Of a stretch of DNA of 64,000 nucleotides, positions 1-64,000 are shown piece after piece (the first letter of the stretch is position 1; each line of letters begins with the position of its first letter). Location: assembly GCA_951406725.2 (NCBI GenBank), contig OX597830.1, forward strand, positions 47,740,001 through 47,804,000, in the 5' to 3' direction. Origin of the DNA: Octopus vulgaris. Its lineage: Eukaryota. The notes under the pieces are model-generated. The model was not told the origin of the DNA. It made no database searches and saw only the letters and a program-made list of their open reading frames with translations. A program made the position numbers and the translations under genes.

Positions 1-290
1 CATTTGGCAAGGAGTTACAGACGTGTAACACAGAGGACAACTTACTGAGAGCTACCGACTAAATTTATAGCTGGTGCAAATTCCCAACCAGACCCAGGGT
101 GACATGGTGATGGAACAGTGTTGTTGAGAAGGCCATTAAAGCAAAGAAATAGGCCTGTAAGGACGGGAAGAATGGTGGTGGCAGAGGACTTTATCGGGTA
201 GTTAGAAGGGAAGTCAGGAGACTGGTATATTTAGTCAGGGAAAAAGCAGAAGGGAAAAAGTTTGCCAATGTTCTACGACAGGAGAACTAG
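1..290 (+). mobile_element. Degraded RTE-clade non-LTR retrotransposon fragment (region between endonuclease and RT)
   Basis: Translates to PRVTW*WNSVVEKAIKAKK*ACKDGK...YRVVRREVRRLVYLVREK, resembling the WWN..V..AI..KK motif of RTE ORF2; has in-frame stops. Confidence 0.55.
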
Positions 291-1259
291 CGGCTTGTGG
301 GGTTTGATCCCAGTTCAAGAGTTCCCTATAATCCAAATGCCAGTCCGTCGCAAGGGTTAAGCAATCCCTCTATGCTGCTGCTGCTGTTGTTGTTGTTGCT
401 GTTGTTAAGCAACAAGACGGGTAAGGGTGATTAGATGATGCTCTAGGGCTTAGGGGCGGGAGACCCCAGAACTTGGAAAAGAAAACAACTTTGGTCGTCT
501 TGTTGTAGTCAAGGGCTCTTCATTGACGCCCGACACCACTGGGAGGTGGCCCTCGAAGTCGCTGGAAATGGAGATCCCCAGGTCCAAATTGGTGATGATT
601 CACGCTTTCAGCTGAGATGACTGGTGCAAGGTAAATGAGCTGCCTTGTTAAAGTAAACGACGCGCCACCTGGAGTGAGAATCGAACCCACCACCTCACAG
701 TCGTGAGTTGAACACTCTACCTACACATAGAAACATTACTTTATTTTATGCATTCTTTCGTTTCCTAAGACAATAAGATTTGAAGGATATTTTGCTATAT
801 TTTCTAACAAGTCGAGCAAACGCATTGAACTGGTTGCGTTGCCGTTTGTCTATCGCCTCTGGCAAGGCATTTATCAACACCCAAGTCTAAAGAAGAATTC
901 CAGGAGAGACAATTCACTTTTGTAAGCAGTGTCTACTTCGAAGAACTAATGCCTATTTTGTTGGCCTGCCATACTGGGTTCAATTCCTTAGAAGAATCTC
1001 CGTAATTCACCAACAACGCGGCCCCTGGGTTTGATTCAGACCAGGCCTCCTCCTTAACTCTAAACAAACTGGCGGCTGGTGACAAGGAAGTATTTCGTTT
1101 TGCTTTACATTAAATACGCATCGGAAGTGAGGAGGAAGAGGAGGATGAGGAGGAGGAGGAGGAAGAGGAGGAAGAAGAAGAGGAGGAGGGGATTTCAGAA
1201 GTGGAAGAAATCGCATTTCAGAATACGAAGAAAATATTTGGAAGAATTCTGAATAAGGT

Positions 1260-1576
1260 AGATCGTGATGACGACGATGACGACGAGGGCGACGACGACG
1301 ACGGCGACGACGACGACGATGATGATGATGATGGTGGTGGTGGTGGTGGTGGTGGTGATGACAGTGACGGGGATGATGGTGATGATGATGGTTGTAGTGG
1401 TGATGATGGGGAAGAGGAGGAGGTGGCCGTGATGATGGACGCAAATATAAAAAAAGTAAAATTAGAAGAGGAGGAAGAACGCGGCAGCGGTGGTGGTGAT
1501 GGTGGGGCGGAAGGGGGAGAAATAAGAGGAGGAAGGTAGGTGAAAAGGGAAGAGGGAAGAAGGAGGTTGAAGCAGG

Positions 1577-1614
<38 letters not shown>

Positions 1615-1633
1615 GTGATGGTGATGGTGATGG

Positions 1634-1682
<49 letters not shown>

Positions 1683-1714
1683 GATGATGATGATGATAAT
1701 GATGATGGTGATGG

Positions 1715-1775
<61 letters not shown>

Positions 1776-1825
1776 CATGATGATGATGATGATGATGATG
1801 GTGATGGTGATGATGCTGGTGATGG

Positions 1826-1862
<37 letters not shown>
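1260..1862. repeat. Compound (GAT/GAC/GGT)n trinucleotide microsatellite
   Basis: Read directly; source of the poly-M/H/I/D ORFs in the track. Confidence 0.95.
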
Positions 1863-1865
<3 letters not shown>

Positions 1866-2242
1866 GAACAAAAACAAAAACGGAAGAGAAGAGCCGTGGC
1901 AACCGTAATGTGATTCTGTTGATGACGTAACAACGATAACAGACGACAAAACAGAATTGGAAATATGAGGCAAAAAGCAAAAAAAAAAGCAAAAAAAAAA
2001 AGAAGAAAAAAACACACACACAATAAATACATAATGAAACAAAAGCAAGCAACCAGGAAAGATTAAAAGAATGTTCGGTATCGATTTCTTTATTGTTCCT
2101 ATGATATATATTTGGTTAATCGAAATACCTGTCGTTATCATATTCACTGTGACTAACGATTGGCAGATAATACAGTTTATAAATCAGCTTTGTAAATGCT
2201 TTTATCATCATATCTCTTCGTTTTAATAGTTTGGAAAAGTAA

Positions 2243-2273
<31 letters not shown>

Positions 2274-3133
2274 CATACATATATACATAATACATATATA
2301 CATACATACATACATACATACATACATACATACATACATACATACGTACACCTTACGTATATACATACATACATACATACATACATACATACATACATAC
2401 ATACATACATACATACACCTTACGTATATACATACATACATACATACATACATAATACATACATACATACATACATACATACGTACACCTTACGTATATA
2501 CATACATACATACATACATACATACATACATACATACATACGTACACCTTACGTATATACATACATACATATACATACATACATTCATAATACATACATA
2601 CATACATACATAATACATACATAATACATACATACATACATAATACATACATAATACATACATACATACGTACGTACATACATAATACATACATACATAC
2701 ATACATACATACATACATACATACATAATACATACATAATACATACATACATACATAATACATACATACATACATACATAATACATACATACATACATAC
2801 ATACATACATACATACATACATACATACATACATACATAATACATACATACATACATAATACATGCATAATACATATATACATACATACATACATACATA
2901 CATACATACATACATACATACATACATACACACATACATACATACATAATACATACATACATACCTACATACATAATACATACATACATACATACATACA
3001 TACATACATACATACATGCATGCATACATACATACATACATACATACATACATACATACATACAATACATACATACATACATACATACATACATACATAC
3101 ATACATACATACATACATACATACATACATACA
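2243..3133. repeat. ~890 bp (ATAC)n tetranucleotide array with interspersed variant units
   Basis: Read directly; source of the MYVC/HTYI ORFs. Confidence 0.97.
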
Positions 3134-3589
3134 CAGAGCGACGAGGTGCAGAACTGGGGTTGGCTTCTGTTGGTGAATTGGTGACTGATCAGGGCCAAAC
3201 TTCACCCAAAAGTTTCTCTGATTATGTGGACAGGGAATGGTGATCGTTGTTGGAGATTTGGTGTCACTGGTTTTCCTGTCCTGCCTACGTTGCCCAACTG
3301 GAGCAATCCTGTGGCCTCGCAGCTTTGCATGCATTGCGGCCAGATGATCGCGAACAAAAAGGGATACATTAGCAACAAGTAGGTCATTCGCAGCTAAGCT
3401 CCCTTTATGCAAAAATTTAGAAATTAACAACAATTCAAAATTTTTCGCCTTCTGTAAATCCTTAAAAGAATATCCAATATATCGTTTCAAAATGAAGAGA
3501 CATTTTATACAATTTTCTCCCGGCATAAAAGAAGATAATAATAATAATAATAACTCTGCTTAAAGAAACACGCTTTCAAATAAGCGAGA

Positions 3590-4081
3590 ATTAATCAGAA
3601 GGCCTCCAGGAAAGCGAAACGACCCACGTTACACGTCAAAAGCAGTGAAGTTTGAGGGGCGGTAAGAATCTGATGTTTTAGGGATACATAAAAAAACGAT
3701 GGTTCAAGAAAGTTGGTTAAAATTGATGGTAACTTGAGTAGTGCCAAATCCATCCAGTTGTTGAAGGACAATTTGATAGCAGACTTGGATGAAGGTGAGA
3801 TTTTTCAGCCTGATGGAGCTCCGTTCCACAGATCGCGTGCAACACAATAGAATCTGGCTGATGTAGGTGTTAGCCATGATTTAAATATCATCGAGCAAAT
3901 GTGGACAGAACTAAAGAGCAGAGTTCGTCAGAAGAATTCACGCAATTTTGAAGAGCTGTGGGAGCTCAGCCACAGAGATTGGCATCTCATACCCGTGAAG
4001 ATGGTGAAGGATTTGTATGCATCTCTTCCCAGGCGCATTGAAACAATTATTCAAGCTGAAGGAAACTACACGAAATATTAA
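3590..4081 (+). pseudogene. Tc1-family (DD34E-type) transposase C-terminal remnant
   Basis: IFQPDGAPFHRSRAT...DLNIIEQMWTELKSRV...LYASLPRRIETIIQAEGNYTKY* is a typical Tc1 catalytic and C-terminal signature; upstream frame broken by stops. Confidence 0.85.
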
Positions 4082-4149
4082 CAATGTACAGTAACTTCTC
4101 ATACTGAACATTATATAATAAATTTTCATTATTGATTATGCGTGCATGT

Positions 4150-4368
4150 ACGCAGAAACGTTAGCACGCCGGGCGAAATGCGTAGCTGTATTTCGTCTGT
4201 CGTCACGTTCCGAGTTCAAATTCCGCCGAGGTCGACTTTGCCCTTCATCCTTTCGGGGTCGATAAATTAAGTACCAGTTACACACTGGGGTCGATATAAT
4301 CGACTTAATCCGTTTGTCTGACCTTGTTTGTCCCGTCTGTGTTTAGCCCCTTGTGGGTAGTAAAGTAA

Positions 4369-4370
<2 letters not shown>
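4150..4370 (+). mobile_element. tRNA-derived SINE, family A (further copies ~13545-14635, 17880-18300, 23700-24110, 37340-37680, 43530-43730, 59630-59845)
   Basis: Recurrent consensus gcagaaacgttagcacgccgggcgaaatgc...gagttcaaattccgccgaggtcgactttgcctttcatcctttcggggtcgataaattaagtaccagt with a B-box-like GTTCAAAT. Confidence 0.8.
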
Positions 4371-4429
<59 letters not shown>

Positions 4430-4664
4430 CGGGAAGCTTTATGAAAATAGACAAAGGACGAAGGCAGGTTTACGGAAATAAACAAAAGACGAAGGCAGGT
4501 GGAATACAAACAATTGTATTAGTATGGCGCTCAGGAAATATAAATAAAACAAGTCTTTAACGTTTCGAGCCTACGCTCTTGAACAGAAAGATACACAGAG
4601 AAAAAAAACACAGAAAGAAGGAGAGAAAAAAATGCGTGCAGAGGTTAGCGAATCAACATGGCGA

Positions 4665-4793
<129 letters not shown>

Positions 4794-4864
4794 ATAGTCA
4801 GTAAATCATAAATACGAATGAGAAACACGCTCTAAAGTATAGAGTAGTAGAATAATTAAAGATG

Positions 4865-5700
4865 TTTATGGCCGGTCTATTATGGGATTGTCCTGGAGTT
4901 CACCTCCATAAAGCGCTTGGCTTTACGGCGTTTCTTCAGACCCTAATGGCCGGTGGCCTGCAACCTTTCTTCAAAGTGGAGGGAAGGAAAGACCTCGTAG
5001 CTATTTGTTGAATGCACGGACAAAGGAGAAGGGTTAAGCGCAAGGGATTGTCACCCTTAGACTGGTATCCGTAGTCGATATGGTCAGCTTGTGAGTTCCA
5101 GGACTTTAGCAGGAACCTCCTGAAGTGTAAGCAGTGTTCGAAGACTTCCGTTCTGGAATTTAAGACGTTTCTCGGGTCCAGGGAGTTCTTTAATATTCTC
5201 GCCCGTTCAGGTATGCACAGCTTGCAACGCTTTCTCCTCCCGCTGATTAGGCGTCTGGTTCTTCTAGGATCGTCCATGAGATTACGTGTGGAGTCCCTTC
5301 GTCCTCCAGGTGCCACGCGTGACTGGCCAAGGACATGACATATCGTCTCTCCAGTATCCTGAACGAGAACCTGTAGTTGGAGGGGCGCTGCTTGGAAACC
5401 CGAGGAACATCTTAGATTCCAAGACAGAAGTCTTCGGACCCTGCTTACGTTTCAGGGGATTCCTGCTGAAATCCTGTAACCCACAAATCAACCACGTCGA
5501 CTACGGACAGCGGTCTAAAGGGGACAGTCTCTTGCATTTAGCCCTTCTTTGTCTGTGCATTCAATAAGTAGCTACGAGGTCTTTCCTCCCTTCACTTTGA
5601 AGAGAGGTTATAGGCCACCGGCCATTAGGATCTGAAGAAAAGCCGTAAAACTAAGCGCTTTATGGACGTGAAACCCTGGCTAACCCCATAGGCCGGCGCT
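4865..5700. mobile_element. Penelope-like element remnant: two diverged inverted copies of GIY-YIG C-terminus plus 3' region with degenerate hammerhead
   Basis: Minus strand KRCKLCIPERARIL...VLNSRTEVFEHCLHFRRFLL (PLE endonuclease C-terminal CxxC..LN.R.E...C.H motif); plus-strand paralog ILDSKTEVFGPCLRFRGFLL; both followed by CTGAAGA-stem-GAA. Confidence 0.7.
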
Positions 5701-5711
5701 GAATATATTTA

Positions 5712-5785
<74 letters not shown>

Positions 5786-5915
5786 GAAAATGTAGAAGCA
5801 CATTAGTTGGTTCATCAACTTTAGGATATTAGAATGTTGACTTATTTATTTATCAAAACGACATTATACCAACAGTATATATGATAAGTATTATCCCTTT
5901 GTGGGTTGGATCCAC

Positions 5916-5981
<66 letters not shown>

Positions 5982-6944
5982 ATATATGTATATATGTATA
6001 TATATATGAGTGCGTATATACATATATACATATTTACCTGAATGCATGTTTATGTGTATTCATATGCATATGCGTGTGTGTGTATATATATATATATGTG
6101 TGTGAATGTTGTGCTTTGCAGTCACAGCTCAATTTTCACTGACACAAGCACTGCTCTGCGAACGCATGCCTGTAAAAATGTCCACATATATACCCGCAGT
6201 TATGCACAAGAAAACTATCACTTCACTGCATCAGATTACTTCAACCAAATTCTGGCCCGGATTGATGACCCTACAATCTATATTTATTCAATAGCCACAA
6301 CCTTAGCGATGTTAAAGAAATCTTGGCAAAACTTGACTGCTTTCATATCTATGATATAATACGATATAATACGATTTAAAAAGCTATCAATAATTAATAA
6401 ATATGATTGTTCTGTGTCGTTGACAGGAAAGTTTGTCTAGCATTCACTGAGCAGAACAGAAACTGGAGATAAATCACATCAAATATATATATATTCATGA
6501 TTACGTATTCAACGAACAATCGGATATTATACACTACCTTCTGTAGCTGAGTATACACAAGATTACCTGGTGACTATATATTCTTGCAGCCACTTCTCGT
6601 ATGCATACACTCATACATACATGCATGCAGGGTGGGCTGAAAAGTGCCTATGAATGAGTGATGCGAGAGCAGTGAAATCTTGCATTCTTTAATTGCAACT
6701 CTTCTTATTAGTAACTGCATTGATATATATATTTTCCAGTAAATATCGGTACTTCGTTGTGCCATATATTTACTTCTATGCATAATTTTCCCTCACGGGC
6801 TATTCTTTACTGGAAAGCAATACTCTCGTATTGCATTACTATTTTTATTGAAACTTCTTCACTGTTCTCGTTCTGTCAGCGTTTTGGCGTTTCAGTCGAG
6901 TGTATTGGCATTGGTGTGGCAACATCTGAAATGTTGTCGGGTAT

Positions 6945-7017
6945 ATGTTGGCTGATGAAGATAAATCAAGTATATGTGTGCAGACATATCTTGAAAAATC
7001 TGAAACCGGTCCCACAT
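6945..7017 (+). ncRNA. Type I hammerhead ribozyme motif (PLE-type)
   Basis: CTGATGA (6952-6958); stem II AGAT/ATCT extended by tcaag-atatgt/acatat-cttga; GAAAC-CG-GTC with palindromic ACCGGT; stem I atgt(t)gg/ccacat. Confidence 0.75.
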
Positions 7018-7203
7018 TATCCCTTTCTAGGTATTTCATCTTTCAGATATTCTCCCTGGGGGTAAGACAATTTTTTTCAAGTTTGTTGCATACACGCATT
7101 TTTGCTAATACATACGCGGTGAAGCTATACATTAGCGTCGTATTTATTACGTTCGCTATTTTCCAGTAAATATCGGTACTTCGTTGAGCCATATATTTAC
7201 TTC

Positions 7204-7301
<98 letters not shown>

Positions 7302-7835
7302 TGATAGAAAATTGAATAAATATGTACTTCATCTGGTGAGAGATAGATATTATTTATTTGAAGGTCACAATACTGGTATTAAAGCGCTACCAATAGTTTC
7401 ATATGTTTCAGGTGCAAATCACGTATCATAACGAACTAAAGAAATTGAATGATAGAAGAAACGCGAAAAATATCCTGAGGTTTAGATTATTCGAGTAATC
7501 TTAGAGTAATCCATGCGGTATAATTCCATAATAACGCGAAACTTGGTTGAATCATTAGAGTCACTCAACTTAACAAGCAATCACAGCAATCATATGGCAG
7601 TATGAATTTGCGGTGAAAAGCCAGCGTTAGGAGGTATATAATGTGCCACATATGGATTACTCTTCTCAGAAGATACCAACACCATCGAATAAACTATATA
7701 CTCAGGTTATATTTCGCGTATCTTCTATCATTCAATTTCTTTACTTCGTTACGATATGTGGTTTGCGCCTGAAGAATTTTGATCTCTCTCAACGTATGAA
7801 ACTATTAGTGGCGCTTTAATACATGTAACCTTTAA

Positions 7836-7886
<51 letters not shown>

Positions 7887-8075
7887 TGAGTGTATTTTTA
7901 CCTTGTTAACAATTAACACGGAAAAAAAAATAGTTACCAGGGCAGCAAAAAATCTCACAAGTAAAGGTGTTGTAACTCCTTGTTTATAAAGGTAGAAACT
8001 TCGTGTTTACGTTGAATATTTTGAATAATATGAATAAAAAAAATGGAGTTAACGCAGGTGTAATCAAATATTTTT

Positions 8076-8161
8076 ACTTTCGACACATGTTTCGAAAATT
8101 CCACTGATACTATTCAAAAGAATAAATGGTATAAACAATGCAGTCTTCTCCTCAGGAAAGT
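8076..8161 (-). ncRNA. Hammerhead ribozyme motif in the 3' pLTR of the Penelope element
   Basis: Near-identical reverse complement of 10035-10120: actttc-CTGAGGA-stem II-GAAAC-atgt-GTC-gaaagt. Confidence 0.75.
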
Positions 8162-8362
8162 GAAAAAAACGAAATTCGTCAATAAGACATTTTAGCAAAA
8201 AATGATGGATTTGTATAGCGATAGACAGAACGCTATTAATATTGTTTAAAAAAACGTTATATGATATAACGTCATAAGTAGCTAACAGAAAGAGTAGGGA
8301 TATTAATAGTGAATGTTAAATATAAAGGAAATTAAAGTTTAAATTATATATAATGATAGAGA

Positions 8363-8752
8363 CTACTTATATGAACTAAATGTATGTTTTTGCCAATGCT
8401 TACATCTGTATGCTCGCTCTATAATCGTGTTTACTAGAGTATTTTTAGAAAAAATAATGAAAAATAGCTCAGAATTGCAGAGAAGACAGAATTTCTTGCC
8501 TTTGTCATATGGTATCGAAATTGAGAGAATCAACCATTCTAAATGAAATTGTTCATTATGGTCTTTTAAATCCCAAATCAGTTTGCTGAGACCGGTACTA
8601 TTCCGTTTATTTCTATCCCTAAATGTTGAGTAATGGATAGAAATTCTTTTAGATAACTCTAACGATGTGCTTCCAATGTAAAATCGTACTTTATTACGAG
8701 TACTGATTATACACTGGTATATAGAATTTTTAATCTTAGAGTTACTTGACAT
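8363..8752 (-). pseudogene. Penelope GIY-YIG endonuclease domain
   Basis: SIYQC...FYIGST...KRISIH...STGLSKLIWDLK...CLLCNSE...CKH; separated from the RT frame by a frameshift or stop near 8866. Confidence 0.88.
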
Positions 8753-8865
8753 AAACTTGATTCTATTGGAATTGACTTCAGATACAATAACCTTGTTATT
8801 AATATTTCTAGAGGGTTGGATGGTATTAGTTAAATTAATGTTAGTATTAGTAAATGTATTAATAT

Positions 8866-9971
8866 TTAACAGTTTGTTATTATGAGAAGAGATATAATTT
8901 GCAAGAGATTTTTTGTGTTTGAAAAACCTATCCTAACCTTATGTGAATTGATTATAGAGTAATATCTAGAATTGTTTGGAAAATTCCTAGCAATAGCTTG
9001 ACGAAACAGCAGTGGGAGATTAGATTTAATTTGTCTCCCGTAAGGAATTATTAACCAAATATTTTTACTAGTATTCATAGCGTAATTACTTTTGAAGGTG
9101 TTATATTTACTTTTAGATCGATAATAGGGTATTAAATAAGGGTTATCTGCCTTCATTCGCTTTGTATCGGTGCGTAAGTTATGTTTGTTATCAATAATTC
9201 TTTTACGACTAGAAATCTTATCTACATTATTGAATTTACAATTAGACTGAGCAGAATCAATGTAGACAATTTTCTCTGTATAACCTGCTTTGATTAAGGC
9301 AGAGTTATAGAAGTCAGCGTTATTATTGAAAATATCAACATTAGCAGATAATTTAGATAATCTAAATGAAATATTCTTAACTAAGTTCTTAGTAATTGCT
9401 CCAGGATGATTACTAAATTTGCTAATGTTCTTAAGATTGGTCAACGGTTTACGATATGGGAAGTAAGAGTTACTGTGTAAATTAAGCGTAATATCTAAAA
9501 AGTTGGCCTTCGTCATATCGTCATCAAAAACGATTTTTAAGCCCATTCTACTGAAAAAATTAACTAAACTATTCTTAACTTTTTGTACCTTTTGGTTGGA
9601 AACATTTTGGAGGTAAAGTAAACAATCATCACGATATAGACCTCCATAAATGTTAGGGAACTCTTCAGCCATTTCAAAAAGAATATATATACAGACCAAA
9701 TCAGCTATCTGTGCTGAATCAGAACTTCCCATTGGTATATCGAAACTATCTGGTGTGTCTTTACGGACCCACAACTTATCATCAAATTTAATAATAGATC
9801 TTCTGGCTGCCAACACAACATTAATTTCTTCTCGGGTGAGACCAGCTTTGTTATGAGCAAGCCAAAGTGCCTTATTAAGTACTATTGGATTGATAGATGA
9901 ATAAAAATTGGAAATATCAAACTGGATAAACTTAGTACTCACCTTATTGTTAATAGAACTAAACCAGTCAA
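8866..9971 (-). pseudogene. Penelope-type reverse transcriptase (N-terminally truncated)
   Basis: Motifs FDISNFYSSI, PMGSSDSAQIADL, YRDD, FLDITLNL, PYRKP, SNHP. Confidence 0.9.
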
Positions 9972-10034
9972 CTATCGCTATACAAATCCATCATTTTTTG
10001 CTAAAATGTCTTATTGACGAGTTTCGTTTTTTTC

Positions 10035-10120
10035 ACTTTCCTGAGGAGAAGATTGCATTGTTTATACCATTTATTCTTTTGAATAGTATCAGTGGAATTT
10101 TCGAAACATGTGTCGAAAGT
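10035..10120 (+). ncRNA. Hammerhead ribozyme motif in the inverted pLTR copy
   Basis: Stem I actttc/gaaagt (6 bp); CTGAGGA 10041-10047; stem II gaaga/ttttc extended; GAAA 10103-10106; palindromic ACATGT; GTC cleavage triplet 10112-10114. Confidence 0.78.
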
Positions 10121-10161
10121 AAAAATATTTGATTACACCTGCGTTAACTCCATTTTTTTTA

Positions 10162-10221
<60 letters not shown>

Positions 10222-10222
<1 letters not shown>

Positions 10223-10940
10223 TGGTCTGATCAATAAGTATCCGGACTGTAGACATAGTAAGGAAGCTAAAGCACGCAGAGTGAAGCCGCTTGGCACAGA
10301 TTGACCTTGAACTCTGCTGTTCATGCGCACTAAATTTTAGCGTTCTAGCTCAGTCCTGCTGTTTTCAGCAGTGCTTGGAAGGAACGTGTGTAGCGGGTGA
10401 TCGTCGCATTGACCATGACAGAGAAAGTTGAGCAAAGAATCTGCATCAAATTTTGCCGAAAGCTTGGTGATACCTGCTCAGAGGCCTATGCAATGTTTTC
10501 AAAAAGTTTTCATCGTTCTCGACACGATCAAGGAGATCTTGTGCAACTGAAAGTGTCTTTTTGGTCAGCCGAAAGCAGTTTTGGCAGACACACGTCTCAT
10601 ACCTAAATCTTTAATGAACCACAACTAATCTGCACATCCTCTGATAACTCATGGATGGTGATTCGACGATTTCACCTCACAGCCGCGATGTTTTTCTCAG
10701 TTCTGCTAGTTGCGGGTCTCCGAGAGCGTTCGTCACTATCGACATTTTCCGGCCATCTTGGAAACGTCTGAACCACTCGTACACTTGTGTGTGCCTCTTA
10801 CACTCCTCTCCATATACTTTCTGCAACTTTGCCTCTGAGCAGGTATCACCATGACATGCGACGATCACAAGCTACACACCTTCCTTCCAATTACTGCTGT
10901 AAACAGCGTAAGTGAGCGAGAACGTTAAAACTTAGTGCGC
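10222..10940. mobile_element. Rearranged mariner element (two opposed 5' portions)
   Basis: Plus strand MTEKVEQRICIKFCRKLGDTCSEAY; minus strand GDTCSEAKLQKVYGEEC...QVYEWFRRFQDGR (mariner HTH); TIR-like ctggtctgatcaataagtatccggact after the (TA)n run. Confidence 0.8.
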
Positions 10941-11318
10941 TCATATGGTTGTGACTGCATGTGACTGGTGTACGTTTATCAGTGATGGTGGATATATTGG
11001 GCTTCGTATATTTGTGTCAGAGCGTCACTTTGATGGCGTGTCAACAGTTTAAGCTGTTGTGCGTATATGAAAAAATAAATGAGCGTGTATACACACACAC
11101 ACACATATATACACGTATGTATGTATTTATGTATGTATGTGTGTGTGTGTATATATATATGTATACACACACATACACACACATATATATATGTCCCTTT
11201 CTGTAGAAGAGCGTAGGCTCAAAATGTAAAAGACTTTTTCTATTCCTGAGCGTTATACTAATACATCTCTTTGTTTTGTACACCACCTGTCTTCGTCTTT
11301 TGCTTTTTCGTAAACTCT

Positions 11319-11369
<51 letters not shown>

Positions 11370-12603
11370 TATATGTAATGTGTGTGAGAGTGTATGTCTA
11401 AATTTGTGGGTGGTGGAGGGAATACATATATATGTATACATATTTTTTGTTTCGCAAATTAGAGAAGTAATCAATACTTTGTATTTAGCTGGTGCTCAAC
11501 CCCATCACTAGCCAGCTTTCAACTCTCTGCATCCATTTAGGTGAAATTTCTAAGCAAATATTCCAAGATGGTGTCAGGGCGAGCTGTTTCACGCGTCTAT
11601 CGTTGATTTAAAGAAATGCAGTCATAATCGTTTCGAGTTTAGCAGCAAAGTTCCAAATGAACAAAGCTAACTGCAAATTGATTCATGGCATTAGTTTTAT
11701 TGATTTCTCAGACAACATTACTTTAAATGTATATATTATAAAGCAGAATGAGACAGCACTTCACATATTGTGATTGCATATTTTAAGGACGTAATAATCA
11801 CATTGGAATTCAAATGGATTCGATGAAGAAATATGCTTGCAAGATGAAAGATGGAATTTTCTATTATAAACACACATCACACTGCTTGTTGCCAAATTGA
11901 TTTTATATTCCTAGATATGAATACGTTCCGGTGTGACTGTGTGGTTGTGGAGGTCATGTCAGTACCATGTGCGTTTGGGTTCTATGAAACTGCATCAGAC
12001 CTTAGCCAAGTGATTCTTGGCCTCAGCAAAGTCTTGTGAAGAAAATTTGGGAGACAAGCTGTATAGAACCCTATCATCTCTCTCCAGGTGTGTGTGTGTG
12101 TGTGTAGATGGGTGGGTGGCACTCAGCACGTTTGGTAGAAGTTCCATATATGTTTTTGACAAGTCTGATTCAGCTCCGCATGATTTCAAGATTCATGGGT
12201 CTCCACCGAGATGTGTCCATCTAACACCTGATGAGAGGGACGCGTTGTACGCAAACTTCTTACCACGCAACCGCATTGGCACGCACGCACACACACACAC
12301 ACACACAGCTGCAGATGCGATTGTGTGGTAAAAGGTTCGTTTACCAGTCACATGGTTTGGAGTTCAGTTTCAATGTGTGGCATCTTGGGCAAATGTCTTC
12401 TACAATAGCACCGGGCCGACTAAAGCCTTGTGAGTGGATTTGGTAGAGAGAAACTGAATGAAATCTGCGGCACACACATACATACATGCATGTTCTGCAA
12501 AAGAGGCCGATAGGATAAGGATCAGGCTTTTAAAAATAAATACTTAGGTCGATTTAAGTCCATGCTGGGGCACTGCTATGAAGGTTCCCCAGCATGGCCG
12601 CAG

Positions 12604-12634
<31 letters not shown>

Positions 12635-12822
12635 ATGAATCGTTGACGATTTTCTTCCTCCATTTTCCTTTCTATTGGACTTCCCTCTATTTCTGAAGAA
12701 GAACGTTGCCCGAAACGTTAAACCATCTTTCTTTCCTTCCCTGAGCGTCTGCTAATACTTTACATGTACCACGACGCGCGTTGTTTTTTTATGTTTGCTG
12801 TTCTTCTCTTTTTAGATTTATA

Positions 12823-12856
<34 letters not shown>

Positions 12857-15135
12857 ATGTGTATATATATATGTGTGTGTGTGTGTATATGTATGTATGT
12901 ATATATATATACATACACACACACACATATATATATATATTCATATAAAATATCGTGTACATTAAAACACATTAAGAGGCTTCCATCATAGGAAAGCCTT
13001 GCGCTAGAAAGAGCAGTAAACGACTCAAACCACTAATTAGGGATAAATTCTCGAAGGGAATGAAAATTAAAAACATTTACCATGCAATTTAGTTCCTAGA
13101 CCATGATTTCTGACTTATTTCAGTAAAAAAAAAAGATTTACTGAGGCCAGTCTTCATCAGTAGGTAGCCTTTAGATTTTAAATATACAAACAACGAGATC
13201 GATTCCGCATGTAAACTCATTATTTGTATATTCTAACTTTTCAAATCCACCGCGCAGACGCAGCTTATTTCCGGCAACAGAGAGGATGCCGGTAAAACCT
13301 GGAACAAATTTATCAAAAATCATTTAAACATAATAAGTAATATTAGGGTAATAAAAATTATAGAAATTTTTATTTCCAATGATGGAAGCCTCTTAATGTG
13401 TTTTAATGCACACGGTATTTTATATAAATAATTTATAGTCCATTAAGTAATTTTTTTGCGCTAGGCCACTGGTAATTTCATCTCAGAACACAAAAATGGT
13501 CGAAATGCTACTTTAGGGTCCATTTAAATATTAGTTGCATGAGAGGCTGGTCAGCTGATAGAATCGTTAGCACGTTGGGCAAAATGCTTAGTGATATTTC
13601 ATGTGTCTTTACGTTCTGGGTTCAAATGCCACCAAGGTTGACTTAGCCTTTTGTCATTTTCAGGTTGATAAAATAAGTACCAGTCATATACTGAAGGTTG
13701 ATGGAATTGATTTATCCCCACCCCGCCCGCCCCCTAAAATTGCTGGCCTTGTGCCAAAATTTGAATCCAATATTAGTTATATGATGCTTGGTTCAATATT
13801 CTTTTCTGCTCTAGACATAAGGCCTGAAATTTTGGGGGATCAACCCCAATATGCAACTGGTACTTAATTTATTGATCCCAAAAGGATGAACAGCAAAGTC
13901 AACCTCGTCGGAATTTGAACTCAGAACGTAAAGACAGATGAAATACTTATTTCTTTACTACCCACAAGGGGCTAAACACAGAGGGGACAAATAAGGACAG
14001 ACAAACGGATTAAGTCGATTACATCAACCCCCAGTGCGTAACTGGTACTTAATTTATCGACCCCAAAAGGATGAAAAGCAAAGTCAACCTCAGCGGAATT
14101 TGAACTCAGAACGTAAAGACAGATGAAATACTGCTAAGCATTTCGCGCCCGGCGTGCTAACATTTCTGCCAGCTTGCTGCTTTCGCATGGCTCAATACTG
14201 GAGCCCAGAAACCTGCTGTAAGAACAACAACAAAACAAAAATACGGACGAAACTTTAATAAGGCAGAATTAAGAGCAAGGAATTCGGTTATTAACAAATA
14301 ATAAGGTCAGACAATGAATATCGAAGCATCAACATAGTGATGGTAGCTGAAATATTTCTTGGAGGTCCCACTACTGTATCACTGTACATCGTTTATGTAC
14401 ACATACTTATTTCTTTACTACCCACAAGGGGCTAAACACAGGGAGGACAAACAAGGACAGACAAACGGATTAAGTCGATTATATCGACCCCAGTGCGTAA
14501 CTGGTACTTATTTAATCGACCCCGAAAGGATGAAAGGCAAAGTCGACCTCAGCGGAATTTGAACTCAGAACGTAGCGGCAGACGAAATAACGCTAAGCAT
14601 TTCGCCCTGCGTGCAAACGTTTCTGCCAGCTTGCTCGATGGCCGTTTATGTACACATACTGACACACACACACACACACGCACAAGAGCACATACACACA
14701 TAACATGCACGCACACATACACACACAGATTTGTATGCGTGCGTGTGTGTGTGTGTGTGTATGACAAGATATATACACATACATAAAAAAACACAGAGCA
14801 ACATTCGTTTCTGGTAAGATTCATTGATGAAGGAATCTTTAATAAAATACGGATGCCATGAACACGTTGTGACTTTTTGTTTGGAGTGTAGGGGAGTGTA
14901 TGTGGAGGAGGGAGGGGATGTTTCCAAAACAGATATACTATACAAAAACAACAACAACAAAAAACAAACAAATGCACAGAAAACTGTTTACAGATTTTTG
15001 TAGGAGATCTTTAAAATGGTTATACATCACCGTAAGAAGTGATACAGTAATACACACGAGTAAGGTATGACAATTGTCATTCAATGGTGTCAGACATTAC
15101 ATAAAGGAGATATACAAACAGTTATACAGTTCATA

Positions 15136-15174
<39 letters not shown>

Positions 15175-15695
15175 ATATTACAATATCATATTATGTGTGT
15201 GTGTGTAAACACATGTATTAAGTAGATGGATAGCAAGATTTATAGACAGACAGATATATGGAGAGGAACCAAAGAAAAGAGCACTCAATACATGACATGA
15301 AGATTCTATATGTTTTCTTGTAACTGTTTGAGACTTAAAATCTACATTTCCCAAATCTCTACTGATGTGAAAGTGAAAGTAAACCTCTGATCAACAATGG
15401 CTGAAAAGTCAGTCTTGTATTTCTCCATATCTGGAAAGCTTTGGGGAATGCAAAGGTAAATCACAAATTCTTCAGACAAAACATGCATGTGTGTGTGTGT
15501 GGGTGGTGGTGTTTTGGTAATACAAACAGGGAAATGGGAATCAAAACATGAGTAAATATATTTTTATGTTTAAGTAGCAGAAGGAAGAAAGTAACTCAAA
15601 GACCAACTTCCATGCATTGGTACTTATCAAACGGTTTGATAATTGCCTACACATGCAACTCTCAGTCTGAAAGTCACTTCTGTGAATTAAATAAA

Positions 15696-15726
<31 letters not shown>

Positions 15727-15739
15727 CATATATGTGTGG

Positions 15740-16065
15740 TACCTTGGGCAAGTGTCTTCTACTATAGCCTCAGGCCGACCAAAGCCTTGTGAGTGGATTT
15801 GGTAGAGAGAAACTGAAAGAAGCCTGTCATGTATATGTGTGTGTGTGTGTTTGTGTGTATTTTGTGTCTGTGTTTGTCTCCCCACCATCGCTTCACAACT
15901 GATGTTGGTATGTTTACATCCCCGCAACTTAGCGGTTCAGCAAAAAGAGACCAGCAGAATAAGTACTAGGCTCACAAAGAAAAAGTCCTGGTGTTGATTT
16001 GTTCGACTGAAGGTGGTGCTCCAGCATGGCCACAGTCAAAAGACTGAAACAAATAAAAGAATAAA
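15740..16065 (+). mobile_element. tRNA-derived SINE, family B (further copies ~12310-12600, 24985-25340, 37975-38230, 44480-44860, 46080-46440, 51325-51485, 54910-55200)
   Basis: Recurrent consensus tgtggtaagaagcttgcttcccaaccacatgg...ggccgaccaaagccttgtgagtggatttggtagatggaaactgaaagaagcc...ggtgctccagcatggcc. Confidence 0.8.
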
Positions 16066-16354
16066 GGACCACTCATGATTTGTATTCTATTTTCCTATTC
16101 GTATTACCAAGCAATACAGACATATATAACTTATAGGTAACCTGTAAATCATATATATATATATATATATTTTAGAAGAAATGAGGTACTCAGAAATCTG
16201 GATGGGTTTATATTTATAGATATTTATTCGTATGTCACATGTTTTTATAAATCATATGACATACTAATAAATATCTGTAAATATAAAAAACCATCTTGAT
16301 TTCTGAGTACCTCATTTCTTCTAATATATAATACCTGTACATCATCTCCAAACC

Positions 16355-16407
<53 letters not shown>

Positions 16408-16820
16408 CAGTTGTATCATGTACAGTAGAGGGTTTTGAATTGAATGGTTTACACATTAATGATCAGAGAATAAGAGAGAGAAAGACAAACAGGTCCCTCG
16501 AGGGAGTTGAACAAGTGTTGCAGGTCAAACAAGTTGTTTTACCAATTACAAATTTATTGTCGAAATGTCTGTAGGTGCTAATTGGAAAATTAATTTGTTC
16601 AGAATCTCTTTGCTGTAATTAGTAAAATGGTTGTTTTGGTAGATGAGAGTTGCAGGGTTCAATTCTCACGTAACCTGTTCACATTTGACTCTCTATGGGG
16701 GGAAGGGCATACATTTATCTTACCCCATTTATCTATTTATTTATACACACACACACACACATGTACATATATATATATAATGTGCACATATATATACATA
16801 CACACATATATGTATGTGTA

Positions 16821-16861
<41 letters not shown>

Positions 16862-17820
16862 GTGTGTGTGTGAGTGTGTTTGTATGTATGCATCTATGTA
16901 TATATATAAATACATGTTTGTATGACTGTGTGTACAATTTATATATATATATACACACACATCTGTGTACATATTTACATACACATACACATATATATGT
17001 ATGTGCATGCATATATATATATGTGTGTTTGTATGTATGCATCTTTGTATGTATATATACATGTTTGTGTGATTGTGTGTACAACACATACGTATACAAG
17101 GAGGTTCAAAAGAATGGATTTTTAGTATTTTTCGGGTTTTTCCTCTTAATAAGGGAAACTCTTAGACCTTGTTAGAAAATCTCTTTGTAATAAATGGAAA
17201 TAAAAAAATGAGACAGAAATACTTCCGAACCAATCCATATATCCAACACTTTGGCGTCACCATTCTAAAGAAGATAAAGCATTTGGGAGTGACAAAAAAA
17301 AAAAATATAAATTTATAAAAAAAGTTATTTTTATACAAAACCTTATGATTAAATATTATTTAGCTCCTAAACTTAATATTACAACTTACCATTCTATATT
17401 ATCACATATTACATTTCTCAAACATTTGCACACAGACAAATTTATTGTTTGTTGAGGTGTGGAACAAATCTTTGAAATAATTTCTGGAATCACCATTAAC
17501 ATCATCATCACCCTCATCATCATCACCGTCACCATCAGCATCACCATCATTCATCTTCCTCATCATCATCATCATCACCAGCACCATCATCACCACCACC
17601 ATCATCATCATCGCCCTAATCCTAGAATGATTCTGATTACGAAACAGGGTTAATCTTATGACAAATTAACTGAGATCTTGGGCTCCACCTGCAAGGTCAT
17701 GTGCTGTTTATCTTGATATCAGATCACCATGTCGCGCACATATGGTTGTGATGCATGTGCCTGGTGTACGTATATTTGAACCCCAGTGTCACTTTGATGG
17801 CATGCACTGCTCTCTTGCTC

Positions 17821-17880
<60 letters not shown>

Positions 17881-18450
17881 CGATTCAATTACAGACATAA
17901 GGCCTGGAATTTTGGGGGAGGGGGTCAGTTGATTACATTGACCCCAGTGCATGACTGGTACTAATTTTATTGACCCTGGAAGGATGATAGGCAAAGTCAA
18001 CCTCGAAAGAATTTAAATTCAGAAAGCTGACAGAGACAAAGATGGTGCGGAACATTTCACCCAGCTTGCCACCTTAATAAAAAAAATAATAATAATAGTA
18101 ATAATAATCATAATAACAACAACAATAGTAATAATAATAATGATTTTAAACTATGAGAAATGCCAGCAATTTTGAGTAAGGGGACATGTTGATAACATTG
18201 ACCCTAGTATTTAACTGGTACTTATTTTATTGATCCCGAAAGGATGAAATGCCACTAAGAATTTTGTCTGCAGTGCTAACAATTTTGCAAGCTTGCTGCC
18301 TTTTGTTGCTACTGATGATGATGATGATGATAAAAATAATAAACAATAATCTATTTTATGAGGCACAAAAACATCTTTTTTTTTATTGCTCAACATAAAT
18401 ATTTCAAAATAAAGTGGAAGTATGTAATGTGTGTGCAAATGTATGTGCAA

Positions 18451-18491
<41 letters not shown>

Positions 18492-18615
18492 TATATATAC
18501 ATATACACACACACATATATATATATTTATATCTATATGTGTATGTGAATATATGACGATGTATTATATTTTAATAAATCAATATATTGTAATATCTTAT
18601 TGTATTTATATGTGA

Positions 18616-18649
<34 letters not shown>

Positions 18650-18991
18650 GTGTATATGTTTATTTCCCAATAGCATCAGCAATGCGAGTGAAATGAAATG
18701 TCACCAAGCAAGAACCAAAATCCAAAACTGAGGTCTCCACTCATGTAAGCTGTCCTCTGCTCTGTGGTGCACAGTGGTGATGATTATGATGATTATGATG
18801 ATGATGATGATTATTATTATATCAGTGACATCTCCCCATCCATAAAAAAAAATAATAATTCTGTTGAAAGCAAGTGAAGTTGGAAAATACAAAGCATCAT
18901 TTCAACGTCACTTTTTGAATATGTAGAAGGTTGCATTTGATAGGGAAGAATACATTACATTATATATATGTGTATGTGTCTTGATATATAT

Positions 18992-19064
<73 letters not shown>

Positions 19065-19068
<4 letters not shown>

Positions 19069-19900
19069 ACTTAGGCTGAAAGTCAACAAACAATGTTTAC
19101 TTTAGAAGCTTTGAGATGTTTTGAAAGATACAGACAAGGAAATAATTTTATTCTCCAACGCAGGTTAATGCTAATAATATAACATGAACAGGATAAACTA
19201 TACATATTTTTTAGAAAAATCTGTTGGTGGCCAGCCATGAGACTTGAACTCACATCCCTGTGATTAGGCATCAAGTGCTTTACCATTAAGCTAAACTGCC
19301 TAGTGACAAATTCTTCTGCAATTTTAGGATATATAGGTCTACTTTTATAAGACACTATTGTACGTTAAATTCAACTTATGCTGAAAGTCTTATAAAGGTA
19401 GATTTATATATCCTAAAACTGCAGAAGAATTTGTCACTGGGCAATGGTAAAGCACTTGATGCATAATCACAGGGATGTGAGTTCAAAACCCATGGCTGGC
19501 TGCCGACAGATTTTTCTACAAAATATGGATAGTTTATCCTGTTCAAGCTATATTATTAGCATTATCCTGTGTTTGAGAATAAAATTATTTCTTTATCTGT
19601 ATCTTTTAATGCATCTCAACGCTTCTAAAGCCAACTTTGTCTATTGACTTTCAACGTAAGTTGAATTTAATGTCTGATAGTGTCTTATAAAGCTAGATTT
19701 AGATATCCGAAAACTGCAGAAGAATTTGTCGCTGGGCAGTTTAGCTTAATGGTAAAGCACTTGATGCATAATCACAAGGATGTGTATTCAAGTCTCATGG
19801 CTGGCCACCAACAGATTTTTCTGCAAACTATGGATAGCTTATCCTATTCATGTTATATTATTAGCATTATCCTGTGTTTGAGAATAGAATTATTCCCTTA

Positions 19901-19905
<5 letters not shown>
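19065..19905. repeat. Three copies of a ~300 bp unit (first inverted, then two tandem), each containing a tRNA-like sequence
   Basis: 19065-19375 is the reverse complement of ~19385-19680, which is repeated again at ~19680-19905. Confidence 0.85.
19735..19810 (+). pseudogene. tRNA-Met(CAT)-like pseudogene or SINE head
   Basis: A-box TAGCTTAATGGTAAAGC, anticodon loop TGCATAA, T-arm GTG(A)GTTCAAGTCTCAT (best preserved in the 19225-19300 copy), ends GGCTGGCCACCA; stems imperfect. Confidence 0.55.
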
Positions 19906-19940
<35 letters not shown>

Positions 19941-21355
19941 ACATATATGTACATAGGTATAAGAAATACATACATATATATACAGACGCATACATATATA
20001 ATTACATTTCCAGGCACTAAAGAGAGCAAATGGGAAAATAGACAAGAAAGAGGTGGAGGGGAGGGGGAGAATTAAAAAAGATTACAAAATAACCATGAAA
20101 AAAATGAAAAGAGGAGAGAAGGACATAAGTTGAGCAAAGAAGATTGAAAAGAGACCAATGGAGTGGGAGACAGACAGACATAGATGGAGAAAAGGGAAAG
20201 AGCAGACATGACAGAGAGAGAGAGAGAGAGAGAGATACAAGAATACAAAGTTCTGTGGAACATAAAAAAAAAAGCTCCAAAAAATAGCTTATATTTGTGT
20301 TAGAAAAGAAATCCTGAAGCTTTGAAATATATTTTATGTTTCAGATCAAATATCACCTCCCTTACAAAGTTTCACGTTTAGCTGATATTTCTGGCAGAAA
20401 AAAAAAAAAGTCTTGAGGCTTTCATGTTTAGCTTAGAAAGCTTCAAAAGTTTTGTGTTTAACTTAATATTTCCGGTTAAAAACAGAAACCCAAGAGGTTT
20501 CTCACTTTCTTTGCATTTCTGGTAGAAAAGATACCCTGAGGGTTTCAAAATGTTATTTTATTTAGTTTTATGTTTCCGGTGGGAAAAGGGACTGGAGATT
20601 TCAGATTTAATGTTTTTGATTGAAAATAAAATCTCCAAAGTTTTATGGTTAACTTATGATTCTGGCAAAAAAAAAAAAAAAAAGAAAAAAAAGTCCTGAG
20701 GCTTATGTGTGAAGTTTTGTTGTGTAGTCTCAGGGCAACCCTGATTGAGGATACCCATGATCAAAGGTATTTTAGCCATGACCACCTTACTGATTAAAAA
20801 GTATATCTTGGACTACCTTATCCAATGTACACTTTGAGGGATATTTGGTTGTTGTTTCTAGCAATTTGATTGACCTCATAGAGGCTCCCTCATTGGGCAG
20901 AGAGAAAGTAACTAAAAATTTCATTTTTAATTTATGATTCTGGCAGACAAGAAAAGCCAAAACATTCGGAATTATTGTTTAATTTATGTTTCCGGAACCA
21001 AAAAGAAAAAAAAAATCCTGGTGGGAAAAGAATTCTGGAGATTTTATGCCAAACCCTTTGACATTCAGATTCCTCTGTCAAATATAATGCTTATTTATTC
21101 ATATGGTTTGGAATTAATCGTGGGTTATCTCATAGCTTTGAGATTTTGATGATGTGATTGTTTATATTTAGAATGACATTGTAGGGTAGGTGTGAGAGAC
21201 CAGACACGGCTGGTTTGAACACAAAACAGGTAGGATATTTTAGCTGGGTGTGGCTGGTTTAAATGCTGAAGACCTGATGGTTTTGATATACAAATGAGAA
21301 CCTGATGGCTTCCTGTTTTGATTCTGTTTTTCATTTGTTTGTGTTTTTCTGTTTG

Positions 21356-21562
21356 TCAAAATATGTTAAAGAGAATATCTGTCGGAGAAAGTTTTGCAAT
21401 GAGAATCTGTGTAAGAAGGACTTGAACTGATATATAGCACACGTGGAAGATATCGGTAACTCTCAGGAATGTTCCATGACAAGGGTAAGGAGGCAGTGAG
21501 TTAGACGTATCGACTTTGATCTCTGGGGGCTCCGTCTCAGCAGGACATGGTATACCGAGTTC
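21356..21562 (-). CDS. LMLN: Leishmanolysin-like peptidase (invadolysin), last coding exon
   Basis: Acceptor ttttaag; ELGIPCPAETEPPEIK...PYPC...VCYISVQVLLTQILIAKLSPTDILFNIF*; CP.ETEPP resembles the vertebrate LMLN C-terminus; 69 codons including TGA. Confidence 0.8.
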   Translation of the reverse strand, partial: ELGIPCPAETEPPEIKVDTSNSLPPYPCHGTFLRVTDIFHVCYISVQVLLTQILIAKLSPTDILFNIF

Positions 21563-22087
21563 CTTAAAACAAAACAGAAAAAGACAAAATCAGAAAAATA
21601 CAGAAACTTTTTTCCTTATTTAAAATAATGTCATATTTTAACCAGCACAGTTAGGAAAAATATATATATATATATATATCTGCTGGTGCCACATAAAAAA
21701 TACCTAAGCTGGTGCCACATAAAAAGCACTTGTGTAGGTGCCATGCAATAAAACACCTGTGCTGGTGCCACATGGAAAGACTTGTACTGGCACCATGTAA
21801 AAAGCACCCAGTAAACTCTGTAAAACTCTGCAGAACAATCGTCTTTGGCTCAGAATCTTAGGGTTTAACAAGAGGTGTTGTATTGGGTTTATGTTAGGTT
21901 TACTATCATTTCTATAATCAATAACAGTAATCCATGGGAGATCAAACAGTACTGATTTCAAAGAAAGCTATTTTCAAAGGGGATTAGAAGGGGTCCACTT
22001 AAGCTGAAGATAATCCATGTTAATAAGATCCTTTACAAATCTGAGGATATGATGTAAAAAAAATAGTAAAGTGATATTGATAATTAC

Positions 22088-22243
22088 CTGACAAATTTCA
22101 TCGCAAGCAGGACAAATAATGGAACCTTGATGCCGCAACTGGGTTGAATCATAGAAAATTGACACTCTTTGACCTTCTTTGTAGCATCGGTGACGCTTCG
22201 ACTGGACGATGATGCTAAGCCCTTCTTCTGGGTCACACTCAAA
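22088..22243 (-). CDS. LMLN: LMLN coding exon
   Basis: FECDPEEGLSIIVQSKRHRCYKEGQRVSIF...HQGSIICPACDEICQ; ag/gt boundaries, phase 0-0. Confidence 0.92.
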
Positions 22244-22499
22244 CTAAAACAACAGAAAAATCAAAATAAAAGCAAAAGGAATCTTAAAAAGTGTTATGTC
22301 TGGTTTAAAATGGTATTACACAATTAAATAGTTAGTTGTGGTTATTGAAAATAGCCTATCATAGGATAATATATGTTAACACAGAATGCACTCCTTACTA
22401 CTCGGACATAGGTATGATACTCAGTATTCACTGTTTGATTAACCTGTTAAGCCAACACTCATCAAACTAACACTGTCAACTACCCTCTTGACAGTTCAC

Positions 22500-22870
22500 T
22501 CATCATCATCATCATCATCATCGTTTAACATCGGTTTTCCATGCTGGCATGAGTTGGATGGTTCGACTGGGGTCTGGAAAGCCAGGAGGCTACACCAGAC
22601 TCCAGTCTGATCTGATGATGTTTCTACAGCTTGATGGCTTTCCTAACGCCAACCACTCTGAGAGTGTAGTGGGTGCTTTTTACGTGCCACCAGTACAGGG
22701 GCCAGAGGGGGCTGGCATCGACCACAATTGGATGGTGCTTTTTACGTGCCACAGGCACGCAAGCCTATCAAGGCAGTACTGGCATCAGCCACGTTCAGAT
22801 GGTAGATTTTATGTGTCACTGGCACAGAAGCCAGTTGGAGCGAGGGAGCTGGCATCAACCACATTCGGAT
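22500..22870 (-). mobile_element. SINE-like repeat, family C, with (GAT)n tail and internal tandem subrepeats (further copies ~31020-31375, 33795-34010, 39430-39935, 48400-48680, 56205-56400, 57515-57915, 61860-62070, 62760-63000)
   Basis: Recurrent catcatcatcgtttaacgtccg..ttccatgctggcatgggttggatgg...ctacagctggatgcccttcctaatgccaaccactc. Confidence 0.75.
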
Positions 22871-23209
22871 GGTGATCGGTTAGTCCAAATTCAGTTATGT
22901 GGGGATGTTCAGGATTCTCCCATTACAAAAATATTCCTTAATATATAGAAATAACAATAGTAATAAAGGATTTCAAATTTTGGCACAAGGCCAGCAATTT
23001 CGGGGAGAGAGTAAGCTGATTAGATTGACCCTAATGTTTAAATGGTACTTATTTTATTGTCCCCACCAAGATGAAAGGCTGTGTTGACCTCAGCAGAATT
23101 TGAACTCAGAAGGTAAAAACAGACGAAATGCCACTAAGCATTTTGCTCGACATGTTAACGATACTGCCAGCTCACTGCCTTAGAAATGATGATGATGGTG
23201 ATGATGATG

Positions 23210-23242
<33 letters not shown>

Positions 23243-23272
23243 GTAATAATAATAACAATAATAATAATAATA

Positions 23273-23631
23273 AGACTAAAACAATACCTGTTATCATAGG
23301 TGCCCTGGGAATGATAGCAAAAGGGGTTGATTACTACCTAACTCAGATACCAGGAAACTCCAAAATGGCACAAATTCAAAAGATAGTGCTCATGGGAACT
23401 GCTCATATCAATCGCAAAATACTTTCTATGTAATCTCAAGTTTTAAAACAAACATAATTTTCGTTTTTTTTTCTTCTTTTGACATTCACTAGTACAACAC
23501 TAAATACAAAACCAAATATATGGCACACTAGGCATAACAACATCATGAACTTCCAGCCTGTTGTCTCTTGAGGTCTCTGGGTGAGACTTGGAGCCAACTT
23601 GTACAAATATAAAGCAAAAGTCAAACATAGA
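23273..23631 (+). mobile_element. 3' end of an R4/Dong-like (restriction-like endonuclease) non-LTR retrotransposon embedded in (TAA)n
   Basis: KTIPVIIGALGMI...IQKIVLMGTAHINRKILSM* followed by 3' UTR; (AAT)n tracts on both sides. Confidence 0.7.
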
Positions 23632-23642
23632 ATAATAATAAT

Positions 23643-23699
<57 letters not shown>

Positions 23700-24762
23700 C
23701 CATTCTACTAAAGGTACAAGGCCTGAAATTGAGGTAGGGGCTACTAGTGTTTCGCTGGTACTCAATTTATTGACTCTGAAATGATAAAAGGCAAAGCCGA
23801 CCTTGGCGAAATTTGAACTCAGCGGTAAGCATTTCACCCAGCATGCTAACGTTTCTGCCCATTCGCCACCTTGATAATAATAACAATAATAATCCTTTCT
23901 ATTAAAAGCACAAGGCCTGAAATTTTGGGGGAGGGGGACTAGTCGTATACATTGACCCCAGTGTTTCACTGGTACTTAATTTATCGACCCTGAAAGGATG
24001 AAAGGGAAAGTCAACCTCAGTGGAATTTGAACTCAGAATATTCACATGGATGAAATACTGCTAAGCATTTCACCCGGCATGGTAACAATTCTGCCAGCTT
24101 GCCGTATTAATGATGATGATGATGATTGACTATGATGATGGCGTCGACAGTGGCAGTGACAATGATGATAAAAGGCTTCTAATTCAGGCTCAAGACCAGC
24201 AGTTTTGTAGGGAGAGGGGACTGGTTGATATCAGAAATCCTTGTACTTGACTGGTACTTTCTTTTATCAACCCCAAAAGATGAAAGGTAAAGTTGATTTT
24301 TAACAGAATTTGAACTCGAAGCTTTTCCCCCACTGCTTTTCTGATTCTGCTAAGGCACTACACACATAATTGTTTCCAATTTATGCACAAGGGCAGTAAG
24401 TTTGAGGGGAGGGGCTAAGCCAATTTTACTGACCCCATTATTTGACTGGTACTTCATCATCATCCTTCATCATTGTTTTTCCATGCCGGCATGGGTTGGA
24501 CGGTTTCACATGGAACCAGGCAGCTGTCCAACTTCCAATTGTCAGTTGTGACATGATTTCTACAGCTGGATGCCCTTCCTAATGCCAAGCTTTTAAAATC
24601 CCATAGAGGGCTCCTGGCAAACAAAACACATTTCACTGGTTGCCACTGAGGGTTGCCACTGGGGCTAAAGGCAGTGTTTGTCTAATTGCTTGTTTCTTGA
24701 AACGAGTGAAAAAAAAGCAAAAAAAAAAAATAATACAAATGATACGAGACTATTGATCTTAC

Positions 24763-24893
24763 TTCGTAACATCCACTTCCCATGTGTTGGGTTTGTACAG
24801 TTTTGCCACAATGTTGCAAGTGCCACATTCCATCATGATTGAAGCAGCGAGATGTGTTGCCATATTTCTCCAGAAAGTAATTGTGTTTCACGT
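24763..24893 (-). CDS. LMLN: LMLN coding exon
   Basis: (D)VKHNYFLEKYGNTSRCFNHDGMWHLQHCGKTVQTQHMGSGCYE; cag/gtaag; phase 1-0. Confidence 0.93.
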
Positions 24894-26481
24894 CTGCAGT
24901 TGAAAATAAATAGAATGAGGAAAATTCAGTTTCTTTGTAGAGACAAAGTTAAATACTATATTTAGTCACATACAATACATTCTTATCCTGGGCACCACCT
25001 CGAAGAATTTTGAGTCGAATGAATCGTCCCCAATACTTGGTTTTTTTAAAGCTGGTACTTATTTTATCAGTCTCTTTTACTGAACTGCTAAGTTACAGGG
25101 ATGTAAACACACCTACACTTGTTGTCAAGTGGTGATGGAAGACAAACACAGATACAAAGACACACACACACACACATATACACATCATGTTTCTTGCAGT
25201 TTCTGACTATGAAATCCACTCACAAATCTTTGGTCAGCCCAATGCCATAGTAATAGATACTTGCTCAAGGTGCCATGCAGTGGGACTGAACCTGGAACTG
25301 AGTGGTTGGGAAGCAAACTTCTTATCACACAGCCAGGCCTTCACTTGTAAACATTTTCAATGCATTTTCTACAGCAATTATAATAAAACTGACTAGTCAC
25401 TCCTTTCACCACACATTGCAATACTAAAGAAAAGTCAGTATTCTATTGAAGCTGTGCACAAATGTGTAGCAAAAAGTCTCAGTTGTGAGTTTTCCCCCCT
25501 GTGACAAAAGTGTTTATGCATTGAATGTGCAATAGTTGTAAATAGAAAAGAAATTTTAGACACGGAAGGAAAACCTAAAAGTGAGACACATCAGAGCAAT
25601 TTTAATGAAAACTAAATGTTTTGCAAGTAATAAAAAAAGACAACCTCAGTGCATTCTGGAATGGCCTTGTTCAATTTGCAAAAACTGGGGTAGGGAGAAT
25701 TCTAGAGAGAGCATCCCATGTAAACTATGAGTGTACAAGATGAAGTGAGATCATAGGAGGCTGATGGAAAAAAAAAAGACTTTGTGTGAGGTAGAAACAT
25801 TGGAGTTGTTACAAGCCACAACACCAGTGTAATAAAATGCTCAAAAGGATCTATAGTAGAAATAGTCGATAACTTGTGTTACAAAGGTCAGCAGTACTCA
25901 AAGTTTATTTTGTTTGGAAACTTTTATATGATTTTACAAAAAGCACAGAAGTCATATCTATACATTCTGGACAACTGCCACCCAAATGAAACAGAATTGT
26001 TTTATGGAGAGAATTTATTCATATATAAAGAGAAGCATCGGTAAATACCATTTTTTTAAATAAAATATATTTTTATCAAATTATAAATCTTCACATCTTG
26101 AATTTTTACCTCAAAACCCACTTTGAGAAATACTGACCAAAGGTGACTTAATCAGTTGCGGAAGAGGCATCAGGTGGAGCCATCCAATCTTATTTTAAAC
26201 CAAATATCTATGACTGTGTTAAACAAGGAACTCTTCCTTTTTAAGAACATAGGATGTGATTTGAGAAAGATTAGGTGCTTTTTCCTTAAGGTTGAGTGTC
26301 CCAAGGGTAAAGAACAATATTGCCTACTGGTACTTCATCCAAGAATGGTCCAGCACCCACTGCTGCTGCTTTGATTTACAGAATCCTTCCGAACTAATTC
26401 CAATGCTCCTTCACAGCATTGCACAATTTTGTGGGCATTAAAGAAAAGTCTAATAATGTTACTTATGAAGGGAACACTTAC

Positions 26482-26551
26482 CTAAATTGTTATGTTCCTC
26501 AGTGCAACGTGATCCACGAATTGAAGAATCACCACTTTTCCATAGTAATTC
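26482..26551 (-). CDS. LMLN: LMLN coding exon (frame not shown in the ORF track)
   Basis: ELLWKSGDSSIRGSRCTEEHNNL; ttttgcag/gtaagt; phase 0-1 fits both neighbours. Confidence 0.88.
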
Positions 26552-27872
26552 CTGCAAAATTCAAAATTCTGTTTTAGAAGATTCAATAGCAGTACAAGTA
26601 GTAAAAAAACACAAAACAAACTAGTAGCAGCAGCAGCAACAGATTTTCTTACAAATAATAATTTTTTTATGAGCAACCACTTATTAAGGAGAAACACATA
26701 AACTGAACAGAACCTGGGATATGACAGGTATTTATTGTTTGGACTCTGGAGGAGTGAAAAGCAAAGCCAGCCTCGACAGATTGTAGAGAGTTGAACTTAA
26801 ACAGGGATTTTTCTCTGTTTGTGTCCCATGACTGCAGGCATTGGCAATCATGGACCTCTGAAGGATCATGAGTTTTCTTGGGAAAAATATAGCAATGGCT
26901 TTCCAGTGCTTCTGATTTATTTGCAGTTTACTCATCTAGTCTCCTGATACTCTGAACTTACCCTTGAGGTACCTAGGGCCCTATTTAACTCTAAGATAAG
27001 GGACTGATTTAATTGATATCAGGGCATGTTCACACACTTGTGGCAATGTGTGACACATGCCTAGGGGCCAGCCACCTCCAGTTCTGCATGCCTAGGGTCC
27101 ATCCACCTCCAGTTCTGCATGCCTTAGCCAGAAGAACATCTTTTTCTATTTAACCCATAATTGCAACCCTTGATAAATATGATCACCATTGGCCGGACTG
27201 AATCTGGGAGTATGAGACAACCTAGGATGATGAGGTAACTCCATATGCCCTAAAACTCCTGGACTCCTTAGCTACAGCCTTACCATTAGGTGCAGTTTAG
27301 TGCCATGCATAGGACAATAAACTATTTGCAGTGAATAATCTACAACATTGCATAAAATTACAGACGCCAAGTTTCAATTACAAAAAAAAGTTAAAATTCT
27401 AAGCTCAGAGATTTGGGTGTCTCTCCAGGTCAAGTCACTACTTCTCGGCATTGAGAAGTCACAACTCAGGTACAAATAGAATGTCACAAGGAAAAAATTA
27501 TAGATGGATTCTTGAAGACAAACAAATTGGAGGGAGACCTAAGGATAAACTGAGAGTGAGAGGGTGAGGTAATATCTATAGTCTTAGTTGTTCATCCAGC
27601 TGATGACAGTCAGTTCTGATGGGACTCTATGGAGGAGGTGCCTAAGGACCCTACGTCCTCCCCGGATCCTCCAAGGAAAAGTGAGCAGAAATGGAGAGAG
27701 GGATGAAGAATGAAACTCAAAAATTTGCAGAACATATCAAAAAATATTCTGACAAATCTTTAGAGAAATATGATTCACAGACAATTGTAGAAATCAGCAG
27801 AGACCAGGTACCAATTATAAAATGGTAAAAAAAAAGAAGATAACTGTAAAAAATGGAAGAGGTTGTGTCTAC

Positions 27873-27962
27873 CTGAAGATATGGACAATGGTCTGCAAGA
27901 TCAACAGAACCACCAAAGCGTTTCACATCATCTGAAGATACACCCTCCAATTCAGAGAAATG
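27873..27962 (-). CDS. LMLN: LMLN coding exon
   Basis: HFSELEGVSSDDVKRFGGSVDLADHCPYLQ (GGS..LAD.CP motif); phase 0-0. Confidence 0.95.
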
Positions 27963-29329
27963 CTGAAACAAGGAAAAAAAGATGATTATATCTAGAGAGT
28001 CAGGGATTTTTTTTATTAGAACAATGTAACAATTCCTTATGAAAGTTTCTTCTTCTGGTCACTAGCGCTGGACATGATGAGAGATTGTCTCAACTTGCTG
28101 TTTCCAATGGTAATAACACCCAAGCTAACAACTCTTAACAGAACATGCATATTGTCAAGGATTATATTAAAGATTATAGAATGTGTGCAATATAGAGAAG
28201 AAAGATATATATTACAGAAATGTACTTGCATAGCAAGTGACCTGATCAGAGATTGTGTGCTGGAATGAAAACAATTGCAGCGTGGAAGGTGTTTATAAGC
28301 CATTTAAAAACACACAAAAACTGTTAGATTCCCTCCAACATTTAAATTTAATTTCCCAAAATATTTTCGTTGTGACCTGTTCACTGACAAAATTCCATGC
28401 TGGTCAGTGAATAGGTCGCGGTCTCAAAGCGACGAAAATATAAATTTAAATGTTGGAGGGAATCTAACGGTTTTTGTGTGTTTTTAAATGGCTTATAAAC
28501 ACCTTCCATGCTGCAAAGATATATATATATTATAGAGAAATTTTATAAAGAGATAAGTGTATATTCTAACATAGAGAATGTCTTGTGGAGAATAAGGATG
28601 AGATAAGGAAGTGCATGTGATAGAAAACGAGAAGAATAGAGAGAATGTGTACTTTGCAATAACATATTATTATCATCATTTTAACATCCATTGCTTTATG
28701 ATTGCATGTGTCACACAGAATTCACTGAGGCAGATTTTCCATGGCTGCATGTCTACCCTGTCACCAACCCTTATCTGTTCCCAAGCAAAGTAATATTTCC
28801 ACCACCCCCTGGCTAGACATGTTTACACAGAAAATTGAAAATGAACAACACCACTTATGTGACAGTGGTGCTCATTTACAATAATCATACAATGTCAAGA
28901 CATGCACACACACACACACATACACATAATGGGCTTCTTTTAGTTTCCATCTACCATATCCTTACACGGCGATTTAGCTGGTCTAAGGCTATAGAAGAAG
29001 TCACTTTGAGATTTTGATGATGTGATTGTTTATTTTCGAATGACATTGTAGTGCAAGTGGGAGAAGCCAGATCTGCCTATGTTAAAGGGTCAGTAGAGAA
29101 AATGTGCATCAAAGACAACATGTACACCACAGAAAATGCTTGTATTATTGAGAATATAAATACAATAACACAAACATGTGTTATATCATAACACATGTGC
29201 ATATTAGCAAGAATATACAAGACATAAAGAATGCGAATTTTAAGGTAGAGAATGATTAAATAACAGAGAATATGTAAATTATAATGGAGAATGTGTATCC
29301 AAGTAAAAATACATGTTATTTCATTTATT

Positions 29330-29718
29330 ACTCGCAGTATCGCCCAGCGTTGCTCAGGTTTGTTTCGACCCTTTAGAATTAAAATTTTTGAAAAGTAAAA
29401 ATTTTGCATTATTAGCTTGTTATTGTCTTTAAGTGAACATTTTTCTGGTTGAAATACACTGAAAAATGGCGACATAGCAGTAAAAAAATCGTAAAAAATA
29501 GGGTTTTTCATAGAAAAAAGCACCTTTTTGATGTAAATAATTTTTGGTGTTAACATGGTCGGATTTGAATTTTTTCTTCTACGGAAGGAAGAGCAAGCCT
29601 TCTTCTATCATACTCTCAATTTTTGGTCAACTTGCGCCGCAGGGTCTTGGAGGAGATAGTGTTAATTGAAGGCTACCAAACCTGCCATACAGACAACTTC
29701 AGCTTTATATATAGAGAG
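29330..29718 (-). mobile_element. Non-autonomous Helitron-like element
   Basis: Minus strand starts TCtctatatataaagctgaag and ends cctgagcaacgctggg-cgatactgcgag; same termini as 42746-43143. Confidence 0.65.
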
Positions 29719-29961
29719 ATTTTTACAGACTGTATTTTCTGACATACAAGTTGAATTTTCCAGATCAAAATTTACAAGACAATGTTTTATGATAAAAAAT
29801 TCCATATGAGATGCAGTAAGATTTGGAAGGTCAGTGATGATATTTAAGTGTTTACACTCCATGTTTATGCTATACACCCTGTTGACTTGTGCACAGGACA
29901 AAGACAGTAAGTATAGACAACGTTATGTTGAGTGTGAGATTAAACGAATAGAATTACTGAC

Positions 29962-30094
29962 CTGATATTTCTCTGGCAAAGGTGACTTATGCTGAACCAA
30001 ATTGCAGACCGCAACAGAGTGCCGGTTGTTTGTACAATCAGTGTGTAACTGTCCCCATTTCACCTGGTTACAAAAGGGATGGATGCTCTCCTTT
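29962..30094 (-). CDS. LMLN: LMLN coding exon
   Basis: (R)KESIHPFCNQVKWGQLHTDCTNNRHSVAVCNLVQHKSPLPEKYQ; phase 2-0. Confidence 0.94.
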
Positions 30095-30689
30095 CTATGT
30101 AAGAAAACAAACAATTAAGACAATATTTATTTATTCCAGCAAATTAATTGATTAATGATGATAATCATGATGGTGACGAAGATGATTATGATAATTATGA
30201 TGACAAAAGAAGAGGAGGAGGAAGAAGAAGGGTAGGAAGAGGAGGAAGAGGAGAGCAAACCACTGTTCCAAGGCACTCATCCTTGTTCAAGACAACAACA
30301 TGGTGTGACTGCTAGGAGACTTGGCTGTTATTTCTAGCTGGCTGGCTAACCTCACAGAGGCTTCCTTATTGGCTTGTTGGTACAAAACAGAAACTCAGCA
30401 ATTCAACCCAATCCAGATTTCTCTCTCCGAACTCCCATACAAACTTACACTTATAGATGGCACTTATTCTCTTGACTCCAGAAGAACGACAAATGAAGCT
30501 GGCACCAGGGACAAAACTAGATATTGCTATACGGATGTAGCTCTGTGCTGAAGAAGCTTGCTTCCTAATCATGCGGTCTTCGGTTCAATCTCACTGCAAA
30601 GCACTTTTGGCAAGTGCTTAGGGGTCAACAAAAGCATTGTGAGTGGATGTTGTAGACAGAAACTGAAAGACACCCACACACACACACAC

Positions 30690-30721
<32 letters not shown>

Positions 30722-31849
30722 CATAGATGTATGACTGCTGCTGTTAGGTATAGAGCTCCACATTGACTATCCTCGTCCAGGGAAGACAAAAGAAGACAGC
30801 TTTACATTTCTGCTATAGTTTTCTTTCCGATTCCTTCTCAGAATACTTATAAAATGGTTCACCTTCCCCCAGCTTCAGGCATCAGTTCTCTGTAACTTAA
30901 TCAAATAAAGTGTTCCCTGATGATTTGTTCCGGTTAAGCATCCATTTGCACTTGGAACATCCAAAGTGGAAATTGCAAGCAACCACAATGAGGGAATATA
31001 TGCAAGAACAAATAATACATCGTTACCAGCGTCGCCTTACTGGCACTCAAGCCCCGTGCTAGTAGGGTGTTAAGAGCACCATCTGAGCGTGATCGTTGTC
31101 AGAGCGGCTATCTGGCCTCAATGCCGGTAGCATGTAAAAGACACTATTCGAGCGTGATCATTACCAGCATCACCTTACTGGCACCTGTGCTGGTGGCACA
31201 TAAAAAGCAACCACTACACTCTCGGAGTGGTTGGCATTAGGAAGGGAATCCAGCTGTAGAAACTCTGCCAGATCAAGATTGAAGCCTGGTGCAGCCATCT
31301 GGTTCACCAGCCCTCAGTCATTCGTCCAACCCATGCTAGCATGGAAAGCGGACGTTAAACGATGATGATGATGATGATATGCATGTGCACACATGTACAC
31401 ACACATGTGTGTGTGTGTACATGTGCATGCGTGAGTGTGTGTGTTTGGTGCATACCCTTGTCTTCACATCATGTGGTGGTTGTAAATGGGCATGTTGTTT
31501 TTTTCCAGTCTTCTGTGAAAAACATGTCTGGGCCATGGGGAGCAGGGGTGGAGGAATGATACCTTATTTGGAACCAAGTGAGGGTTGGCAACATGTAGGG
31601 CATTCAGCCATACAAAACTTGCTTCAACCAAATTCTGCGAGAAAACACTTAAGGCTAGAGAAGTGAATGTTAAATGGTGATGAGGATTTCGCCCTGTGTG
31701 AAGCCATTTCTGTCACTGGTAGGATTTGAACTGAGAACAGAGAGGGACATTGAAACACGTTAAATCCTATTTGCTCCCATCCACTCTCCATACAGATGGC
31801 AAAAATCATACAAACAACAATAAAGATAATAATAATAATGAATAAGAAT

Positions 31850-32092
31850 AAGAATAAGGAGAAGAAGAAGAAGAAGAAAAAGAAGAAGTAGAAGAAGAAG
31901 AGGAGGAGGAGGAGTAGAAGAAGAAGAAGAAGAAGAAGAAGACAGAGAAGAAGACAGAGAAGAAGTAGAAGAGAAAGAAGAAGAAGAGGAAGAAGAGGAT
32001 GAGGAGGAGAAGAAGGAGAAGGAGAAGAAGAAGAAGAAGAAGAAGAAGAAGAAGAAGAAGAACAACAACAACAACAACAACAACAACAAGAA
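31850..32092. repeat. (GAA)n/(CAA)n microsatellite
   Basis: Read directly. Confidence 0.95.
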
Positions 32093-35000
32093 GTGCCATC
32101 TGAGAGGGCAAACGATTGAAATGGGAAATTAAAAGAATCTGAAAAAGACAGAATGTGGAGAAGCGAAAACAACAATGAGACGATTAGGAGAAAAGGGTAA
32201 TTCTTTTCTCTCTTGAAAAGATCAAATTTTGTTACTTCAGCTTTGACCTTTAGCTGAAGCTTCAGGTCTTGATTGAAGCTTTCATGGCCTTTAACGAGAA
32301 GAATGGCTAAGAAGCAGGTCTAAGAAGATCTTCTATTGAGATACATGTCAGGTTTTCTGTGAGGATCTTAGCATCAATTGCATTGATTGCAACCACAAAA
32401 AACGCATACACTTATAACCATAAACGTACACACACACACACATATATATACAGTACATAATATACACATACAATGCATACATACACACATACATAAGCAC
32501 TTACATACATACACGCATACGCGTCCGTATGCATGAATGCATATACCTATATCGTTACTTTCCTTATATGTAATGATATTGTTGTTGTTATTGTTTAACA
32601 CAACATCAGCCCTCATCAAAAGCATTCAAGTTATGACAATAATATATCCTGACAACCCTATACAATGTGTTGTTGTTGTTTTAAGATGGTAGAGTGTAGC
32701 TTGAAGACCATCTGACTATTATTTCTAGCAAAGTTAGCAACCACGAAGAAGTTCCCTATTTTGTCTGGGTGCATCCATTACACTCTGCACTTTCTTCTTG
32801 CCCTTCCATTTGCCTCACATTCATACCCACTCCCACCTCCTTACACACACACACACACAAACACCTCACACTTCCAGTAACCTATGTCATTATCCTTCCC
32901 TCAACACAGACCCCCCCCCAAAAAAAAAAACCCTACAAACACCACTCTCCTCACATGCCTGTTCCCAGACACAAACACACCCCTACACCTACATTATCCC
33001 CCCTTTTTTTCAACTTTCTTCATAGAACTACATTCTCACCTGGTTCCTGATGCCTTGTCCATTTTGCTTTTTCCATTTTCCTTCATTGAGTATTGCCTTT
33101 TCTCATTCCCTCAATGTTTTTCTTTCTTCTGATGAAGGACTAATGTCCAAAATGTTAAGACTCTTTCTCTTCCCATTAAAGCATTCAGCTAAAACTGGAT
33201 TTATTAAACCATGTCAATTATGTGTTGACTTTTATACTGTTCATTAGATCTACCTGATATATACATATATGAATTATATATTTATATAAATAAGGATAAG
33301 ATCGTTAATTTAAAATAAAATAACGATTTTATCAAGTGGCCAGCATGGAAAAAATAACCTTCAAAGGAATAATTATTAAAATCATAAATTAGGGTATCTA
33401 CGAGATACCACCATGCTGAAAATAGCAGCCATGATCTGATTCTAAAACCACCAGTGTTTGCGATATGGACAATTAAGGTGGTTTTAGAGTCAGATCATGG
33501 CTGCTATTTTCAGCATGGTGGTATCTCGTAGATACCCTAATTTATAATTATATGAATTATATATATAAATTCTTTTATTTTTTTACTTGTTTCAGTCATT
33601 TGACTGGAGCCATGCTGGAGCATCGCCATAAAGAGTATTTTAGTGAAAGAAATTGACCCCAGGACTTATTCTTTGTAAGGGTAGTACTTACTCTATCAGT
33701 TTCTTTTGCTGAACTGCTATGTAACAGGGACATAAACACACTAACATCAGTTGTCAAATGATTGTAGGGGGACAAACACATACACAAAGATACATCATCA
33801 TCATCATCGTCGTCGTTTAACGTCCATTTTCCATGCTAGCATGGGTTGGATGGTTCAACCGGAGTCTGGGAAGCCAGGAGGCAGCACCAGGCTCCAGTCT
33901 GATCTGGCAGTGTTTCTACAGCTGGATGCCCTTCCTCACGTCAACCACTCAGTGAGTGTAGTGGATGCTTTTTATGTGTCACTGGCACAAGGGCCAGATG
34001 AGGCTGGCAAACGGCCAGGCTTCTTTCAGTTTCCATCTATCAGATCCACTCACAAAGCTTTGGTCAACCCAAAGCTATAGTAGAAGACACTTGCCCAAGA
34101 TGTCAGTCTGAGGGACTGAACCTGGAGACATGTGACTGGAAAGCAAGCTTCTTATCACACAGCCATGCCTATACACACACACACGCGCATGTGAGCACAC
34201 ACATCTACCGTTTTTTTTCTGTTTTAAGATGGTGTGCTATGATTTAAAATGAGTTGGGGTTACTTTATTCACCAGGCTGAGCAACATAGTGAGGGCTCCC
34301 TTCTTGGCTAATTGCATTATGCTTTAATGAGGTCATCTTCAGAGGAAACTCTGCAAATGGTCAAGTCAATAAGGTACAGAATCATGCATGGAAAGAGACG
34401 GCATATAATATTCTTTGTCTTGCATTGTGCTGGATCCCAGTGCTAATAAACCAATTTCTCAACTGCCCAAAGCTATCAACTCTGGTGTCACAGGATTCAA
34501 TTTTGTCCTTCTTCCCGTATATCAGTGTCTTATATTTTGCCATCATCACCAGCCAATGCTCACTTCTACACAATGATTCCCCTTTTCAATCTTTCCCCAA
34601 TATTTTGGATCTAAGCATCATCTACATACAACCTCTATGCTTCATGGTAAATCTGATTCCATGAAAAAAAAGACCTTAAAAAATATCCTCCAATGAAGTC
34701 ATGCTAACCATGTCTTTGTAAACAGAGCAGAGGCCCAATGCCTGTACATATCAAGAAAACATCATCACACCCATGTCACCACAGGAACCCTCAACATTGT
34801 AACAAATGCTAAGCCTCCACCATTACCAACAACATCTGGTGAATACAAATCTTCAAAAGCACTGAAACTGCATCAGAGAAAGTTCCACGCTAAATACTTC
34901 ATCCTCACAAACAACCAGAAATTCTTGACAAACTTCAAGTGGGACCTGCATTGAAGTATTATTCAGGCATTTGGAAAGGTGTTGCAATTCCGCACACACA

Positions 35001-35521
35001 CACAAACACACAAACCTACACACATTCTTGACCACATCCCAAGAAAGGCCACTCGACTGATTGGTACGAAGCCACTCATAAACACAGACCAGTCTCAGCC
35101 CCACAGACATGTTGTTTCCTTTCATCTGTGGCTCTTTTTCCATGAAGAGGTGGTTGACTCATTCATTTTTCATCACCCCATATTAAGTTCTCCCATTGGA
35201 CTCCATATTAGTTTCTATGTCCAGAATGGTGGCTCTCTAGAATTCTCTCTCTTCACATGTCTTCCCTGTAATTATCACCTTACAAATGTCCAAGAACACT
35301 AACTGCATTCATCACACCAGTCTCAGACAACTTACACAGCCCTTTTTCCAGCACCCCTCACCATGGGTCTTTTAATAAAGTACCTCTTTTTGTGCTTCAA
35401 TTCTTTGCTATTTCTGTCTGTGGCATTCAATACTTTTAGTTTTAATCTAACTGGTAGCTCTAGTTTATTATTTTCTTAGAAATATAGTCATGAAAAGATT
35501 AAAGAATTCAAAATTGGTTAC

Positions 35522-35632
35522 CTTTCTGATTTATTCTTTATCCATTCATAGCAATTAGTTTTGACAAAGTCACATCCCAAGTCTTTGCCCCATTCATATT
35601 CTTTGGCATTATCATAATTCACTCGGTACCAA
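35522..35632 (-). CDS. LMLN: LMLN coding exon
   Basis: (G)WYRVNYDNAKEYEWGKDLGCDFVKTNCYEWIKNKSE; phase 2-2. Confidence 0.95.
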
Positions 35633-36087
35633 CTGTGAAACGACCAAAAACAACAACCAAGCTTTAATAAAAACAGGCGGAGAACTAACAACTGGAATAA
35701 CAAATACATAACAACGAAAATAAATGCTAATTACAATATTATAAGGAAGGATTTGCAATTGTATAAACCCTTGTGTATTACTGGTAGTTATTTTATTACT
35801 GCACTTCTTTGCCAGAAAAGGAAAAGTCAAATTGGTTAAAGTGTGATAATAACTGATGGAATTATATATTTAAAAGTATTTAATTACATCTGCAATTATT
35901 GAGCAGAGACCAATGATAAAAAAGCATTCCAGTCATGACCATCCTGTTTTTTATTTAAACAGTTTTTCTAAAACTACATTATGCAATGTGTTCTATATGT
36001 TTTAAAGAGAGTATGGTATGTTTTGAGGAAAATTTGGCTACTATTTCTAGCAGCTTAAGTTTTAACACATATGGTTAATTACTTTAA

Positions 36088-36307
36088 CCCTTTCATTACT
36101 GTATTTATTTTGAGATGTTCTGTATTTCTTTCAATTAATTTTAAACAACAAAGAATTTAGTAAAATAACTTAGTTATCATTAAGCTAGAGTTAGGAACAT
36201 AAATTGTGACTAAGGTTTGGTGGAAGATTTTCATTCTAAAATTACAAAAACAAGACATTTGTACTTCAGAGCCAGGGACGGCTTCAGCCGGGTTGGTAAC
36301 GAAAGGG
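36088..36307. mobile_element. piggyBac-type MITE
   Basis: TTAA|ccctttcattac ... gtaacgaaaggg|TTAA: 12-bp TIR with 1 mismatch and TTAA target duplication. Confidence 0.85.
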
Positions 36308-36732
36308 TTAAAAATCTATGTCATCTCGACAATCTGAAACTAATACTGGTTTCAAATTTTGGCACAAGGCCAGCAAGTTCAGGGGAGGTGGGGCAAGTCG
36401 ATTACATCAACCCCCAGTATCTAACTGGTACTTATTTTATCGACCTCAAAAGGATGAAAGGCAAAGATGGCTTCAGTAGAATTTGAACTCAGAACAATTA
36501 AAGTTGGAAAAAAAGCTTCAAAGCATTTTGCCCTGCAGCCTAATGAGTTTGCCAGCTCATAACCTTAATTAATATAAATAATGATAATGCTTATCAAATC
36601 AAAACAAAGCCAATAAGTGATCCTCTATGAGGTTACATGAGCTGCTAAACATAACAGCCAAATCCTCTCATGATAATATGGTCACAGCTTGAATGCTTCT
36701 GATCATATTTGCTTTGGTGATATTGAATAGAG

Positions 36733-36862
36733 AACAACAACAACAACAATAACAACAACAACAACAACAACAACAACAAACACCACCACCACCACCACCA
36801 CCACCACCACCACCACCACCACCACCACCACCACCACCACCACCACCACCACCACCACCACC

Positions 36863-36917
<55 letters not shown>

Positions 36918-36924
36918 ACAACAA
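36733..36924. repeat. (CAA)n-(CAC)n-(CAA)n microsatellite immediately after an LMLN splice donor
   Basis: Read directly. Confidence 0.95.
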
Positions 36925-36929
36925 CCTAC

Positions 36930-37006
36930 CCAGTGTCTTCCATTAATGCCAAAGTGATTCGAGAGATGACAGGGTTCTGGGTGTAGGTGCCAGTCATAGC
37001 TTCATT
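36930..37006 (-). CDS. LMLN: LMLN coding exon (Met-turn)
   Basis: [25 protein letters not shown](G), near-identical to the M8 family motif; ttccag/gtagg; phase 0-2. Confidence 0.97.
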
Positions 37007-37705
37007 CTGGAAATAAAGTGAAAAACATATTAAGAAAATTAAGAAATAAAAAAAAATTTTGTTATTACAATAATTAATCTTTTATGAAGTCTTTGAATAA
37101 CGAGAGTAGTTATTCAAATCCATGACAAGGAATACAAAAGGACTGCAAAACACTAATTCTTGAAATCGGTTTTGGGAGACCATTCCTTTGTAGGAGATAA
37201 TAATCCTTTCTATTAAAGACAGAATGCCTGAAATTTGGGGAGAGGGTGGGGGCAGGTGATTCCATTGACCCTAGTGCTCAATTGGGAGCATTTGTTTGCT
37301 AGATTCTAGAACAATCTGAATAACAAAAGCCAACAAATACCTATTTCTTTACTACTCACAAGGGGCTAAACACAGAAGGGACAATCAAGGACAGACAAAT
37401 GGATTAAGTCGATTATATCGACCCCAGTGTGTAACGGGTACATTTGTTTGCTAGATTCTAAATCAGTCTGAATAACAAAAGGCAACAAATACCTATTTCT
37501 TTACTACCCACAAGGGGCTACACATAGAGGGGACAAACAAGGACAGACAAACGGATTAAGTCAATTATATCGACTCCAGTGAGTAACTGGTACTTATTTA
37601 ATCGACACTGAAAGGATGAAAGGCAAAGTCAACCTTGGCGGAATTTGAACTCAGAACGTAGTGGCAGATGAAAAAGCCAACAAATACCAGTAATATGTAA
37701 CATAC

Positions 37706-37843
37706 CTCAAATACTCGTTTCTCCCAATGAGTAAAAGCTGTCCCATCAATGAGACCATCAGCCAAAGTTTTGCCATTCATTAGTTGGTCCTCAAGTTCAG
37801 CACCTTCTAATGTTGAACAATTGAAATGACGACGAACCTCTTC
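37706..37843 (-). CDS. LMLN: LMLN coding exon (third zinc-ligand His)
   Basis: EEVRRHFNCSTLEGAELEDQLMNGKTLADGLIDGTAFTHWEKRVFE; tttgcag/gtatg; phase 0-0. Confidence 0.97.
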
Positions 37844-40327
37844 CTGCAAAGATAAAGATTGGAATAAAGAAAATGGCTGACGAATCTGAGTCTTGATCTT
37901 TTGTGGGTAAAAATACGACGTCGCAGTCAAAAAGGAATCGGTTTTTAAAGTTAGTTCTTTAGTTTTTACTGTGCGGCTCTGCAGTAAGGAGTTTACTTCC
38001 CAATCACAGGGTTCTGGGTTCGGTCTCACTGGATGACACCCTAGGCAAGTGTGTTTGACTATAGCCTCAGGCTGACCAAAGCCTTGCAAGCGGATTGAGT
38101 AGATGGAAACTGAAAGAAACCTGTTGTGTGTGTGTGTGTGTGTCCCACCACTACTTGACAACAAGTGTTGGTTTGTTTACATCCACATAACTTAGTGGTT
38201 TGGCAAAAAGAATCGATAAAATAAGTACCAGAATTTAAATAAATAAAAAGTACAAATAAACTAACATTAGGGGTAAAATGGGAGAGGAAAATTCTTAATT
38301 AAAAACAATATTCATAATTTTAGAATCTCAACAAAATTCACACATATTCATAAAATTCGTAGACATTTTCGGTTGTTCCATCAGGAAGTGGAGTTTAGCT
38401 TCTGAACCGTTTTCCTATCTTTTAGGATCTCTGAGACTAAAATGATGAAGATACCTGCAAAAGGGAATCTAGCCAAATGTTTGCAATAAAATTCCTTGAA
38501 AAGTATCTAAGGATATGTAGGAGATATTTTGGCCATTTTATTCCTGCCTATTTGGCATCGTTAATTTGATTTATTTGATATTAGTGTTTCCCATATTCTC
38601 TCCCCATCCCCTTTTCTGGTTTTGTTTGTATTGCCCTTTATGTATCTGAAGAAAGGGAAAAGTGTATATATACCGATTATGTTCAATTAATAAATTATTA
38701 CGTCCCTCTTTCTCCCTGTTTTCTCTCTCCCTCTCTGTCTTTCCCTCTTTCTCTCTGTCTGTATATTTCTATGTATGTGTGTGTCTGCTTCCAGTGCTAA
38801 AAAGTACTATTATCAAAACAGCTTCCACATGCAGTCAGCCATTCCAAATTGCCAGCGTCCAAACAACTGCACCCCATAGTCTCTTATCACCCCCGCCCCA
38901 ATCATTTCATTCCAAGGACCTGATAGTGATATTAAACTAGGAACCACTATTCAAGAGCTCAGAACACAAAGGAACAAAATAAATACCGCAAAACATTTCA
39001 TCTGAAGCTTTACCAATTCCATCAATTCACGACTTTTGATTGGAACTTTATTGACCATAAAAGGAAGAAAGATAAAGTTAATCTGGGCAGGATTTGAACT
39101 CAGGGTGTAGAAAAACAAATACTGCAAAGCATTTTATCTCACACTCAAACCATTCTGTTAATTTGCCCCACAAACAAAAAAACCACAAGATTCACAAATC
39201 ACTTCACACATACCAACACCCATCTATAAAGTTCGCAGAAACAAAATTTACATTATTTACATTCGATGGATATTTGTCCTCATCTTGTGTACTGGATCCT
39301 CTCATGGACAAGGGCATGTCCTACGCTTTTTGCTAGTCTTCTAGCTTTATATGAATCCACTGGTGTCATTATATTCAAGCCAGGTGGTATTAGCTTTGAG
39401 TTTCTACATCTACACCCCTCATTCACTGGACAATGAATTTTGCTCGCAAAGACCTATTGAGGCAAGTAAAATAAAAATCAAAATTGCTGATGTGGCCAAT
39501 GACAGTACCGCTTGATTGGCACTTGTGCCAGTGGAATGTTAGAAGCACATCCAAGTGTGATCGTTGCCAGGGCCGCTGATTGGCTCCTGTGCTGGTGGCA
39601 CGTAAAAAGCACCATTCAAGAATGATCATTGCCAGTGTCGCCTAACCAGCACATGTGCCGGTGACATGTGTAAAACAACATTCAAATATGTGCCAGTGCC
39701 GCCAGACTGGATCCCATGCAGGTAACATGTAAAAATTACCTTTTGAGCATGGTCGTTGCCAGAACTACCCACTACACTCTTGGAGTGGTTGGCATTAGGA
39801 AGGGCATCCAGCTGTAGAAACTTTGCCATATCAGATTGGAGCCTGGTGTAGCCTTCTGGCTTGCCAGTCCTCAGTCAAACTGCCCAACCCATGCCAGCAT
39901 GGAAAGTGAATGTTAAACGATGATGATGATGATGATGACACAGGAAAGTTAGATGGTTTGAAAGACGAGCAAGTTTTTGATGGAGTTTCTCAATATGTCC
40001 CCACTGAAGTCTAGTGTTGGCTCCATACCAATTAGAGGAATTATGCACATTATCTTCATAATTCCTCATCTCTTAAATATGAAACTGTAGAAACAAAATT
40101 AACAACCGAATATGCCACAACAAATTCACAACAGCCATAATGAAAAGATGGAGTAAAACTAATTTACAACACCAACAACAATAACAAAAAATACTTTCGT
40201 ATCAAAAACAACCTCAAAAATGTAAAAAGTGAAATAAAATAAAAAATAAAAAAAAAAGCTGTTGTAAATACGGAAGAATAAATAAGAAGAACTGGTTTTG
40301 AATATTTGGATAAAAATTTGAGCTTAC

Positions 40328-40445
40328 GACAACTTTTGGTGTGACTATCATCCAAACTGACCGGTTTTCTTGGCCTGACTGTAGCAACCAGTTGGGACGT
40401 TCGATCCGACGGACAACCTTTTCACTTGGCTGATATAAATCAAGG
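40328..40445 (-). CDS. LMLN: LMLN coding exon (frame not shown in the ORF track)
   Basis: (T)LDLYQPSEKVVRRIERPNWLLQSGQENRSVWMIVTPKVV; ttacag/gtaag; phase 2-0. Confidence 0.93.
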
Positions 40446-41254
40446 CTGTAAAGTGAAATGAGAACACAACGAAAATGTTAAGAAGACAAAGATGGGAAAA
40501 TGGAAGTTTGCACGGGTTGCACACAAAACCCATGTTTCTTAACCTTCTTTTATTCTTTCTGTGGTTTCAGTTATTAGACTGAGGCCATACTGGGGCACTT
40601 CCTTGCATTAATCATTGTACTTGTTTTATTGACTGTGACACAGGCTTCCTAACCATATGGTCTTGAGTTCAATCACACCATGTGGCACCTTGGACAAGTA
40701 TTTTCTTGTATAGCCCCAGGCCAAACAAAGGATTTTCAGTGGATATGGCGATCAGAAGCCCATGGTGTATGCATGTGTGTGTGCGTGTGTGTTTGTTTAT
40801 ACCCCTGTCTTGACACTATGTGATGGTCTTAAATGTGCATCATTAGCATGGAAATCATGCCTGGCCATGGAAGAAATATTACCTAATTTGGAAACAGGTG
40901 AGGGTTAGTGACAGGAAAGGTATCAGACTGTAGGAAATCTGCTTCAACAAATTTTGAAGGACTCACTTTAGCAACTACTTTTCCATGCTTGCATGGCAAA
41001 GTAGAAGTTAAAATGATGATGATGATGATGTGAAAGGATGAGATGCATCAAGTGACCACAGGATATTCTTTCCAACTTTACCAATTCTGATGTCTACATG
41101 CCATGTATTTAGGTTCCCCTGCTAAATTTCTGAAATAAAATCCTGAAAGAGTTCAACTTTATCCTTCATCCTTCCAGTATACAACTGGTAAAAGTGATGA
41201 ATGGTGCAGAGTGTTCATTCTTTGGTAGACGGAAGCTGAAAGAAGCCCGTCATA

Positions 41255-41319
<65 letters not shown>

Positions 41320-41583
41320 CTGTGTTTGTCCCCCAAACATCACTTGACAATTGATGTTGGCATGTTTACGTCCCCTGTTACTTAGCAGTTCAGCAAATGA
41401 GGCCAATAGAATAAGTCCTGGGGTGGATTTGCTTGACTAAAGGTGGTGCTCCAGCATAGCCACAATCAAAATGACTGAAACCAGTAAAAGAAAGGAAACA
41501 GTTCATCTGGTCATTTGAAATGGTCATGCCCATTAATAAATCTATGTAACATTTTTGGGGTCTGATATATATCATATATATCT

Positions 41584-41630
<47 letters not shown>

Positions 41631-41999
41631 TATACTTATATATACACACATATATATATACACATATATATATATCTCTTATTATAAAAGGCAGATTTTA
41701 TCTGCCTCCCTTTGTCTCTTATAGAAATCTACAATATAGGATTTCTTCAATTACAATTTACCTAGCATTTTTAAGAGTAGAATGCATCGGGTCGTGCCAG
41801 GTCCAGTTTTTAAAATTTCAACCCCAATTAAGCAAAATTTAGAGAAAACTCACATTGTGGTGTGTATGTCAAATGCTTTTCTTAGTGTGGGCTACAGCAC
41901 ATGCACACACACACAAACGGAGCGAACTGTTTCACTGACGCTATCACCCTAATTTCTCCTTTCTCTTTGCAAGTGTGCAACGATTAAAGTGAAAACAGT

Positions 42000-42632
42000 G
42001 AATCCGACAGCGATAAAGAAAATGAATTGGCACCTGAATGGAGTGAAAATTTAAAAACTGTTTCTTTCGGTGATTTTTCTGAAGAAACTGGACCAAGCCA
42101 CCGACTTTCCCAGAAGAGTAAAGCCTTAGACTATTTCCTTTTACTTTTTCGAATGAGCCTATTTGAAATCATTATGGCGGAAACGAACCGTTACGCTAAA
42201 CGTAAACAAAGCGAAAGAAAGGATAGTTTGTTATTTCCCACAACCTTAAATGAAATTAAAGCCTATTTTGCCATAAATATTATTATGGGTATCAGAAAGT
42301 TACCCAGAATAACAAATTCTATCGTAAAATTTTGTTGTATACCCAACTGAATATTAGCTAATAACCCATTTTCTATAGCGATGTTTGAACAAAATTTTAA
42401 TAATTTTATATATTGTTGAATTTACCTGTATCTACCTGCAATTAGAGTCACTTTGTGACAAAAATTATAGTATAGAAATTGGTTGAGAACATTTCATTAA
42501 ATTATCTTCCAAAATTCATGTTAATATATTGATAAATAAAAAAGTTATTGTTGTTTAATGAAACCAGACTAAATTTATGATTACGTTAGAAAATAATTGA
42601 AACACATAAGGGGTGTATTTTGGTCAGAAAGG
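42000..42632 (+). mobile_element. piggyBac-derived fragment (transposase N-terminal part and right end)
   Basis: ALDYFLLLF...IIMAETNRYA...EIKAYFAINIIMGIRKLP is typical of piggyBac transposases; ends gaaaggg|TTAA. Confidence 0.75.
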
Positions 42633-42745
42633 GTTAAGAAAAACAAAAAAATATTTTATTCTTTATAAATGTTGTGTTCAAAATAACATTTTCTTTTAAG
42701 AATGTGTATATAACAAAGTATGTGTATATAACTACGTGGCTTATA

Positions 42746-43143
42746 TCTTTATATATAAAACTGAAGTTGTGTGTCTGTCTCCTACGATTTAGATTCGTAA
42801 CTACTCCCACATTTTGCGGTGCAGTTTCACCAAAAGCGGGTATCTTAAAGTCGTGAGTCATATCGAGCCCTTCTGGATATTAGCGCGCATCTACGATGAG
42901 TCTACGATTTTAAAAAAATTTACCATCATATTTTTCCATTTTAATGCATTTTTTTTGCTATTATATAAGGGAAGTAACTCTCTAAAAATATCTACAATGT
43001 GTCAACGATTTAAAAAAAAATTTACCTTAATTTTTTTTACATTTTTAATGCATTTTTTTTCTATTTTTTGGCTATAACTCTCTAAAAATGCTTATATAGT
43101 TATTTCCCTTACAAACCCGAGCAACGCCGGGCGATACTGCTAG
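42746..43143 (+). mobile_element. Non-autonomous Helitron-like element
   Basis: A|TC 5' end; 3' hairpin cccgagcaacgccggg then CTAG|T; no target duplication. Confidence 0.75.
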
Positions 43144-45394
43144 TACACATATATATACAAATACACATACACATATATACATATGAATACATATACACAC
43201 ACACACATATATATTATATATACATACATATACATACATGCACACACACACACACATCATGTTGTCTGTCAGAGTGATGGGTAACATAAATAGTCCAGCT
43301 AGTTAGCGCTGCATAATGTTCCCTTATGCCCACAGTTCAAATCCTACCAGGTTAAATTAAATAAATACCAGTCACTTATTTGGGTCGGTATGACCCTTGT
43401 TCTTCTGCCCGATTTTTGACCTTTGGCTAGTTCTAGAAATCAATATTGTAACCCAGAAATCAATGTTGTCTTCTAAGGGAACCAATCAAGGGGTGGATAA
43501 AAATTCCTTGTAATATGTATTTAAAAGCCAAGGGAGTAAGCTGGCAGAATTGTTAGCACCAGGCGAAATGTTTAGCAGCATTTTGTCCACCTTCACGTTC
43601 TGAGTTCAAATCCTGCTGAGGTTGACTTTTTCCTTTCATCATTTCAGGGCCGATAAAATAAGTACCAATTATGTACTGGGGTCAGTGTAATCAACTTAGC
43701 TGGCCTTGTGCCAAAATTTGAAACTAACATGTATTTAGGACCCATTATATCCTGAGATCAAATCCTTCGGGGACCAACTAAACCGTTTATCTCTCCAAGC
43801 TCAAAAAAACACAAGTAACTGTTGGTATTTCTTTCACAGGGAATCGACTGAATCGACCGTTTCTCTCCAGAATACATCTGTGGCTTTGTGCCAAGCCAAA
43901 ACGTCATAGAAACATTATCTATTTATGTAACCATCTTTCATCTGTTTTGCCAACAATTTACTATAATTTTAGACTCAAAGCGTTATGGGCATTTGCTTTT
44001 TTTTTCTATTTCTGTGTTTTAATATGCAAAGAACACCTCTTGTTAATCTCCCACTTCTCGTACATAATTAATAATACTTTTGTATCATTTACCTCACCTC
44101 CATGTGAGGTAGTTGCCATGGAAACCTGTTTGATCATCTATATTGTAATTATTGCATTTAACAAAAATTATCTGTCTGGAGCTAAGCTTGGCACTGAACA
44201 ATGAATACACAGCATGACTGACAAACGGTGGTAGGGGAGGGTGGGTGCATGGTGGTGGTGGTGGTAGAAGAGGGTGGGTGTATGGGTGGTGGTGGTGGTA
44301 GAAGAGGGTGGGTGCATGGTGGTGGTGCCTGAATTTTTGAGGAAAGTTGTGATGAAGATGGTGGTGGTGGTGGTGATGTAAGTGACTATTGTTGAGGATG
44401 GTAGTGAAGGTGGTGGTGGTGGTGTTGGGTGGTGGTAGTGAAGAGGAAGATGTTGAGAATGATGGCACATAAAAATTATGATGGCTGTGCAGTAAGAAGC
44501 TTGCTTCCCAACCACATGGTTCCATGTTCAGTCCCATTGTGTGGCACCTTGGACAAATGTTTTCTACTATAGCCTCGGGCCGACCAAAGTCTTGTGAGTG
44601 GATTCGGTAGATGGAAATTGAAAGAAGCCCATTGAATACATATGTGTATATATATCTGTGTGTTTGACCCCATCATCGCTTGACAACTGGTGTTGGTGTG
44701 TTTATGTTCCCATAACTTAGCGGTTCAGCAAAAGAAGATTGATAGAATAAGGACTAGGCTTAAAAAATAAATTGTGGGGTCAATTTGTTCAACTAAAACC
44801 CCTCAAAGTGGTGCTCCAGCATGGCCACAGTCAAATGACTAAAACAAGTAAAGGAATAGAAATGATGATGATGGTGATGATGATGACAGATGGTCAGCTC
44901 TTATTGAACAAACATATGATCCAAAAGTATTCCAGCCTCGACCATCCTGTCTGTTTGCACATCAGACACTACGTAGTTCACTGTACACTTCCAGTTTAGA
45001 ATGGAAGAGTGATTTGAGGGAAATCTGGCTGCTATTTCTAGCATATTGAGCAACTGCAAAGAGGGAGCCTCGGCATGTTTATTGTTTTGTTCTTGTTGTT
45101 GTTGTTGGTGGTGGTGGTAATTTGTGTCACTTGCCTCTGCTGGAGCAGATCTACATTAGAGAAACGATATCTGAGGTTTCATCCTGGCTCAGGACCATAA
45201 TCCTCTTCTGAAGTTGGTATTAATAAGGATTAAAATGATGGAGATAATACAATGTAAAGATGATGTTGACAGGGGTGATAAATCAGTGTGTGTGTATGTG
45301 TTTCAATTAAATACTCACACCTTGAAGGTGCTGGATATTTAAAAAAAAATTTTTTTAATTGATTAAGATTACATTTCACACCTATTTAGACACA

Positions 45395-45780
45395 GAGGAG
45401 GCACAATGGCCTAGTGGTTAGGGCAGCGGACTCACATTCATAGGATCACAGTTTCGGTTCCCTGACCGGGCATTGTGAGTGTTTATTGAGCAAAAACACC
45501 TAAAGTTCCATGAGGCTCTGGCAGGTGGTGGTGGTGAACCCTGCTGGACTCTTTCACCACAACTTTCTCTCACTCTTTCTTCCTGTTTCTGTTGTACCTG
45601 TATTTCAAATGGACCAGCCTTGTCACACTCTGTGTCACGCTGAATATCCTCGAGAGCTACGTTAAGGGTACACGTGTCTGTGGAGTGCTCAGCCACTTGC
45701 ATGTTAATTTCACGAGCAGGCTGTTCCATTGATTGGATCAACTGGGACCTTCCTCATTGTAACCAATGGAATGCCATGAA
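45395..45780 (+). mobile_element. tRNA-derived SINE (distinct family)
   Basis: Head ggaggcacaatggcctagtggttagggcagcggac with A-box-like TGGCCTAGTGG and a degenerate B-box. Confidence 0.6.
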
Positions 45781-47453
45781 AAAGGAATTCAGACACAACT
45801 CAGGAACCAAGACAACATGGCCACTGGACCAGCTAGAAATAGCAGCTAAATGTCCCTCAAACCACATCCTGAAGTCTTAAATAAAGAAGTAAACATTTGA
45901 TAACACTGTGCTTGATATACAAGAAGAAAAACAAAGGCTAGAAGGTCATGGTTGGAAAACATTTCATTGTTGATCTGCTTGATCCGGAAAGAGGTGAAGT
46001 GAAATAACTGTAAAAGAATCAATCAGAAAGCCAATACTTCCAACATGAAGTAGGATCACTCGTTTATGTAAGAAAGACAAGGGCTGTGTGATTGAGATGT
46101 TTGCTTCCTAACCACCATGGCTTCAGGTTCAGTCGCACCGTGTGGCACTTTGGGTAACTGTCTTTTACTATAGTTCTGAACTGACCAAAACTTTGCGAGT
46201 AAATTTAGGAAACGGAAATTGAAAGAAGCCCAATGGATGTGTTTGTAAATAGAGGTAAGTATATATATCTATGAGAGTGTCTGTTAATAGCTGTGTTTGT
46301 ACCTCACTACTGCAAGACAACTAGTATTGGTTTGTTTATGCCCCTGTAGCTGAGATGTGGCAAAAAGTGACTGATAGAAAAAGTACCAGGCTTAAAAAAG
46401 ATAGAATATGTGCTGGGGTCGATTCGTTTGACTAAAATTTCCCCACTGTCATATAGGGGACAGCGCTTGTATGACAGTGACACTCATTTCATATTTTTTT
46501 GCAGGATATCCAAGAGACACACACACAAAATGAGCTTCTTTCATTTTCTTATCTACCATATCCAGCCTGGGGCTACAGTAGAAGACACTTGTTGAAGGTA
46601 CCAAGCAATGGGATTGAACCCAAAACCAAATGGTTGGGAAGCAAGCTTCTTTACACATCTATGCCTGCACCTTAAATAGGACCCTTGATTCTGACACACA
46701 AAAAGGATAGATGAAAACCACAAAACTGTTCACAGAGGAGAGAACTGGGAATTTCATAGAGGCAAGAATCACAAGGATCTTCATGTGAGAGCAGAACAAA
46801 ATTCCATTCCTATTTAGTGGAAAAATACAAGTATATTCATATCAACAAAATCAATCCAAATTGCTTGGATCTATAGATTTTAACTCCCATTAGATAACAT
46901 TGATCTTGGCAGGAATTATTCAAATTTAATTAATGTATTTATTTATCAAAATTCTATTTAGTTAAATATAATTTTCCTCTCATTTCAATCTCCAAATGAA
47001 ATATTTCTAACATAAAAAGTATCTGTTAAACAAATTCATAATGTTGATTTGATGTATTCAACGATTTACTAAAATTGTTTTTTTTTTTCCATTTTCTTTT
47101 TGATTTTTCACTTTCAGCATATTCAATCTTTTTGGCCTCTCTATTAATTTTTTTTTTCCTGGTGAATTATGTAATCCTTATATTGTTTCTCATTGCAAAC
47201 TAAATTGAAAGAAAACCCAAACACGGAATATACTGGAATGAGATGTCAAGGAAAAATTTGAAAATATAAATGGTGATGATGATGATGATATAATCTCCTA
47301 ATATCAGTTAAGTGGTAGTTTGCTAAACAAACAAACAAACACACACACATAATATGTGAGTGTATATATGTCTTTGAAGGAGCATTTTTTCAGAATGTGT
47401 GCGTATGAATATATGTATGCATATGTATCAACATACTTATGCATGCATAAAGA

Positions 47454-47484
<31 letters not shown>

Positions 47485-47950
47485 ATATGTGTGTATATAT
47501 ATATAGGCACAGGTGTGGCTGTGTGGTACGAAGCTTGCTTCCCAATCACATGGTTCCAGGTTCAGTCCCATGTCATAGAAAACATGTTGGGTATCTCCCA
47601 TCAGAAATTCTTCAGACAGAGATTTAATTATTAAAGAGAACACAGCTATGTCCTTCAAGAGATCACACCTTGGATTTCTACAGAATATATTGATGTATAT
47701 ATATATATATACACGAACATATATGAGTGTGTGTGCGGTGGTTGATGAAGCAGGTTGTCATAACAGTAAAAAGTTTGCAGGTGAAGGCATAGCTGGGTGG
47801 TCAAGACATTTGTTTGGGAACCATGCAGTTAGGGATTCAAGTCAAATATCATGGCCACAGTCGGCTGGTCTCCTCTGCTGTAGTTGCAAGCTAACCGATA
47901 CTATGTGAGTAACATTAATAGAGGGAAACTGGAAGAAGCCAGTCATATAA

Positions 47951-47990
<40 letters not shown>

Positions 47991-49021
47991 ATATACATAT
48001 ATATAATATGTATGTATACATATATATATATATAAGTATGTATGTCAAAATGTGACCGCGTGTGTACCGTTGGCGATTTTTTTCCTCTGTCTTCCCTTCT
48101 CTGGATCTTTCCTTCTCCTATGTTTCCGACGAAGAGCTCTGCTCGAAACGTTAAAACCCTCCTTCTTTCCTGAGCGTCCAATAATACTATATTTGTTCCA
48201 CATCCTCGCGTTATTGTGTTTTTTTTGTGCTTTCATGTTTGGATTAACTTTCAGTTTATCATACCTCGATACAATAAACCTTCCATCTCAATAAACAACT
48301 AGTGTCCCTGAAAGTTGTTTTTTTTATATTTACTATAGATTGCTTGAAGGTAACTTTTTTCCTGCATCTCGATCCTTGAACGGTCAATGCCAGTCAGCAC
48401 CCCCCTCCCACACCCGACTGGTCGATGCCAGTCCCTCTCCGACTGGCTTCTGTGCCAATGGCATGTAAAAAGCGCCATCAATGCCAGTGTCACCTGAGTG
48501 GCTCCCATGCAGGTGGCATGTAAAAAGCACCCACTACACTCTCGGAGTGGTTGGCATTAGGAAGGACATCCAGCTGTAGAAACTTTGCCAGATCAAGATT
48601 GGAGCCTGGTGCAGCCTACTGGCTTGCCAGTCTCCATCTAACCCATGCTAGCATGAAAAGCGGACATTAAACAATGATGATATATATATATAGTTGTATT
48701 TTGGGATGATCATTGCTTTTTTGCCAAATAAACACCCCCTATATATTTGCTTATCACTCGTTTACTACTGTTCTAATTAAAATAAGAACAGTAATAAACG
48801 AGAGAAGAACAAATATATAGTGTGTATTTATTTGGCAAAAAAATAAAAAGCCAAAAGAAAATAACCATCTTGAAATACAACAATATCTGTTTCAACACAT
48901 GATTCCATATCAGGAATCTTGCAACACAAATTCATAAACGTAAATATATAAGAAAATTCCTCATTAAAGATTATTAGAAAATTCCTCATTAAAGATTTAG
49001 GACGAATGTTGCTGTATACAT

Positions 49022-49070
<49 letters not shown>

Positions 49071-49093
49071 ATATATATACTATATTTTATATA

Positions 49094-49131
<38 letters not shown>

Positions 49132-49484
49132 TATTTTATATATATAATATTATATATATATATATATATATATACTGTTGTTGTCTGGGAGGAGTCATTT
49201 TCTTTCTGTGCCTTACAATTTAACACACTCAATGGTAAAATTTTCGTTACGTCTTACAACCTTTTCAATAGACGCAATGAAAATTTTAGGAAAATAAAAA
49301 TAAGAAATAAGTGGAAATTTTACCGGTGAGTATGTTAAATTATAAGGCACAAAATGAAAATGACTCCCCCCCAGACACAAAAGAACATGCTTCAACACAT
49401 GAACTCACATAAAAAATCTTGCACCCCTCCCCCACAAAAAAATGAAATATATATATATATATGATATTAACATATATAACACTC

Positions 49485-49515
<31 letters not shown>

Positions 49516-50119
49516 TTCTTAACCTGTGGCTGAAAATAGAAATGTTCATTTAAGAAAGGGTCACACAATGGATATTTTGAATGTATGGAGATATTTACAA
49601 TGGATAGGTAAGCATTTACTGATGTTTTATGTTCCTTATGCATACACATGTATCTAAGGATCAGGTGGTGATGTTGTGGCCTGAATTCATATTAGACCAT
49701 TTCTGGACTCCAAAGGTATGGATGGAGCTGTTTTCAACATCTTTAAGTCTATCAATCAGGTCATCCATATAATACCGAGACCCGCTTCAGTCATGAATGA
49801 CCATGGGATGGCACCTAGAAAGTTGGCACCTCTGAGGCACAAATCTGGTCAAGGTTTGTTTATGGCAGACCAGCAGTCACCCATGCATACCAGCCTCCCC
49901 TCTCCACACCACTGATGTTATCTAAGGGAAAGGCAAAGGGGCCCGATACAGCTTGGCACCAGTGATGTCACAACTCATTTCTACAGCTGAGTTAACTGGA
50001 GCAATGCAAAATAAAGTGTCTTGCTCAAGAACACAACACACAGCCTGGTCACAGAATTGAACTCACAACCACACGATCGTAAGCTCAACACTCTAACCAC
50101 TGAGCTATGTGCCTTCACG

Positions 50120-50151
<32 letters not shown>

Positions 50152-52033
50152 GCTTATTTTCCAACTACATGGTTCCAGGTTCAACTATAGCCTTGGGTTG
50201 ACCAAAGCCTTGTGAGTAGATTTGGTAGATGGAAACTGAAAGAAGCCCATCATACATGTGTGTGTGTGTGTGTGTGTGTGATTGTGTTTGTCCCCCGCCA
50301 CCGCTTAATAACCAGTGTTGGCATTTTTACATTCCAGTAACCTAGCTGTCTGGCAAAAGAGACCAATAAAATAGGCATCAGGTTTAAGAGAAGTACTAGT
50401 GTGGTGGTGGTAGGGTGGTAGTGTTGGTGGGGTGGGCATTCTATTCAACTAAAAATTCTTCAAGATGGTGCCCCAGCATGGCCACAGCCTAATGACTGAC
50501 ACAAATAAAAGAGAAAAGATACGTGCGTATGTGTGTGTGTGTGTAGGTGAGTGTTTATACAAACATATAAATTTATTCAACTATAAATACACACACACAC
50601 ATGCATATACATGCAGTTCTATAAAACCACACATATTCCAACAAACACTCCTCCCCTCCCCTTACCCTCCCTTCTTCCTCCTCCTCCCTCCTCCAACTTC
50701 TTAGATTCCCTTTAATTATTCATTTGCTTTCCTAATATGCCCACTCCAACAACCTCCTACCGCCCCCGCCGCCAGCCAATCCTTTCACCAGCAGAGTAGA
50801 TAATGGCTTTTATCCAGAAATTCAGGAATTGGATATCAAGTAGCTCCAATCTAATCAGATATACTCTGCTGGTGTGACATCACTGAAAATTAATTCAATT
50901 AGGAATTAGAAAAAAAAAAACAAAAAACAAAAAAAAAAACAACATACAAACAAGATAATGTAGACTAATTCTATTAGATTGGAGTGAGGATGGGCGGGTG
51001 GTGGGTGTGAAAGATAAAGTAAAACCAACAACAACAAAAAAATGCCATTTCTTTCTTTCCTTTTCTCTCTCAATTTTTTTTTTTTTTTTTTTTGCATTTT
51101 CAGGAAGTTTTCTAGTGTTATATTTGAAAATATAGGAAGAATTTATATTTTTGCAGAGTGGGAGGATGCAGGGCAGTTTTGATTGATCTGATAAAAACAA
51201 ATCATTGTCATCGATGTTACTACAGTAGGAGTTTTATACACGGTCACTCGATCTGCCTGAAATAGCAGCCAAATTTCCTCCAAATTACACCATACAATTT
51301 TGGTTTTGAAACTATATCTGGGAGGTGCAGGCATGGCTGTGTGGTAAGAAGCTTGCTTTCCAACCACATGGTTCTGGGTTCAGTTCCATTGTATGGAACC
51401 TTGGGCAAGTGTTTTCTACTACAGCCTCGGGCCGACCAAAACCTGAGTGGGTTTGGTAGACGAAAACCGAAAGAAGCCTGTCATATATGTATATATATTT
51501 ATATATATATATATGTGTGTATATATATGCATATATACGAGGGTGAATCAAAAAGTAATGCCATTTTGTTTAGGACAGGTATAATTACCAACACAGGAAC
51601 ATGAATCATACATCAAAATGAAGCTTATTATGAGTTTCTTGTTTTTCCTTTTGGCAAGAAATCAACCAGAATGACACCTTGAGCATCCCAAACCACAGTC
51701 ACCATGATTTTTCCAGCTGAATTTTGTGTTTTGAACTTTTTCGGTGGTGCCATTCCATTGTCTGCCTCTTTGATTCCAGTTCATAATGATGAACCCATGT
51801 TTCATCACTTGTTATGAGCCTTTGAAAGAAGGTGTAGTCTCTTTGACTTTGTAGTGAAGAAGTGGCTCAAAGAACAGTCAACAGAATTTTACAGGGCAGG
51901 GATACATGCTCTCATTCGAAGGTGGAACATTGTTATTGATAGAAACAGTGACTGTTGAGAAGTAGGGAGGTGATCTACAGAAGACCAGCTTCCTTTTGAT
52001 GTATGATACATGTTCCTGAGTTGGTAAATAGAC

Positions 52034-52177
52034 AATACCAAACGAGTTCCCTATGGATACCGTATTTATTACAACGAGTGGCTTGTAAACGTATCTAACG
52101 AGCGAAAGCGAGTTAGATACGTTTACAAGCCACGAGTTGTAATAAATACGGTATCCATAGGGAATGAGTTTGGTATT
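52034..52177 (+). repeat. 144-nt hairpin: 70-position stem and GAAA loop
   Basis: Paired base by base; the only non-Watson-Crick positions are three tandem G.A/A.G pairs and one G-T. Confidence 0.97.
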
Positions 52178-52490
52178 TTATTTATTACACACGAATAAAC
52201 GACCATATTTTATCAATCTAATAATTAAATTCTTCACATCGTGTTGAAGCGCGCATGAATACAGCTTGATTTCACGTCAGTGACGTCACAATGTGTAACT
52301 GTAAAAGATGTCATGCCGCAGGAAGATAGTCCGACTTTATAGTACTAAGTTTTCAGGTGAAATGACTGATAACTGATGACTGTTTAACATTTTGTTAACA
52401 TTCAAGTTCACGTTCAAGAAATACATAACACAGATTGAATCTTCAATAACTTTAATAATACTCAAACCTGTTTTCGAGTAGTAATGTCAG

Positions 52491-54089
52491 TCAGAGTAGA
52501 GCACAATAGTCCAGGAAAACGTAACAGTCCTCATTATCTGTGAGACGAGCTCGCTTTGCATCTGAACCAAAGAAGTTCACATTGATTGCTCCCCCATATA
52601 TTGGAGCCGAGAAAATGGAGTGCAATGAACCAAAGCAAGTGACAGCGTTCCGAGATTGACTCGACGTAACGTTGACGGTGGAGGGGAGTTCACTTGCACT
52701 CGATGCTGCTGCGTGTGACGGAAGTACAAGCAAACCAGGCTGGTCGTTGTTGCTACTAAGGATGTTACTGATGGCATGATGACGATCCATGGAAATATTG
52801 CTGTAACTATTGATGCTTTGCACATTACGATGTCCAGATATCTGCATGATTTCAGTTGGAGGAATGTTCTGGTCAGCGAGCTTCTGCACAAGGTATTTGC
52901 GTGCTGAATGGTTCGTGAATCTTCGATTGTCCAAACCAGCTGATTTAGCCATCCTTTTCATAATTGTACCTAGTTTGTTGACACCGACCGGTTGACGTTT
53001 AAACCAGGGATGAGAATGGGAGGCATCTTTGCAGTTGGTGGCCAAATAAAATGGTGAATCCGGCGATGAATAATCTGATGGTCTCAGATCAGCAAAACAC
53101 TTGTACAGGTTAACTGGACAACGCTCATCATTCGTCGCCCATGCTTTTGCGTAGATGTTACATGCATGGTCGAGATTATCACCTTGACAAGTTTTGGACT
53201 GTCGCTCCCTAAACTGAAGGAATTCCTTGCCTTATTTGTCAACATGCAAAGAAACGTCGCCCCATCGCATGTCGTTGTGAGGTTTGACACTCCGGATACC
53301 AAAGTGAACGGTGTTGTTCCACCATAGTGTGTTGAGGATGGGTTCAGGTGTGTTCAGACCGAGCTGGTCACATTCCCATAGCTTGTTGATATCATCGTCG
53401 GAGAGAGATTCCGTGCATCGAGGTAGGTTTCCCATTCCTTCACTTTTCAACAGCATTTGCTTTGTTTTTAGTACGTCATGTAGTTTCACGAATGCCCCGT
53501 CCGAGAATAGTGACGTCGAGTAGTGTTTTGACTTCAGATATCTTTCAATACTGGATAACATTCCCCTCAAAGATGAAGGTTCATAGTTGCTATCGTCTGG
53601 CTTTCGTAACGAGATAAAGAAAGTACACAGAATGTCACAAAGTTCGCTTTTGTCGATAGATTCAATTGGACGCGTGTCGCCATTTGTCGCCATGAAAGCA
53701 AACAATCGTTTAACATCATAATTTGTTTTCCGAAGAGTGTTTTTATTTTGATTACCTTGAACGAATTTATCTATTCCAGAATGATTATACCTCGGTTGAA
53801 ATTCAAGATCATTATGGCTATCATCAAAGAAATCGTCAGGAAGAAGATCATTGTACACCTCATCAGGGATGTTAAATGTAGGGTTCGATGACAATCTACT
53901 CGTCGATGACACTGTTTCAGGTACCTTTGTTAACCTGTATCCAGCAACATGTCGAACTTGGCCAGTATTGATCTTCACATTGAACATTCTGTATGTTCCA
54001 AGAGGTTGAACAACGGATAACACTCTTCCCCCATCTTTACCATCAATCTTAACAAAATCATTCACCTTGATATCGACAACAGTAGCCAT
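52491..54089 (-). pseudogene. Tyrosine recombinase (Crypton/DUF3504-like), 532 codons with one premature TAA at 53232-53234
   Basis: The two track ORFs are in one frame (VDK*GKEFLQFRERQSKT...CPVNLY...RP...PFYLAT); catalytic set FGIR, SKT, NHSAR, SGH, SINSY; N-part NKNTLRKT...YEPSSLRGMLSSIERYL; ATG in aacaagATGG context. Confidence 0.9.
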
Positions 54090-54377
54090 CTTGTTGATAG
54101 ATCTACCTGCACTGCAAGAGTATTGACGAGCAGACGATATATGTTGTGATTTTTTTGGCAACAAAAAATTGAATTACGACCAGAAATTTTTATATTTTAT
54201 GTGTATATGACTTTAAGTGATATCTGGTATAAAAAAGATAGTATATTTGTTTAATTACATGGCTACATTCTACCTGCTCGTGAAAGTTTAGTTGTAACTT
54301 ATGAATGACAAAAGTAGTGCTGTCACCGTGACCTCGGGTCATCACCATGGATTGACCAATCAGAAGCAGCGCTCGCA

Positions 54378-54399
54378 GTATCTGACATATGTCAGATAC
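54378..54399. repeat. Perfect 22-bp palindrome near the promoter-side end of the YR element
   Basis: gtatctgacat|atgtcagatac. Confidence 0.95.
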
Positions 54400-57079
54400 C
54401 AAAAATATCTCAAAGTGTTCTCACTCACATGTGTGTAATAATTAATTATACCTGTCCTTAACAAAATGGCATTACTTTTTGGCTCACCCATGTATATCTG
54501 TGTGTGTGTGTCTGTGTTTGTCCCTCCACCACTGCTTGGCAACCGATGTTGGTGTGTTTATGTCCCTGTAACTTAGCAGTTTGGCAAAAGAGACCAATAG
54601 AATAAGTATTAGGCTTACAAAGAATAAGTCCCGGGGTTGATTTGTTCAACTAAAGGCGGTGCTCCAGCATGGCTGCAGTCAAAATGACTGAAACAAGCAA
54701 AAGAATAAAAGAATAAATGTGGTCCCTGATGCAATAAAAAAAAACAAAATAAAAAGGGATGTCGACAGCAAGGCTCCCTGTCATCATGAGTCTGCTTTTA
54801 AGGGGTTTATTACAGAAACATGCAGGAAAATCAATTTTACATTGCAGAATATTATGTTGCATTGAGTTTTTTCAGGAATGTATTTCCTCCATAGTGTAGG
54901 GGATTCGAGAAGTTTCCTTGCTGACCATATGATTCTTGGTTCAGTCTCACTGTATGGCACCCTGGCTAAGTGTCTTCTGCTACAGTCCTGGGCCAACCAA
55001 AGCCTTGTGAGTGAATTTGGTAGATGGAAACTGAAAGAAGCCTGTTAAATGTGTGTGTGGCTGTGAGTCCGTAACACCATTTGCTAATTAGTGTCAGTGT
55101 GTTTAAGCCCTTGTAACTTAGCAGTTTGGCAAAAGAAACTAATAGAGTAAGTGCCAGGCTCAAAAAAATATGGACCGGGGTTGATTCATCTGACCAAGAA
55201 TTCTTCCAGATACATACATTCATGAATGCACACACACACGCATGCACACACACACACACGCACACGTGCGCACACACACATAGACACACACACACACACA
55301 CACAAACACATACACAGAAACAAACCCACACACACGCATACACACACATCTGCTATACAGGCACATAAAGAATCAGATATAAATCAATGCTTTATTCTGA
55401 AGCAAAGATACATAAAATATAACCCGCCACACACACTCAAATGTAAATACACAAACACATATGAATTACACAAAAATCAAAGACATAAATATAAGAACAA
55501 AATCACCCAAAATGTAATATGTGTCTACTCAGATATGGAAATACATAACCAGGTGTGTATGTACACACACACTCACACACTCTCTCACACACACACACAC
55601 ACACTACCATTCTGTATGTACAGAGTTATGGGTTCTCATTGCAGAGAATTACAAATATTTAATGAAGTCATTTGTTTTATTGGTTGAGATCATCACCAAC
55701 AGAAGCAGCTGTCTATACTGTCTGTAGTCTTGGCACCAATGCCATTATGGTCAGCACTATCCCCACCACCACCACCACCACCGCCACCACCATCACCATT
55801 ATCGTCATCCTTGGTTTTAGCATTGTATGTATCAAAGTGTCGTTGACATCAACCACTGACAGCATCACTACTGCAGTCGCCATTATTAGCTTGTCTTCTT
55901 CCATTCACGTACAATGTTGAATGTGGCGTAACATCAGGTGCCACGTGGCGTGAAATGTCTGAGTCAATGAGCCACGCTAATAAGACAGCACTTGTCTCAC
56001 CGTTGAAGAACATATTCAAGTCATAACAGTGTCAGCCTTAGAGTCTCATCTTCTAGAAGAGCAATTGGAGTGGAATTTAATGGGAATCTAATCATGCTAC
56101 ACACACACAGACACATCCACACACATATGCATACTGTATCGGCTGTACCAAATCTGTGAAGTATGATATGGATTCATATTCTATATCAGATACATGACAC
56201 ATATATCATCATCATTATCATCATCGTTTAACATCCGTTTTCCATGCTGGCATGGGTTGGACAGTTTAACCAGGGCTGGTAAGCTTAGGGGCTGCACCAG
56301 GTTCCAGTCTAATTTGGCATGGTTACTACAGCTGGATGCCCTTCCTAATGCCAACCACTCCGAGAGTGTAATGGGTGCTTTTTACGTGCCACCAGCACAG
56401 GGTCCATGATTTGATAAGTAATAAGGAACTCTGGGAAGAGCTGAACAGCAGAAAATCTTCAGAGAGAAACCTGTATGCTGGCTGTTTTAACCAGGTCATT
56501 CAAAGACAACAATTCCCTGAAGGATAAGTTATGTCTTTTGGAATTCATTTCCACCAGACTCTAGTCTGATTTGGGATGGTTTCTATAGCTGGATGCCCTT
56601 CATAACGTCAACCACTCTGAGAGTGTAATGAGTGCTTTTACATGCCAGCGGCACAGGCACCATTTGTGTGACACCAGTATCTGCCACGACTGTGATTTTA
56701 CTTGGCTTGATGGGTCTTCTTCTCAAGCACAACATAATGCCAAAGGTCTCAGTCATTGTCTCCATGCAGCCCAACACTCAAAAGGTGCTTTCCAAGTGCC
56801 ACTGGCACAGGTGCCAGTTACGTGATACCAGCATTATCCATGATTGGTTTTCACTTGGCTTGACGGCTCTTCTCAATCACAGTATCTCTAGTCAAATAAA
56901 TTAACCTCAGTACTCAAGCATACGTTTTATTGATCTTTGAAGAATGAAAGTCCTAGGATGATGAAAGGCATAGCTGACCATGGCAGGATTTGAACTTGGA
57001 ACACTAGACATAGCAAAATACAGCAAAGACTTTCCCCTTCTTCACTTATGCTTCTACCAATTAAAGGAAGTTTACTCAC

Positions 57080-57177
57080 GTGCGGTTGTATATAGGTTTA
57101 TTGTCATATCCTTCCCGAGTGGTCAGAGGGTTACCATCTTGATCTCGATAAAATGCATACAGCCCAGCTGTAAAACC
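57080..57177 (-). CDS. LMLN: LMLN coding exon immediately downstream of the HEXXH motif
   Basis: GFTAGLYAFYRDQDGNPLTTREGYDNKPIYNR(T); tttcag/gtgagt; phase 0-2. Confidence 0.95.
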
Positions 57178-57876
57178 CTGAAATACATCAAATAATACAC
57201 AGAAAAGTAATATAATAGCAGTATATGCCAAAATTAAAAATGTGCATATGGGTATATATATGTGTGTGTGTGAATACAAAACAGCTTTTCTTTCAAACAT
57301 GCTATATTAAAGCACAATTCTGTTCAACTTTATATATATATCATATAATATCATCTGGGTAATAACCTTATAGGATGTTTTACAAAGCTCCTCTACATGT
57401 ATTGGCTACCACATGCTAACTTACAGGAATTCTGTTATTGGATATACAATTGTAGTGAATTGGTTTAAAGCTTGTTAATTCCATCTTTTTATATTATAAT
57501 GTTAGGTCCACCTAACAGGCTCCCAGTAGAAAGCACCATCTGAATGTGGCCGATGCCAGTACCCACTGACTGTCTCCCATGCTGGTTGTTATGTAAAAGC
57601 ACCATCTGAATGTGGCTGGTGCCAGTACCCCCTGACTAGCCCCTGTGCTGGTGGCACATACTATCCGAATGTGATTGATGCCAGGCCCGCCTGACTGGCT
57701 CCTGTGCCAGTGGCACATAAAAAGCATCTACTACACTCTTGGAGTGGTTGGCATTAGGATGGGCATCCAGCTGTAGAAACTTTGCCAGATCAGATTGGAG
57801 CCTGGTGCAGCCACTGGCTCTCCAGACCTCAGTCAAACCATCCATCCCATGCCAGCATGAAAAATAGATGTTAAAC

Positions 57877-57918
<42 letters not shown>

Positions 57919-58374
57919 ATAATGAACTTGTCTAGGTATAGCAATACTAACAGCCAGTTGTTAAAAGTCAAAATACATAGGCTTTAGAATAAAGTGATAG
58001 GAAAGTAAAGAGTGTAATATAAATTATTGAATGTCAAAGGAACAGGAAGGGAATCAACTTCTTTAGCTCACAGCTGTTTCTGCTATCAGAAGCAGTGCAC
58101 TCAGAGCTGAGTAGTTGAGCAACATCTTGCTGATTGCACTGCTTCTTATAGCCGAAACAGCTGTAACCTAATGAAGTGCCATTTATTTGAAATAATTAGT
58201 AATGCACAGGTTAGTGCCATGCTACGAGACGGGTCAACTTAGACACCAAGACATTCTGGAGGACCCAAAATTCCATGCAGAATGCAACAAGATTTAGGTA
58301 GTAAGGTTGTTTGAATGCGTACATCACATGTTTACATGATATGCTATGTTGAATTGCATTCCAGAAAACATGGC

Positions 58375-58900
58375 GTGTGTGTGAGCATATACATGTGTGT
58401 ATGTGTGTGCACATATACATGTGAGTGTGTGTGTGTGTGCATGCGTCCATGCAAATACAGGTGATTGAGTGTGTGTGTGCATGCATATACATGTGTGTGT
58501 GTGTGCGTATACATGTGTGTGAGTGTGTTTGTGTGTGCATATACATGTGTGTGTTCGTATATGTGTGCATACACGTGTGTGAGTGTGTGTGCATATACAT
58601 GTGTGTGTGCTTCATGTGTGCATATAAATGTGTGTGTGTGTTTGCATGCGTCCATGCAAATACATGTGATTGAGTGTGTATGTGTGTGCGTGTATGCATA
58701 TACATGTGTGTGTGTGTGCGTGTGTGCATATACATGTGTGTGAGTGTGTTTGTGTGTGCATATACATGTGTGTGTGTTTGCATGTGTGCATATAAATGTG
58801 TGTGTGCGTGCATGTGAGTGTGCATATATATATATATGTGTGGGTGGGTGTGTGTATGTATGCATGTGTGCATATACATGTGTATGTGTGTGCATGTCTG
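58375..58900. repeat. Degenerate (TG)n / gcatatacatgtg compound repeat
   Basis: Read directly; source of the HTHT/CVCV ORFs. Confidence 0.9.
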
Positions 58901-60752
58901 TTTATATCTGAGCTTTCTTGCATGAAAGTGTGGTGGGTGATGCTGGTGTCGGCCACTCTTATGAATTAATTATCTGGTTGCTTTGAAGCAGAGTGGAAAA
59001 GCTGTAGACATAACAAATATGTTACATTTACCGATTTCTCTGTAGATGGAGGAAAAAAAACCCCCAAAAATGATCAACAGCCTTAATTGATTTTCAACTT
59101 TTATAAGGGGCCTCATCAGATGATTACATCACTTGAACAATCCCAAAGGAACAATTTGTTCACACACATACATCTATTCATATACATACATATACATATA
59201 AAAACATATATATATAAACCTACACATATATAGACATATGCACACACACACATACATATATTTATACACTTACACATACATATAAAAGTATATATACCCG
59301 CACATAGACATATACACATGCGCACGCACACACAGGCACACGTATCACACCAAGTCAACAGAAAGTTAGATTACTAAACAAATGGCCGACTGTTTGTATC
59401 AATCCAATTAAGTGTATTCATTAATAATTTTTTTAATTATTGAAGAAATTTCCGTTCTAAACTTTTATGTTTCTTTTTTTTAATTTTCTTTCTTTAAAGA
59501 AAAATGAAAATTTTTTTCTATGATTTAAAAAAAAAAATTTTTAACACAAAATGGTGAAAATAAATATGTTGCTGCTGGCAACTGCAAAATATCGTCTGTT
59601 ACTTTATTTTATCAAGAAAAATTTCTGTTAAGGCGGTCAGCTGGCAGAACCATTAGCATAACGGACAACAGGCTTCGAGGCATTTCAGTCATCTTTATGT
59701 TCTGAGTTCAATTTCTGCTGTGGTGGACTTTGCCTTTCATCCTTCCACGGCTGATAAAATAAGTACCAGTTGTGTACTGGGGCCAATATAATTGATTTAC
59801 ACCCTCCTGTAATATTGCTGGCCCAGTGCCAAAATCTGAAACCAGTTCATGTCTGTTTCCCCGCTCTCTAAATTTCATATATTTAGAATCCCTTTTTAGA
59901 ATGATGCGGACAGGTTTATCATGTTACAACACCACAACCACCACCTCACCCCATGGCCCAACGTTTTTGTCTTTTGTTTCCTAGGGATCAACATGCTGGG
60001 GTCTGACCTCGTTACATTTTCCTAACGTTGACTTCACCTCTTCTTTTACATCAAATACTTTCCCAGTGAAAGCTTGCAACACTTTCTCAGCCAGCACTCA
60101 ACATCCATTTATTTAATTTGTCCATGCCAACACAGCAATTTCTCCAGCACAGGTAAGCTGATGCTTTTAATGCCAAGCTACTTTTTCCATTCAGAGGAAA
60201 TAACTGCCGTTACAGCATCGCACCAAAAATATTCAACACAACAAAACCAAAACCAAGATCATCAAGACAAGCATTTCATTGAAAGCCAGTTTACGATATT
60301 TTCTAAAGACATCAAAAAACGCTTTGCCGATTTGCAGTTCTAGATTCATTAATACTTCTTTCTTGCCAGGTTTTTGATTACAATTCTTAGCAAAAATTGT
60401 TTTGCTTTTGTCCATTTTTTAAATTTTATTTTATCGAAACAAATTTTTTGACAGAGTTTAATTGCAGTAAATAAAGAAGAAACATGCATTCAGTTCTTCT
60501 TAAAATCAAAAGTTTGACAATATTTTTGTAATAGTCTTTACAAGAATTAGTTTTTCCGTGATTATAGAAGGTTGGTTGCCATCAAAGAATTCAATCATCA
60601 CATCAGAATTTATCATTTCTTCCGTAATCATCGCAGCAATGCTACCATTAGCACTGACTGCAATTAAGGCAGCAATAATTCTTTGTTTCACAGCTCAGAC
60701 TTGAATCAATGCAAAGAGGTGGCAGTCCATATTGCCATGCATTATGAAACCC

Positions 60753-60799
<47 letters not shown>

Positions 60800-60814
60800 A
60801 CACACTCACACATA

Positions 60815-60863
<49 letters not shown>

Positions 60864-61289
60864 GACTATACACAAATAATCAGTTTTGTTTATGAATGTT
60901 TGGCAATAAGAAACATAAAGTGAAGCTGTTGTTGAGAGTTAAATGAAAAACGAAGTAATTAATGAAGATCAGGATGTTTCTTGATCAGAGTTTGGTAGCG
61001 AATGAGAAGAGGATGGACTGGATGCTGCGGCGAGATCTATGACTATTTTATTGTACATGGAGAAAGTATGTCATCGTTATCATCATCATCATCATTTACC
61101 ATTCTTCCATGTTGGCATGGGTTGGACACTTTGACAAATTCCAGCCTGTTTTGGCATGGTTTCTACAGCTGGAAGCCCATCTTAACCGTAACCCCTTTAC
61201 AGATTGTACTGGGTGGTTTTTACGTAGCACCGGCTCCAGTGCTCTTTATGTAGCACCTGGTGTGTGTGTGTGTGTGCATGTATTTATAC

Positions 61290-61590
61290 TTATGGCCATA
61301 TATAATTGTAACTCCACAGGTCGTGAAACTACAGATGCCTAATTTCTGGTGAGACAACTGCACTAGAAGTTCATAACTAAGGACAAATCCCTTTACTTTG
61401 TATTCGTTAATATGGAGAGAAGAATGTCTTCAACCGGAGCTGTGCATACCTTCTTCCTGTCCGAGAGTGCTTTTAGCAGGGTTAGGATCAATAATGATTT
61501 CAATAGAGAAAGTTCTAAAATAGATACATGTCTGCTAGGGCTCTTTGCCCAGTCCCCTATTTGTTCATTATAGTTCTTTGAGCTTTCTGT
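61290..61590 (+). mobile_element. Degraded RTE-like reverse transcriptase fragment
   Basis: GRETTDA*FLVRQL...KDKSLYFVFVNMEK-like RT motif remnants. Confidence 0.5.
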
Positions 61591-63348
61591 AGTGTGTCAT
61601 ATATTGTGACAGCATGTTCCTCCTAGCAGAAACAGTAGAGGAACTGCAGAAATAGTTTCAAACCCAGAAGCAGGGTCTACAATGAAATAGGTAGGGAAGA
61701 TGTCACACATTGTGTGACAAAGGAACTCTGACAGAGAGATAAACCAGAAATGATATATTAATGAAACTAAAGTGAAGATCAAATAAATAATGCATGTGTT
61801 TAATTGGCAAAAGATGACCCTAACCCAAACCCCATCAAGCCAAGTGAAATCATAGTCGTGGCAGATACTGGGGTCATATAACTGGCACATGTGCTGCTGG
61901 CACATAAAAGCACCCATTACACTCTCAGAGTAGTTGGCATTAGGAAGGGCATCCAGCTGTAGAATCCATGCTAAATTAGACTGGAACCTGATGCAGCCCC
62001 TAAGCTTACCAGCCCTGGTTAGACTGTCCAACCCATGCCAGCATGGACAACGGATGTTAAATGATGATGATGATGGTGTGTGTGTGTGCATGTGTGTGTG
62101 TGTGTGTGTATGTGTATACGTATATCTATGTGTATATTTATGTGTACGCACGCGTGCGTGCGTGTGTGTGCACAGTCTGTGACAGACCATGCCTGTCTTT
62201 TGCTGGCCTCAAATCTCATCTGCGAACACATGGAAAATGAACCTCCACCAACTATTCAGACTATATGTCTGTGCACACCTTCCAATGCAGTGTATGCCAA
62301 AAGGTTTGCAAATCCAACAGAGGCCTGAAAAGACATGTTAAGATTCGCAAAGAGCAGAACTTATCTGCAGGTATTGGTGGTCCAAATTAGCAGTGCAATC
62401 TACGTGGGTGTCTTTTCAGAACATTGTCTGGTTTAAAAAGCCACATCAGATGCCATGATGGTGCTAAGGTGTAGGTACAGGAGGTGGTCAAACTCTACAT
62501 AAGGAGTAGACAACCACCATATATATATATATATAAGAGAAAATGGTGTCATTGAGACCCAAAGGTGTTAAGTAATGCTGAGTAAGTGCTATAGACAGAC
62601 CATAATTATGTTCCAGACTCGGTAATATTACGAATAAAGGGTTCAACGTTGGTTCTATGTCAGTGTGTGTATATATGAATTCTATGACTTAATTTTTCCT
62701 CTCACACCGTCTCCGATGAATACTATAACTACTTAGCTGTGCACCTTCATATACATATATTATCATCATTGTTGTCGCTTAACGTCCGCTTCCCATGCTG
62801 GCATGGGTTGGATGGTTTGACTGGGGACTGGCAAGCCAGGAGGCTGTACCAGGCTCCAATCTGATCTGGCAAGGTTTCTACAGTTGGATGCCCTTCCTAA
62901 TGCCAACCACTCTGACAGTGTAGTGGGTACTTTTTGTGTGCCACTGGCACGAGGGCCAGTCAGGTGGCACTGGCATCAGCCTACACTCGAATGGTGCTGC
63001 ACAACAAAACTGAACCTGGCTCCATGCAGTTGTTAGATGGAATGTTTAACTCTGCACTTATTTTTGCATCTCACTTCATTATAAAAATAACCATTTTGCA
63101 AATCCAGTTAGTTGTAGTTAAGACAAGCTAAGCTGCCAATATTGGCACCTCACCATTCTATAAGGAAATTAAATAAAGAGGTTTATCCAAAATTCCCCAA
63201 AAGTGATTCCAAGTAGACAATTTGGCACTGGAAGACATCATTGCTTTTAACACATTTTCTTCACAGAAATTGTGTAACACACTTTCCGTTTCTTTCTTCA
63301 TAACATTAATAGTGAATGTATATTATATAATTACATATACATACACAT

Positions 63349-63381
<33 letters not shown>

Positions 63382-64000
63382 CAAGTAACACATACAAACC
63401 ATCTCATATACACACTAGCAAATCACACACAATCATACACAGACACATATGAACAACCAGATTATAATAAAGCTGAAAGATTCCATTTATCCTTCTATCA
63501 AACTAATCTTTAATATTACACACACACACACATGTGTGTATGTGTGTATGTGTATATGTGTGTATGTGTATATGTGTGTGTGTGTGTAATCTTATTAGAA
63601 ACTAACTAAATAGAACGAAATATGGTGATGGTGGTGGGTGTATGTGTGGTGGGTATAGATACATACATGATGTTGTGGTTAATTTTATTATTATTATCAT
63701 TAGCATACTTTTTTTTAATCTTATTTTATCTCTTAACGAAGCAGAAGTTTGGCAAAATCTTGGCGCTTCTTATTGCATTGGCAATATAACGCACAATAAC
63801 AACTTTGGCATACTTTTTTTTCTTTATCAGTTGAGGACCTAATACTAAGGACTCAGAAACAAGGTGCCAATCAAACTACAATGGTTCTCAGAAAGAAAAA
63901 AAGGGGAAAAAGAATGAAAGAAAGAGAGCAGATCTGAAACACTTCCAAAATAATTAAACGAATAAAATCTCCTTCCAGGTTCAATGTGAACTGGAGGTCA

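What the first reader, a model, noticed from the sequence alone, without database searches (positions are those of the whole stretch)
52028..54445. Near-intact, apparently young Crypton-like tyrosine-recombinase element in an LMLN intron
Seen: one continuous 532-codon intronless frame with a single TAA. All catalytic residues (R, K, HxxR, H, Y) are retained. The sequence is CpG-rich and free of microsatellites, unlike its flanks. Established: Cryptons are YR DNA transposons with poorly understood mechanism; their DUF3504 domain was domesticated in KCTD1/15, ZMYM and QRICH1. Inference: this is a recent insertion, possibly horizontally acquired, and intact siblings may exist.
Basis: partly seen in the sequence, partly recalled or inferred. 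Interest (0 to 1): 0.75.

Follow-up and report, generated by a model that had tools for sequence, protein, structure and literature searches.

The report
Young octopus Crypton with folded end
This is a broken copy of a young, several-hundred-copy octopus jumping gene that carries its own recombinase, and the ends and landing sites of its sister copies suggest that it likely pastes in one folded DNA strand, as bacterial integron cassettes do, which would explain how a poorly understood class of animal transposons moves.

Summary
Confirmed: a 2,414-bp CryptonA-type tyrosine-recombinase element (52028-54441) in an LMLN intron of an octopus genome. It has one private stop and all catalytic residues. 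It is a dead copy of a young family: 7 near-full-length copies 1.2-3.4% apart, 275 exact right ends, private changes neutral, two siblings with open frames. Horizontal transfer is unsupported and untested.

One end is a 66-bp hairpin with tandem G.A blocks and a GCGAAAGC loop on one strand. Its inner arm is complementary to the two element ends joined. In 72 copies the target is a symmetric site with a 6-bp spacer (r 0.91), without duplication or spacer homology. The footprint expected from exchange of the other strand occurs in at most 1 of 274 right ends and 0 of 28 left ends. Best reading: integron-like recombination of one folded strand (inferred, no experiment).

I did not find this in print (10 paper searches, 9 used). 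The scan has noted the same design before on other DNA (12 findings, at least 5 genomes).

The parts
52028..54441 (-). Full-length CryptonA-type element, 2,414 bp
   Evidence: Ends fixed by 90 copies with both ends
52491..54089 (-). Tyrosine-recombinase frame: N-terminal Tudor/KOW-like barrel (aa 3-59), core-binding plus DUF3504 catalytic domain (aa 105-450), low-confidence tail
   Evidence: model made from the sibling protein P0068
53232..53234 (-). Premature stop at codon 286, private to this copy
   Evidence: 6 of 6 other near-full-length copies have a glutamate codon here
52034..52177 (+). Terminal hairpin, 66-nt arms, with three tandem G.A/A.G blocks on the non-coding strand
   Evidence: z -17.8; base stem kept in 88 of 90 copies
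52102..52109 (+). GCGAAAGC DNA mini-hairpin at the tip
   Evidence: Sequence; Tm 76.5 C as DNA and 39 C as RNA (PMC13037366, passages)
52172..52192 (+). Inner arm extension, complementary to the right end joined to the left end (circle-junction complement)
   Evidence: I22; fold of the joined ends; junction seen naturally in dimer L040/L285
52028..52034 (+). Element-side spacer, 7 nt facing 5 nt on the inner arm, so asymmetric when folded
54431..54441 (+). Right end; with the flank it re-forms a target-like double-stranded site
51538..54492 (.). Host MITE with TA-flanked terminal inverted repeats (mariner-like: label recalled); the Crypton sits inside its right repeat
   Evidence: I2, I3; 755 exact matches of the repeat motif in G000
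57079..57177 (-). LMLN exon upstream of the host intron
   Evidence: tblastn of P0093, 100% identity
40328..40447 (-). LMLN exon downstream of the host intron
   Evidence: tblastn of P0093, 97.5% identity

Best explanation
This is a dead copy of a young CryptonA-type transposon family whose recombinase likely inserts a single folded DNA strand into a double-stranded target, as integron integrases do with attC. Shown: the family, its ends, the hairpin, the junction complement, the symmetric target with a 6-bp spacer, and one crossover point. Inferred steps: (1) the non-coding strand folds, during replication or by cruciform extrusion, so that the left junction pairs with the inner arm and forms a recombinase site with an uneven 7/5-nt spacer; (2) the enzyme recombines this with the double-stranded right junction and releases a one-strand circle; (3) in the circle the joined ends pair with the inner arm and rebuild the folded site; (4) one strand exchange with a genomic RTAH-N6-DTAY site, resolved by host replication, inserts it without duplication or spacer homology and regenerates a target at the right end, which allows head-to-tail dimers.
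For: Target profile in 72 non-microsatellite copies is mirror-symmetric only at a 6-bp spacer (r 0.91, next best 0.56). No target duplication beyond shuffled pairs. Four non-microsatellite empty sites join without a gap (L035, L048, L058, L097). The crossover lies at the left edge of the spacer on the hairpin's G.A strand, which is the strand a tyrosine recombinase would exchange there (established chemistry, recalled). The other-strand product is at most 1 of 274 right ends (chance expectation 0.12) and 0 of 28 left ends. All three internal loops are tandem G.A in Y-GA-R context, a motif shown by NMR to form sheared pairs (PMC10085684, passages). The base stem is kept in 88 of 90 copies while the tip varies from 107 to 169 nt. 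A clean end-to-end junction exists in dimer L040. Arm-to-arm conversions in both directions and 11 inverted loops against 41 are consistent with the hairpin folding in vivo.
Against: No circle, single strand or activity was observed. The window's own site is not clean: it has 4 extra bases against the common MITE repeat (755 vs 1), although one Crypton-free MITE has the longer form (L111). L286 has the same 6 bases at both ends, as the older direct-repeat model predicts. The first G.A block is converted to plain pairs in 12 of 80 scored copies and the second in 21 of 45; conversions happen at any quasi-palindrome. Folding energies favour the + strand by only 1.8-3.1 kcal/mol. Other long hairpins occur in this window. 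The protein fold is no closer to the integron integrase (Z 14.4) than to Cre (16.6) or Xer (16.3). A distant DUF3504 family from metagenome contigs showed a hairpin in only 1 of 5 regions folded. The copies sampled were chosen by exact end motifs.
Confidence: 0.6

Rival explanations
1. A double-stranded circle recombines on both strands with a mismatched spacer (Tn916/Tn1549-like; recalled), repair always favours one strand, and the hairpin is a recombinase-binding array or a by-product.
For: The target has the classic two-arm, 6-bp-spacer shape. The fold is a canonical two-domain tyrosine recombinase. A circle is the published model (PMC3212892).
Against: It needs near-total repair bias (at most 1 of 274, 0 of 28). 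It does not explain the junction complement or the one-strand G.A motifs. As duplex DNA the junction has a 7-nt and the inner site a 5-nt spacer, neither of them 6.
Confidence: 0.2
2. The hairpin is a priming origin that converts or copies an excised single strand, or drives hairpin-primed replication, while recombination itself uses duplex sites.
For: GCGAAAGC marks the phage G4 priming origin (PMC13037366). Inverted-loop isomers occur in 11 copies against 41.
Against: An origin needs no complement to the joined ends. The tip with the mini-hairpin is lost or altered in 38 of 90 copies while the base stem stays.
Confidence: 0.15
3. A domesticated DUF3504 gene or alternative LMLN exon under host selection.
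For: DUF3504 is often domesticated. Other single DUF3504 frames exist in this genome.
Against: Hundreds of dispersed copies with sharp ends; private pN/pS 1.11 (86 nonsynonymous, 22 synonymous); a stop mid-domain; nested in a MITE.
Confidence: 0.02

Closest known systems
CryptonA DNA transposons of animals (Kojima and Jurka 2011, PMC3212892; parts 1-2 of 7, passages and supplement rows seen)
   Same: One DUF3504-type recombinase gene with R-H-R-Y, no C-terminal domain, about 2 kb, abundant non-autonomous derivatives; present in a mollusc (Lottia).
   Different: The paper reports no terminal repeats and no mechanism for animal Cryptons. Here there are a terminal hairpin, a junction complement, a defined symmetric target and an N-terminal Tudor/KOW-like barrel.
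CryptonF and the Goodwin circle model (PMC9977147, passages; PMC13465315, passages)
   Same: Recombinase-only element, no true target duplication, copy number rises.
   Different: CryptonF needs a 5-bp donor/target match. Here the spacer is not shared with the target (1 of 275 right ends).
Integron attC x attI recombination (Bouvier 2009, PMC2727003; abstract and first part of the Introduction read)
   Same: Folded one-strand site, uneven central spacer, variable tip, one strand exchanged, target regenerated for stacking (all inferred here).
   Different: The element carries its own recombinase and both sites and uses degenerate genomic targets. Strand marks are G.A blocks rather than the attC extrahelical G and T. 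No special fold likeness to IntI.
DIRS internal complementary region (PMC13465315, passage)
   Same: An internal stretch complementary to the outer ends.
   Different: No reverse transcriptase and no terminal inverted repeats; DNA-only element.
Eulor5/6 and salmon Crypton-N1_SSa (PMC5753468, passages)
   Same: Non-autonomous Crypton relatives. That they fold into hairpins is recalled and comes from no call.

Membership tests
CryptonA | Single tyrosine-recombinase gene of DUF3504 type | tested here: met
   Pfam; fold
CryptonA | Catalytic R-H-R-Y retained | tested here: met
CryptonA | No C-terminal accessory domain (GCR1_C, peptidase) | tested here: met
   No Pfam hit after aa 434; tail pLDDT mostly under 50
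CryptonA | No terminal direct or inverted repeats and no target duplication | tested here: met
   Duplication lengths equal shuffled pairs in 72 copies. The 15-nt inverted match is end-to-internal, not end-to-end.
CryptonA | Multi-copy with non-autonomous derivatives | tested here: met
   275 right ends; 83 of 90 two-ended copies are under 2 kb
CryptonA | Phylogenetic placement with named CryptonA elements | not tested
CryptonF / Goodwin model | 4-6 bp direct repeat shared by donor and target | tested here: not met
   1 of 275 right ends, L286
Integron attC-like site (works like) | Imperfect palindrome that forms a recombinase site with an uneven central spacer and a variable tip | tested here: met
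Integron attC-like site (works like) | Only one strand is exchanged | tested here: inconclusive
   Footprints fit, but repair bias is not excluded
Integron attC-like site (works like) | Recombinase binds the folded strand and not the duplex | not testable with these tools
   Needs biochemistry
Integron integrase | IntI-specific insert and kinship | tested here: inconclusive
   2a3v Z 14.4, rmsd 4.0, 254 aligned, below Cre at Z 16.6; the insert was not examined
DIRS retrotransposon | Reverse transcriptase | tested here: not met
   The element holds only the recombinase frame
Domesticated DUF3504 gene | Single copy under purifying selection | tested here: not met

The most novel reading that the evidence does not exclude
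Animal CryptonA elements are self-contained eukaryotic integron cassettes: a tyrosine recombinase excises and pastes one folded DNA strand, marked by sheared G.A blocks, into short degenerate sites without homology. This octopus family, with exact ends, a measured target and open-frame siblings, is a ready system to prove it.
Probability: 0.5. Interest if true: 0.85.

Novelty: new variant of a known kind. Interest (0 to 1): 0.64.

Why it matters
How animal Cryptons move is open: the founding paper found no terminal repeats, and the only active Cryptons described in the papers read are CryptonF. This family supplies exact substrates, a quantified target and a strand prediction, so the question can be tested with oligonucleotides and one protein. 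If true, it would be folded-single-strand site-specific recombination in an animal nucleus, and it would suggest what the ancestors of ZMYM, QRICH1 and KCTD1 bound. The insertion itself has no shown effect on LMLN.

Tried and rejected
Reads: only collapsed contigs were served. Four of 4 laid runs read the family state at the stop codon, which does not test this locus, and no joint across the whole element was listed.

Expression: no RNA holder was listed. Four runs guessed to be RNA cover parts of the element at low depth, many as deletion derivatives; no conclusion.

My prediction that the MITE family carries the 4 extra bases failed (1 vs 755).

Peptidase_M8 search of G000 found nothing; LMLN was mapped with a homologue instead.

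Viral contigs hold no relative. The hairpin-tip motif in prokaryote and viral collections gave 147 loci, with no DUF3504 relative and no long stem. Eight metagenome loci at 29-33% identity had no shared terminal hairpin and their ends were not defined. Seven other octopus DUF3504 frames had no such hairpin within the 3.2-3.5 kb held.

An Atlas search of the N-terminus gave only sub-threshold leads. Foldseek against PDB was not obtained. No tree with named CryptonA elements was built.

Paper searches listed no paper on Crypton hairpins or single-strand recombination. Repbase Reports, Dfam notes and subscription journals are not in the library, and figure content was not visible.

Full report
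Observation. The frame 54089..52491 (-) has 532 codons and one TAA at 53232-53234. Both halves hit DUF3504; the N-terminal half also hits QRICH1 and the C-terminal half Phage_integrase. R266, K299, H394, R397, H420 and Y429 are present and conserved in 41-45 of 45 aligned homologues. A model of sibling protein P0068 (mean pLDDT 79.7) matches Cre (Z 16.6, rmsd 4.1, 289 aligned), an archaeal Xer (16.3), QRICH1 (16.1) and the integron integrase (14.4, rmsd 4.0, 254 aligned). Residues 3-59 match Tudor/KOW barrels (Z 8.6, rmsd 1.7, 55 aligned). CpG o/e is 0.99 against 0.46, and there is no tandem array inside. The element lies in sense orientation between LMLN exons at 57177-57079 and 40447-40328, which are 97.5-100% identical to an Octopus sinensis protein.

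Family and age. A DNA search of G000 scored 40 of 374 candidates and gave 7 near-full-length copies and many deletion derivatives. A 22-base right-end motif occurs 275 times, with 0 for the control. The seven differ by 1.15-3.4%. The stop is private: 6 of 6 others have a glutamate codon. L006 has an open 522-aa frame with three departures from strongly conserved columns, none catalytic. L004 is open with a 12-bp in-frame deletion beside the tyrosine. The other four carry stops or a frameshift. Private changes are neutral (86 nonsynonymous, 22 synonymous, ratio 1.11) and shared ones lower (11 and 8, ratio 0.39, small counts); private divergence is 0.5-1.7% per copy. This is the pattern of a recent burst of copies that decay after insertion. 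The protein cluster holds 10 O. vulgaris and 1 O. sinensis entries, labelled as ZMYM2-like, hypothetical or uncharacterized. The next relatives are 55-61% identical, and no intermediate-age family turned up in G000. Horizontal transfer is therefore neither shown nor excluded.

Ends. Of 110 loci held, 6 duplicates were set aside; the rest gave 104 right ends, 90 with a left end. Eighty of these loci came from the first 100 listed exact matches, so the sample leans to young copies. The ends are 52028 and 54441. The left end is a hairpin with 66-nt arms (z -17.8). Its three internal loops are all tandem G.A in Y-GA-R context and its tip is GCGAAAGC, both on the non-coding strand. NMR work shows that CGAG blocks form sheared pairs (PMC10085684, passages), and the tip is a DNA-specific mini-hairpin (PMC13037366, passages). 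The inner arm runs on (52172-52192) as the complement of the right end joined to the left end; folding the joined ends extends the stem and leaves two unpaired bases. That junction exists naturally in a head-to-tail dimer (L040/L285). The base stem is kept in 88 of 90 copies while the block varies from 107 to 169 nt; 82 of 83 deletion derivatives keep at least 204 bases on the left.

Target and footprint. After dropping 16 microsatellite targets and the 2 dimer rows, 72 copies give RTAH, six free bases, then DTAY. Mirror symmetry peaks at a 6-bp spacer (r 0.91, next 0.56). Duplication lengths match shuffled pairs. Four empty sites in non-microsatellite repeats join without a gap, and two in diverged repeats are ambiguous by one base. 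The crossover is at the left edge of the spacer on the + strand. If both strands were exchanged across a mismatched spacer, about half of the copies should carry the element's spacer after the right end and target bases at the left end. Only 2 of 275 right ends are followed by the spacer: one is the dimer, and one (L286) has it at both ends (0.12 expected by chance). Of 30 loci taken from 217 matches to an inner left-end motif, 2 were inner arms and all 28 outer ends carried the element's spacer or a one-base variant.

Results against. The window's own site has 4 bases more than the common MITE repeat (755 vs 1). Either a rare target variant was chosen, as in Crypton-free L111, or the insertion added them. 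G.A blocks are often converted to plain pairs (12 of 80 at the first block, 21 of 45 at the second; 7 of 7 full-length copies keep the first), and relatedness among copies was not corrected for. Model energies barely separate the strands. Other long hairpins occur in the window. A distant metagenome family did not show the design.

Mechanism. Integron attC sites recombine as a folded single strand with an unpaired central spacer and a variable tip; one strand is exchanged and replication resolves the junction (PMC2727003, abstract and Introduction part 1). The anatomy and footprints here fit the same logic, with the left junction or the circle junction as the folded partner and the right junction or the genomic target as the duplex partner. 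These steps are inferred (about 0.6). A duplex-circle route with biased repair (0.2) and an origin role for the hairpin (0.15) remain open.

Comparison and novelty. It meets the tested CryptonA features; placement on a tree was not tested. Kojima and Jurka found no terminal repeats in animal Cryptons (PMC3212892), and the direct-repeat model rests on CryptonF and Starships (PMC9977147; PMC13465315). Nine searches listed nothing on Crypton hairpins or single-strand transfer, but Repbase and Dfam notes are outside the library. I had noted the hairpin and the attC idea before seeing that the scan holds 12 similar findings in at least 5 other genomes. Those notes are not evidence, but the design is not first seen here. 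No look-alike of this family's end was in the scan. What this locus adds is a young family with open-frame recombinases, a measured target and a genome-wide strand count.

Noticed in passing
window 51538-54492: The host MITE belongs to a family with at least 755 exact repeat matches; one other copy (L111) has the same 4-base longer repeat without a Crypton.
   Followed up: partly
window 33369-33560: Near-perfect hairpin, 84-nt arms, z -22.5, without G.A blocks; likely an unrelated foldback element.
   Followed up: partly
window 48717-48842 and 58057-58177: Two further imperfect hairpins (z -13.4 and -7.6), not classified.
   Followed up: partly
window 19061-19905, 28275-28516, 7407-7773: Long inverted-repeat pairs, probably MITEs.
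   Followed up: no
L016-L020 (G000:C17, 67-80 Mb): Five copies of one truncated insertion with identical flanks: a segmental duplication family on this contig.
   Followed up: no
L120, L122, L124, L126-L129: Seven other long, open DUF3504-like frames (397-599 aa), far from this family and mostly with altered catalytic motifs by eye; likely domesticated.
   Followed up: partly
L054 and L110: An isolated inverted 55-base right end near one copy, and a rearranged copy with right ends facing outward on both sides.
   Followed up: partly
L065, L066, L071, L072, L074, L075, L099, L100, L106: Nine copies sit at the same point of one repeat, at the start of its AT tail: an insertion hotspot or co-mobilisation.
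   Followed up: no
L130-L137: A multi-copy DUF3504 family in metagenome contigs, three copies on one 86-kb contig; ends not defined.
   Followed up: partly
window 37706-37843: This LMLN exon matches P0094 at 96% but gave no 70%-identity hit with the O. sinensis model P0093, and the frame reads extra residues near the ELEDQ motif; possible alternative splicing or model difference.
   Followed up: no

Follow-up and report, generated by a model that had tools for sequence, protein, structure and literature searches.

The window, that is, the whole 64,000-nucleotide stretch of Octopus vulgaris DNA analysed here, contains a CryptonA-type element inserted into another repeat. The features are as follows, in order of position.

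51538..54492, no strand: host repeat bearing long terminal inverted repeats and bounded by TA, its right repeat split by the Crypton (from the sequence); presumably mariner-like, from its terminal motif
52023..52027, plus strand: left half of the target, GGTAA; family pattern R-A-T-A-W (from copy flanks)
52028..54441, minus strand: whole CryptonA-type element, 2,414 bp, with the gene on the minus strand and the folding G·A strand on the plus strand (from copies with different flanks and empty sites)
52028..52034, plus strand: 5′ heptanucleotide of the element, long side of the putative 7/5 spacer, delimited by the putative nick between 52027 and 52028
52034..52177, plus strand: terminal hairpin with three tandem GA/GA loops (direct sequence reading and DNA folding)
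52102..52109, plus strand: mini-hairpin apex GCGAAAGC (from the sequence)
52177..52181, plus strand: short side (5 nt) of the putative spacer bubble (junction fold and stem-base search)
52182..52192, plus strand: inner box TTATTACACAC, which the far end repeats exactly in inverted orientation (sequence and copies)
52491..54089, minus strand: tyrosine recombinase gene of 532 codons, with DUF3504 and Phage_integrase (domain matches)
54431..54441, plus strand: far-end box GTGTGTAATAA, which would pair with the inner box after the ends join (copies, empty site and the fold of a natural junction, L023)
54442..54451, plus strand: right half of the target, a 6-nt spacer then ATA; family pattern W-T-W at +7 to +9 (from copy flanks)

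The recombinase gene is the lone ORF and fills the 2.4-kb element, which contains no reverse transcriptase, RNase H or DDE transposase. In a profile search its product matched DUF3504, QRICH1 and Phage_integrase. No Pfam domain was found after the tyrosine recombinase domain, unlike in CryptonF with its C-terminal DNA-binding domain, and the C-terminal 65 residues have low confidence in the predicted structure. The window copy carries just one in-frame stop, at 53232-53234, and other genomic copies have open frames. The catalytic residues are conserved among 37 aligned proteins: R266 and H394 in 36/37, K299 in 35/37, and R397, H420 and Y429 in 37/37. The predicted structure shows a tyrosine recombinase fold nearest to QRICH1, Cre (Z 15.8) and Xer (Z 16.1), with the integron integrase IntI lower (2a3v: Z 13.2, rmsd 5.6, 255 aligned); among solved structures its nearest relative is QRICH1, encoded by a gene derived from CryptonA. 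The N-terminus of the recombinase (53910-54085, minus strand; model residues 3-60) is predicted to form a small beta-barrel like Tudor/KOW (Z 8.6, rmsd 1.7, 55 aligned), a likeness that is weak because Z values near 8 are common, and this barrel is possibly a chromatin reader.

We found 108 homologs among 573 candidates, the best being an Octopus sinensis protein, 96% identical; the other named homologs come from molluscs and one coral. No relative was found in viral contigs. Prokaryote genome bins gave 5 matches, 3 strong and 2 weak, and the strong ones are likely animal contamination: L150, L151 and L152 are Crypton copies with animal-type ends in bacterial genome bins, for which host contamination is the most likely source. 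Three distant DUF3504-like genes of the octopus genome (L064, L067 and L068, open frames with 24-30% identity) have no hairpin within about 1.5 kb and are likely domesticated genes.

The genome holds at least 141 copies, counted as exact matches to the apex pattern, and a first look gave 361-367 genomic candidates for either element end. Near-complete recombinase copies number seven, two of them with open frames of 546 and 583 codons; most copies are internally deleted, measure 360-1,300 bp and retain both ends, 418 bp being the commonest size. The termini are not inverted repeats of each other and carry no long direct repeats. In some copies a 52-bp unit near the far end, containing what we take to be a CCAAT-like word, is repeated in tandem up to about eight times (G000:C2:205252617-205253000, C2:205552922-205553335 and C1:6835160-6835463). 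Judged by its gene, catalytic residues, ends, dispersed non-autonomous copies and nearness to QRICH1, the element behaves as a CryptonA. The earlier note had suggested a eukaryotic Crypton-type tyrosine-recombinase element, and the domain matches, catalytic residues and structural matches bear this out. Membership of IS200/IS605, Helitron or Replitron was rejected on the tyrosine recombinase fold, which is not that of a HUH endonuclease, and membership of DIRS/Ngaro on the single ORF without reverse transcriptase or RNase H. Elsewhere in the window, inverted repeats of 197 nt, 99% complementary and 1,747 nt apart (8028-10168), are likely a young DNA transposon, and nested long inverted repeats of 227-260 nt, 87-88% complementary, lie at 19061-19905.

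The hairpin starts 6 nt inside the element end at 52028. Its arm 52034-52103 pairs with the arm 52108-52177, and GA stands opposite GA at 52044-45/52166-67, 52076-77/52134-35 and 52100-01/52110-11; all three internal loops are GA/GA in a YGAR context. These coordinates, arms, mismatch sites and the apex GCGAAAGC are all where the earlier note had put them. Folded as DNA, the plus-strand hairpin gave -66.3 kcal/mol (z -21.9, with 0/200 shuffles as good), and the palindrome is far beyond chance. It had also been claimed that only the plus strand folds well, which is unsupported since the minus strand also folds in the same DNA energy model (-64.2 kcal/mol, z -20.5), leaving a strand gap of 2 kcal/mol only. 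Tandem G·A pairs are sheared and stable in a YGAR context. Published DNA melting points, 76.5 C for d(GCGAAAGC) versus 33 C for d(GCTTTTGC) in the accessible part of PMC13037366, suggest that the true strand gap at the apex is larger than modelled. The TGAG variant had been read as CpG decay; its T at 52165 is present in 31/31 of the copies listed, so it did not decay in the window copy, although decay in the founder is possible. An Rfam search returned miRNA matches below threshold only.

Homologous loci were collected from metagenome and genome-bin contigs with the 37-protein alignment as query. The best 80 of 430 metagenome loci and 5 genome-bin loci formed 38 nucleotide clusters, or 35 after L151, L153 and L154 were dropped (two weak matches and one without downstream DNA). 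Fourteen families showed end hairpins, among them 12 of the 18 families having at least 700 nt downstream; the absence of an end hairpin in the other 6/18 counts against the model proposed below. The loop tally covers 25 end hairpins of 12 families, assigned by hand. On the strand with the hairpin at its 5′ end, the two-by-two loops are GA/GA in 46/69 cases, TC/TC in 5/69 and other in 18/69. All 46 GA/GA loops lie in a YGAR/YGAR context, and the 5 TC/TC loops all fall in three inverted copies. The GA/GA mismatches are kept across relatives while the stems differ, matching that of the window at 59-78/144 positions only. The expected conservation of the GCGAAAGC apex was not observed, relatives having mostly C-GNA-G triloops, which cap 7/12 families.

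Most families carry GA on the strand antisense to the gene. Family 1 has its gene flipped, with the hairpin upstream of it and GA in the sense orientation, yet the hairpin is still at the 5′ end of the GA strand. The G·A design thus follows the element end and not the transcript, which agrees with the earlier view that the structure is not a sense-mRNA fold. Four loci seemed to break this rule by having GA in the sense orientation, but proved on inspection to be no exceptions: L077 has an inverted interior, and the hairpins in L076, L115 and L141 belong to other small elements of the same design on the other strand. These small non-coding GA-hairpin elements (L076:3690-3804, L115:1795-1914 and L141:1545-1675) occupy the same site inside a related Crypton; the sharing of this site by three contigs of two different families reflects either a hot spot or shared ancestry.

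The far end pairs, through an inverted box of 11 bp, with a site lying 155 nt within the element, and the word TTATTACA is found in the stem, in the inner box and at the far end. Since the bases immediately inside the hairpin complement those of the far end, joining of the ends would lengthen the stem and build a recombinase core. The sole natural head-to-tail junction found in the genome, L023, folds in this way, with the stem lengthened through the 11-bp box and a small asymmetric bubble directly after the junction. After joining, the core would read TAA, a 7-nt/5-nt bubble, then TTA or ATA, like an integron attC. Pairing between the far end and the inner flank was found in 6/12 homologous loci with enough upstream DNA (L078, L085, L093, L098, L114 and L150) and was missing in L074, L075, L079, L087, L130 and L152, three of which have 5′-truncated gene matches. 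The match reaches 27/28 in L150, and 13/13 and 11/11 in the two branches of family 1; the matching has no formal null, the best chance matches being 10-11/13 and those observed 11-13/13 and extending further. At the stem base there are 7 nt on the cut arm versus 5 nt opposite, followed mostly by TTA. The ends of this 7/5 spacer are fixed independently in the element's own family and in family 1, partly in families 2, 3 and 5, and are fitted elsewhere. An automatic search of 26 loci showed 7/5 in 15, with the register shifted in 3, an inner position in 2 and failure in 6, a fit that has some freedom in AT-rich sequence and no formal null. The recombination site is likely the stem base completed by the far end, and not the G·A-studded part. 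Head-to-tail elements occur at L023:1503-2501 in the octopus genome (two different deletion forms) and in the homologous locus L114:2380-2600 (elements from two families), a hint of cassette-like arrays.

The flanks of the copies define the target as a pseudo-palindrome, ATAW-N6-WTW. In the left flank, A stands at -2 in 103/103 copies, T at -3 in 87/103 and A at -4 in 83/103; in the right flank, T stands at +8 in 70/90 (p 4e-19) and A at +1 in 59/90. Likeness of the flank to the element's first bases is confined to A at +1 and T at +2, and the element's G at +4 or +6 has no match in the target flanks. Empty sites were sought for 88 copies, 7 of which had an apparent empty paralog (1 of them a self-match); no extra bases were found at 5/5 informative empty sites, indicating that the target is not duplicated. 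The window site shows 4 extra bases relative to 34/36 paralogous empty sites and an exact fit to one natural variant only, and the window copy's own insertion site is ambiguous. The element's 6-nt spacer stands on the hairpin side in 90/90 copies, and the reciprocal junction arrangement was found in 0/90; in 3 copies a look-alike of this spacer is also present on the far side (the tandem, a TA run and one chance-like match). Two-strand exchange across unlike spacers would yield both arrangements, while one exchange on the G·A strand yields the observed one. A single junction type could also result when an exchange of two strands is followed by biased repair.

In many copies mismatch sites of one arm have been rewritten from the other arm. 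The hairpin is intact in 93/106 copies, and in 49 one or more mismatch sites have become exactly complementary to the opposite arm, among them 3-base changes copied from TGAG or CGAG. An inverted apex is seen in 25/93 copies, and 20 show non-contiguous tracts. When copies were picked by pattern and not by score, 46/71 were converted (GA-to-TC) or flipped and 24 inverted, with a private divergence of 0.9%. Symmetric inversions are absent among the fully scored copies, which rules against a simple crossover between the arms as the source of the flip, and 23/24 inverted copies have further conversions at outer sites. All examined subfamilies trace to the unflipped form, and two subfamilies contain mixed states, indicating that conversion took place per copy from an unconverted founder. 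A 587-nt near-perfect palindrome (L065:22-608) is separated by 230 nt from a copy with an almost entirely inverted hairpin interior.

As to when these conversions arose, substitutions in the stem are mirrored in 1 case versus 106 unmirrored. About 20.6 mirrored substitutions would be expected if conversion happened at sequencing or assembly (p 2e-8) and 8.5 if it happened at random times after insertion (p 0.002); with singletons only, the values are p 0.0002 for assembly time and a marginal p 0.053 for random post-insertion times. This test assumes that conversion is independent of mismatch type and loses its power under short assumed tracts. Seven copies that multiplied passively in another repeat are unconverted at two outer sites (7/7), versus 45/71 converted. 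L168, L171, L242, L246, L253, L254 and L263 represent one Crypton insertion multiplied as cargo of a repeat ending in a TA run, and an apparent apex-less subfamily was rejected, its members being a single insertion that had multiplied within another repeat. The spread of divergence between copies does not exceed Poisson, which makes an age test of the conversions weak. The data favour, as far as such patterns can be read, conversions at or near insertion. For one converted copy, contigs from 4 read runs contained the right junction in 3/4; the abundant flank repeat swamped the search, and none phased the converted site with the flank.

Of 30 loci picked by their far end, 28 were short enough to score, and 28/28 keep the inner box and part of the hairpin; the apex is lost in 11, through 7 independent events that mostly fall between short direct repeats, and 2 lack part of the left arm. 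No apex-less or converted form was seen founding a family, although dead copies shed mismatches readily, suggesting selection at transposition. The conversions show that the hairpin folds; they do not show that the recombinase needs the fold.

We consider it reasonably probable, from these sequence patterns, that the hairpin end is a folded single-strand recombination site and that the element's own recombinase integrates it via one strand exchange. The G·A strand would be released from the donor in circular form, its far end (..TAA) linked to its 5′ end (ATAG..), and this release is the least supported step. The circle would fold into a rod, whose base would form the recombinase core with two inverted boxes around the 7/5 bubble. 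The enzyme would nick the folded site after TAA and the target after ATAW and swap those strands, a swap that would need pairing at the first 1-2 bases only, and the second strand would be copied by replication or repair. In the folded rod, mismatches would often be 'corrected' from the other arm and the tip flipped or deleted. Sheared G·A pairs together with GNA or GAAA loops would make a strand that folds stably, while the locus avoids a perfect palindrome, and elements losing these pairs or loops would likely found no new families. The analogy with attC and with integration of the CTX phage, drawn in the earlier note, fits more closely than could be seen then, through the far-end pairing, the junctions, the target and the 7/5 bubble.

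The hairpin might instead serve mainly in copying, as a priming signal or as a protected end for second-strand synthesis of a copied-out strand, with recombination acting on double-stranded circles; this is compatible with the folded-strand model, and the sequence does not decide whether the hairpin serves recombination or replication. GCGAAAGC is present at the phage G4 primase site and in other single-strand initiation signals, according to the accessible text of PMC13037366, the G·A loops lie 10-70 bp from the putative core, and strand-biased circularisation by tyrosine recombinases that lack attC-like folds is known from SE elements, as reported in the available part of PMC9345347. A main role in copying is nevertheless unlikely, as it leaves unexplained the pairing of far end and inner flank in stem register, the 7/5 bubble at the cut and the single junction type, and no primase, polymerase or HUH protein is encoded in the element.

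It is also improbable that the element moves as a classical Crypton, excised as a double-stranded circle and inserted by two strand exchanges across a mismatched 6-bp spacer, with the palindrome serving as a binding-site array or a synapsis cruciform. The circle model is the published one (PMC3212892, in its accessible text), clean CryptonF excisions have been seen (PMC9977147, likewise in part), the target is pseudo-palindromic with a 6-nt spacer, and the TTATTACA repeats could be read as binding sites. This mechanism predicts both junction types, whereas a single type is seen in 90/90 copies; its duplex junction spacer would be 7 nt versus 6 nt in the target, and duplex binding sites do not account for one-strand GA/GA loops in 12 families with unrelated stems.

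The inverted apex in 25/93 copies, with inverted forms also in the homologs L077, L090 and L096, could point to a protelomerase or terminal-resolvase-like enzyme that opens the closed hairpin end of a linear intermediate into flip and flop forms. We regard this as very improbable: clean nick-and-fill predicts symmetric inversions, which are absent among the fully scored copies, the flipped copies are also converted at outer sites (23/24), the element boundary lies at the stem base and not at the apex, and the examined subfamilies all come from the unflipped form. GAAA loops and tandem GA pairs are common in RNA. Action of the hairpin as RNA (antisense transcript, small-RNA precursor or terminator) might also be suggested by the former annotation of the Crypton-derived repeat Eulor5A as a pre-miRNA (PMC3495686, available in part), and a functionless by-product of template switching might be imagined, but we give such readings very little credence, since the GA strand is antisense in most families and sense in family 1, GNA triloops dominate, r(GCGAAAGC) melts at 39 C versus 76.5 C as DNA (PMC13037366, accessible part), and template switching erases mismatches in copies, yet families retain them.

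Returning to the folded single-strand site used by the element's own enzyme, we lean slightly towards a wider proposal. CryptonA elements may be self-mobile, integron-cassette-like animal units, the first tyrosine recombinase system of eukaryotes to recombine a folded single strand; this strand would be chosen by sheared tandem G·A pairs and inserted at ATAW-N6-WTW without target duplication or double-strand break, each copy keeping a record of host repair. The design would extend across animal CryptonA, human Eulor5/6 fossils and possibly further Crypton groups. Hairpins are reportedly mentioned in some Eulor entries, and the palindrome as such may thus already be on record. Eulor5/6 are human fossils of CryptonA according to the accessible part of PMC5753468. 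The available parts of the 2026 Glomhopper paper and of Kojima 2018 do not mention hairpins, and no description of such Crypton ends was found in the literature searched, which covers few subscription papers and no Repbase or Dfam notes. The evidence for an integron-like folded single-strand mechanism is circumstantial but good, and within that literature no such mechanism is described for eukaryotes.

How animal Cryptons move has been an open question since they were described as having no recognisable ends, and the anatomy supplies a specific mechanism whose substrates are defined, namely the strand that folds, the position of the nick and the rule for targets. If this is true, recombination of folded single-stranded DNA by tyrosine recombinases, so far found in bacterial integrons and CTX phage, also takes place in animals, sheared tandem G·A pairs in DNA serve a biological role under selection, and the ZMYM/QRICH1/KCTD1 domain descends from structure-reading enzymes. 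A 520-residue enzyme inserting single-stranded cargo, with a minimal element of 360 bp and without target duplication, could then become a tool.

The window element resembles CryptonA as described in the accessible text of Kojima and Jurka 2011 (PMC3212892) in its single DUF3504 tyrosine recombinase, its size of about 2 kb, its many internally deleted derivatives, the absence of target duplication and its nearness to QRICH1/ZMYM. Animal Cryptons are reported there to have no terminal repeats (n.d. for all CryptonA entries), and the words hairpin, palindrome and single-strand do not occur in that accessible text; in contrast to the published CryptonA, the ends of the window element have a defined asymmetric structure and a defined target. 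Against other systems, the candidate site can be set beside several single-strand recombination pathways. Integration of CTX at dif joins a folded single strand to a duplex site, and replication completes the process; it uses host enzymes and one fixed site, whereas the Crypton has an element-encoded enzyme and hundreds of degenerate sites. IS605 has one active strand and inserts 3′ of a short motif without duplication, by means of a HUH enzyme and hairpins at both ends; the Crypton would share the single active strand and the insertion 3′ of a short motif without duplication, but with a tyrosine recombinase instead of HUH. In the available part of PMC9345347, CTX phage integration by XerCD is named, and SE elements are described as forming one-strand circles by tyrosine recombinases, with four core genes and no attC-like fold.

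The closest likeness is to attC, for which PMC5027507, in its accessible text, describes a strand that folds, nicking of the outer box after AA, an unpaired spacer, a purine skew with a GAA tip and replicative resolution. As in attC, the Crypton site lies downstream of the gene in most families and its outer box comes from the other end of the unit; purines in unpaired parts favour one strand and the tip is GAA; the cut would fall after AA beside an unpaired spacer, and a single strand exchange would follow. Unlike attC, the Crypton end has a longer stem with tandem G·A pairs and no single extrahelical or bulged bases, and a core ..TAA/A instead of RYYYAAC/GTTRRRY. Unlike an integron, the element encodes its own recombinase and is dispersed, without an intI-attI-promoter platform; its protein is no closer to IntI than to other tyrosine recombinases (Cre, Xer), and its target spacer is 6 nt with weak homology. 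By analogy, the Crypton end would work like attC in its geometry, but it is no integron.
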